A stretch of DNA of 64,000 bases from positions 15,954,842 through 16,018,841 of the forward strand of contig JARFYF010000029.1 of assembly GCA_030265395.1 (NCBI GenBank), in the 5' to 3' direction. The first letter of the stretch is position 1; every line of letters starts with the position of its first letter. The position numbers were made by a program, and so were the translations under genes. Below, one piece after another: positions 1 to 64,000 of this stretch. The stretch is from Rhina ancylostomus (taxonomy: Eukaryota). Under the pieces are notes generated by a model. It saw nothing but the letters and a program-made list of their open reading frames with translations, was not told the DNA's origin and did not search any database.

Positions 1-949
1 AAATTATGTTTTCACCAAGGTGATCTCTGTATCAGATGTACGTGATTAGAGACAGAACACTACATAGCTAAACACTGGTTTTCCAAATGAAATAACACAG
101 TAAATTATGTCTAACGCCAATGAAAGACAAAAAAGGCCAAATTTCCAGAGCAAAAATTCTGGCAGATAATCAGATAGAGAGAGAAAAAAAACAATCAGGA
201 AAAAGCTAGGAATTACATACACAAGTTCCCACATTCAGTTGGGAAATCCTCTGTCCAACCCTTTCAGCTGCTCGTCTCAGAGAGGGAGAGGCTGCAAGGA
301 GAGACAACTGAAGGCAACCAAACAAAAACTAGGCTCTAAGCCACTTGAAGCTGAGCACTTACCAGAAAAAGTAAAAGGCAAACATCATTAAGGAGGACCA
401 GGCTGGGAAGGTGCTTGCTATCATTATTGCTGGGAATTTTACCACCAGTTCCCTTTGGCCAATGGCGCACAACTATTTTGCAGTGAGGACTAGATTTACA
501 ACCTAAACCAATTATGATAGGCACCCACAAGAAGTGTTTTATTTCAACCATCCATAACCAAATACTGTTGCTTGTTCCTCCCTCAGTACATCTCCCCTGT
601 TCCTTTTCACCCTGTCAACAACATCAACATCTCCCACGCACATTTTAAAAGCAATTGTCCAAATGGTGAGGAGAAAGTTTTTAATCTGAATAGTCCAATC
701 AAAAAATATAACAGTCCATTACACCCTGTGCAGCCCCGGAGGCAGACTATGCACAATGCTGGAGCCTTCTGATTGGACCATTAAAACAAAAATACATTCA
801 GCAATCAATCAGAACAAGACAATTAACTACACAGCATTCAGAATCTCAGGGAACTGCCAACAGCAAACTTCACCCAACAGTACCAATCCTTGTAACATGG
901 CTAGGATTACTGGCAATGGCAATCATGGGCCATACATCAGATTGTTCAA

Positions 950-1170
950 GAGTGGCTCTTGTGGAACTATGGTGCGATCAGCCTTGTACCAAATTTTGGT
1001 CAGGATAGGAAAGGTGCCAGTGCTGGTGTTGTCTCCGTCCTTCCACTTGCCTCACAAATTCTGTCAACATTAGAACTGATGTTGGATGATGAGATTCATG
1101 TGCAAGTGATACTACCACTGTCTAAAGGCTTTGACACCCAAATAACCATTCTGTGTACTGTTGATTAGAA
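950..1170 (+). mobile_element. Highly degenerate LINE reverse-transcriptase relic
   Basis: NYGAISL and LSKGFDT resemble the LINE RT motifs NYRPISL and DLSKAFDT at plausible spacing. Confidence 0.3.
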
Positions 1171-2559
1171 TATCAATTGTATACCTACACCTGAGAAATC
1201 AAATAATCATATTTACCACACGTGTATTTGTTTTGAACCAGAGTTTTAAACCATCATAAATCAGATGGCTCTAATATAACAGCAGAATAAAAGAGATTGA
1301 ATGGGAGATCAAGGTTCAATAATTCCTTAAATAGAATTAGATGGTAGGATTGTAAGAGACAGTCTGATCATGGCCACAAGGTGATGAGATGACAGGAGTG
1401 ACAATGAACCGAGGAGAAAATGGGAGACAAGCTAAAATTGATAGCAAGGGTAAAGGTAGTTGGGTGAAAGTCTATAGTCCTGAATATAGTGAAGAGGCAG
1501 TTTGTGTGGTTTTGACTTTATTCACAAGGAGGCCATGAATTATGAATGTGAAATGAAAAGAGGATTGAGGTAGGGTTTAGTTGGGGAATGGCAATGGAGA
1601 TGATGGAGAGGAGGTTTTGAACAGTTAATCAATTTTTATTTTCCACAATATATAATGAGGTTTTATGTTGAGTGATGGTCTGCAGTATAAAATTCCCAAA
1701 CAAATTGTGCCACCCAGTGTTACAGCTGCTGAGGCACTAACACTCCGAATTCTCTTTTGTCATTTCTCTTTTCCTTCTTCAAGATGTTCTCCTGCCCTAA
1801 TGTCCTCTTGTGGCTTGGTATCAATCAATACTCCCGTGAATTATCACGCGATGATTTTGTTTTGTCAAAGGCCATGCAAAAATGGAAAGAATAGTATGTA
1901 CTCACATTGAATTATTTAATTGCAAGTCTATGCCAAAGTAGAAAAATGCTACCCTGCAAGATTTATTGGGTGTGCTAAAAAATCTGCAACTTTATGCGCA
2001 ATATTTAAAATTTACAGTTTAAACTATTTGCATCATCAAAATAATACAAAATATTGGAAGACAGGCAGGCTCCTAGGGATTGTGGAGAGGTGCAGATGCA
2101 TGGGGAATGGCAAGTAATGATAGACATCTGGGGTTATTGCAATCATTGGATTTAATTCAATTAAATTGCAGGCTTCAATTGCAAATATTGAGGTGGGCGG
2201 GGGGGNNNNNNNNNNNNNNNNNNNNNNNNNNNNNNNNNNNNNNNNNNNNNNNNNNNNNNNNNNNNNNNNNNNNNNNNNNNNNNNNNNNNNNNNNNNNNNN
2301 NNNNNAGGACGAACTGCCGGGAAGTCTTTAGTGGAATTACATACTTGTTGCACAAGGCTCACACAAGAGGGATTGTCCCTGGATGCGACTTCATATTTTC
2401 TATCAATATGGTAGAAAATATTAGCAGCAATACGAGTTCCTTACACTTAAAAAAACTATGTGTATATTCAAAAAGCGCATCTTCTGTGTTGGGATGCTGG
2501 GAAATCATTTTGCAACAGGATCACTTGAAAATAAATTGGGTTAAGTATCCCAATGACAA

Positions 2560-2880
2560 TCCAGGCCTTGTGTTGTAGGGTTGATCTGTTAATTTGAGAA
2601 GTAAGGATTGTCCAAGGAAGAGGAAGTAACTACTTCAGTTTATGAACCAACAGGTGAGGTTAGAGTCAGTCCTTGAAGGTATCAGTATGCAAAATGGAAC
2701 AAAGCAATTATTGGTGATACCCTGGTTATGATTGAGTAGATGCAGTCCCACTGAGCTAGGCAACTAGTTGAAGGCACTGAAGGAGGATAGTGAAGTTGGC
2801 TGTGTTGCAAATCAAAGAAAGATCAAGAAAAGTGAGGAGAAATGACACACGAGGATCACCATGACGTAGGATGCCCTCTT
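2560..2880 (-). mobile_element. Degenerate L2 LINE RT fragment (purine-rich 1330-1620 probably related)
   Basis: Minus strand reads LLTFLDLSLICNTANFTILLQCL...LSGTA, compare L2 LLILLDLSAAFDTVDHTILLQRL...LSGTAL. Confidence 0.55.
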
Positions 2881-4056
2881 TAAATTTGGTTTGGATTTTT
2901 TTGGGGCTGTGAAAAGGGTGGGAACTTTAATGTTTTAAAGTTGAGCATGGACCTAGAAGCCACACATTCAAAGATGAAAGGCAATGAAAGAAGTATTTGC
3001 GAAGAAACTTTCCAAGAACAAAGGAAGTTGTGGTCGTTTTTTGAGAAGGAAGATAATTTCAAATTAAATTTGCAGCATAATACAAACCTCTTAAGCCTTT
3101 AGCTGACTTTTAATGAGTGACACCAGCCTCAGAATGAAAGCTTCACCTAAAATATGTTTATGATGTTAGAGAGAATTGGCAAAGCCTCAGGGAAATTTTA
3201 TTATAACACATGCAATGCATCATAACTCATGCAAGATCACCACTTCAAGGTGATCTCCCACGTTGGCTCAAATGCACTGAAATCAAATCACTCAACACTC
3301 AAGCAACCAAATTATTTGTAGATAATTAGAAATCAGACACCATAGCATAGATACATCAAGGCAGCACAGCAGAACTTCACACTGAATTAATGATACTGAA
3401 TTACCACCACAGATATTTATGACTCAAGTACCTGGAAAACAATTTTCCATCAAAATAAAGTTAATGTTCAACTCTTCTACTCATGGCTTTTCCCTCCTAT
3501 CAGTCTTTTGTCCTGTGTTCCCTCTCCTCATTTTATTTTACGATTTTCACCTTTGTTTAAAAAATGTATTTTGATTTGTTGTCATTCTGCAGAGTTTAAC
3601 ATTTCGCAAAATGCATCGGAAACTGATTTGAAGAGTTAACCTATTGAAAAATCAGATTACACAAACTATACAGTGAGATGATACTTCTAACAGTTGAACT
3701 TCAACCATATCCAAGTACTTAAATGATATAAGTTGACGTAGATAGCATGTTAAGCCAAATACATTCATCAGCTGCCCAATGCTTAAAGCCATTGTTCCTT
3801 TGCTCATAAAAAGCTCCGCTGGTTCAGCCGGTAATACAAGTTTAGTTTTATATTTGCATCATGAATGCTTCCTGTGCCAGCCATTGTGATTTCTTCCCAA
3901 AAGAGATTCAGAAATTAAACTATCACCATCAACACCTTCATCTACATTACTTTTTCCCCACTAATTGGGGTACTTTAAATTATATTTCCTTTCAATTTCT
4001 TAGAAATGAAATAATGCTCCCATAAAGAACTTTGTGACATTTACATCATCTGCCCT

Positions 4057-4113
4057 TTTGCATCACAACCTCACCAGTTACCAGACCAGGAACTGGTGAG
4101 GTTGTGATGCAAA
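4057..4113. repeat. Perfect 23-bp inverted repeat with 11-nt loop
   Basis: TTTGCATCACAACCTCACCAGTT (4057-4079) and AACTGGTGAGGTTGTGATGCAAA (4091-4113); loop ACCAGACCAGG. Confidence 0.95.
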
Positions 4114-4199
4114 TGCAACGATAACATAAACTAAGCTAAGTGCTAGGAGATAAAGAGGAAGACTGGTTTTCCACTTTCTCTCTTCCTAGAAGATTTACT

Positions 4200-4600
4200 C
4201 ATTTCCTTTGAAGGAACTGAAGCAACATCTCTCTGCATTAAAGCTATTAATACTCCCCTTTCCCCAGTCACTGTGCTTGATTGTCCCTTTTAAAATTTGA
4301 CCAGTTTCAAAAGTCATATCCTGTACATTACAATGATCGGTTTCTTCTACTTCCATAATATCACTCACTCCACCAAGATCCAGTCATCCATAAATCCTAT
4401 TCTCAGAGGCAATATTGGCCTGAGTTCACCAATTCATCCAATTTTAAAATTTTCCTAACCAACTTTAGTTCACATCGTTGCCTTGTTCCTCTCATTTTGT
4501 AACCTCTAAATTCTCCAACTCAGTCCAGCCATTGTTCTTCTGACACTGTCCTCTATGCCTTCACATTCAGCTCCAGACTGGAATTTCTTGCGGATGTTAC
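4200..4600 (+). mobile_element. Degenerate L2 LINE 3-prime fragment
   Basis: SHILYITMIGFFYFHNITH resembles the L2 C-terminal HI..I...AFFHLRNIAR block; pyrimidine-rich. Confidence 0.4.
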
Positions 4601-4746
4601 AGTGTATGTAGCCTGCAAACAAGACTCTCAGAGAAACATATGCAAATAAGGAAAAAAAAGCAAAAGATGACTGAAAATGCGAGTTCAAACAACACTGCTG
4701 GAATGGTACCGATTAATCTGAATACATTCAGAACAGAAATAAAAAG

Positions 4747-5056
4747 GGTGGCACAATGGTGCAGCTAGCAAAGCCACTGCCTCACGGTGCCAGGAACCTA
4801 CGTTCAATTCTGACCTTGGGTGCAAATTATGTGGAGTTTGCATGTTCTCCCTGGGTGAGTTTCTTCTGGGTGCTTGTTTCCTCCCTCAGCTCAAAGACAT
4901 TTGGGTCAAGGTCAGTGTAAATTGCCACTAGTGTGAGAGAGAGTGGTAGAATCTGGGAGGAACTGATGAGAATGAGGGGAGAATAAAATAATGGAATTAA
5001 TGTAGGATTAGTGTAAATGAGTGGCTGATGATTGGCATGGACTCAGTGGGCCGAAT
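4747..5056 (+). mobile_element. V-SINE (HE1-like tRNA-derived elasmobranch SINE)
   Basis: tRNA-like head with A/B-box remnants (TGGTGCAGCTAG; CGTTCAATTC), V-domain GTGGAGTTTGCATGTTCTCCC...GGGTGCT...TTTCCTCCC, CR1-like tail GACTCAGTGGGCCGAA. Confidence 0.85.
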
Positions 5057-6129
5057 TTTATTAAAAAATTAGTAATACCAGTCAGATTTAGATAATTTTG
5101 GATCCTTGCTGATAAAATACAAATTCACTCAGTCCATCTCCACTAATGCAGAGAAATCACATGTGGTCTTTACAACTTCATCTCCATTCTCATTACTATT
5201 ATGTAAACTGCAGAAACAGAATTATACCGAATGTTTAATGCAATAATGTTAAAAGTTTACGTGTTATATGTTCTTGTCCCCACAACCATTTCCCACTGTA
5301 GACATTCAACCAAAAACACTATTTGAATTACTTGTTAATCTTATGATGCATTTGGGTTTTCTTTTAACTTCTTTAAATTGGGAGTGGGGAGGGGAGGGAG
5401 GGAGGGTGAAAACAAATTTCTTGTAAATTAAACATGCAACAGATTAAACATTCTATAAGGTCAAAATTGACCATTTTAAACTTTCCAATTTGTTTCCATT
5501 CTTCAGAAATTTTCAACCACAATTGACCCAATTGATTTCAATGCAATATGCTTGACCCGTCCTCAGTTAAGGCCCAAAGCAAAGCTCTTCAGTAATTCAA
5601 ATCAGTAGGTTTAATTATACCTTCAATCAGAAACCTAATGCTCTGTTTTGAATGCCACCTAAGCAACCAATTATAAACTAGTAAATCAATTGCCAGTTTT
5701 TCTAAAGACCCTTAAAGGGATAACATCCCCATATAATTAACAAAGGGGAGCTTGATATTTAACACCAGGCATGATTAGTTCCGAAGAAATGTAGATGATG
5801 GACTGATGTCTAATTTAAAGGATTTACTTCTTCCTGCTGCTCAGTGTTCAGGTCTACTGATCATTATATGATTGCTTCATCTGTCCACCTTGCTCACAGC
5901 CCACAGAACTCTCCATAGTCTGTCTTTCTCAAGGCTGACTGATATTGAAGCTTATGTCCAAGATAAAGCAGTATATTTTTTCTCATTGTGCAGTTCCTGA
6001 CAACCACATTTCCCTTGGGCTATGGAGTTATCCTTAACATTTGTTTCATAAGCATTTCCTTGGCATTCTCAACTATATCAGGTCAATTTTAAGTGCTCCA
6101 GTACTGTATGCCCCCACATAATTATAACA

Positions 6130-6400
6130 AAACAGAAAATGCTAGAAGCACTCAGTACATCAGTCAGCAACTGTAAAGAGAGCAGAAATGAAAATGCATA
6201 AAATCAAAATATGTTTGAAACTGGAAATCCAAAATAAAAACACTAAATGCAGAGATACGGGGCAGGTCAGGCACCATCTTTTTGGTTTATTAAACATGCA
6301 TCTGAATAGTTCAAAGTAGTAAATACCTCAAGGGTAGACAGTGATTGCAACTGACCTGAGTGCTTGCAGTGTTGTGTGTTTTTAATTCAAACTTACATTA
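6130..6400. mobile_element. Penelope-like terminal-repeat fragments in both orientations
   Basis: AACAGAAAATGCTAGAAGCACTCAG and CTGGAAATCCAAAATAAAAACA...CAGGTCAGGCA face CTGACCTGAGTGCTTGCAG; same family as 36745-36965. Confidence 0.5.
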
Positions 6401-6649
6401 CAGTGTTTTCTTTATATGATTTATATATTTTCCATACCTATGATTTCCATACCTATGCAACAAAACCCCAGAAAACAATGAGGAAGTAATTAATACACAG
6501 CAATGGAATTCTAACAATCTGAATGAGTATTCCTTTGAATATTTTGACGCAAGTCCAAATTAATTGGTTCAGAATCATACTGGTACTCTGCCATTCTGTA
6601 TATTATCAATGTCAATCAAATGGTGATTTTACTCCCCCCCCCATGATGG

Positions 6650-7045
6650 AAGGATTGTATTTAAATGGTGCATTTCATGATCTTGAATGTCACTGTCTTC
6701 CACAGTCTATTGAGTAGTTTTTGAAATATAGTTACAACTGAAATAGATGGAACACAGCATCCAAAAACACAGTGGACATTCATGATATGAGATATGATCA
6801 TGATCAGATGAACTTTTCTAGCAAGGTGAATTGATCAGTAAGTGACTGAGCAGAACACCGTGAATAACTCCTGGTATTTGAGTCGGTGCCAAGGGATTTA
6901 TGATAACTATTTGGAAGGAGAGCTGGAACATGGCACCTCTGACATTGTAGCATCGTCTTCGAAACCACCAGAGAATCTAGCTAAATTCTCCAGAGTGGAA
7001 CTCAACCTTCTGGCTCAGGTACAAGAATTATTTCCACTCATCTCT
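6650..7045 (-). mobile_element. Degenerate DeuSINE (SacSINE1-like)
   Basis: Reverse complement follows the recalled consensus order: tRNA head (CTGAGCCAGAAGGTTG), GTCAGAGGTGCC, ATCCCTTGGCAC, Deu domain, tail. Confidence 0.55.
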
Positions 7046-9299
7046 GGCTGACACAGATTGTCTTAAACATCAACCAACCTGGAAGACTGGAAGAAGTTCT
7101 TTCTGCCATTTAACCTCATCTTACAATGTCAATATTCCCTCCTATTTTCACACCACTGAAGTTTTGAATTGTGGCTCAGGTCAGGATCAGAATTTTTATA
7201 TTCACCCAAGCAGAGTGATAAGACTGAAATTTAACATTTTAACTGAAAATGCAGCACTTATCAGTGCACCAAAATGTTAACCCAAATGCAGGTGAAAGTC
7301 AAGGTCGAATAAACAGATATCACAATTTAACTAGTTCTGAATTTCCTCCATTGTAGTTTTGAGGACTGATAAGCTACTTGATTTTGTTCAGCTAAACAGT
7401 AAATCAACACGAGTTTGAGTATTTTTTTTACACTGGCTGAATTCAGAGGCCCGCTTGCAATCAGATATGTACTATAATGTAGTAAACACATTCAAGTCAC
7501 GTAGATTTAAGAGAAATAATTGCCTACAAGAATACCAAAATTCAAAAACTGCCAAAAATTCCAATTTACATTACATCTGCTTTTGTTTATTGCTTTCCCT
7601 GAACACAGAAAGATCTGTCTCTGTGGCAATAACTTGCCTTTTTCCAATACCCACAGTTTCAGTGTTTGGCTTAAGAGGATCCTTAGGATCCAGTATCCCT
7701 GATAATATCATTAAACAGGCTGAAAAGCCAGTCATATAGTAGAATTCTCACATGTAGCATATCATGAAGGAGAACACACAAATATATTTTAAATACAAAT
7801 ACTTGAACTTCTACACATCATTTAGGTAAAAGCTGAACTACCATCATTATAAAAATTAAAATGCTTTTATTGAAATATCCAATGGGCAGAAATTATCAAC
7901 CAGGTAAATAAACTTAGTCAATCAGGTCAATGAGTTTGCTGAAGAGTTATTATAGCTGTTACATCATAAAAAGCTAATTTAGAACTCAAAAAAAATCTGG
8001 AAAATACTTTCAGAATATTAGTTGAAATTGATGTCAGTTCAAGTGCTTTCCCTCCATTCAGGAGAAGGTGGCTGCAAACAGTGTAGTCGGTTGACAAACA
8101 GAATCAATGAAAACAACTTCAGGATTTCTCTGTCCGCTTGTGTAAAAATCCCAAAGTTGCTGTCAGTTTTACAGAGTAATGTTGGCAAACATTAGCCCTG
8201 CCATCATGACTATTGCAAAATCCAGGCCATTGTTCCTGGATATTCTGAAGGGCATTTGATTATAAGGAAGTTGGAGACCTTCCTGACAGGTGACTGCAAA
8301 GCAACAATAAAGTTCTTTTAAAGCCCACACAATGAAACATAAAAGCAATCCTCACACAAATAGGCTACTTGAGTTGGGATTAAAGGAAAAGCACTAAACT
8401 AAATAAAAGATACAGTTGTCTGATAGAAAAAAAGATGTGGGAGAGCAGTTAAGCTCATTCCTTTGAAATTACACATTTATCTCAGAATGGTACTTTCATT
8501 GTACACATTCATTTATGAAAGATTTCTATCTCTTTAATGGACCATAGAGATCAGGTTTTTAGTCTTTCAGTAGGCATACTCAGCTACACCACTTTTGAAG
8601 GAAATTACTGATGGTAAGAAATAATGATTAAATGTTTAACTCTTTTGTGCTGCAGCTCTCTGCCTGTCAACAAACTGACAATGAAATTATAACTTTATAT
8701 TTTTCACAAGCAGTTGCTTCAGTTACAAAGCTAGTGATGTTCTCATTTTTGTTGCTGGGATGTCCATACACAAGTATTACTCACATATAGTTCCCTTCCA
8801 TTACAGTGATGTGCCAAACTGAAATTCTGTTTTGACTAAAAATCAGCTGGAGCATTCAGGCTGCACTCCAAAAACAACACATCCCAGTCTTTTTATTTAA
8901 ATCATATTTTGCAGTTTACTTGTGTCAGGCAAGGGATCTCAATGTGCCAGTTACAGACATTTAAGTGATACTACATCTGAAATATACTACAAAAACTGGT
9001 AGAATTTTATCAACTGTAAGTTGAAGAGACTAAGCTGCCTCATACTAATAACTTTGTCTTGAAACTGGACCTCCAAAACAATCTGCACTGCTCTTTTACA
9101 ACCATATAGCACTTTCATGAAGAAGGGACTTGAGTCTCTAAAGTAGCACAGAATACAGATGCTCTATACAGGCTTGGCTTCAATTAAACTGACCTAGAAC
9201 CAGTCTCTTCTGGCTGAATAGGATTAACAGTGATAAATAAGGGTTAAAGAAAATTCAAAGTTTTAATCCAGACAATTTACCTGGGAAAGCATGTCTGAA

Positions 9300-10180
9300 C
9301 AAGATCATGTCTTGCGAATGGTGGGAAGAGAAAACTGAGATGGACAAACATATGGAGCAAGGAAATGTCCTGCTGAATCATAATTACTGCCCGAGTTCAG
9401 CTGATAAATCAGAAAAAAAAGCAAGTGGACCAAGAATGGCTCAGAAGTAGCAACACTGACCAAATTAGCCAAGTGCCAAATGCAGAGCTACTCTACCTCA
9501 TCTCTAACACGTAGTGAGGGAATCATCTGTTGCAGATGGACTTGACAACAAGAGCATTTATAGGAATGAATGTCCCATGATCCTTCTGGAGATTAGTCCC
9601 AACATCACAATGGGAAATGTTTGAACACCTGTGTGGCAGTACCACTGTGCTAAACAGGACAGGTTTAGAGAAGATCCAACAGCTCTAATCAGTCTTTGAG
9701 ATGTTGTGGGCCATCAGGCAACAACAATCTGTACATCACCATAATTTGCAACTCAATAGCCCACAAGGTCCCTCATTTTATCATGGCTATTGAGTTAGGA
9801 GACCTACATGGGACCAATACATGTCAAAGACAATGCTGAAAATAATAGCAAAAGCATGCCTAAAAATGAGGTGCCATCCTGGGTCACAGCACTGGACAAA
9901 TGTGCACACTAAACAGAGAATGCTGTATCAAGAAAAACAAAATAATCTCACAGTAAAATATCAGGTCTGCCCGATATAGTTGTGAATAAATTAATAATTA
10001 AAAGCAAGCAGCATTTTCCTTAACACCTCTATCCTTAAAGGTGCAAAGTCAGAATGCGAGAGCAAACATCAAGACTGAAACATTTGCTAGCATCTTCACA
10101 AGAGGAAGGATATTCCATGACAGCCTCCTAATGAGACCCCTATTACCAAATGTTAGTCTTCAGCCAAGTTCATTCACAGC
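9300..10180 (+). mobile_element. Degenerate CR1-group LINE ORF2 fragment
   Basis: Residual WQYHCAKQDRFR and KTETFASIF...VSLQP blocks; same family as the opposite-strand copy at 59040-60250. Confidence 0.5.
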
Positions 10181-10499
10181 AAGTTTCCAGCATTTTCTGT
10201 TTTGTTTCGTATTTCCAGCATCTGCCTTTTTTAAAATTTTCTTTTATTGTCACATTCACTGCCACTTCTTTTCCAGGAATGCCCATGTTGAAGTTCTCCT
10301 CTGATCTCCAGTGGGACTTCTGCTCATACCTTTTGCCTTGCTCATCCTCAGTGGTTTCTCTTTCCTTTCTAGCCTTTGATAAGGTATTGACATGAACTCA
10401 CTTCCGCAGATTCCTATAGACTGTCCTGCTGGCTGTATCCCACAGCCACCATTTGCAACACACTACAGAGACTAAGCTCAATGTGCAGGTAACTGCCCT

Positions 10500-10690
10500 C
10501 ATTAAGCCACTTTGGACTCGCCCTATTAGGGATATTCCCTTTGTTCTACACCCACCCGAAGCTTCTCTTCAACTGAAAACTAACTTGTTTTTCTTTCCCA
10601 GTTCTGATGAAGGATCCCATACCCAAAAACAATAACAGTTCCTTCTCCCACAGATGCTGCTGAGTGTTTCCAACATTTTTTGTTTTTGTT
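10500..10690 (+). mobile_element. Penelope-like terminal repeat with partial hammerhead-like core
   Basis: TTCCCAGTTCTGATGAAGGATC...CCACAGATGCTGCTGAGTGTTTCCAACATTTTT; CTGATGA intact at 10604-10610, downstream GAAA lost. Confidence 0.6.
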
Positions 10691-10837
10691 GTTGAAAGCA
10701 TAGGTTTGGCATCAATTTCATATGAATGGTGTCTACTTAAAGATCAATAAATCTTCCAACTTTGGTTGTGCAGACCAGTTGCAGAATTGGAAGCCCTTTT
10801 GGTTAATGAACATTTTTTGGGTGATTGAGCCTATCAG

Positions 10838-11105
10838 TTATAGCTTAGTGGGTAGCACTCTTACCTTTGAATCTGAAGGCTGTTGATTCAAATACCCGCC
10901 CGAACATTAAAAAGAAAATCTAGGTTAACTAGCCCAATATGGAGGGAGTTCCGTGGTGCTGGAGATACTGCCTTCTGGACAGGACATTAAAATCAAAGTC
11001 TTGTTCTCTCAGATGGGCACAAAAGGCCCCATAAAGACTATCCCACAATAGGGTATATTATCTCCAGCATCCTACTGGACACTAATCATTCAATCAACAT
11101 TGCAG
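10838..11105 (+). mobile_element. DeuSINE (SacSINE1-like), 5-prime part
   Basis: TAGCTTAGTGGGTAGCACTCTTACCTTTGAATCTGAAGG tRNA head, then AAAATCTAGG, GAGGGAGT and CTCTCAGATGG blocks. Confidence 0.7.
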
Positions 11106-12469
11106 ATAGAGGATGTGCTGTTTCTCCAAGATTACTGGCGGCCTGCCCTTAGGACGACTATTTCTNNNNNNNNNNNNNNNNNNNNNNNNNNNNNNNNNNN
11201 NNNNNNNNNNNNNNNNNNNNNNNNNNNNNNNNNNNNNNNNNNNNNNNNNNNNNNNNNNNNNNNNNACTATTTCTTTCAGAGTGGCCTTGGGTGTAGTCTT
11301 CCATCAGGAGCCCTGTTGCTAACACATTGGTGTGGCAGAGTACATTGTGGCAGTTCTCTAAACCTAGGTAGCTGGCAGCCCTCACAGAATGGTTCTGTTG
11401 ACCAGCAAGTGCAGGCCCAGGGTCACCAGTCTACTGCTGTTAGTAGATGTCTGTTTGACATTTACAAAGACATTTACATAGCCAAAAGAAGTTTAAAAAT
11501 TTTTAGGAAGTTGAAAAAAATTAAAAATGCACACTAAGTACAATTATTTTGTTTTATAATTAAAAAGCATCCTCTACCTTTCTCCCAGCAGCCCATTCTC
11601 CCTGTTCCTTTGAATGGGACTGCTGTGTTTATTCCAGGATGAACTTGGCTCAGTTTCAACCTGGCTCAGACTCGGTGGGCAGAATTCCAGCCCAAGAGCT
11701 GAGAAATCCACCAGCGCAGTGTGGAGGCAGCCAGCAGCCCTGAATGAAGTCTGGAGAATGCCACCACTGGTCTAGGCCCACTCCAGCAGGGAAACTGGAA
11801 ATTCCATGCGAGACCATCCTGGCATTAATGCTGAAGTGGTGTTGCAAGATCCACCTACTACCTTGTCACTATCACATTTCTAGGTCTCTGAGAGTGGTGC
11901 ATAAAATGGTTGTTGACATTATAGGTCTGACTATGCTTCAAAAATGCTTCACAATGAAGTGTTTAAGATTTTAACTGTTACTTCAATACAGATAACCCAG
12001 AGTGGCCTGTGGAATTGTATGGTTTATTGGATCATAGACGCTATCATCACTGTAATATCAGGATATATTTACATGAAACACATACAACACAACAGGTGGA
12101 ATGACTTGCCTGCATTGATCAGTCAAGTCGCTAATAAGCCACAGCACGGCTCAATCTTAACAGCTCGCAGAATCGTTATTTTCTTGATCACTTCGAGCTG
12201 GTTAAGTCGAGTATGAGCTGCAATTCAAGAGCTCTAAATTGTCGGCCCAAGCCTATCCCTCATGCACAAGCTCAAGTACCCTATTCTGAGGGGCTGGTAA
12301 GTCCATTCTGTTCATCAGTATTCAAATCATTTCATCCTATGAGTGAATCAATCACCAACAGAAAGATACCAAAACCGAGCTCAATGATGATTCAGTGATG
12401 GGCCATGTACTTTCTTCATATCTGGTCTTATGAATGTATCTTTACATTACTTCATTTGTACACCCATAT

Positions 12470-12800
12470 GGAGACATAAAATATTCTGCAGATGCTAGAA
12501 TCTGAAGCAATACACAAGAAATGCTGGAGGAACTCAGTAGGTCAGACAGCTATCCCAGTTAAGAACCATTTTGAGGAAATAAATGTTAGTCTGTCTGGAT
12601 GTGATCAAAACAAGGCCTCANNNNNNNNNNNNNNNNNNNNNNNTGTGCAAGACTAAAATCAAAACAAAGAACACTGGACACACCCGGTAGGTCTGGCAGT
12701 AACAGATGAAAGATCATTGCCCTCAAACCTTAACTTTGTTTCTCTCTCCATAGATCTGACTGACCAGCTGAGTATTTCCAAAACATTATTTTCTCTTCTC
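12470..12800. mobile_element. Penelope-like terminal-repeat fragments including a short fold-back copy
   Basis: CTGCAGATGCTAGAATCTGAAGCAA...ATGCTGGAGGAACTCAG and TTTCTCTCTCCATAGAT...CTGAGTATTTCCA; interrupted by an N-gap. Confidence 0.6.
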
Positions 12801-13249
12801 ATTAGCAATGTGTCAGATAATTCATTTTCCCAGAGAAATGTAACCTGGTCCTGCAATGAAATCCGTGGCCTACCTTTTCAAGCTTTCCCCTATCCCCTTT
12901 CATCATGTCTTAATCACAAGTCTTAGGTTATATGTGCAGTAACTACATTCAGATTAACATTCCCATTTAGTTTTATTAATTGTCTGAAACTCTAAATCCC
13001 AACAATAAATACTAACATTTAGGTCACATCTGAAAGGGGTGTGAGAATCATTACATAAATGTAGGTTTTGCCTTTGCTCCTTTTGTCTTCATTGCTACAT
13101 ATGCCAGTTTCATTACCTTTCCTGAAAGCTACATACCCAAATGCTTGCTCATTCTAACTTGTAAGGTTAATATGATTGGTCACAATGACAAATAAAACAT
13201 CAATCCCTGTCTGATGCATTTGGGTGTATCTGACAACAAGAACCTACAT

Positions 13250-13770
13250 TGATTTTATTTCATACAATGGAGAAAGACAAAGAAAGGCAGAGAACTTTAG
13301 GGATGGAATTCTACAGTGTTTGGCCAAAATGGCTGTTGATTCTTCTATGAAGCTAAAAGGATATGTCTCAAAATGCTGGAAACAGAAGACTGAGATAGAA
13401 GATAAATGGCTTGAAGATACTGTTATATGCTTGGAGATACTGAGATATGGTTATGCATGAATGGGAAGGGCTTACAGCCTCTATTTTACATTTATTGTGA
13501 ATGGGTCCCAAAATCCAGCTTTGGTAGTTGTGAATGTGGGTATTGGTTGAGTGGAAGTCAGAATGGGACAGATTGTGGTAGGCTCAGTTTACTTCTAGTG
13601 ACATGGGATCTCTTACATCCACCAAAATTGTCTCACACATCAGTCTTAATATTTCATTAAAAATGGACAAACCTTCGGTATTGTATTCTGAACAAGTCAT
13701 GGAGTGGGCTCTAAATCATGCCCATATGTTCCACTTAATCTGATGGACATCCACTCAATTTGCCAAGCTA
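13250..13770 (-). mobile_element. Degenerate L2 3-prime fragment followed by a DeuSINE fragment
   Basis: Purine-rich L2-like tail (AGGCAGAGAACTTTAGGGATGGAATTC), then TATTGGTTGAG...CATGGGATCTCTTACATCCACC, the reverse complement of the DeuSINE core. Confidence 0.45.
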
Positions 13771-16289
13771 AAGAATAGGATGTGGTGTGTAAAGCTCAGT
13801 TTTGGGTACAGAGGACACAAAATTTTGCAAAGTCTGGTTCAACTTAAGAGAATGGTTGGATAGAAGAACAAAAATCAAGTGAAGGCAATACATCTTCAAG
13901 AGGGAACGGCAGTGGAAAGAAAAGTCCTTGAAGAAAATGAAAATTAAGGAAAAACAGGAGGGAGGGAACATAGCAGAATACAGGCACACATTTCTGGGTG
14001 TGTGTCTGTATTCTGCTATGCTGGACTAGAATGAGAGAAGAAAGAACACATTTAACCATATAACCTTGGAGACTAAATCAGTTGAACCACATCAAATAAT
14101 GGAGAAAGATCACAAAGGAATAGGGATAATGCCGGGTAGTTCTAGACAGCACCAGTCATAATCTAGATCAGGAGCTCGACTGGATGGTTTCAAACAGGAA
14201 GAACTAAGCACAGGGCTGAAAATTTGAGTTGCCAATATATAGCTAGTTTTAAGCTCAAATTTAAGAAAGGGAAGTAACCAGTTTTTATTTACCATTGGTT
14301 AATTAAAGTTATCCACCTATTACATGAAAATTAGTCAAAGGGGTAAATGAATAGCCATATTTTAATAGTTTGGATTAAATCTAGAGCCCATACAGGAAGC
14401 CAAACATACAGGTCTAGCTTTACAGATGGAAATTCCTGGAAAGCAAAGTAAATGCAAAAATTAAGTCTGTCAATACAAGATGAGTATTTTATCTTTTGAT
14501 TTCTTTATTTAAAAGTTGGAAAATAAAGTAGAATTTTGTGACTTTGATTACATAGTCACTTATATCTGGGAAATAAGCAGCTTAAAGATTGGCATCTCAA
14601 AATAAGATCTCAAACTGCTTTTGAAAGCTCTGCTGTACTTTCTATTTTGTGCTCACCTATTCTAATGTTTCCTTATATACCTTGTTTCCAAATTTTGAAC
14701 AGTAATATACCTGAGAAATATATTGGAAAATTACACCACATTAAAAGGATGCCATATGAACGCAAGCTGTTATTAGTAAGATTGGAGAAGTATATATATA
14801 GAAACAAGTTTGAGTTTTCATGTTTGATCACAAAAATTGCTGCATTTCCCCACTAGCTGTTGTACAATGCTAGATCAACATTGTGAACTGCCAACACATG
14901 AAAGACATGCCATTTTACAGGAAGGAGCAGCACTGTTCTGGACTGCATCTAAGGAATTTGTTCTATTCAACAATGCTTACTACCTATATCTTTTAATTAA
15001 CTACAGATCATCTAGCTTGAAATGATGCAGCACTGTTAATCCTTTGTTGTGGATCACTAAGTATTTCACGTCTAACCTAAAATGATAAATCTCCCTCCAA
15101 CTCAGTAAGAGTTGTTTCCTCTACACAATCTTATCTACATTTGGATGTCCCTGAAGCATAACATAACTACTGGCTTACAGAAATCCTCAAGAAACATTAT
15201 TTTCTAATGAACTTTCCTTTATTTGACAAGGAAAATGCAGCTTTATTATATACTGTGGTACTTTCATAAATACTAATATTGATCCAACTAAATTGATATG
15301 TACAAAGCAGACAAAAATAGACTACTCTTCTCAAAAAATTGAGGGTAGTAACTTCAGTACCAGCAACAATACAGCTACACCGAGCAAGTAACAGCAGCTC
15401 CAAGTAACAGAACCAAAGAAACTATACATATCTAGCATCTATTCTACCTGGAGAGTTCAAACTATGGTCACAATAGCTTCCCTTTAATTTTGCCCCTAGC
15501 CTCCCACTTGATGTACAATTAAAGTCTTTACCATATGAATGCTGTGTTTTCACACTGTTCTAATACACCTACCATTGAAACTTCAATCTCTATCAAAAGA
15601 CTTAATTTATATTCACTTGCATTGTTCAGCTTTATGGCAACAAAAATACTAACCTACAACATTTTTTGTTAATGGAAGGATCATATATTTGTTAGCATTT
15701 CACTGTTTCTCTTTATAATCTGTTAAATGGGTAACATTAGACTTCCTAGGGATTTATATCTTTGTCTCTGGTGCTTTCATTAATACTTGACAACATGGTT
15801 TATAGGAGAAGTAGTATACTTAAAAACTTGGCATTGTTCATTAATAGTTAATTATAATAACAGAAGTCCTAAAGCAACACAAAGGTTTGTGTAAATATCA
15901 CCCTGATCCTGAAATGTTAAATTTTATGCTTTCTTTTATTTTTAAATAAAAGATCGCAGAGATCACTTCAAGTAAATCAGAGAAAACCATTAAAAAATTC
16001 AATACATTTATTAATCGTTATTAAACCATGCATTAATCAAAGAGCAAACTAGTTACCTGTAAACTTGAATCTATGAAAGATATTGCATTGTTCAAACACT
16101 AAGTTCTATCCTTCAATCTGTGATGCCAACACAATTGTCATAATTTTGATTGACAGTGGCCCAATTTCTAGACTTGACGTCAATATGAAATGATTTAGTC
16201 CTCTCCCATTAGCCCTATATGTACTGTATTACGAACCGGAGAGGTCTTAAGCTTTGATTTTTTCTGCTGATTTGGATGTCAATTGCAAT

Positions 16290-16860
16290 GCCAAAAATAA
16301 GATGATTTCTTACTTTTGTTCATGATCTTTCTATCCTTCATGAGTGTCTGAAATATGAAACCAGTTTCAACTAAACAAGTAGAGGTTGATTAACTTCCTG
16401 TGCATCCTCTCAAAACCTTGAACAAAATGGCTTAGAGTGTAGAAATAATGACAAAATTGTATGAAAGAATTGAGAACTTCTGAATATATATTTTCCATGT
16501 TTCAATGCAGAACTGAAGAGAAAGGCACCATCCCTTAAGAAGGATAGCAATCCAAAATTTATCCTCAATGAATAATAACATTTCCCAATGGCAATGACAA
16601 TCAAGAATTTTTTTTCTTTAATCAACTGTACTATTTCTTTCAATAATTCCTTTCACTCAAAGATTTTAATGAATCTATTTCTTTCCATCCTTTGGTGTAA
16701 AATGAGATGTGGAATCCTACTGAAATATTCATTTAAAAACATACTAAATCCAAAATAGAAAAAATGCCATTACCATTAAAAAGTCCATTCTAGCTGAGTT
16801 TGTGGGGTTTATTGCATCATGAATGTTCCTGGTACATCATCCATAAATTTTTAGTTCAGG
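16290..16860 (-). mobile_element. Possible very old L1/Tx1-type LINE RT relic
   Basis: Frameshifted remnants in RT order: RNIHDAI, HWEMLLFIEDKF (compare VEW.YL...LEKFG), RGC-Q...PLL (compare RGCRQGCPLSPLLF). Weak. Confidence 0.3.
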
Positions 16861-19524
16861 AAGAACTACTTTCACCTGAAAAGAAATTCAGGAAATGTTG
16901 CTAATTATCTGTATAACCTTTGATCCCAATTCTGAACAAATATCAACACAGCTTTTGTTTGGAGCAGAGATCTGTTACCCTTGGATAAAGAAAATGATTT
17001 TATTTCCTTTGAACTTTTTTTTCTGAGGCTTCAGAATTTTCATGTCTTCTAATCCTATGCTTATTATGATAAAAACATTTCCTTTTCTCTCTGATAACTG
17101 GATATTAATTATGAACACATGTACAATGTGCACCACACCTTTTCTCAGCAAATACATTTAGACATATAAGCCTTTCTTCATTAAGTGGTTTTCAGATGAA
17201 GAGAGTCATCCGTTATATTTCTTTCAACCATTTCTAATACATCTCCTTCTCTTCATAATTCTGTTGATCAAAACTGCAAACTAACTCCTAAATTGGATTA
17301 GTTATGAGCTTTCATTTTTAAGCTTTAGAATGCTGATTTCATCCATTTCCAGATACAAATCGCATCCATCATTCCCATTTCTGGTGAAATGTAATTTTAT
17401 CAAACACCTATACCCTTTATAGCTTGCAAAATGGCAAAAGAATCATCCAGCATGTGCATGAATGGAAGAAAAAAGTTGGAATTCATTAAAAAGAACTGCG
17501 ACAAATTGTTTTGTAGTTTACAGCATCAGGCAGCAGCTATCAGCTGCAACAGATTGCAAATTAAAGAGAATAAACAAAAGCAAACTATGCAGGCAGTAAT
17601 TTCAGTTTTACAAAATAAGAATGAGAAGCTGTATAACAGGCCTATAGTAAAACTGCATTTCCTATTTCTCATTAAAAACAGTTGTTGATTATGGAAGTTG
17701 CAGAAACGCGGAAAAACTTTTAAACAAAATTAAGAACAAATGGGAAAAATGATAATATTATTCCCAAAACATTGTTCACCATCTTCTCACTGGTACAGTG
17801 ACACAAAGAACAAGCTATCAACATTTAAAAAAAAATGTACAGGAGACTTAAAGACGTAACAGGGTCAGACTTGTAGGTTGAATCACACCAGCCACCATAA
17901 TACTAAGGGTAAGAGCCGAAGCATTGCTGGGAAGGACTCAAATCATGACGACGATCAGGCAGTAGGCTTCCACTGTGGAGCTCAGTGCTGCAAGAAACAC
18001 CCTCTCTTAACTTAGCATGGCTGAACACCCAGAAGTAGGAAGGACCACATCCTCTACACCTCCTGTCCTACCACCTTCCAACAGTACCAGCTTTATTTAA
18101 AAGGAATTATCAACAATTTGCATGCAAGTTATTTGATGACAGCATGTGGTCATTATTTTCCACAATTTTGGAAGTGCTTTGTGTTTTCTACACTTATTTC
18201 AAGGTGAAAGTGTCTCCAGGTAATAGCATAGTAGGTGCCTAATAAATATTTCAGGCGTAAAATATACTGTGCAATCTGGCAGGTCTTGGACACAAGTTAA
18301 TAGGGATTCCCCTTGTAATGTAGCATGACTAGCAGAATGAACAGAGTGTGCAAAGATTAGGGCATACAGAAGGAAAGGAGGAGCCAAAAAACAACTTTCC
18401 CAAGGTGTTTAAGAACCAATTCTCCAGCCAAAATCACTACAAGGAACTCTGTGCAAAATCTCTGATCTTCAATAAGATCGTCCGCTGTGATACTGCCGAC
18501 AGGTCCAGTCATAGTTCCAACCTCAAATCAGTACAAGGACTGTGATGTGAATAGCTCTAAAGGTAACTGCAATTAACTTGTATGACTGACTGCATCCAGG
18601 CTGGAGCAATGAGCAATAAATTAATAAAAAGGATCTTTATGATTTCCTGAAATTACGTGCAAGAGTTCAATAGAATTTCAGCACTTTCACAAACAACAGA
18701 CAAAGGACAGACAACTATTTATTGAAAAACTGATTGTGTCAGAATAGCAAATGACAAAAGTGACGAGGCTGCAGTCTTAGAGCATTAAACTTATTCTCCA
18801 ATGACATTTTATCAAACTGTATAAACTCTTAAATCAGCACCTACTTTACAAAAGTTTTTAGAAAATTTATCGTGGGTATGAATAAAAATGTCACAAAGTA
18901 AAAAGTCATGGTCAACTACAGAAAAAGACAGACCTCTGGAAAGAGTTCAACTAAAATCTGTATTCAGCAGACTGCACATCTTGCAATACTGAGTAAGCCT
19001 GCTGCTGAACTTGCTTCTCTTTTCTTGAACAATGTGTGTGTGGGCAACTCAGGCCTAGGCAGTATGACATGAGGCAATCTTTGGTTGACTTCAAGTATGG
19101 CATTACTGAAGGTCAGGGCACATGAAACCAATGACTCTGTTCATTTTGCACAATAGCCTCACTGCATTAGGCATCATTGTTTGGAACAATTTTGCTGTAA
19201 TATACCTAAATAAAATCCTGCGTCAAGTTACAACAACCTTTTTGAAATGCCACAGGCAGATCTCACATGAAGTGCTCAAATACAATTTTCTCCACATTTA
19301 ATCCTGTTACCAACAGAGATTTTGTTGAAAGAAAATGACACATTTAATTTCCCTATCTTTCAAGTTAAACCACACTGCCTTCTCTTTATTCCTCAATGAG
19401 TTCTGCTTTTATTGCAAGTGTTTTTATACATACAACTTTGTACCAACATAGTAAAATATATACACAGGTAAATAAAGAAACATCAATGAAAGTAGAAAAT
19501 GCATTTTATATTCAAACCTGAGAG

Positions 19525-19678
19525 AGATTTTTCATCAGTAAGGGAATCAAGGGTGATGGGGAAAGGGCAGGAAAGTAGAAGCAAGGAAAGTTGGATCAGC
19601 TATGATCTTACTGAATGGCTAAGCAGGCTCAAGGGGCTAAATGGCATCATCTGCTCCTATTTCTTCTGGCCTTATGGT
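19525..19678 (+). mobile_element. CR1 (HER1-like) LINE 3-prime terminal fragment
   Basis: AAGGGAATCAAGGG...GATCAGCTATGATCTTACTGAATGGC...GGCTCAAGGGGCTAAATGGC...CTGCTCCTATTTCTT. Confidence 0.75.
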
Positions 19679-20414
19679 CCAAATTTATTTTGCAAAGCAG
19701 TTAAAACAAGCTTAGAAATAACCAAAGCTATATCCAGTCAGAAGGCAGTACAGTCCACTGTCGAGTATTTTGTGCAAAGCATCACACTGCTGTTTACATC
19801 TACAGCACTCCTCATCATGTTTAGGGTGCAAGAGGAACAGAAGAGATTCCACAAAGGATATCTATCTGCCAATAGCATCACGCATAAATTCCATCCGGCA
19901 GGCTTCAGTACATCTGGTGCTGGATTCTTAATGCCCCGAGAAAGAAACCTAAATTCTAGCAGCGACATACTTTGTTTGCACACCAGTGACTACAAAATTA
20001 CACAAATGAATTCAAGTTCCTAATTCTCCAGATTATCCAGTTTATTTTGTAGCACAGCTGTTTACTTATTTAAACATTAACCTGTAACCTGTCTGCTGCT
20101 TTTGACTTCAGTGACTGAACTTTGGCTGGCGATTGTTCTTCTGCTGCTGGATTCCTTCAGTTCAGTAGCTCACTTTCTGCTGAAGCACTGTCAGCTATTC
20201 AATTTGGCAGCTTCAAGAAATGAGCAAGGACAATTCTTTAATTAGTTCATGTGACCCAGGCAGAACTCCCCAGCACATCAGAAAAAACACAGTCTGGGCA
20301 TCCACATACTGAAAGTTGAAGATTAATAAAGGTCGCATACCAAAGCATTCAGAGGGGTAGCGCAGGGACTCACATCAAGCCATTATTCATACCATTTAAA
20401 CTTTTTAAAATTTA

Positions 20415-20815
20415 TATAGCACAGTAACAGGCCCTTCCAGCCCAACGAGCTAGCACCTCCCAATTACACCAATGTTAACCTACTAACCNNNNNNNNNNNN
20501 NNNNNNNNNNNNNNNNNNNNNNNNNNNNNNNNNNNNNNNNNNNNNNNNNNNNNNNNNNNNNNNNNNNNNNNNNNNNNNNNNNNNNNNNAATTACACCCAT
20601 GTTAACCTACTAACCTGTATGTCTTTGGAATGTGGGAGGAAACTGGAGCACCCGGAGGAAACCCACGTAGTCACAGGGAGAACGTACAAACTCATTATAG
20701 ACAGCGGTGGGAAATTGAACCCCAATTGCTGGCACTGTAATAGTGTTATACGTAATAGTGCTGTAATATCTTATCTATCTAGTGTTAGGCTAACCGCTAC
20801 GCTACCGTGCTGCCC
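20415..20815 (-). mobile_element. V-SINE, relatively young, spanning an N-gap
   Basis: TGTGGGAGGAAACTGGAGCACCCGGAGGAAACCCACG...GGGAGAACGTACAAACTC (V-domain reverse complement), tRNA head ending CTACGCTACCGTGCTGCCC, tail ACAGGCCCTTCCAGCCC. Confidence 0.88.
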
Positions 20816-20944
20816 AGAATTTAAGTCAGCCATCCATACTATTTCATCAACCAAGTCAGAGCAGCCAAGAGAAATACATCTGTCACTATTCCAAAGGAAC
20901 ATAAGGAATTAAAGAAGAATATCCAGCTCCTCCACTAGAAAACA

Positions 20945-22100
20945 AAGGTCAACAGTGGATGCAATCTCACTGGCTCTCCACTCAGCTTCGGAGCACCTAG
21001 ACAACAGCAAAACATATGTCAGGCTGTTGTTTGTCGATTACAACTCAGCGTTCAAAATCATCATCCCCTCAGTACTTATCAACAAGCTTCAAACCCTGGG
21101 CCTCAGTATTTCCCTCTGCAACCAGATCCTCAACTTCCTTATAGGGAGACCACAGTCAGTGCGGATCAGTAGTAACATCTCCTCCTCGCTGACGATCAAC
21201 ACAGGCGCATCTCAAGGACGTGTGCTTAGGCCACTGCTCTACTCTCTTTACACTCATGACTGTATGGCTAGGCACAGATTAAACGTTATCTATAAGTTTG
21301 CTGATGACATTGTTGTTGGCAGAATCTCAGATGGCAATGAGGAGGCTTACAGGAGTGAGATAGATTGGCTGGTTGAGTGGTGTCGTAACAACAACCTTGC
21401 ACTCAATATCAGCAAGACCAAGGAACTGATTGTGGACCAGAAAGGGAAAGTTGGGAGAACACACACCAGTCTTCATAGAGGGGTCAGCAGCGAAAAGGAT
21501 GAACAGCTTCAAGTCCCTGGGCGTCAACATCTCAGAGGATCCATCCGGGGCACAACACATTGATGCATTCATGAAGGCGGCACGCCTGTGGATCTACTTC
21601 ATTAGGAGTTTGGAGAGATTTGATACATCACCAAAAACTCTTGCAAATTTCTACAGATGTAGGATGGAGAGCATTCTGATTGATTGGGTGGAATGGAGGC
21701 TCCAATGTGCAGGATCAAAAGAGGCTGCAGAGGGTTGTAGATTCAGTCAGCTCCACCACAGAAACAACCCTCACCGTCATTGAGGACATCTTCAAGAGGT
21801 GGTGCTTCAAGGCGGCAGCATCCATCATTAAAGACCCTCGCCACTCGGGACACACCCTCTTCACGTTGTTACCATCGGGTATGAGGTACAGGAGCCTGGA
21901 GACCCACACTCAATGTTTCAGGAACAGCTTCTTCCCCTCCACCATTAGATTTCTGAACCCCCGAACACTAACTACCTCATTATTCCTCTTTGCACTATTT
22001 AGCTTTGTAACTTATAGTAATTTTTATGCCTTGCACTGTACTTCTGCCACAAAATAACAAATTTCACAACATATGTCAGTAATAATAAAACTGGTTCTGA
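20945..22100 (+). mobile_element. Rex1/Babar LINE, 5-prime-truncated, frameshifted RT plus 3-prime UTR
   Basis: [11 protein letters not shown]...[13 protein letters not shown]...[21 protein letters not shown]...KFADD...[28 protein letters not shown]; ends AATAAAACTGGTTCTGA. Possible TSD GAAAACA (20938-20944 and 22099-22105). Confidence 0.92.
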
Positions 22101-24909
22101 AAACAGGCATCTGCAGAGACAAGAGCATCACTAATTGCCTCCAGGGCCACCTCACACTAACTTGCTCTATTTAGAGGATTTTTCTGTCTCATAATTTTGT
22201 CTTCCAGTAAGCATTGGGTGGATTCAGTCTGTTGCTTGGACTTGCCAGCTGAAGTGCCTTGAAATATACTTACTTAAAAAGGGTAAAGAAATAAACAGCT
22301 TAAATTACACTTTTCCTCCTAACCTCCTGGACAGGAATTCCCATTCAAATGAATGGGGACTCCAAATCTGAGCCAGTCCTGGCTGGCATATGATTAGAAA
22401 GGTGGATTCCCTAGTGTAATGCTCGGGAATTCCAGCAAGATCGGGCTCCAGAATTGGATTCTACAGAGACTTCGTAGAGTCCAGCGATGGAGTGGGGTGC
22501 CAGAATCCCTGGCATCTTGAACCTGCTGTGTGTGTCAGCACAAGTCCTATGATTTGCTTACTGGGAGTGCAGGAATGAACTGGTTCTACTCGGATAAGCT
22601 GGCACAATTCAATCCATTCTTTGTAAAAGGGACTGTTCAGGCACTCCTTCAGACATTTTGTTCCCAAAGTTAGCTTGTAAGATACCATGCACAGCAAAGA
22701 TCACAGAAATTATGCAAATTAAATTCAGACAGACTGTCTGTGGTACTGCAGCAGTTCTGAGCACAATCATTTTTTCCTTCAACCACACAAATTATTCCTT
22801 GGAGTTCCACCAACTGCCAGGTTAGTACATGGAAGCAAAAAAAAAGACATTTAAATGACTAAAGTTGAACTCCCTCCCCTCTGATTGCTCAAGTCCAATC
22901 AAGTCTACTGAGTAAAATCTTCTTAAGCTAATAAACTAAAGTTAGTAATGTTTTGACAGGTACTGTACTTATTTCAAAGGAAATTTTCTTTTTTTTCTTT
23001 TGAGTTATATAATAAACCTGCATGTGACAACATAAAATCTGCCCTTCTGTCTGCTCTTCAGGCTGTTTTTCAAAAGCTTCTCTCTTCCACCCCGCAAAAT
23101 TGGTACATAAATTTTCACACACAAAAAAACAATTTATTATTTCACAGATCATCTACATCACACAGTAGAAGGGAAGATAAAAGTAGAGACTTGAAGCATT
23201 GGACAGAAACATTTGATGATCAACTAAGATTAACACTTTGAAAACCTCAAACAAAATTGGAAACTGAGGACGCAGGCAACAGTGAACGTACATCAGTTAC
23301 AAAATAATAATCTTTCAGCAGCCACACACATATTTATATTAAAATATCATTTCAACAACGTTTTAATGCTGCAGATGTAATTATGACAGTAATCAGACAG
23401 AAATAAAATCGATTTGTTGTTGGTAGTTATTTTAAAACAATGGATTAGTGTAATAAATTGACAAATTTAACAGCAGACGTTTTCACATTATTGGTGAGCA
23501 TGCAAATACATATGGCCTATACCAATTAAGTGTAAAATAGTTCCATAGACCTCCCTTGCCTGTGTAAAGTTATATTTGATTTAATTTAATGCTCAAGACA
23601 AAAGCATGAATTTGCATCACAAAATCAAACATGTTACAAGTGACATTAAACAAAGCTTCATCTGCCATTCAAAACAAAATCCCACAGTATAAAGACAAGT
23701 GGCTGAAGTTGCCAAACACAGATTCTTTCAATCGTTCCTGAACTGCTGACCTTAACTTCTGTGTCATTCACATTTGTGATGAAAACACACTCCACATTCG
23801 ACAATCTCAAAGGGGATAGATTTCTCAGATTCTTCAAAACATTGTGAATTAAAGATTTGCATCTCCAGAATCAAGGCAAATTAAGTTTCAACTATTTACT
23901 TTANNNNNNNNNNNNNNNNNAAGATACGAGTGACAGCAAAGAAACCACTGCCCATAGCAGCTTTTGTCTTGACACTTATTTAGATCAGATTTTAACTGGA
24001 AGGCACACACCCATGAAAACATGGTTCACAATTCAACCATCCAGATAAAGTTAATGATTTAGCAATGAAAATGCTAAAAGCTGGAGCATGGATGCTGGTC
24101 TCCTAGAGCCCAATGATAAACAAGAATTGAACAAAAGCAATGTTTGAAATTTGATTCTTTAAGTGTTTATTGAGAAATACAGAGACTACCATCTAGAAAC
24201 TAAAAAGGTATCTGTTTAAAGCATTAAACAATTAGGTCATGGCAGACCAAAGAACATTTCGTAGGAGAGCCTGTTACCTAAAATTCTGAAGCACACAAGG
24301 CACGGCTGCACTACTGACCAGGCTTGCCAAAGGAAGTGGCACTGTGGAGCACAGAAAGGAAATTAACCACATCCAGCATGTGTGGACAGGGCAAGAACAT
24401 AGAGAGGAAAGCCATGTCGGGAGGGGTTTGGGGTCTGTCAAGACTTGGGTCAACTGGATGGTGTGGTGGTAGACAGAGAATGGAGCTGGTTTTCATCAGC
24501 AAGATTTTAAATTTAAGAGTGCATATAGAATTGCTTGTGCAAAGTTTAATCATACACTGGAAGGACATTACAAAAAACATCACAGAATTTTGTTACATTT
24601 ATTTTCCAGTACAAGATATATTGAACACAAAACTATTCAAAAGATTATACATACCATGCAATACATTGAGATTGCAAGGTTTAACCAAGGCAAAAGGTTG
24701 CAGAGTAGTTTACATTATTTAAGGGAATAAGTCAATAGCCATTATGTATTAATTCCTTTTTTAAAAAAATCAAATGCAGTATTATAAGGTTTGGGAAATT
24801 CAAGACATATTTGTGTCATTCATGGATATTCAATGAAAAGCAGAACTTTGTTTCCAAGCTGTTAAATTATAACAAGTGCATGAAGAGCACGTCAAAACCA
24901 TCTGAAAGG

Positions 24910-26000
24910 CAGATGGAGTTTTAGAGCAGAAAACAAACTGCTGGAGGAATTCAGCATCTGTGGGGGGGGGGGGGGGGTGGGGAAGAAGGAAGGAAGAGGA
25001 ATGTTGATGTTTTGAGTTGAGTCCCTGCACCAGGATTGAGAGTGGAAAGGGAAGACAGCTAGTGTAGGGAGGAAAGGGAAAGGAGTGAAACAGATGGTAG
25101 GTGATGGTGGACCAAAATGGGCAAGGGATGATGGGCAGAAGGAGTCAGTCGGTCGAAGGTGGAGCAGACAAGGAAAGGCAAATGGAGACAGGCAGGCTGA
25201 AGGTGGAGACAGGCTGGAGGGTGATAAGCACAGACACAAGGGCTATCAGTGCTAGAATCCGATAAGGAAGATGATAATGGTAAGCATCAAGGGAGAGAGG
25301 AAGGGCAGATGGAACTAGATAGGTAAATGGTGGGTGAAGCATGTGTAAAGTAGGTAGATGGAACCATGAGGGGAAGGGGAACAACAAAGGGTGATGGAGT
25401 ATCTGAAGAGGTCCAAGGGAAAGGGAATAAAAATGTNNNNNNNNNNNNNNNNNNNNNNNNNNNNNNNNNNNNNNNNNNNNNNNNNNNNNNNNNNNNNNNN
25501 NNNNNNNNNNNNNNNNNNNNNNNNNNNNNNNNNNNNNNNNNNNNNNNNNNNNNNNNNNNNNNNNNNNNNNNNNNNNNNNNNNNNNNNNNNNNNNNNNNNN
25601 NNNNNNNNNNNNNNNNNNNNNNNNNNNNNNNNNNNNNNNNNNNNNNNNNNNNNNNNNNNNNNNNNNNNNNNNNNNNNNNNNNNNNNNNNNNNNNNNNNNN
25701 NNNNNNNNNNNNNNNNNNNNNNNNNNNNNNNNNNNNNNNNNNNNNNNNNNNNNNNNNNNGCAGGGGGTGGGGGTGCGAAAGAAAGGAAGATGATGACTGG
25801 TGGTGGGATGCCATTGGAGCTGGTAGCGAGGGAGGTGGCATTGGAAAAAGTGGTGCAGTTACAAGGGAATGTGCCAGGGGTCAGGGATGGGTGGTTAGGG
25901 AGGGATGAATGTACTAGGGAAACAATAAAGGGGTGTGGTGGAGAAGCTGTGGCTTGTGGTGGGATCCTCTTTGAAAGTGGTGGAAATGACGAAAGAATGG
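24910..26000 (-). mobile_element. Penelope-like element fragment (ORF linker region plus terminal repeat), gap inside
   Basis: Minus strand with frameshifts reads RHFHHFQ-DPTTSHSF and SLVHSSLPNHPSLTPGTFPCN (PLE RT to GIY-YIG linker), then a long pyrimidine tract and terminal CCTGGTGCAGGGACTCAACTCAAAACATC...CAGATGCTGAATTCCTCCAGCAG. Confidence 0.75.
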
Positions 26001-27219
26001 GTTTTATTGTTCTTGCAATTCACATGAAACTAAAGAACATCTCATTAAGTTTGCAGAGCCATTGTTTATCAGTTTGATTCCTCAACACAGAGTGAGACAC
26101 TTGCTGTACATTTCAAAATATAAATAAATTTATATTTTGTCTTCAATATTTTGGTTAACAAATCGAACTATGGAAGAAGTTCAGGAAGGAAAAGAAAACA
26201 CAGGAAATACATGGCACCTACAAAGAATGCTCACTCACGGGTCAAGGTGCTCCTGTGTGCTGTTAACCCAGAAGGTATGCTTGCATAGGTTGCACTTTAA
26301 AAGGAAGCTATCAATTACATAATGTTACAGGTCACAAACTGACATACAGATCAAGTTTCCAACTACACCGCGCTGACATTAAGTTTGAAGGTCACAGTCA
26401 CTCTGAACTTTCATATTTCAGGATTATATAAAGCTGCTCCTGTGGATATCAATAATACTGTAAACAGCAATTTCATCATATGCATAAATCATATTTGTGC
26501 TGACTCCTTTAGGAAACAGCATTCTCCAAGGAACAACATTGACAGCATGATAACTTATGAAAGAAGAGAAAGAATTACATTTTTCGCAAAATCAATTGAG
26601 TCAGATGACATCAAGCATCATATTGATTTTTATAATCAATCTCACCACCCATACCAACAAATGGATTTCCACTTATGATCGGTATATTACTCTACAGCTA
26701 AAAAGACTGAAATGCCATAGAAATATGTGCTGTGGTGTCACAAACTGAGAGATAAATACTCCATCCAACCTGTCATTCCTGCACCTCCTTGGGGATTGAT
26801 CCCAATGTTTTCACAGAGGTTTAATGTTCACAAATATCCTTTCAGGAACCAAAACCAACACGATCCAAAATGAGATCTGTGACTTCATTCTTCTATGCCC
26901 AGCTCCTACCAACAGGATTGTGTTTCACTTTATCCTCTCCCACTTAGTTATATGTCTAATGCCCTTGTTGCCAGCCAGAGGCCTGAAACATGGAATTGAC
27001 TGTGATGTAATATTGAGTCAATCTTTAATTTGTTGAATGTATTGGAACATAGCAGCACATTTTGAAAATCAAGGGAGTTATGAATGGCACTGCTAGCAAA
27101 ATGTCCAATGTTGAGATACTTTGTATTATGCAATAACTGCATTTTGAATGTCTAGCCGAAAGAGGAATGAATTAAAAAGAGGTTGGCAAGAGTGGCAAAA
27201 ATGGATCTGCATTCCAGTT

Positions 27220-27420
27220 CTTGGCATGGTTGAAATCTCCCAATACAATGAAAAATGTATCGGGGTGTGCAGTCTGCTGTTCACTAATGGGATCATACAG
27301 TTCCATCAGGGCCTCTTTAGAATTAGCACTAGGAGGGATATACACCGCCCCCACAATGATGCTTGTGAAATCCCTCGACAGGTAATATGGCCGACACTTT
27401 AATAATAAAAACTCCACTAG
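27220..27420 (-). mobile_element. Rex1/Babar LINE APE-endonuclease fragment, inverted relative to the adjacent 3-prime part
   Basis: VEFLLLKCRPYYLSRDFTSIIVGAVYIPPSANSKEALMELYDPISEQQTAHPDTFFIVLGDFNHA. Confidence 0.88.
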
Positions 27421-28010
27421 TGCTGAGCACTGCATCACCATCTGGTATGGGAACTGTACAGTTCCCATGTATTGGAATATAGCAGCACATTTTGAAAATG
27501 TGCTCAAGTCCCTGCAGAGAATAGTGAGAGCAGCAGAGATTACAGGTGTTGCTTTATCCTCTATTGCAGACATATATATGGACCGGTGTGTCAGAAAGGC
27601 CACAAACATTATGTCTACCCTTCCCACCACCTCTTTGTACCCTTGCCATCCGGAAGGAGGCTCCAGAGCATCTGCGCAAGATCCACCAGACTGTGCAACA
27701 GCTTTTTCCCACAAGCCATTAGAACTATGAACTCCCTCAAAATGCTGCTCCCTATCCCTCCATCCAACACTAAAAGGATATAATGCGTACAAAAATGCAC
27801 CAGTACTTTAAGTGTCTAATGGCTGCTTGGACACCTGCTGCATCAGTATGTTCATTTTAAGCTGCTTTTATTTGAGTTGCTTTTTAATGCTGTTGTCTTT
27901 GTCTTATTTTCCTTAATGTGTCCTGCACCCTGATCTGTGGAGTGCGGTATTCCACTCCTATGCATGCTGAATGTGTATATGGCAGTGACAATAAAATCAA
28001 TTCTGATTCA
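27421..28010 (+). mobile_element. Rex1/Babar LINE C-terminal region and 3-prime UTR
   Basis: CITIWYGNCT...KSLQRIVRAAE...RCVRKATNI...HHLFVPLPSGRRLQSI...RLCNSFFPQAIR; ends AATAAAATCAATTCTGATTC. Confidence 0.88.
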
Positions 28011-29789
28011 GTTTTTGCATCAAATGAAATTTAACATCAATTTCAACCTGTAAGCAGGATCTTAAAACTGCTCTGCTCATGACATTGCTTCCCATTATTT
28101 TTCAGTGTTTCCTAATAATCCAAGGCTTAAATGCCCCACTGCCGCTCCTCCCCCACCCCAAAATTCAGTGCTCAAAAGCTAAGAAGTCAAAATGAAAAAA
28201 AAAGAAATTCATTGATGATATCCATTAAAATAAACTTTAAATAGCGTGTTTTATTATATAACTACTAATCGAGTCACTACAAATTCTTATCTTCCTTCAT
28301 TATAAGCTAATCACTTTTCCTTGAAATTCTACAGCTATGAAAGACGTTGCATTACCATGAAAACACTGCAATTTAGAAACTCTAGAAAATATGATGCCTA
28401 ATTAATCAGCTTTTACAAGGGATCTTGTTACAAATACAAACAACTATGCTGTTCAAGCATTTAAAAATATGGTGATGAGCAGAAGATCAATGCAAACAGC
28501 AGCAGAAAATGACAATGGACTGAAGCAGAGGGATGGATCTCTCCAAATCAGAAAGAAATTTCACTTACCACATTTTTTCTCTCTAATCAGCTGGATACAA
28601 GTGTGGTATTGGTTATACAAACAGTCTCCCTGGTCACTGACTTTGTAAAAGATTGTAGTTGCATTGAAGCACATGAAGACTTTAGTACGTGGTCAGGTGA
28701 AAGCATGAGTTGAGTAATCAAATGATATTTGAGCCCAGCCCCTGCACAATGTAGCCCCTGCCACATTGCTGATGGACATCCAATTCCACAGATTCCTCTG
28801 GTTGCTTGTGTGGAAAAATATACTCCACCAGATATTTACTGGGATAACATAAATTGCAAGCGATATATCAGTCTGATCCAGGAATATTTCCTTCCAACAC
28901 AATTTGATTGTGTGGTCTTAAAAGGTATTGAAAAGGTTCAGGAAAATTTAATCCGAGTTCCACATTTAACATTTCTCTGCTGAAATCATAAATTACAACT
29001 TTTGCTTAAAGGATTGTGATAAATGAGGTTAATATGCAACAAGATATTTGCTGACAGAGCTTATGTAACTGCTGATTTACAAAACACAGTGCTATATTTC
29101 ATAATGCAGAATAACTGGTTGGCACATTCCAAGGTGCAGGAGTACATTCTTGGTGTACTCACAGCAAGGACCTTGTGGGGAAAAAACTGCAGGCTTGAGC
29201 CCTATTGCCACTGGTCAATAAACAGTGCACCTTGTGTAACTGCTCTCAAACATTTCACTAATATTGTCAATAATATTTCATCCTTAAATGCCATGACATA
29301 GTGTAAGCAAATGTATTAATTTGCTTGGTATAATGAATGATGATAATTACATGCCGCCATTGTATTACTATGTATTAAATAAATAAAGCAGATTTTTGGA
29401 AAAAATACTGAATAATCACAAGGGCAGGTTATATCTGCCATGGCTTTGTATTTGTGCTTTTATTTTAAACCAATATATGCCATGTTAACCTGCTAAGAGG
29501 GAGAGGGGGAAAAGAGTCAGCATTTACGAATAATCCACATGGGTAATATACATGCTCATTTTTGCCAGTACATATTTCAGTTACAATAAGTTGGATTATA
29601 CCAAAATGATAAGTTAGGTCCACGTAGAATTTCTGGCTAGCTGCAGTGCCTGTATCAGCATATTCCAACGTTCACTTGTGGATTGTAGTGCAGAAGCACT
29701 GAATGCGCTGGAGTCTGACATCCCACTTTGTTCCTGCACCCAACGCGCACTCCAGGCACTCCCAGCTGACCTCGGATAATAGTCCACAA

Positions 29790-30332
29790 ATATCATCTAC
29801 AAGTTTGCAGATGATACCATCGTAATGGGCCGATTCTGAAATAATGATGAGACGGAGTACGGGAAGGAGATAGACAGCTTTGTGACATGGAGTCATGACA
29901 GCAACCTTTTCCTCAATGTCAGCAAAACAAAGCAGCTGGTCACTGACTTCAGGAAGAGGGGCGGTACACATGCTCTTCTTTACACCAATGGGGTTGAGGC
30001 GGAGAGTTTTAAGTTCCTCGGAGTGAACATCACCAATAGCCTAACCTGGTCCAACCATGGAGACACCATGGCCAAGGAAGCTCACCATCACCTCTAATTC
30101 CTCAGGACGTTAAAGAAATTTGGCATATCCCTTTTGACCACACCAATTTTTCTTGATGCACCATAGAAAACATCCTATCCGATGCATCGCAGCTTTGTAT
30201 GGCAACTGCTCTGCCAGTGACCGCAAGAAACTGCAGAGAGTTGTGGACACAGCTCAGCACATCACAAAAACCAGCCTCCACTCCATGGATTCTGTCTCCA
30301 CTTCTCACTACGTCAGTAAAGCAGACAACATG
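29790..30332 (+). mobile_element. Rex1/Babar LINE RT fragment
   Basis: IYKFADDTIVMG...LFLNVSKTKQLVTDFRK...FKFLGVNITNSLTWS...YGNCSASDRKKLQRVV, with stops; ends at an N-gap. Confidence 0.9.
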
Positions 30333-30345
30333 NNNNNNNNNNNNN

Positions 30346-31040
30346 ACATCCTCTCAATCAGTCTCAGAATCTTGTGTGTTTCAATAATACCAACTCACAT
30401 TCTGCAATCTGCAACCTTTCTTCATACATCAATCCCTTCATCCCAGGAATCCATGTAAGGATAGCCTTCCTAAAATATGGAGTCTAAAATAACTCCAGGT
30501 GTCCTCTCCCCACCCCTCTATAAAGTTGCATCAAAACCTCCCTTTTGTATACTCTATAGGCTTTGCAATAAAGGCCAACATTCCATCAGCCTTCCTAAAT
30601 ACTTGCTGTACTTGTAAGTTCACGTTTTATATACTATGATCCCCAGATCCCTTTGTACTGCAACACTTTGTAGTCTAACTCTATTTAAGTAATTTACTTT
30701 TTCATTCTTCCTTCCCAAGTAGATTAACTAACGTTTTCCTAATTATACACTATCTGCCAACTTCTTGTCCACTCACCTAACTCGTCTATGTCCTTTTACA
30801 GACTCCTAGTGCCCTCATCACAGCTTGTTAACCTATTTGTCCTCACATCACCAGCAAATTTGATGACAATGTGCTTGGTCCATTCATCCAAGTCATTAAC
30901 ATACATTGCAAATGGTTGAGGAACCAACTCTGATCTGTGGCACTGCTCTAGTTACCAATAATCAATACAAAAAACTCATTTATCCTGACCATTTGTTCAG
31001 TAATTAATACCCTGTTCATGCCAATATATTACCCCCAAAC
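30346..31040 (-). mobile_element. CR1 LINE ORF2 fragment
   Basis: TTGCAATAAAGGCCAACATTCCATCAGCCTTCCTAA and CATCACCAGCAAATTTG...CCATTCATCCAAGTCATT, the reverse complement of the CR1 RT KFADD region. Confidence 0.75.
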
Positions 31041-34000
31041 CTTTCATCAGAACCTGCTGAATGCTTGCAACATTTTCTATTTCATATTTCTAGCAGCTGC
31101 AGTTTTTTTGCTTTTTGAGTGCAGTTGAAGCCTGGTTGCAAGAATAAATTCCACCATTCACTCCTGAAGAGATTCTACTGAGGTATCACTGGGGCAGCAA
31201 AGAAAACACTTGAGGTGCATTTTATCTCAGTAATACACAAGGTCGGCACATTCTGTTTCCTGAATATTACTAAGCAGAGCTGCAATATCACTGAGCAGAC
31301 AACCTCCTCTTTCTCAGGAAAAGTATAATATGCTGTGGTATGTTAAGGGAATACACAGCGGTGGTGAAGAAATTAGCACCTTATGATACAACAAAAATGA
31401 ATACTCATTCCTTAATTCAGAAAATCTATCCTTTCAAAAACAACACTTAGTCACCTAGCTTCCACGATGCTGTTTATCATTATGGTGAAACCAATGCTTG
31501 AAGACCTAGGGATCAGTCTGGGGCTAACTTTGATCTGAACCCTATTCATTTGCTGTGGCAAATTAAAAGGAAAGAAACACTACATTTTTCCACAAGACAG
31601 TTCAAAGACACCTGTTCATCGTTAATCGGCTTTTAACCTGCCAATAGCCTCCAATTCTTGTGAACTGTTGAAAGGCATGCGTGCAACTTAAGATCTAATC
31701 ATAAAGAATACATGTTCTCAAAATGTTTCCCTTTTATTTCAAAGAAATGCAAAGCAGAGTTTAACTATCCATACTTTCTTTTCTCTACAAAAATCAAGCT
31801 GCAGTGTGCACACGGTACGCTGTGATTTACACTTTTGCTCCCATGTACAGACTTAATCACACAAAATGCCTTCTTGTCCAATCCCTTTTGTCTTTGATCA
31901 TGGTTACAGAGTTAGAATCTGCACTTTAACCTCAACTTGCAGAAATCCTACAGCACTTTTCCAATGTTCCAGGCAATTAAAAGTGATTTTTCACTCTTTT
32001 CCCTCTCTAATTGAATCAGAAAGTTACTATTCCCTGATCTCCTGCTGATTGCCAACATTTTCGTATTGACAGGTGGCATTGAAAATGCCCCCATTAGCAT
32101 CATGCTTCTCATTTCCCATCTTCACCGTTGTGGTAATGTTGCATGTTAAGGAACTGAAGCTCATTTGGCAGTTGTTTGGAAAGATTCAAAGTATCTGTAG
32201 AGAGTACAATCGATTGCAAGGCATCACACAATTTTTGTTTTGATCTGGCCCCCATCTTTGACAACCCTGCTTTGCTCCTGCCTGACAGCTATCCTTCTCC
32301 ACTCTTTCCTTTCTTTCAGCCCACCATGAAACACTCACACACCTTTCACCTAATCACACAGGAACACATGTATCAGTGCATGATGTAGGATAATGCTTCA
32401 TATTAAATCTGGGCGTAAATGAATACACAATTCCCCTCTATCACGGAATGACAATAAAATGATTTCAGGTCTCAAAATAATAACATTAAAGATTTGACTA
32501 TTGAACTTCAGTTAATTGACTGGAGCTAGATGCTGGAAGACTTTTGTAGACAAAGTGGCTGCCTTTGGAAAATAAGAAGAATATAGCTGTGGGAAAGGGC
32601 AGTGACTTAAGTCAATTGACACATGCCAGTAATAAGGAACTCATTTGAAGTGCAACTCAGACAATGAAGAACGAGGCAAAAATGGTCCACAAATTTCCTA
32701 AACATGACAACCCTTATGTATACCTACCTCCCTGCATTGAGCAAATATTCACTTCTCAATTAATTTAAACAATTAAAAAAACACACATAATTGATTGTTT
32801 TTGAGTGTATAGCACCAGAGTAGAGGATGAGTTACTTTTCAGCTCAAAAATAGGATCACATTAGCTTGTAATCATTTTCTGCACAGTTAATCCACCTCTT
32901 CAAATTGTTTCCAATCCTATTATTAACTGTTTTTGATCCTTTGAAGCAGGTTGTTATTCTATTCATGTATTCCATCATTTCTTATTTCTATTATTTTCTT
33001 TGGTTAATTTTCAGTTCTTACAATGACAAAAAAGACTATCCTAGTGACAGAAGTACATTCTTTTGCATGGAGACATTAGGAGAATGTGAAATTACATAAT
33101 GAACAGAACTGACCAATATGGTGAAATTTTAAATTTATTCTAAAGGAAAGCAACTTGTCTCACCTCAAACCCTCCAAGTGGTGTTATATAAAAGTGTCGA
33201 CAATGCAAGAATTGACACATTTTGTAGGCATTTAGTTTAAAATACCACATGGGACAGAACTCTCCTAATTGTTGATCTTTCAGTCATTCTCAAATTCAAT
33301 TTACATGGACAGGGTATCTTCATTATGAAAGTTGTATGAGACATAATTTTAGATCCTAAGCACTCTTTAGATTCAGAGAGACTGGTACCTCTCTTATTAT
33401 AGTTTTAGATTTATGGGCCCAGAAAAAAAGCATACGAGTTTCTTCCTGGATGAAGGGAGCACACCCGTTCGCCCCTCTCAGACTTGGCATAATCACTTAA
33501 AGCAAACTCATACACAGGAATTTCCCTGAAGCAGAAATACATTAGCAGAGTTTTGCACACTCAAAGTGACTTAGAAATGTGTGCTAAGATAATAGTAATA
33601 TCTCCTCAAATATCAAGTTGNNNNNNNNATAAAAACAGCAACTATTAATTTTTGAGCTAAGGTAACATCCATCTGTAAATATGCAAAACCAATCAATTCC
33701 TGCAGCATGAACAAAAACTGCTGTCAAAGCTGCAAACCCAAAATTGAATGGCTCCTATCAGATAAACTTTAAAATGTATTTTAGCTAAATAATGAAACAA
33801 AATTCTATCCCTCAAAGCAGAACTGAAGGTTCACCATCCTAAGCCATAAATAGAAACTTTTACTTCTTAGACAATAATTCAATCTCCCAGATTAAAAGAA
33901 AACAAATGCTAAAAAGGAGGAAAAGATTGTCTTATTTTGAGACTGCCCTTACTCTTTCTGATAAAATTAACTCTTTTCCTTAATGAATCGTATTGATTCA

Positions 34001-36744
34001 GTTACAATTACACTAAACTGTAAGGATTGACATTGCTGTATTTTGAGAACAATTTTAAAAAGGTATCAAAGGTGAGTCCTGATGCCCATTTGTTGAAATA
34101 TGAAACTAAATATCTACCTGTAAATGGATCAAATCATGCAAACAAAAGCAAAGACAAAAATTTTCAAACTATTCAGCAATTTGTGGAAGATGAGGTCATT
34201 TTGTACATTAAATCTAAAGGCACAAGAATACTTCAGAACTAATTTATGAGCACAACAAATGGATTCAGTTATACAGGAACTTTACATTTTAGTTCCTATA
34301 TTTTTACTAAAAGTTATTTATTTCAGCACACATACAAGAAAATCACCCTCTCATTACTAACAGCTTCTGAATTCATTAGCTTTTTTCTGCCAATACCATT
34401 ACTTGAAATTGAGAATATTTCCATTTAAAATTATCCTATCTTCAAGAGCACCCCCTAGTGATAGCATTGAACTACTTCAGCAGTATCCAACTTTGCAATG
34501 GAAAATAATTCAAATCAAAAAGGTTTATAGCAGAATTGCGACTGTTATTTTGATCATTCCTTCTGCTATTTGACTGGCATCGCAGATACAGAGTGGCTTT
34601 TGTGCACACTGGAAAATCTCCAGTCTTTGCCTTTAACGCTACAACAAAAAGCTCTTGTGCCCGCATAAGATTGGGTTAAATATATAAGCCACATAACCTG
34701 TATACTTGGAGGACTGATATGTCAGGTGGATAAATCTGAAAAGACAATAGATGAGCTACGTCGTAAACTGTAAAAAGATTCCATTGGGAGTTTCAACTTG
34801 AATCATTTTGCTCACCCGCTTACGTTTATGAGAGGGCACCTTTAATGTAAAAAAACCTCTCATATTTCAGAGAAAAATGCATAAATAGCTATAATAGGAG
34901 GAAACAGCTGAGGAGATTCATGTGAATCATAAACACTGCCAAAGAACAGCTGGGCTGAATGGTCTGTGCCAGTATTGGAAATATGTTGTATGAAAGCTGC
35001 CTCATGCTGGCATATTATGTCAACAAGAAGCAGCATGAAAATAAAACCACAGGCTTATCAGGATGAAAGCTGGGAGAGTCTGGAATTGATATTAAGGGAC
35101 AAAAGGAGAACATTTCTGGAGTTAATTTCAGAAAGCTGGATCAGGATCACACAGGGGTGTAAACTGTACTGTACGAGTTTGGGAATTTTAACTGGGGCAG
35201 GGACAGGGGTTCTGTAAATGACTTAAGTTTATAAGAACTGTCTGTGCAATGTTCAACTGGCTGGCTGACATACAGAAATTATAGCAAGATACAGGGATTA
35301 ATAGGTCTAAACAAAAAGTTTGCTATTTGGCTCAATTTCTGCCATCCAAAGGACCACAAATTGGAATGGATAAAATTAATTCCCTCTCTTCCACTGATTG
35401 CTAGGAACATATTTAAGTACTTCTTTTGTGAAAACCCTAATAGGTGTACATTCTTAATACTTTAATAGATACAATACAAGCAAAAATTAAGTATGAAATT
35501 CTAAATTCTTGGTTATCATTTACATCCTGTACAATATAATTAATGCAAGGCAGCAAGCCACATCATCATCTTATTACTAACTCATTCTCAACATTTAGGT
35601 AAATTAATGGGTACGATTAACTTGATACTCAAACCCAGCTCAAATTGGTCAAAATAATCTCAGTGCTTAACCTTTAGCTAAGACAGAACTTAAGCCTATC
35701 ATGTCATCAAGTCACGTGACCCCCCAAAATATTCTTATATTATCTATGCATGTTACAGTCTGAGTGGATTTACATTAAAACCTTACCTCAACCAAGAAAT
35801 AAGTATAAGTAAATGCCTAACCCACAGTAAACAGATCAATGTTGAGGTTCATTCCTTCAACCTAGTCTCAGATAAAGAGGAAAATATTGATGCAGTAGTT
35901 TCCAACTATACTTTCAATGTGCAATTGACCAGTTACTTCTGTTGAAAAGTTTTCAAGCCAATTGTTTCACATACATCAAAATAGAACCATGTCAACTCAC
36001 CTTCAAATTTAAAACTTATTTTTAAAAAGTAGTTTGTGAAATTGCCTCAACAACAAATTGAGAAAGAACCCTTTAATAACATCAGTTTAGTTTAAATCCA
36101 TGCAAGCAATACATCAGCTTATTATGTGGCACTTGGTGACTGCTTTAACATGGTACAGCCACTGCTCACATTGTTAAAGCAGCTGACAGTCTATGTTCAA
36201 ATAATGAGATTTGAAGAAAAGAATTTCTAATTAAGATAAAAAGTAATCACATCATAAAAAAATACAAAATTCCACACAGTACCAATGCTCTTAACTCTCA
36301 GAAAGCTAATTACATAAATCAGGCAAACACAAAAATTCCTGTTAAGTTTGGTGATTGTATTTTGACCACATCTTATAATGGTTCAAGAAAATAGACCAAA
36401 ATGCCCTGAAGTAAGTCAATCCTAAACAAGGAAGAAAGCAAAAGCCTTTAAATTACATGCTCGCCTTTTACAAAGAAACCACTGAGTTTAATATTTTGCA
36501 AAAATTGTGACCACAGTAACATTATGAAATTAGATGTTACCAGACATGCTTACAATTTCCAGCAACATATTCATTTGTTAAAAGGATTATGCAAAAGTAG
36601 TTGCAAAAGTCCATTCCAATTAACTAAATTCAGCATAACATTGTTAGAAGAGACATCAATAGACTTGGTATTTCTTGAAAATTAGATAATTTTGTATTTT
36701 AAGTTAAAAATATTCAATTATCACGACAGAACATGGTAAACAAA

Positions 36745-36965
36745 TCAGACTCAAAAAATAAAGTACTGGAGGAACTCAAAGTCAGGCAGCATTGGTGGAG
36801 GGAAATGGACAGTTAACGTATCGGGTCAAGAACCTTCACATAGATCCAGTTGAAGGGTCTCGACCAAACATTGACTGTCCATTTCCCTCGCTGCCTGACC
36901 TGCCGCGTTCCTCCAACATTTTTTCTTTGCTCCAGAACCAGCATCTGCAGTCTTTTGCATCTCCA
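36745..36965. mobile_element. Fold-back (inverted) Penelope-like terminal-repeat element
   Basis: Left arm 36767-36838 (TGGAGGAAC...GTCAGGCAGC...GAGGGAAATGGACAGTTAACGTATCGGGTCAAGAACCTTCA) pairs with right arm 36851-36915 (TGAAGGGTCTCGACCAAACATTGACTGTCCATTTCCCTCGCTGCCTGAC...GTTCCTCCA). Confidence 0.8.
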
Positions 36966-38954
36966 ACAAATCAGAATAATCAAGTTCTCAATTACAACTG
37001 ATAATGGCCTTTGGATCTCTCTTCATTGTTGGTAAGTGTATTAAACAATAGCTGTCCAGCTACATCGTCTCTCAACAGTAAGCTAAGAGCAAACACAACT
37101 AGTATTTTTATTTAAAATGTATAATGTGGTAAAATATTCCCTGGCAATTTCCAGGTGCATTACAAAATAAAATCAGACACCAACCCACATAGAGATTAGG
37201 GCCAATAGTCATGCCATTATGCACATGAAACTGGTGGATGACACAAGCAAATGCAAAGTAGAGGTGGTAGAAGAGGCCAAAAATCCAGACACACAGACAA
37301 CGGTCCTTTCTCCACGACTTCCTGTCATTGTGGAGAGTGGAGATCACAGAAATGTGTTTGGGTGTGGATTGTTCTGGCAGATGATCCTTGGGGAAAAAAC
37401 CAAGACGAGTGAGTCAGGGATGGAGGGGACATGAAAGAAACAAAAGATCAAGGCTTGGGATGNNNNNNNNNNNNNNNNNNNNNNNNNNNNNNAATGCATG
37501 GAAATAATTTAAAAATTGAGTTACAAATGTGTGCATTTGTGCTTAGAATTGCAACATTCAAGAGTAAACCATCTTCCATAAACATTGTTCAGTGTTATAC
37601 TTGGACATCAAAATGAGTGTCCATACAATTATATTTTGTATCAGATAGACAAAGCACCAGGGAATAAATTTCTATTGATATTTACATTAAGATTAGAATA
37701 ATGTTCAAAATTATGAAGAAGTTGTTAATTCCCTGCATTTTTGAAGTTAGGAGCAAAACTGTGAATTTTCTTACTTTATTTTAGTAGTAACATCTTCTTT
37801 CATATTTATGACATAAAATATACCTACTTAATGCTCTTTCATGGAACAGATCTAAACAGACCTACTGCAAATTAATTCACCAATTTATTCTCATAAGGCT
37901 GAATTTATGGTAAATCTCTAAATTAAATTTATGCTTATGCAGTATCTTATATTCTAGCAGTTTGCATGGATATCAAATTATAACCCAATCAAACCTGACT
38001 GTAGTCAATTCAACTCTGAGCTCAAGGACCTTTTTTTGAAATCCTACGCCCAATCCAACCCTAACAAAAGTAGATGCATCCCATCAGGCTTGAGTCAAGA
38101 GACTGGCCATACACCAGAAAGCCATTTCAAAAAGATATTTGGAATCTATTGCCTGCTTGCTTGTCACCATAGCTCAAATCAGACCTTGTACTGAATAGCT
38201 TAAGCTCTGAGGTGAAAAACAAATCAGCTCTGATTTTTGTTCCCCATTGCCAACATTTGCTTGGTATCCACAAATGAAATTCTGCTTTCAAACCATTTGA
38301 CATTAGCCATCATTTAATGGTCTTGCTCATTAGTTTGGAACATCATGCCTTTCAGAAACACTGATGAGAATTTGTTTTTGTGAAACTCTTAGAGACGAGC
38401 TAATCATGCTTATTCATGTTAATAATTATACCTATTCATATCAGGTGCTATCTTTTAATTCATAAATTCTTCATCTCGTTTTCTGTCAGCAGTTTTTATA
38501 CTGCTTTGGATTTGGAACTGCACAGTTCAGACATGTTTAACAAACAATTTGGCAATCACTTAATATTAGCTATGGTATGACATCAATCCTGAATGAAATG
38601 AAAATAGGAGAAGGCAGTGAAAACCCATCACTAAATTTTCATATCACTTACAAAAAAAAATGTTCACCAAAGNNNNNNNNNNNNNNNNNNNNNNNNNNNN
38701 NNNNNNNNNNNNNNNNNNNNNNNNNNNNNNNNNNNNNNNNNNNNNNNNNNNNNNNNNNNNNNNNNNNNNNNNNNNNNNNNNNNNNNNNNNNNNNNNNNNN
38801 NNNNNNNNNNNNNNNNNNNNNNNNNNNNNNNNNNNNNNNNNNNNNNNNNNNNNNNNNNNNNNNNNNNNNNNNNNNNNNNNNNNNNNNNNNNNNNNNNNNN
38901 NNNNGGCTCCAAGTCATAAAGTTATGGAATCAATCTCTACTCTAGACACTTAAC

Positions 38955-39270
38955 TTCACAACCAAGAGTTTCCATGCCGCACTATTAGAGGTATAGTTGT
39001 TTGGGTGAAACAATTACCCTCTCAGATGAGATTAAAAGTTTCCTTGGTATCATTTGAAAACAAGCTGGACAGATACCTTTCTTCTCTTGGCCAATATTTA
39101 GACCTCAACCAACATTGCCAAAAGAACTTAAACTGCCATTACCACATTGCTACTGTATTTCTGAGACCTTGCTGTTCAATTCAAACAAACACACTCTTCC
39201 TGCCTCCTATAAAACATAAGCATAAAGCAATCATATGATCACCTTATGAAACACTGAACAAAATTTAACA
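38955..39270 (+). mobile_element. Degenerate DeuSINE fragment
   Basis: TTGGCCAATATTTAGACCTCAACCAACAT...CATTACCACATTGCT...GACCTTGCTGT Deu-domain blocks. Confidence 0.6.
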
Positions 39271-41571
39271 AAAGGGAACAAAATTGTGGCTAAAATTGAG
39301 GGATTCAGATCAAAACTCAAATCAGAAAATCAAGGCTCATACTGTTTAAAATAATTAGCCAGTAGTTTCCAGAAATAATTTCTCAATTGTCGTAAAAACT
39401 AGAGCACTATAAAATATACAAAATTATCAAGCAACCTTAAACATAAGTACACCCTGTGTTGCAAGTACTTATCACTCGTCATTGTAATATATTATTTCCC
39501 TTTAATGATATAATGTGCATTATGTTACAAGTGTTCACCAAATAAATGTCAATGAAGCCACAGGGCTGGGCCCATCCCAGTGCTTATCATATTACTATTA
39601 ATTCAGATTTAAAGGGTATAACATACTCTAATGAGAGTTAAAAGTATTCATGTTTCACTGTGACCGCATATGCCATTATTTAAATCAATCAATTATCCAA
39701 CAGAACAACTGATACAAATTGTTCCGTGCATACAATCCATTTTTCCCCCAAATTATGGGGTATCATAAATGTCCTTGGTACCCAAGCTGAGAAAAAAAGC
39801 TAAATTTAGGCAACATTCCTGCTCCTTATCAGAACTAGAAAAGTGGTGAAGACAGACTATTTGACTGCTAATCCTTTCACTCATTGTCAAAATTGCTATA
39901 TGAATAATTACCATTTAGGCAACTTGATGGAGGGCAGCCAACACTGAGGCTCAGCCCTCTACCCAAGAAATGATGCTTTCAAGGAAAGAGGAGCAAAAAT
40001 TAGCAAAGAGCAAAAGCTCATTACAAATATTAGAGATTTTGCAAAGTAATTATTCTTACCGTACGAACCAAGGAACAATATTCTGCAAGCTAAACTGTGG
40101 GATGAGCATAATGCCTTCAGAACTGGGATAGAGGAAACAGTTTTATTGAGATCACTTTATATCCTTCATGCTATATAACAATTGAAGGAACTAATAACAT
40201 TAACTGACTCTAGCAGTAACTGTGAGCAACATTTTATGAAATTATAGTGAAAAGCTGATAATTAAATGAAGTTTCAATAGAGAGTTTTACTTTTACACCC
40301 AGTTCACTACATTTTCTTCATGTGGTTCCCTTCATATTACAATATAGTATCCATACAACTATTCTATGATTTTCCCAGGAATATCAGTTTACATTCAGAA
40401 TGTAGACCAATAGTAGCATGAAATAAGAAATATCTATGAAGATTTCACCTAATGCATAACCAATGTGCGCTACATCAATAGATTCGGGACTGCTTTATTG
40501 CATTGAAGAGTGAAGGCATGTTTTTTGACCAAACAACCCAATTCTTTTGGAAAATTTGAAAGTTATCCCTTGTTACTTGGAGAGGCCAATTTGCCTGTAA
40601 CAAATGAATAACTTATTCCTTGTATAATTTAAATCAGATGTCTGATTTTAAGCAGCTAATTATGTTCAAAAACACCATCATCTTTTAATTTTCTAAAAGT
40701 CCCGAGTTGTTTCTCATGAGCTGATCCTTTGTAAACTTCAGAATTTGCACTGTGGCATTTTTATGCAATAGAACAAAGTAAAAGAACCAGCACACCAAAT
40801 GAATGGTCTCAATTAATTGTCCAAAGATCAAAGGCTATTCATAGAATCAAATATACAATGTAGGAGTATCTGACTTAGAACTGTATGGCTTGGAAAGTTG
40901 AATTCAGAAATCTAACAATTCAGATTCAGAGTTTTTGTGCTGATAAGATTTGAAATCAAAAGCTTGAAAAGTAAACAGAGCAATTGTGAAATTAACTATT
41001 CATTTACCAACATATTACTATTAGGCTACTAACTAAATCATTCAGATGGAACAGAAGAAAAAATGGTTAATGGTACTGGGCAAGTTAGCTGAAAGGTTTG
41101 TTGCACGAGCCAAGCTGATTTCAAATTTTCCAATCCATCACTACTCAATCGCTCTCCCATGACCCAGTGCTCCATCATCTTCCAATCAAGTGTCAACACG
41201 CACTTGATTGCCCTCCAGTCCCCCTTTGACCANNNNNNNNNNAGATTTTCAGCCTCAGACCATCCTGGGATTGCAAGTTTCCAGTACTACACAGCACCTT
41301 TCTGGATTTTACATTTTGAAGTCTTCGAGAAATGAGTCAACTGTTACCCTGATAGCATTGTTGAGCCAACCTTCACCTACTTTTCGTTTTATGACAAACT
41401 TATCCCTAAATATTTTCATTTTATCTTAACAATAACACCTTTATTTTCTTTTTTTATAGTTTTCCTCAGCTACTGTACTCTTATTATTTTCAACAATTAA
41501 TGACCCTATGTATGCAAAGTGGCTGCCTTTTCATTCACAGGATCCTTTACTGTTTAATTTCTTCTAAATGT

Positions 41572-41860
41572 GAGCTGAGTTCAGTGGTAGCACACATTGC
41601 TGAATACATAACCTAGGTGGATACTTCACTTGAGTATCATCATTTAAAAGCCATTACCTCTGACATGTTATACTCAAGCCCTATCTGCCTGTTCAAATCG
41701 GCATGAAATATCTCATATCACTTTTTGTCTAAATGAACAAGCATCCCCGAAGCATAAGCAACAAAACAGAACATTTTGGGTGGGTGTAGCTCCTTGTACA
41801 GCCCATGTTGCCTACATAACAATTACCACACAATTTTGGTTCTGAAACACTTTGAAAGAA
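41572..41860 (+). mobile_element. Degenerate DeuSINE
   Basis: GTTCAGTGGTAGCAC head, CCCTATCTGCCTGTTCA, ATGTTGCCTACATAACA and CTGAAACACTTTG tail. Confidence 0.45.
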
Positions 41861-42659
41861 TTAGATTAAAATTCTCTCTTTCCATTGCTCTGTTATTTCT
41901 TTAATCCACATAACTTCTATCAGTCCATATCATGACTCCTATCCTCATGTCTCAGACTTCAAACAGTCAGCAAATCCCCAACACCAAAGTTACACATCAG
42001 CCTCATCTCATCTTTTCTTTCTTTGAATACCTCTTTGAAGATTGTTCCCTGCAAATTTAATGCTCCCACCCAAACCTCAATCTCAGCCCAGCTCTATTCT
42101 ACCTGCTTATTTCTCTCTTGTAGCATCCATTTTGTTCAAAAGTAAGTTAGTAATCAGTGGCTGTTAATTAGAAACCTAATTAGTTCATGTTTTTGTATAT
42201 TTTGTATCGATTATCCTGTTTCAGATAAGCATAAATATCCATTCATCTCTCGGGTTTTGACATGAATGTGTCTAGGCCAAATTGAAAAGGAACTTGCAAT
42301 TTCAAATTTGGTTGCATAAAACATGAACACAACTATTGAAGGTAATAAAAATAATGGTATCAAAAGATCAGCCAACCTTGTAAGATCAGGAGTTGTGAAA
42401 TTTACTGGCATAGAGAGACAGTTCAGTTTAATAATACACATTAAAGGACACAAGTCAGCTTGAGCATCAACCTCTTACATACTTAGAACAGGTTTCAGGA
42501 TTGATATGTAGAAATTAACTTTCTGGTTTGCTAAAAATTCTCAAGTTTGCTTCAAAATATCATACAAATACACATCTAGATCTAATCACCTACACTTAGG
42601 ATTCTAGGTCAAAAATAACATGACAAACTTCATGACCTAGCATATATGATGAAAGGTCA

Positions 42660-43075
42660 TATTCTCCCGAGTTCAGAATGTTGAAAGGTGATTTCTCATT
42701 AAAATATACAAAATTCTCAAAGGGTTTGACAGGTTAAATGCAGGGATGATGCATCCCATGGCTAAGGCAACTAGGATCAGGGGTCAAAATCCCCAAAAAA
42801 TGTCAGCCAATGAGGACTGAAATGAGAAGCAAGTTTCTTCACCAAGAGGGTAGTAAATCTTCGGAATTCTTGGCTCAAAAGGGCAATGGAGGCTCAGCCA
42901 GTATGGAATATAATTAGGGTAGAGAGTGACAGACTATTAGATATTAAAGGGCATCAAGGGAAATGGAAGTAAAGTATTGCTAACATAATAGATCTGCCAC
43001 GATCTAATTGAATTGTAGAACATACATGCGGCGCTGAATACATCTTTTTTGCTTCTCTTTTCATACATTCTTATG
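42660..43075 (+). mobile_element. CR1 LINE 3-prime end
   Basis: GAGTTCAGAATGTTGAAAGGTGAT...AAAATTCTCAAAGGGTTTGACAGG...GGACTGAAATGAGAAG...TTCTTCACCAAGAGGGTAGTAAATCTT...AAGGGCATCAAGGG. A Penelope-type arm follows at 43080-43180. Confidence 0.78.
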
Positions 43076-43859
43076 AAATGTTACCTGCTTTTCTTTCTTC
43101 AGTTACTGCCTGAACTACTGAGTAGTTCTAGCATTTTCCGTTTCCTTTCAGGTTTCGAGAAACTGCAGATTTTTTTCCCTTTTCATTCACATACACAACA
43201 ATTTGATTTATGAATTCAAAAATTCCAGTGCATTCCAATTATATTTAATACTGAGTCACAGAGTATCTTGTCAGCAATTTCTTAGAAACTTAAGAAACTC
43301 TCCTCCTTTAGTGTTCTGTTTCCCAGCCTTGCATGTTTGAACAAATAACATTACAGCAAAAGATTATTTTAATAGCATTTGTACCAGTTATATAATCGGT
43401 ATCAATAGCTTGACCAAAATGGCAGTGTTTAAAAACACTTGAAAATGATATTGCGTACAGCCCTCCTTCATGTTGCTAAGCCTATTGCAGGCAGCTACTT
43501 AAATTTATTTTCAGTAACTTCATTATTTTCCTAATTTATGATTCTTTTGACAAACCTTTCTATAGTTCTAAATACCTCCAATGAACAAGACCCAAAAAAA
43601 GACCATAACCATAAATTGCAATTGCATGCCTGAAGCAAAGTATAACTTGTTCATGAGGACTTACTAGCAAAAGGGTTTTATAATTATCTAGTTGCAAGAA
43701 ATTAGAATGTAGCATACTAGAATGAGTGCCTAATGCTGGAACGAAAGGAAAATATTTACCTATCTGAAAAAGATCTACTGATTTTAAAGTTTGCAGAAAA
43801 GCACCTATAGAGGGCTCAGTAAAAGGGACATAGCTACTAATCAATTCAGTGATCTGTAA

Positions 43860-44230
43860 ACTCCAGTTCATCCCAAACTGTTGCTCATATTTTCTTTAGC
43901 ACCAGCCCTTTAATCCATAACCTTTGTTTGCTGAACTGCATTAGCTCCTTGTCCTGCAATGCCTTGAATTTAAAATTCTTATCCTCACGTTCAAATCCAA
44001 GCCGAGCTTTGGCTTTTCCTAACTTGGATGATTCCTATATGTTATAATCCCAGCAGCTTACAACACTCATGTCTCATTTCTCCACCAACACTGATCATCC
44101 TTAAGCTTCAAACCCTGAATTTCCTCCTTAAACCCGTGTCTCCATTCTTCTTTCTTCATTTAGGATATTTCTCAAAACTCTCTCTTCAACCAGTCTTTTG
44201 TACACATGTAAAATTGAAGGTACACAATAC
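43860..44230 (+). mobile_element. L2 LINE 3-prime fragment
   Basis: LH*LLVLQCLEFKILILTFKS, compare L2 LHWLPV.QRI.FKIL.L.FK; CTCAAAACTCTCTCTTCAACCAGTCTTTTG tail. Confidence 0.7.
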
Positions 44231-45015
44231 CTTCAAAATAACCCATGAAAGAATGAAATTATAGGGTTATAATTTCACCTAAGGTATAAAATAATGGATC
44301 ATAAAGTGTTCTAGTTTTATTTCTGCTGTGTTATATTCTCCATGTTAATTGTAGTGATTTTGAAGAAATTAGTGCAAGAGATTACAATAGAACATTCTTC
44401 TGTAAGTAAATTTTGACTATTACTACAAACTTATGGCCATAGTTCTCAATCACAAGCATATTTGTTTAATAGGGAAGCCCAAATCTAAAGAAGGAATCAT
44501 CAGGGATTTGAGTCAGTGATTCAAATGTACAGCAATTATTTGATGACAATAATACATAAATAATTGTATGGGCAAGACTATATGTAATTAAGTGTATTAT
44601 GAGATCATTATTTTCCCTTCAGGCAATGCTTGCATCATTCATTTGAGAGAAAGGACAGGCTAACTAGCTTCACAGCTTTGTTCTTGTACTGACTGTACAA
44701 AAGGAAGAGTTTTCCACTCCTTATTCTTAACAGCAGATTGGGGAATATTTCACATTGGGAAACAATTGGTGACAGTTGACTTCTAGATTACCAAGAGCTT
44801 TTCACAATTAGTGGCTCTGATTTCAAACAGTTTAAAATCTATACACCTTCATCAGAGTAAAATATTTTAAGTAATTGAAGGTTATTTCATTATGAGATTA
44901 TCCTATTTGCAATTTAACATAAAGTTTCTCAGATCTAAAGTCACTGCCTCCAGTTTAATTCAGTGGTAGTAGCCCCTTTTCTATAAAGTTAAATGCTCAA
45001 ATTAAAAATTCTCAC

Positions 45016-45185
45016 CTTTTCTTGGTTTTCCTTGTTGTTATAGCAAAGATTCCCAATCAAATGGATCAGATGTGCTTTAAATCCAACAGCAGGATGAGTG
45101 GCGTGATTGGCGAATGATAAAGACTGGGATGCAGTAAAAATATTTCTGCTTTGTTTTCCTGCAAGGTGGGTCTCATACAAAAGTT
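45016..45185 (-). CDS. ATXN10: Ataxin-10 internal coding exon (equivalent to exon 9), 170 bp, phase 1 to phase 0; start of the conserved C-terminal Ataxin-10 domain
   Basis: Acceptor TTTCCCATTTCAG|A, donor GAAAAG|GTGAGA. Translates LLYETHLAGKQSRNIFTASQSLSFANHATHPAVGFKAHLIHLIGNLCYNNKENQEK, compare human GFKSHLIRLIGNLCYKNKDNQDK. Confidence 0.97.
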
Positions 45186-45554
45186 CTGAAATGGGAAATT
45201 ATATTCATGAAAAATATGTATTAATATCTATCATCTTTGTAAGTAAAATGAAGCAGTTTAAATAAAAGACTATTTACACCTTTTTATACATTGTATCTAC
45301 CACCTATAGTCCTACCCAAACAGCCTAATGGTCCTGCAGTCTTTCTTTCATTCCTCCAGTACTCTTTTGCAGTTTGTCACAACTATTAATTTGTGAACTT
45401 CATCCCTCAACCACTTAAGTCTGGCTTTCCTTTTACGATGTGCCATAGTAAATTTCAAGCTTTATTTACTGATAACTTATTGGCTACTCAACCCTTCAAA
45501 CTGGAACCTCCTCATGATGACCTTCTGTAACCTAGCTCTGTATGATAGTATGTC

Positions 45555-45930
45555 CATAGTAACTTTGGGATCATCAATCAAATCCCCGCTCACTCTTCTA
45601 AAATCACAGCAGATACAAGCCTTGTGTGCCCAACCTTACTTCATAAGACAACCTGACCATTCCAGATATTCGTTGGGTAAACCTTCCCTGAATAGCTTCC
45701 AACCTATTATCATCCTTCCTTAAATCAGGAGACCTATATTGTAGACAGTACTCCGGATGTTATGCTTTATCTAACTGAAGCATAATCTCTTTACATTTAC
45801 ATCTAGTTCCCGCAGCAATAAATAATAACACGCAGTTACCTTTCATAATTACTTGCTCTACTTGCATACCAGCCTTTTGCAAATCATGCATTAGCCCTCC
45901 AAACACCTCTGCATCTTGGAATATCATAAT
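45555..45930 (-). mobile_element. CR1 LINE fragment
   Basis: CATCCTTCCTTAAATCAGGAGACC...CAGTACTCCGGATGT...CCTTTCATAATTACTTGCTCTACTTGCATAC. Confidence 0.7.
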
Positions 45931-46324
45931 CTCTTAACAAAGCACATTAACTAAATGACATTTTTTTATTCTTTTGTATTCTTAATTCTTTACAAAGTAC
46001 ATTAGTAGCTCTTCTAACTTCTATGTTTTACTTCAAATTCATGGTTTCATGCATTAATTTGTATTGTCATGGAATCTGGGCAATTTTTTTCTATTCTTGC
46101 TATAATTTATTTTTTTAAGCAAATATACTTGCCCTTGACGTTTCTTTTTTCTTTCCTATTCTGCCGAATCTGATTATATTGGGGCCATTGTTTTTCCAAT
46201 GAATTCAATTGTTTGTCTCACTAAGCACCAAACTAAGTAGTTTGTTTATCTCAAACCAACTGGGGAAATAAACTCAATTTCCTTAACACAAATATTTAGC
46301 CTTCCTTTTTTTTAAACCACGTTT

Positions 46325-46527
46325 AGGGAAGTTCTCTTCATATTGAGGGCAATATTTATCTGTAAACTAATATTACTAAAGCTGATTATCTGTTCATTAT
46401 CACTTTGTTGTTTGTTGGAGCTTGTGCAAATTGGCAGCCCTGTCTCTAACTACACTTCATAAGTATTCATTGGCTTTAAAATGCTCCAAGGTCACAAAAG
46501 GAGCAAGAAAATGCAAGCTCTCTCTTC
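46325..46527 (+). mobile_element. DeuSINE (SacSINE1-like) 3-prime half
   Basis: GGCAATATTTATC...GATTATCTGTTCATTATCAC...TTTGTTGGAGCTTGTGCAAATTGGC...CTACACTTCATAAGTATTCATTGGCT...AAATGCAAG. Confidence 0.8.
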
Positions 46528-48383
46528 TATTCTACAAGTAATTGTGTCTTTGTTAATACACATCTATCAGTATTTTGATTCAGCAAAAACGAAACGAGGA
46601 GCAATATGCTGACGTGGATTAAGAGTTGGTCAGTGGACAGAAAGCAATGAGTCTGCAACATCGGAGATAGGCATGACTTCAGACAATGAAGTGTATTGCC
46701 TGATTCCAATCAGCAGTAAATGTCTTTCCTTCATTACAGTGACAGTTGCACAGAGAATTTGTGAGTGCATTTGCATTGTGAGTTGACACCATCAAACAGG
46801 CAAAGCAGTTCAATGGCCTCAGATATTCTGAAGCTGTCAGACCAGGGACAAGCAATGGCATGTCTGTCTTCTCAACCAATTTGAATGCTGAATCCTTTCT
46901 GAGGCAAGTAGAGTGTAAACCAGAAGGTATAAATTCAAATACTTAATTAAATATAAAGTTATGAACTGAAGGTGAACAGATGGAAAAAACATGATTGAGA
47001 AATAAAAGACAAAAAGTACAAGATTAAAAAAAATTAAATCTCCAATGATAATTAAAGTTCATAGAAATTTGACTCTACAGNNNNNNNNNNNNNNNNNNNN
47101 NNNNNNNNNNNNNNNNNNNNNNNNNNNNNNNNNNNNNNNNNNNNNNNNNNNNNNNNNNNNNNNNNNNNNNNNNNNNNNNNTGATAATTAAAGTACATAGA
47201 AATTTGACTCTACAGATGTAAAACTAAAATTTCAGAGAGGTTGTTAGTAGTAATTAAGATGTACTACACCATTGAAAACAAACTTACACTGGGATAGATA
47301 AATCCTAACATTTTTGGCACGTTCAAAGAATCGGTATAGGATTTTCACATCCCTTATGTTTAAATGCCAAGCCGCTTGGCCAAGTTGCGTGTGATGAAGG
47401 TTGTGAGCAGGGGGATAAAAAAAAATCAGACAGCAAGTTTCCCAGGGAGATCCTGAATGATTTACTCTTCTAAACACAGAACTTCTCTTGTTATTTTATT
47501 CCAAAATCTGGGCCCAATATCATCTACAACTTGTAATTGCCTCCTAATCATCCTGAAAGATTCTCAACTTGAAATACTTAATTCCCAATCCTAATCCACT
47601 GGTACCAAATCACTCTCGTACGGCTTTTTCCTCTATGCTTAATGTACTAAAACACATTTTTATAGATTGCTTTAAGTTTATTGCTGAATGCTGCTGATGC
47701 CCCTAAAGCAGTCGAGAATTTGTTCTAGGCAAAACAACTAAATTTGCATTAGTATGGAGTTTTTCTGCATGTTAAAAATGGGCAATATCATCAGTTATTA
47801 AGTAATTCTAAATTTTCTGCTAAACTAATGAAAGAATAATTACTGTAATTTTTTGGCAATTTTAAACAAAGTTTAGATTGCTTTAACATTTTTTAAGTTA
47901 GCCTTTTGTTCTTTTTGTTTTCTGGCTATTGGATTGGCATCATGAATATTGCTTTTTAATTTTTTTTCACGATTTACATTCCAAATCCTTCATTTACTTA
48001 GGCACATAACATCTGAACTAATCAATCAATACTTGCAAAATTTTTTAAAGAGCAACAACTCATCAGCCTGAAACTAAATAAGATTATAACACATTGTATT
48101 TGCTAAATTTGTCATAAATGTTTTATTTCATTACATTTCATTTGTTGTTTAATATATTTTGTTCTTGCTTTTACATATTATTCCAAGATAATTTGTTCTT
48201 GTAGTTTACAACTGCAGACACTAATATACATCTTTTGTTTTAAAACAAAATTATTGCTACAGTAATACTGCTGGAAATAATTAAGCAAATATTTTTGATT
48301 TAAAAAAAACACTACCCCTTGAAACCTTTTACACGACATTTCCTAACCAATTTATAGGATGTAGCTTTCTTTTTTGCACTTAC

Positions 48384-48492
48384 TAACAGTAGTCTCCACC
48401 AGAGCAGGTGAGTTCTGCAAATAGCTGAAATTTTCATGGTTTGAGGTTGTTTCACAGAGGATATCAAGAAGCCTGATCACAATGAGAGCCTC
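48384..48492 (-). CDS. ATXN10: Ataxin-10 internal coding exon (equivalent to exon 8), 109 bp, phase 0 to phase 1
   Basis: Acceptor TTTCTTTTGACATAG|G, donor TGTTA|GTAAGT. Translates EALIVIRLLDILCETTSNHENFSYLQNSPALVETTV, compare human EALATIRLLDVLCEMTVNTELLGYLQVFPGLLERVI. Confidence 0.96.
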
Positions 48493-48639
48493 CTATGTCA
48501 AAAGAAAATCAAAAGGCAGATTGTAATGGATGGAAACTATCCATTGAGAGAAGGTCAAAGTTAATAAAATCCAATTGCAGACACAGAAGCATCATTTTGT
48601 AATGAAATAAATGTTCTATTACACGTTTAGCAAATACAA

Positions 48640-49470
48640 AAGAAAAACACTATGACTGCTAGAAATACAAAATAAAAACAGAAAATGCTGGAGATACATA
48701 ATAGGGCAGCCTGCATCAATATGGAGATAAACCAAGTTAACATTTCAAGCTAAGGACCCCATCAGCCCTGAAAACAGGACATGATTTGAGTTTCAGAGAA
48801 AAGCAAACTGTTTCAATAAAATTCAACGCAAGTTCAAAGAAAAGTGATTTGGCTTTCAACTTGGCACGTTACAACTTCCAGAATCAATGAGTCCAACATT
48901 ATCAGATAATGATTCTGCCATTTATATTTCCTCCAGGACCAAAGTTTGCTTCTTTGCTTCTCCCTTTATCATCCATTTTTGCCTTCCCTTGTCAGCCCTT
49001 CCATCACGTGATCACTCCTGCATTCTACCCCATTAAAGACCTTCCTTTTTGTTCTTTCATATTCACCTGTTACGGACTAGGTTACAANNNNNNNNNNNNN
49101 NNNNNNNNNNNNNNNNNNNNNNNNNNNNNNNNNNNNNNNNNNNNNNNNNNNNNNNNNNNNNNNNNNNNNNNNNNNNNNNNNNNNNNNTGGGGTTTAACAT
49201 TTTTACTTCTAACATTTTTACTTTTATTTTACTTATTATCATAGGTAGTTATTAATAAAGTAGTTTTTAACACATATACATGTCTCGGTGTGTTTCTGTT
49301 GTTGCTGGTTCGTAACACACCCCATCTCTGAATCTCAAAAATTATTGTCTCAAAACTTCTTCCAGATCTGTGATTTCTTTAAATTTGTTCCTCTCCCCAT
49401 AGGAGCTACCTACCCCGAGTACTTGCAGCATTCTCTGGTTTTATTTAAGTTTAGCAAATACAGTTTTTTT
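48640..49470. mobile_element. Penelope-like terminal-repeat arms in inverted arrangement (gap inside)
   Basis: AAATAAAAACAGAAAATGCTGGAGA...GTTAACATTTCAAGCTAAGGACCCCATCAG on the left; pyrimidine tract and CTCTCCCCATAGGAGCT...GAGTACTTGCAGCATTCTCTGGTTTTATT on the right. Confidence 0.55.
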
Positions 49471-50049
49471 TGAAGTGCACTAATTTTCATCAACATTATT
49501 TAATAGCAAGACTATCTATTTCTTCTAATTCAGAATGAAACCAAACTTAATTTTTCTTGAAGTGATTCATTGATAATTTAATACAAAACTCATTTAATTA
49601 AAATATATGCACCAGTTACAGTTTCTTAAGAGACTAAAGTAACCACACATTGTGGTGCAGGCAGGAGGGAACAAAAATAACCTGCGAGCACTGAAGGCAT
49701 CTATTCACGCCCTCAGTGGGCTCACCAGTATGAAGAAAAAATGAACAAAAAATCTTCCCAATTCTTCGTTGGCTAAGGAAATCAACTAGTCAGTCACAAA
49801 TTCAGGGGAATGGGAAGCAAATATGGTGCTGTTCATCAGACCAAATAAATGTGATAGATAAGAGAAATTTTAAGATCCTGATTTGATCTTACCCTCCACA
49901 GAGTGAATTTGATGTGCCCAATTTAAAAGCTGGCTATTTCACAAAGACAACCTTTCAGTGCAAGACAGAGTAAGGTACCTACAAGTTATTGATAGTCAGT
50001 TATATACCACAGAAACATGCCCCTGAGCTGTGATAACCATCTAGTATGT

Positions 50050-50294
50050 GTTTACATGAATCCTACACTCATCCTTGCATTCCCAACAGCTGCCCCCAGA
50101 TTTTGACACCTGCACAATAAGGGCAATTTACTGTGACGCACTAACCTTTCAAACCACACATCTCTGGGTAGTAGGAACAAACCAGAGAACCCAGAGGAAG
50201 CCCCGTGGTCATGGGGATAACATGCAAAATCCACATCGGCAGTACTGAACTGGGTTGCTGGAGTCGTAAGACAGCAGCTCTGCTACTGTGCTGC
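50050..50294 (-). mobile_element. V-SINE (HE1-like), degenerate
   Basis: GGGCAATTTAC...GGAACAAACCAGAGAACCCAGAGGAAGCCCCG...ATGGGGATAACATGCAAAATCCACA. Confidence 0.75.
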
Positions 50295-50429
50295 TTATAG
50301 TTACATGAATTTAAGAGGCTATTCATTTAATTGTGTCAGTATTCAACCCCCAACTCAACTCCACCCTCAGAAACGATCTTCATTTTTCCTTCATACTAAA
50401 AAATGTATCGATATCTGATCTGTGTATAC

Positions 50430-51690
50430 TTGGTCACAAACTTACATTTCCCCACATTATATGTCACCTGCCAAATTTTAGCCCATCTTTCTCCCTTTGC
50501 AGCCACTTTGCTTCTTCCTCACAACCTATTTTCCCACCCTTTTTTTTTGTATCATGAGCACAGTTAGTGGCAGTTTTATATATTGCAAATAGCTGAGGCC
50601 CAGCACTGATCCTAATGGCACCCAGATAGTAAGAGCTTGCTATCCTGAAAATGAACCATTTATTCCAACTCTATTTTGTTTTTAAAAAGTTAGTGATCAA
50701 TCCTCTCTCCATGGTATTATATTACTCCCAAAATATTATATATTACACAAGCTCTTAGCCTTCTAAACATTTAGTGAGTTTTGGTAAATGGAGACTGGAG
50801 AGTAGAGAATGGTATTTTCCAAGGATCAGTATGGGACCACTGCATTTTTGATATTAAAAAAAATGGACTTGGATGTCAGAATACAGAGTAAAATCTGTAG
50901 GTATGGTAAGCAGAAATGATACTAATTGACTACAACACAGACAAGCTACCAGAATGGACAGGCAAGTGGCATTTGGAATTTAATAGAGGGAGGTATGAGG
51001 GGATGCACTTTATCTGCGGGAATAGGTCGAGGCAACATAGACCTAGAAGCACAATTCTAACAAATAAACTGAGGGATGTGAATGTACGTTTGCATACATC
51101 TTTGAAGGTGATAGGACATATTGAGAGGGTTTAGCAAAGCATATGGCAACTCGGGCCTGATAAAAAGGGGAGCTGGGTGCAAAGGCAAAGTTATGCTGAA
51201 CCTTTACACAGCTCTGGGTAAGCCCGAACTAAATGTATTACATCCAGTCTTGGTTCCAGGGATGAGAAAATTTAGCTACAGGATCAAGTTGGAGAAGCCG
51301 AGTTGTCCTTTTGGAAGCAAAGGAATTTAAAGGGATGTTAAAAAAGAGTGTGCAAGATTTTGATAGATTTAGATAGCATAGTAAAAAAAAGCTATTGATA
51401 CAGCACTGAAGAGAAAGCTTGAAAGTCTTGTCAAAAGATATAAAGGGGATAAAAGGAAGAACTTCTTTTGTTTCTTTTAAGGAAGTTGTGAAGATGTGGA
51501 ACTTGCTGCCTTTGAGGGTGGTGGATGTGAAGATAATTAATGATTTCAAAAGGAAAGTGGATAGTCACTTGGGGATTAAAAACCCTAAGGGCTACAAGAA
51601 CAGAGTGGGTGAATGGGACTGACCAGATTGCTGGCCAGTTAGCATGGAGTCAATGGGTTGAATGGTCTCCTATGCCATTATAAACATGAC
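50430..51690. mobile_element. Two CR1 fragments: minus strand about 50430-50740, plus strand about 50770-51690 including the 3-prime end
   Basis: Plus strand QGSV-GPL, DKLPEWTGKWHLEFN, VMLNLYTAL, VVKMWNLLP and tail ATGGGTTGAATGG; minus strand AAATAGCTGAGGCCCAGCACTGATCC. Confidence 0.75.
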
Positions 51691-52601
51691 TCTTCCTGAT
51701 TTTCCTTTATCTATCCAACACTTCAAAAAATTAACAGATTCATAAATATTATTTTCCTTCCATAAAATGCATTGATTCTATTCCATGACGTTATGAGTTT
51801 GTAAGCACCCTACTAACATGTTATGGTATACTTGCATTACTCTGATACAAGTTTTTCTTGAAAATGCAGAGATAAATTACTTTATGCATAAATCTAATTA
51901 ACTATCAGCTTATTTTGCTGTGATACCAAGCCAGTAACACAGTACAGTTCTTAACTATAATATTAAGTTCAGCTGTCAATGGAATGATTTGTTTTTGCAT
52001 CACCGGGGGTTCCTGTCTTGCTATTTAAAATATATATTTATATTATCCCAATATGGTGCCCTTACGTTTATAGCACCGAACCAACAAACTGAAGCTCATG
52101 AATTAAAATATCACCTCTGCAAGTTAAACTCACAAGCATTGGATATTTTCTAGTGCTGACCCATAAATTAACAAACAAATGTAACCAGTTAAGGGGAGCT
52201 GTTATCCTACCTGATCTGGCTTGCATACAAACCTTCTCACACACTATATGATTGACTCTTAAAAGCACTCAGGAATCTTAAGGAAGTGTTACAAATATTG
52301 CTTTACTCAAATATAAAAATATGACTGGGATAAAAACTATAGAAAGGTTCATTAGTTATTTTGTATGCCTCCAGTGTTCATACTGGAAATATGGCAATTA
52401 GCTACAATGATCAGCTGAGTTGTACAAAAATAAAATGATAGACAAACATTTCCCTCGCTCCCATACCTGGGACTGAAACAGTAAGTACTTCCAAATTCTA
52501 TGCACGATGTCAATAGGACTAAGAAATTAAACATTTCTTTTTCAGCCTGGGATGATGACAGTAAATGCCACCACTAGGAAATGGGCAATTCTCCACCCTA
52601 C

Positions 52602-52776
52602 CTCATCTTCTGCATCAGGAGCAGAGGCATATTTCAACACTGCCATGCATTTCTCTATGAAGCAGGCTGCCAAAAATTGCATTAGTCTGACAGGAACCGC
52701 TAGATCGTCACTACCAGCTTGAGACTCCTGATTCTTGTCACTCAGCTTTGCGGATATTAGTTCCAAGATGATAATC
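52602..52776 (-). CDS. ATXN10: Ataxin-10 internal coding exon (equivalent to exon 7), 175 bp, phase 2 to phase 0
   Basis: Acceptor CTTTTGTTGCAG|G, donor GATGAG|GTAGGG. Translates IIILELISAKLSDKNQESQAGSDDLAVPVRLMQFLAACFIEKCMAVLKYASAPDAEDE, compare human VTLLDLMIAKIT...FVDQCKTVLKLASEEPPDDE. Confidence 0.94.
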
Positions 52777-54221
52777 CTGCAACAAAAGATCATAGGCACC
52801 AGTGTTGCTACTGTGCAAAAATTTCACAATACTGAAATTTATAAAAAAATCATTTCAAAATTAGTGTCAATAAAATATATATTAAGGGGTAGGGGATGCA
52901 GATGACAGACTACATGAATATACCAGAAAACACTCTTCTACACTTGAGCAGGGTACCACGTCATACAGCGATCTTGTGTCGATCCTTGTTGTCACGGTCA
53001 CTCTAGCTCTTCCCAAGCCGCCACATACAATGCCAGAATCAGTGTCAAAGGTCACAGGAGTGTGCCTGGTAATTCAGATCCTTGAACTGTTGGTAAATTA
53101 TGCTTCACTGCAGAATGTTCTAATTAATAATTATTGACCCAGATTTTGTAGCAATAATGATGGAGAAACTATCGGAGGTCGCTGCTGTTACACCATGAAA
53201 GTTACATCAAGGATTTTTGCCATTATGTAATAAGACTGACAGTAACTTTGGGATGTCCATGTATACATTGTTTAATACAGCGATTCAGCAATCCTACAGT
53301 TTGGCAATTTTGCAATCTTCTCCACTGCACTCAAGGGAAAGTGATGAAACGTGAATATTCTGGGTATTTCTGAATTAGTTATGCTTTCTCACAAAGCCCA
53401 AGTTTTTAAAATCATGCACTAAGCTATAATTATTGCTTAGCAAACATTTTAGCCCCAAAGATACTTTTGTTTGTACATTAATTTATTCAGACAAATATTA
53501 AGATAATTACTTTTTTAAAAAAAAGCTTATGACGTTTTAGTTTCTACCGTAACTGTTTGAGTACCTTCCTTTTTTATATAAAAAAAGCACTCTGTAAGAT
53601 GTTTAAAATATTAACTAAGAATTTCCTTTCTACTTTGCTGTATCGAAGAATTCTTTAACCTTCAGCCAGTTTAATGACATCACTGCTGCTGGATCAAAGA
53701 GATCCACTGAATTGTTGCCCGATGTCATTTGGTGTTGGAAGTGAAGAAGTCTGTGCAACAGAACTCACTGGATCTTTAGAAATTCAAATGAGTGGTCAGT
53801 ACCATGATTTCACCATTGGTCATAAAGTCCAGACCACTGTTCTAGGGATACAGCTTCTTGCATCCAATGAATAACAACAAAAACACAGAATTTCCATGCT
53901 AATCTGGTGGCTGGCTATCAATTTCTGGAGTGGTTTGTCCTGTCTGTTACCCACTTAGAACAAAGGTATTAAATTACACATTCCAAGGCCAGCCCAATTC
54001 AAGCAGTGAGTTTCCCTGAAGGCACCAAGGTATACCTCTAACCATGATACGTTAACAGCACACTTTTTCCAATAAACCAGGAATAGCTTGCAAGGATTTG
54101 ATCATTTTGTTTATATAAAATGTAGTTAAAGTGACAATGATATTTAGAGCAATAATGTTTTGAATAGCTAAGACCAAAGATTTAAGAAACAATGACAATC
54201 AAAACTACATTTTTAACCTAC

Positions 54222-54302
54222 CTTTCTTGATTGTTCCATTTTGTGTACATAGCAGACACTAAATCTGGACATTTCAGAAACTGCTCTGTTACAATAAGAA
54301 AC
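54222..54302 (-). CDS. ATXN10: Ataxin-10 internal coding exon (equivalent to exon 6), 81 bp, phase 2 to phase 2
   Basis: Acceptor TTCTCTCTCCAG|G, donor GAAAG|GTAGGT. Translates FLIVTEQFLKCPDLVSAMYTKWNNQE(R), matching human LIITDLFLKSPELVQAMFPKLNNQER. In frame with flanking exons; too short for the ORF track. Confidence 0.95.
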
Positions 54303-55299
54303 CTGGAGAGAGAATATTAAACTTCTGTTCAGCAACACATTTATCAATGATATTCCTTTACTACAGCCAAGGCAGTAGTACTCAATTCAATACAATGCCT
54401 TTCCTGATAAACACTTAATGTACATTGCTAAAACAAATACAGACACAAAGTTAAAAAAAGTGTTAATAATGTCCTTTATCTCTTGGAAAATCTTTTGTAA
54501 AGTTTGATTTTCAAAGTTCATAGAAATTCAAAGTAATTTAAAAATGAAATAAAACTGATTTGTTGGCCCCTAAAATTCCACCTTTGCTTCAAATTTTCTG
54601 ACCAAATGAATGTTTAAAATATAGCCATTTGGCTGGGGAAGCAATAATAATTTGATGTCAAGGTTGTGCTGCCACTAGAATATGTTTGGGCAGGTGTGAC
54701 ATGAGAAGTAGGACTTTCATTAATTTGCAGGGTTTTGAAGGTGTATGATGGGGGTTTCATATGGGTGCATGGGTTTTATTTTTAAGGTACTTGACAGTAG
54801 GAGTGCTTCATCTGCAAACAGTAGTAAATGTACAAGTTGGAATAATTTTGAATATCAAAATCTTTAATTAAAATATATTTGTTATCACCAAGCTTCTCCT
54901 ACAATGCTTTCATTTAAAGTCCAACAATAATTAATAGCCTTTTCTGTTTACAAAAATAGCTCCAGGTTCATTCAATCATTACCATATATACAGCCCATCA
55001 CTCCCTGCCCCTTTGGGAAGTTCACGATCTGGGTAAATTTGCAGGCCCACATCTTCTAATACTCTCTATTTAGGGAGATGAAATTATGTCCTTTTGAGTC
55101 CAGTATTTCCATCACATCACAAATGCAGAGTTTGTATTGGAAACTGCAGGATGTGGCATGAATTAGCCACAATTGCTTGGAATGAGTCAGAAGCCATGCA
55201 TTCCAGGTTCATCTGAGCAGTCCATGGAACGCAACTTGCAGAAGTCTTGCAGATCTCAGTTACCACTACCTTTAAAAATCTTAGTTGTTTTCAAAAGTT

Positions 55300-55720
55300 T
55301 TATTTATTGGACATGGACACTACTGGTAAGGCCAGCTTTTATTGCCCATTTCCAACTGCCCTCAAGGTGGGGGTGTAGAGTCACTTTCTTGATCCACTGT
55401 GAGTCCTTCACCATAAGAGTTGCTGAACCGTGGGCAAGGAGTTCCAGGAAATGGACGCAGTTATGAAGAAGAAACATTTCCAAGTCAGGATGGTATGTTA
55501 ATGGAACAGGAACTTTCAAGTAGTGGCATTCATACACCTCTTGATCTTTTTGGTGGTAGAGGCTGCAAGCCTTGGAGAGATGCTATTGGAGAAGCCTTGG
55601 TAAGCAACTATAGTGCATTTTCTACCAGTACACATTATAGCCATGGTGTGCAAATGGGGGGGGGGGGGGTGAATATTTAGGGTGCTGGATGGGTGCCAGT
55701 CATGCAGACTGCTTGGTCTG
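55300..55720 (-). mobile_element. CR1-group LINE 3-prime end
   Basis: CTGGTAAGGCCAGCTTTTATTGCCCAT...GGAGTTCCAGGA...ATTTCCAAGTCAGGATGGT, the recalled elasmobranch CR1-like terminus. Confidence 0.65.
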
Positions 55721-56834
55721 TTATTCTACCTATTCATATTAAATATTTATTGGTAGAGGCTGGAGTATTGATCCAGTCTCTTGGGGGACAACAGCACATT
55801 AAACAAGTAACAGAAGTTAACTGGTCTTCTCTACTGGTAAACTGGATGCCTTAGCTATTAAGCAATAGCTCTCCTGAACCACAAGGGAAGACAATGCATT
55901 TCTATTACTGGATTACTGGTAAGTAATTCTGATGATTTCTCATTGGGATGGTATAATAACTTGTAAGCAAGTTGTAAGTTGTGCAAGTTAAATTGATCAA
56001 AATGGAAAAAAACTGTTTACATCTATTGTTCAAAATAAATTGATTGGAACTGTATTATCTACAGTATTATTTAAATACTGGCCCATGCCAGTATTTAAAC
56101 TGAATAATTACTAATTATAAAAGAAAGCATAACAACTCACTCATTGATGGTTGTGTACTAGCAAACAGTTGAGCAGAAGTATGAAAAAAAAATCTAACTT
56201 TGGAAACAACCTTAAACACTCTGGAGGTACAATTTTACATGTACCGATTAAAAGACTTTGTATAGAGAAAAAAGCAACAATACAGTTTAGAGGAATATGG
56301 GCCAAATGGTACTAGCTCAGGTAGACATCTTGGTTAGCACTGATGAGTTGAGCCAAAGGACACTGTACAACTCTTTGATACTTCTCAGTTCACTATTTTG
56401 TAATGAATGGTTTGATGTACTGAATTTGGAGTACCTAGAGTCAGTACCACACTGCTAAGTATCTACACCTCCCTTCGTGTACTGAACCAGAACTTGCTTG
56501 GAAGTACAGAAACACAAGAACTAGAAGCAGAAGGCAGCCAATCAATGCCTTTATTTCCTTTATATGGAATTCTCAGGGGGAAAATCAGATGGATCATCCA
56601 TGTAGCCTCATCTTGAGCATTTACAACCAGAGTTTTTTTCCAGATGTTTCACGAGAAACAAACATTGACCTTCTGGACCTCCTGCAAGAAGCATAATAAT
56701 GTGAAAAGCACTGCCATTAGACTGGACCTCATCATCAAGAATCAAGGCAGCATTTACCAGCAAGTCAACAGCAGTAGATCCACAAAAGGTCAAAGATATA
56801 CTTACCATATAGGTCAGTGACAATTGCAGGCAGA

Positions 56835-57400
56835 TTTGTAGAGCACATAAACAGCCCCTTTGGCCCAACTCATCCATGCTGACCATAATGCCAATATACA
56901 CTAATCCCATTTGCCTGCATTAGATCCATATCCCTCTACTCCTTTCCTATCCAAACACTTGTCCAAATGCCTTTTNNNNNNNNNNTCCACCCTCTCACTT
57001 TAAACCTATTCACACTAGTTTTAAACTTCCCTACCCTAGGAAAAAGACTGTCTACCATGAATATGCCCCTCATGATTTTATAAACCTCTAATAAGAACAC
57101 CCCTCAGCCTCCTACATTCCAGTAAGAATAAACTCCAATCCCTCCTTGTAACAATAGCCCTCCACGCCTAGTAACACCTTGGTAAATCTCTTCAACATTC
57201 TTTCTAACACTGCCACATCCTTCCAGAACTGTACAGCCTAACATATGTTTTGTACTAATAACAATGTGACATCAATTCCTGTACTCATTGCCTTGGCCAA
57301 TGAAGGCAAACAATCAACCTCCCTCACTACCTTATCCAACTGAGTTGCCATTTTCAGGGAGCTATAAATTTGCACCCCAAGGTTCCCCTGTACATCAAAT
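56835..57400 (-). mobile_element. CR1 (HER1-like) LINE 3-prime portion
   Basis: ACAGCCCCTTTGGCCCAACTCATCCATGCTGACC...CTAATCCCATTTGCCTGCATTAGATCCATATCCCTCT...CCCTCATGATTTTATAAACCTCT...CCCCTCAGCCTCCT. Confidence 0.85.
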
Positions 57401-57544
57401 TGTAGGAGCATACTCCTGACGAGTTCCGGCTCTTCATGTATAAAAATTGTTCACACACATCTGGGAATGCATCTATCATAGTGCAATGCCAGTTCCTCAT
57501 AAATCTTATCAGAATTTTATCAGATTGGCATCTCCCTTCCCAAT

Positions 57545-57900
57545 GACCCGACCCCCTCGTCCTTCACACTCCCTCCCACAGCTCGGCCCTTCCCAGCTCC
57601 CGCCCGCTCACCTCCCGGCGTCGCCTGGAGCTCCACAGCCCGTGTGCCAAGCCGGCCGGCCGCAGAAGAAGGGCGAGCCGCCGCCTGTGGACTAGCACAC
57701 CGCAGCGTAACGGCGCCCACAGCAGCGCCATCTTAGGCAACGGCCCGCTGCATGGTGGGAACGGCGCTCCTCCACGTGACTCCGGGGCTGAGAGCTGCGG
57801 GGAGGGCGAGTGCTCGCAGCAGCAGCAGCCCTGTGCTGGGAGGCTGCAGACTGGTGTCAAATGCAGCATGGTAGCTGGGAGATGTTCTTCACGGCGTTGT
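57545..57900 (-). promoter_or_regulatory. Isolated CpG island and candidate internal promoter in ATXN10 intron 5
   Basis: Only strongly GC- and CpG-rich stretch in the window. YY1-type AAGATGGCG (57726-57734, minus), E-box GTCACGTGG (CACGTG at 57773-57778), RFX-like half-site GTTGCCTAA (57733-57741), GC box GGGCGGGAG (about 57597-57605). Confidence 0.7.
57612..57731 (-). CDS. Candidate first coding exon (120 bp, phase 0) encoding MALLWAPLRCGVLVHRRRLALLLRPAGLAHGLWSSRRRRE, a mitochondrial-presequence-like peptide
   Basis: ATG in strong context (AAGATGG) within the CpG island; strong donor GGAG|GTGAGC; 9 Arg and one acidic residue in 40 aa. The downstream partner exon is not established. Confidence 0.5.
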
Positions 57901-57920
57901 TTCTGGGACAAATAACACAC

Positions 57921-58490
57921 AGCATTATTACTGGTCGAAGCATTACAACTGGGAGAATAAAACTTAGAACATTATGACTGGGAGAAAAATGTATAAAACA
58001 TTATTGCTGGGTACAGTGGTAAGAGTATTATAACTGCTTGAAATAATAGATCATTATAAATGGGAAATAATGTTTAGAACATTATTGCTGGGTATAGTAT
58101 TAAGTATTATTACTGCTAGAAATAATAGACGCTTACAACTGGGAGAATGATGCTTAAAACACTATTACTGGGAGAAAAGTGTTTGAACATTGTTGGGTAT
58201 GGTAGTAAGAGTATTATTACTGCTAGAAATAATTGGGAGAGAGATACTCAGATCAAAATTGCTAGCAGCAATAATGTTCAGAGCATATAAGAAACTACTC
58301 AGCATTATGACTGGTGAAATTTCTGATTGTCAACAATAATACATCACTATTGATAAATTACACACAGCGTAATTACTGAGAAAAATACTAATACTGCTAC
58401 TAGAAGGTATTATTACTGACAGTAATAATTAAGACCATTATTACTGGTAGCAACACGATGTAGAACAACAGTAGTGACAGTATTGCAGTA
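57921..58490. repeat. Degenerate AT-rich minisatellite, about 25-30 bp unit, with higher-order structure
   Basis: Repeated core CATTATTACTGG variants, e.g. cattatgactgggagaaaaatgtataaaa, cattattgctgggtacagtggtaagag, tattattactgctagaaataatagac. Confidence 0.85.
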
Positions 58491-59039
58491 TTTCTTCAAG
58501 GCGGTTTTGAGCNNNNNNNNNNNNNNNNNNNNNNNNNNNNNNNNNNNNNNNNNNNNNNNNNNNNNNNNNNNNNNNNNNNNNNNNNNNNNNNNNNNNNNNN
58601 NNNNNNNNNNNNATCATTTAGTCATTGTTTTATGAAGATTACGTTATAACATTTTAAACAATAGATTTCTGTTTCTGAGCCCTGATGCAGTATAGAATTC
58701 CAAAAGTCACAGCTCTGAGGTAAAAGCAATACATACACGGTTGGTGATAATAAACAAGGAATTCTGGAGGAATAGAATGCCCATTTTTTAAATATAATGG
58801 TAGCTCAATACAACCAAACCAACAAGGGCTTAATAAAAGAACAGTGCCAGTATGTTTAATAGGCAAGTAATGTGTCCTAGACAAGTACTTTGTAGTAGGC
58901 TATTTGCCAGAGCTGGCACAATACATGCTTTGTACCATTTTAAGGAAATGGAGTTGAGGACTATATAATAACTTTAAAAATTGCTGATCACATTGATGCC
59001 AAAAGGCTATCAGCACATTGTAAAATACAGAAGAATTGA

Positions 59040-60250
59040 TCCTGAAATCAAGCATTTACAAGGCTCAATTGCAGAGGAGTTTGGTTATCAGTGTCACCAG
59101 TTCTGGAGCACAGATCTTCAGATGTGATCTGTTTCCATTAGCCTTTGTTGTCCAATGCTCTTGGCCCTTTCTTGATATCATGTGCAGTGAATCAAATTGG
59201 TTTTAAGATCAACTTCTGTCTTAGTGTAGTTCTCATGAGGAAGCCAAAAAGGATCATACACATTAGTCTCTGGCTATAGTCTCATCTTGAGCATTTACTA
59301 GCTAGGCCCTACCATCAATAAGAATAGGAATGTTCTTGGATCCTCCTCCTCCTATTCGTGATTTGATGTTCACTACCAGGTGAGGCCAGACTACAGAACT
59401 TTGATCTAATCTATTGGTTGTGGGAATGCTTAACTGTCTACTGCATCCTATTTTTCCCCCATATGTAGTCCTCATTTTTAATGTGTGCCTGGTGATGCTC
59501 CTAGCATGATCTTCTGCACTCCACATTGAATTAGGTTGATCCCCTGGCCAGAGAGTACTGGTGAAGTAAGAGACATACTAGTGTCACAAAATTGTGGTGT
59601 AAATTTTTGCTAATAAGCATCTCATAGATATTCAGTGTTGAACTGCTCAAACCTGTTCTGACTCTATCCGATTTAGCACAATGGCAGTGCCACACAATAT
59701 GATGGAGGGAATCTTCATTATTAAGGTTGGACTGTCTCCACAAAAGTGGGTGGTCACTTTTACCAATGTTATCATAGACAGATGCATTTGTCATGGGTAG
59801 ATTGGCAAGGATAAGATCATGAAAGCTTAACCGTCATTCACAACCTGCTCAGACCCAGTCTGGCAGCGATATCCATCAAGAGTTAGCTAGTTTAAATATC
59901 AGAGTATATTCAGCGCCTTTACTACTTTTTCAATTCATCACTGAAAGGAAGTGAGTAATCAAGGTTTCTTTTTCTATGTTTGACATAAAACAATGCATCT
60001 TTTTGGATTCTGAAGTCAATGTTGAGGATTCCCAGAGTTATTCCCTCCCATCTGTACACTACTCCACTCACACACCTCTCCACTCATCCCCATCCTTCCT
60101 TTGGTGGGCCTCTCCTGACAGCGAGATAGGACATATCCCAACACTGTGAAGGAGTCTGGTATGTTGTTTGTAAGGTACAATTCTGTGAGGCTTTTGCAAT
60201 TTTTCAATACCAGTCCCATATATCTGTGAAGTAGACTTAGCAGCTTCAAC
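59040..60250 (-). mobile_element. Degenerate CR1-group LINE ORF2 fragment (endonuclease and linker)
   Basis: ASVYDNIGKSDH, VWHCHCAKSDRVRT and GGGGSKNIPILIDG blocks. Confidence 0.65.
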
Positions 60251-61429
60251 TTATATTAGTACCTGATTGATAGGGATTGTTGTGTGGTGGGTCACTTGCT
60301 CTGGAATTCTCACTACACAAACTGTTCAGAAGCATTCTTTGTAGGGGAGTCATTTCTTCCCCTTGCAGTGGCAGCATCCCTCATGCTGCTGATTGCAGAT
60401 GACACTGTACATGCTACCAACAAACATGGCATTAATCATGAAAAAATGTTTCTGATGCTGTGCAACAATTGGATGTTGAATGAGTGGAAACCTTTTCCAT
60501 TGATGAATAAGTTATCGAGTGAAGCCCTGTGAGCACACAAATGCAGACAAAGACCATACTCAAGGTATGCCAGAAATTTACCTCCTCCTTGCTGAAAACT
60601 GATGAAAATAAAGTCATCCCTCTAAGCAGAATGCCTGTGTGACCACTTGGTTACCTGGCAGAGAACTGTTGCAGTTTTTCAAATGATCTGGCGGCAAGGA
60701 AGTTGACAGCCAAGACAATCTTTATCTCTGTGGAGAGAATAAGGCCAGAGGTCTTCTCTGAGAAAGTCAAATTTCCTCTCCTTAAGAGGTCCAGAAAGGA
60801 AATGGTATTTACGAAGAGGCTCCACTTTGCTGGGCATGTGTACTATGTGATCCAAGGCCCTACTTCTGCAGGTAATATCTCCTGTTGTTGTGACTACTGA
60901 GGCCCCCATTTCACAAGTATTTGCCCACAAGTAAGTGCAGGATAACTCAAATCACAGAGTTTTAGCAGAAACTGGTGATGGTATTGGAACAACCTACAGC
61001 GAGTTCTGCTACTGCCATTCAGATGTCCTTCAAATCCAAGGCATTATTACAAAGTAGTGTGATGCACTCTCAGTTGAACTATATCCAAAAGCCCATGACA
61101 TCCTGTTAAAGCCAGAAATTGATGTTATACCCATTTTTGAGGTCACCTGCTGCATGAATCATATCAGGAAACCCTTTTCTGTGCAGAGGTGAATAGTACC
61201 CGAGTCAATTTTGTGATGGGTGATGGTTCCAGTGAAAATGGGCACAATCACTTTATGTACTACATAGATGTTATGAGCTGTGTGTGCATAAAAATCAGGT
61301 GCAATTGTTCCAATTTCTGGGGATTGTATCCTCTTCTCTTATATGCTGTTTTTAAATCCTTGCAGCCTCTCTCAATTTTAAATCCTGGGAGCCTTTCTCT
61401 CCCGTATTGTTTCTAATACCCAGAGCCTC

Positions 61430-62035
61430 TCGCTCTCTTAGGGACAAGAATGATTCACTTTTACTCCAGTTTTGTGCATTGTGAAGTGGCTAATGAGACC
61501 AATGTGGGAACTGTAGTCTCTTTCATAGAATGGCAGATGGGTGGGTAGTTTCTGAGGTAATCTACTCCTTCTATCACATATGCAGAGCCTCTGTGCTCCC
61601 AATGCATGGTCTTAATGATCTCAATATCACTTCAAATGATCCATCTCTACTTTGAGTGGTCATGGGCCTTAGATTCCCAGGAGTCAGTGGGGATGTTGCA
61701 TTTCTTCAAGGAGTCTTTCAATACATAACTGAATCTTTTTATCTGTCCTCCTGGTATTCTTTAGTCATGACAAAGCACAGAATAGATTGCCCATTTCCAG
61801 GCATGTGGACGACATGGCCTATCCAACATGGCTGACTGTGGGCATCAACAGTCTCCCTCTCCCCTGCACTGCCAAGACTACAACACCTCTTTTTTGTAGC
61901 ACCTCTATAACATTTTCTTTCTTTCACTGTTGTCTTCTTGCTGGGTTTTCTTGGGGAAAAAAGGGTTGCAAGTCCCAGTGTGCCTGTCTGTTTTTGAATC
62001 TGCAGAATGGCCTGCAAAATGGTTTTATGTGACAT
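61430..62035 (-). mobile_element. RTE-clade LINE 3-prime fragment
   Basis: CWIGHVVHMP (compare LRWAGHVVRMP) and RFSYVLKDSLKKCNIPTDSWESKAHD (compare RFKD.LK.SLKKC.I..DSWE..A.DR). Confidence 0.75.
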
Positions 62036-62337
62036 TTACTCCAGCAAGGAGTAATGGCTTCAATGAAGAAGGACAAGTTAGTAAAAGAGAAATAAAATAT
62101 GCTGATTTAGGAACTTCACCTTGATGAACAATAAAAAGTTCCAGAGAATGCTCAGAATCCTGTAACTAAAACCCACAAGGAAATTGGCTACTAATCAGTG
62201 CAGTACATATTAAGACCATAGAGAAATGGACTTAATAATGCCAAAGTTTTAGGGGATAGAATTGTAAGCTGCACACCGAGTCTTCTTGCTCAGGTGATTG
62301 AGAGAAAATGTTAAATGTTTCTTAAAAAAATACATAC

Positions 62338-62505
62338 GCCCAGTCCAGTTCTGGCTCTTTCCTGCAGATTTTGACAACAGTTTTAGCCAGTTCAATCCCT
62401 TTGGTGTGGTTGAGTAGATCCGCTGTTCTCTCACCATTAAGGCAGGTAAACAGAACCATGCAGCAATAGGTAATAGTTTTCTTATCCAAATGATTCAGAC
62501 AATTC
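62338..62505 (-). CDS. ATXN10: Ataxin-10 internal coding exon (equivalent to human exon 5), 168 bp, phase 2 to phase 2
   Basis: Acceptor TCTTTCCTAAG|G, donor TGGGC|GTATGT. Translates NCLNHLDKKTITYCCMVLFTCLNGERTADLLNHTKGIELAKTVVKICRKEPELDW, matching human SCLNHPDKKIVAYSSMILFTSLNHERM...HPESEWP as recalled. Confidence 0.95.
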
Positions 62506-62694
62506 CTTAGGAAAGATTGAAAACACAAATTTTAGATGCAGGTCCAAGAAAATCAATTAAAACCACATGCCCTACTTGCCAAATAAATCTCAAATTTATC
62601 AGCTGTAATATAAACCGGTCCAAGTTTTAAAAATGAGTAAAAGAAATAGCAACAGAGCAGAGACAACCATTTCATTCATATAAATTCACTGGAA

Positions 62695-62770
62695 TTCATC
62701 GCCATGATCGAATGGAAGAACAGATTTGATGGGCTGAATGGCCTAATTCTGCTCCTATGTCTCAGTCTTA
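62695..62770 (+). mobile_element. CR1 3-prime terminal fragment
   Basis: GCCATGATCGAATGG...GATGGGCTGAATGGCCTAATTCTGCTCCTATGTCT. Confidence 0.75.
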
Positions 62771-63077
62771 TTTAAATTTAACCTGTGACAAAATTATGAA
62801 AACAGAACATGAGTGTCTGTCAAGTAAAGAATAACAGGTACTCAAAATTAATATAGAGACCTTCATAAATTTCTTTGAAGGGAAACATTGCTCTATTGTC
62901 ATAAAAGTAGTATTTCCTTCTGAACTGTGAATCCCAACATGCGTCTTTTGGAAAATGTAACTTGTAACACTTTAATGAATACATAACCAGGCTTTCATTG
63001 ATGGAAAGTGTGTAATCAGAAAAAGGTGGCGCCTTGGGAAAAGGAAATATTTTGGTCAGCATGATATGAGATTTTAT

Positions 63078-63575
63078 TATAGAATCATAGTATGGTTACA
63101 GCATAGGTGGCGGCAATTTGGCACATGGTGTCTGTGCCAGCTCTCTACTAGAGAAAGTGACTAGTTTCACCTACTCTCCCTTTATCCAGACCACCGCAAA
63201 TTTTTCTTGACCATATATTTATCTAGCTTCCTCTTGAAAGCAAATATGGAACTTGTCTCCACCATATCAGCAGGCAATACATTCTAGATTCCAACCACAT
63301 GCTGCATTAAAAAATAAATTTCCTCATGCCACTTTTACTTTTCTTTTCCTTTATACCTGTGACTTCTAGTCATTGACCCCTCCAAAGGAAATAGCATCAA
63401 AGCATCCACTCTGTCCAGAACCTTCCTTCATCATAAGATATGCTTCCATCAAGTCTCGCCTTAGCCTTCTCTTAAGAAATAAATCGATCCTTGCAACTGT
63501 AGTCCCTCATCCCAAGAAACATTGCTCTACACCTTATCTGGATCCTCTCTGATACCTTCACATCCTTCCTATAAT
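63078..63575 (-). mobile_element. CR1 LINE 3-prime portion, degenerate
   Basis: ATAGAATCATAG...ACAGCATAGG...GTCTGTGCCAGCTCT...CAGGCAATACATTCTAGAT...AACCAC...AAATTTCCTCATG. Confidence 0.7.
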
Positions 63576-64000
63576 GCTCATTCAAAATCAATTAAAAACT
63601 TTAACCCAGTGTACACAATACAGAAATTTAAATAAAGGTGGACAATAAGCTATTTGTAGGGCATTCGATATAAATTAGCAAATGCCATTGACTTTCAAAT
63701 CAACAAAATGAAATTAACGACAAGGGCAAGGGTGGGAAATAAATACTGAACAGGGAGATGGTCACAGATCCAAACCAGCACACATGGACACGTTTTTAAG
63801 GCAGTCATTACATTTTAATAATCAAGGAAATGGTTTAATAGAAAAACTGCCAGAGTACAAAGCTTTCAGGCTGCAGTGGAGCAGGAAGATTCCAGGCACT
63901 GGAATTTACAGCCCGAGGAGATTTCAAACATTGGATATGATGCACTATACCAAAAATGAAGCAGTCTTATCTTCAGTGACAGAGGTCAGGTTAATTCACT

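Follow-up and report, generated by a model that had tools for sequence, protein, structure and literature searches.

The window, by which we mean the whole 64 kb stretch of DNA that was analysed, contains exons 5–9 of ATXN10 on the minus strand and a small CpG-rich island between two of them. The exon numbers are those of the preliminary description, which we take to follow the numbering of the human gene.

62338..62505, minus strand: ATXN10 exon 5, 168 nt (tblastn and splice sites)
54222..54302, minus strand: ATXN10 exon 6, 81 nt (tblastn)
52602..52776, minus strand: ATXN10 exon 7, 175 nt (tblastn)
48384..48492, minus strand: ATXN10 exon 8, 109 nt, phase-0 acceptor (tblastn)
45016..45185, minus strand: ATXN10 exon 9, 170 nt (tblastn)

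These exons form an intact open frame that shares 225 of 234 residues with ataxin-10 of Pristis pectinata (XP_051885969.1). Among 18 shark and ray ATXN10 proteins, the Pristis protein is the closest (90.9% identity over the tblastn matches), followed by a runner-up at 83.7%; the DNA thus probably stems from a relative of the sawfishes. The apparent frameshift at the start of exon 5 in the tblastn output is an exon-boundary effect, and a single AG at 62507-62506 gives an in-frame exon of 168 nt. No ATXN10 exon beyond exon 9 was detected by tblastn in positions 1-45015 of the window, which leaves an intron 9 of more than 45 kb or a following exon hidden in a gap. A four-residue ATXN10 look-alike (AFPD) near 57470 is absent from the tblastn matches and was judged to be a chance resemblance.

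The island is located between exon 5 (62505-62338) and exon 6 (54302-54222), which places it in intron 5. The 64 kb were scanned for CpG content in 425 segments of 300 bp at a step of 150. GC above 0.45 combined with a CpG observed/expected ratio above 0.55 was found in three overlapping segments (57451-58050). The best segment, 57601-57900, has a GC content of 0.68 and a CpG ratio of 0.80, while the ratio of the entire window is 0.21. CpG islands are commonly defined by a length of at least 200 bp, GC above 50% and a CpG ratio above 0.6; 57601-57900 qualifies under this rule and, at less than 500 bp, falls short of the stricter size rule. GC values of 0.68-0.76 extend over 57550-57849, and the island is therefore just ~300–350 bp long. 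The preliminary description had reported the sole CpG island of the 64 kb in the middle of a gene, and 57550-57850 is indeed the sole CpG-rich stretch. Its elements are as follows, with gene names according to the assignment argued below.

57550..57850, unstranded: small CpG island assigned to the ABCB7 promoter, 5´ UTR, exon 1 and start of intron 1 (base composition)
57612..57731, minus strand: 40 codons for the N-terminal targeting-sequence region, phase 0, assigned to the coding part of ABCB7 exon 1 (ABCB7 identity)
57606..57611, minus strand: splice donor GTGAGC after codon 40 (sequence; ABCB7 proteins versus read-through)
57726..57734, minus strand: predicted YY1-consensus site over the ATG, single copy in the window
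57773..57778, unstranded: candidate E-box CACGTG (sequence; 4 copies in the window)

The open reading frame at 57731-57612 (minus strand) encodes a 40-residue peptide with nine arginines and one acidic residue. Its start context is CCTAAG/ATGGCG and its donor context is CGGGAG/GTGAGC in minus-strand letters, which agrees with the start, length, composition and GAG/GTGAGC donor given earlier. The stretch AAGATGGCG at 57734-57726 occurs once in the window and matches the YY1 consensus CGCCATNTT as given in a passage of PMC1904287; the YY1 site proposed to overlap the ATG thus stands as a predicted consensus match. The proposed upstream E-box is present at 57773-57778, as one of four CACGTG hexamers in the whole window. 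An RFX-like half-site was also proposed; its hexamer is present (GTTGCC, 57741-57736), but with 20 copies in the window it is not rare and carries no weight.

The exon as part of ABCB7

In a protein search with the peptide, the sole match among 242 candidates (71-2000 aa) was ray ABCB7, with an E value of 1.9e-7 over the full query, and all five members of the matched cluster are named ABCB7 and come from rays. The peptide aligns gaplessly from Met1 with the N-terminus of Pristis pectinata ABCB7 (P0004; XP_051878104.1), sharing 37 of 40 residues, and is 78-80% identical to the ABCB7 proteins of four stingrays and devil rays. The agreement with Pristis is in line with the 225 of 234 residues conserved in the ATXN10 exons, as expected for an orthologue under normal constraint. 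Past residue 40, the five ABCB7 proteins read E/TAQWW, whereas the window and the genomic read-through frame P0024 read E/VSG, which indicates that exon 1 of ABCB7 has its conserved end at this donor. The island exon is therefore almost certainly exon 1 of ABCB7. Both the gene and this part of it were already known and the peptide is nothing new; the identity fully explains why the composition resembles a presequence and why the promoter is of the housekeeping type.

When 1.84 billion representatives were searched in full with HMMER, two matched, P0024 and P0023. The former, a 147-residue 'protein' on a 935-bp contig, is informative as a gene-caller read-through from ABCB7 exon 1 into intron 1 and no real protein; the latter is a repeat-derived frame lacking the matched stretch and was judged a chance match. 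Pfam contained no family for P0001 or P0024. None of 142 candidate proteins matched the 135-residue read-through frame with which intron 1 of relatives was sought. A 20-nt pattern searched in metagenome contigs occurred at five loci, where agreement with the window never extended beyond 20-28 nt, and these were likewise judged to be chance.

The preliminary description had favoured an undescribed ATXN10 isoform with an internal promoter, or the first exon of a nested gene on the same strand. The first proposal is not supported, since the exon belongs to ABCB7 and since, in a set of 38 ATXN10 proteins that includes isoforms, none matches the peptide at E ≤ 1 or begins with an ABCB7-like or presequence-like segment. 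Among the literature matches listed, no ataxin-10 isoform from an alternative promoter was found. A native exon that arose de novo behind an internal ATXN10 promoter, merely resembling a presequence, would be compatible with the position and the splice phase; convergence cannot, however, produce identity to ABCB7 at 37 of 40 positions from residue 1 along with the same exon end, and this explanation is refuted.

ABCB7 is the mitochondrial iron-sulfur cluster transporter orthologous to Atm1, and the peptide is presumably the cleavable targeting sequence that takes this half-transporter to the inner membrane. The arginine-rich, acid-poor composition (9 R and 1 D/E in 40 residues) is equal to that of Pristis ABCB7, while the first 40 residues of Pristis ATXN10 contain three arginines and five acidic residues. 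The maximal hydrophobic moment is 0.61 for the peptide, 0.59 for Pristis ABCB7 and 0.67 for the ATXN10 N-terminus, and does not separate the peptide from the latter; the targeting claim accordingly rests on orthology and composition. Human ABCB7 has an N-terminal targeting sequence with a TargetP-2.0 likelihood of 0.9634, according to a passage of PMC7761412. The earlier reading of a housekeeping-type first exon with a mitochondrial presequence thus appears correct, judged from the sequence, with ABCB7 exon 1 as its almost certain identity.

Compared with Pristis ABCB7, which it resembles in the 40 residues, the arginine and acidic counts, the hydrophobic moment and the exon end before TAQWW, the window differs in having exon 1 alone, which the assembly places in the intron of another gene. 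None of 33 tiles of ABCB7 revealed a further exon in the 64 kb, whereas 12 of 12 ATXN10 control tiles matched, and the next-best match of full-length ABCB7 by tblastn on the window had an E value of just 1.8. The ABC_membrane (residues 107-380) and ABC_tran (residues 445-594) domains of P0004 are not in the window. The second proposal, a nested gene, is thus not supported within the window.

These results also bear on whether a functional ABCB7 could start here and be interleaved with ATXN10, its same-strand intron 1 spanning ATXN10 exons 6-9 for more than 57 kb and its exon 2 lying beyond the window. The exon appears fully intact, and Hypanus and Hemitrygon (two of five rays) have ABCB7 and ATXN10 on a contig of equal size; accession numbers 1,165 and 1,299 apart weakly suggest that the two genes are distant from each other on it. 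In the other three rays, however, chromosome-scale contigs of unequal size carry the two genes, namely in Mobula birostris, M. hypostoma and Pristis, the last being the closest relative found (103.0 versus 50.9 Mb). The 57.6 kb downstream contain no ABCB7 exon, and interleaving would need a translocation that broke inside one gene and left both working. We consider such an arrangement hardly credible. Our literature search, in which subscription journals were largely outside coverage, found no report linking or fusing ABCB7 and ATXN10 among the matches listed; nine papers mention both genes, one or two times each, and none has a title that points to linkage or fusion. ABCB7 is essential in mouse and worm, as stated in a part of PMC3122190, and the species must therefore have a working exon 1 joined to the rest of ABCB7.

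Gaps, repeats and sequencing-run contigs around the island

The window is composed of 16 contigs separated by 15 gaps, and the island lies on a short contig with a gap on either side, which the preliminary description had not mentioned.

56986..58512, unstranded: contig bearing the island, 1,527 bp, between the 10-N and 100-N gaps
58513..58612, unstranded: 100-N scaffold gap on the upstream side of the exon (window letters)
56976..56985, unstranded: 10-N gap in a very high-copy repeat on the downstream side, candidate misjoin (window letters and contig depth)
56842..57290, minus strand: LINE-like repeat of high copy number, 3´ part, interrupted by the 10-N gap, with an approximate upper end (depth and loose ends)
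57865..58449, unstranded: degenerate AT-rich minisatellite, period ~79 and 29, upstream of the promoter toward the 100-N gap (repeat analysis)

The repeat beside the 10-N gap, which we take to be the 3´ end of a CR1-group LINE, reaches a depth, summed over contigs, of 25,000-99,000 in each of the four sequencing runs compared below (bins 56544-57217). Loose ends in its tandem tail fall at 56842-56849, and weak copies of the repeat occur elsewhere in the window. According to a passage of PMC13343379, CR1-group elements account for 22-34% of the genome in sharks and rays. A bird genome study, PMC7757076, names repeats and GC-rich sequence as causes of assembly gaps.

Several other features surround the island. 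The minisatellite at 57865-58449 has no second copy in the window and is hardly matched in organism C, one of the organisms behind the runs. An 11-nt tandem duplication at 57502-57523, ~90-110 nt past the donor, is located at a sharp switch from GC-rich to AT-rich sequence and may mark a junction. A 22-nt direct repeat (21/22) at 56603-56624 and 59277-59298, 2.7 kb apart, flanks the contig of the island; both copies are in dispersed-repeat sequence by contig depth, so it is probably no target-site duplication. A 57-nt inverted pair (74%) at 56303-56359 and 56857-56913 consists of opposite-orientation fragments of one high-copy repeat. Farther away, long open frames at 27175-27807 (minus strand) and 21430-22054 (plus strand) are presumably retroelement remnants, by their appearance.

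Region 52500-62600 was compared with the contigs of four (X1-X4) out of five runs; the four represent at most three samples, X3 and X4 being one. The likeness was set to 86, and repeats crowded the lists of joints and loose ends. X1 shows no difference from the window in its eight pieces listed; it may be the source of the assembly and is therefore not independent. One of its contigs matches 57648-58512 with no differences and stops exactly where the 100-N gap begins. The depth of this contig (6.4) alone explains three bins (4.63, 6.4 and 5.39) and is 1.15 times the median of nine flank depths; this fits a single copy, though contig depth is no copy number, and we did not count it as evidence. 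Among the 32 pieces listed (with 63,059 more) and the 15 joints listed (with 303 more), none bridges either gap with 31 letters on each side, which proves nothing.

Two contigs of organism C depart from the window on the two sides of the island. The first (X4, record 29) matches 57283-57418 and continues with 283 letters unlike the window; the second (X3, record 22) matches upward from 58718 and has 280 unlike letters below. Both fit the island being an insertion relative to organism C with a junction inside the small contig. Should both derive from one locus, 57104-57418 would be native intron of ATXN10 and the junction with the ABCB7 piece would lie inside the small contig, which would then be chimeric or contain a real insertion. 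The organism C runs also break relative to the window at 53344-53352, 54697-54819 and 56308-56376, three places within 4 kb; such breaks are therefore not rare, and one near the exon could be chance. By our estimate, the organism C breaks shift the odds a few-fold without overturning the reading of a misjoin. At 54698-54818 (121 bases), organism B has at least 415 and organism C 438 other letters, and X1 record 2, a contig of the same species, spans the site with no differences. By the letters compared, ATXN10 intron 5 has probably undergone a lineage-specific deletion or replacement at this site.

Placement of the exon in ATXN10 intron 5

We infer that the true promoter and exon 1 of ABCB7 were misplaced into ATXN10 intron 5 by an assembly error, with a probability of about 0.78; the odds of placement given here are our judgement and were not computed. 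Several observations argue for a misjoin. The peptide matches ABCB7 with the identity expected of an orthologue, and its donor coincides with the exon end seen in P0024; an essential ABCB7 needs this exon attached to the rest of the gene; the 1,527-bp contig has a gap on both sides, with the repeat below and the minisatellite above; the window contains no other ABCB7 exon while ATXN10 exons 5–9 are intact; the two genes are on different contigs in three of five rays, including Pristis; and none of the 38 ATXN10 proteins matches the peptide. Three observations oppose it, namely the departure of the organism C contigs on both sides of the island, the shared equal-sized contig in the other two rays, and the end of the GC-rich stretch ~85 nt past the donor, beside the 11-nt duplication.

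Under a misjoin, ABCB7 exon 1 would in its normal place join ABCB7 exon 2 on splicing and provide the mitochondrial targeting sequence. One false link would have attached the ABCB7 piece to the neighbouring ATXN10 contig on its lower side. The simplest place for it is the 10-N gap, which is flanked on both sides by contigs that run out in one high-copy repeat; alternatively, a chimeric join may lie at ~57419-57555. The 100-N gap above, joined in the ordinary way, would then hide the true missing part of intron 5, so that a single assembly error would suffice. Repeat-mediated scaffold misjoins in short-read drafts share the short gap-bounded contig, the high-copy repeat end and the GC-rich first exon. 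They differ in that the misjoin is here deduced from its surroundings; PMC7757076, in the part cited, treats gaps of a bird genome.

A real, recent duplication of the ABCB7 piece into intron 5 is, taken as a whole, unlikely. Its simpler form, which we rate as improbable, is a lineage-specific copy of 1.1-1.5 kb of ABCB7 promoter and exon 1, with the original kept and the copy idle. Such a copy may be neutral or at most a leaky promoter, and its transcripts would mostly reach exon 6 out of frame and decay. The two organism C contigs, which leave the window at 57418 and 58718 and so flank the island, speak for such a copy, as does the abrupt end of the GC-rich intron start beside a short tandem duplication; the peptide also carries L21 and L28, which are found in none of the five other ray ABCB7 proteins. 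Against this, both sides end in assembly gaps, one of them within a high-copy repeat, and no target-site duplication was found at the candidate junctions, one boundary of which would lie in or near a gap. Start codon, reading frame, donor and YY1 site are all preserved, divergence from Pristis is near that of ATXN10, and the window breaks from organism C at the three further places within 4 kb.

The splice frames bear on a second form of duplication, in which the copy has been co-opted. Joined to exon 6, the island exon reaches a stop after 79 residues, to exon 7 after 52 and to exon 9 after 79; joined to exons 8 and 9, it stays open for 133 residues. The preliminary description had given the exon as phase 0, fitting exon 8 directly and stopping at 79 residues when joined to exon 6, and its arithmetic is correct. 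Exon 8 is the only in-frame acceptor among the four downstream exons tested. The fit is real, but any phase-0 acceptor would accommodate a phase-0 exon. If used, it would yield a mitochondria-targeted C-terminal ataxin-10 that keeps PF09759, which is at residues 388-484 of Pristis ATXN10 and thus downstream of the start of exon 8 at residue 317. Such a fusion would, however, need a real duplication as well as the skipping of exons 6 and 7, the nearer acceptors, and an N-terminus of this kind occurs in none of the 38 ATXN10 proteins; we hold it to be very improbable.

Chimeric genes arise by duplication of a 5´ exon that encodes an organelle-targeting peptide (exon shuffling). The locus resembles them in its phase-0 targeting exon, its own promoter and a compatible acceptor downstream, exon 8. 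Unlike them, the arrangement is not conserved in any relative examined and is known here from genomic sequence alone. If the exon 8 fusion were true, it would show a gene arising through exon shuffling at the very beginning of the process, a rare and datable gain of an organelle address through the first exon of another gene.

If instead the ABCB7 exon was misplaced by the assembly, as we favour, the start codon and the targeting exon would be missing from the genome's ABCB7 model, and intron 5 of ATXN10 would contain sequence foreign to it, which would matter just as an assembly flag. The lesson is to run a protein search on any orphan exon in a CpG island flanked by gaps before a new isoform is proposed.
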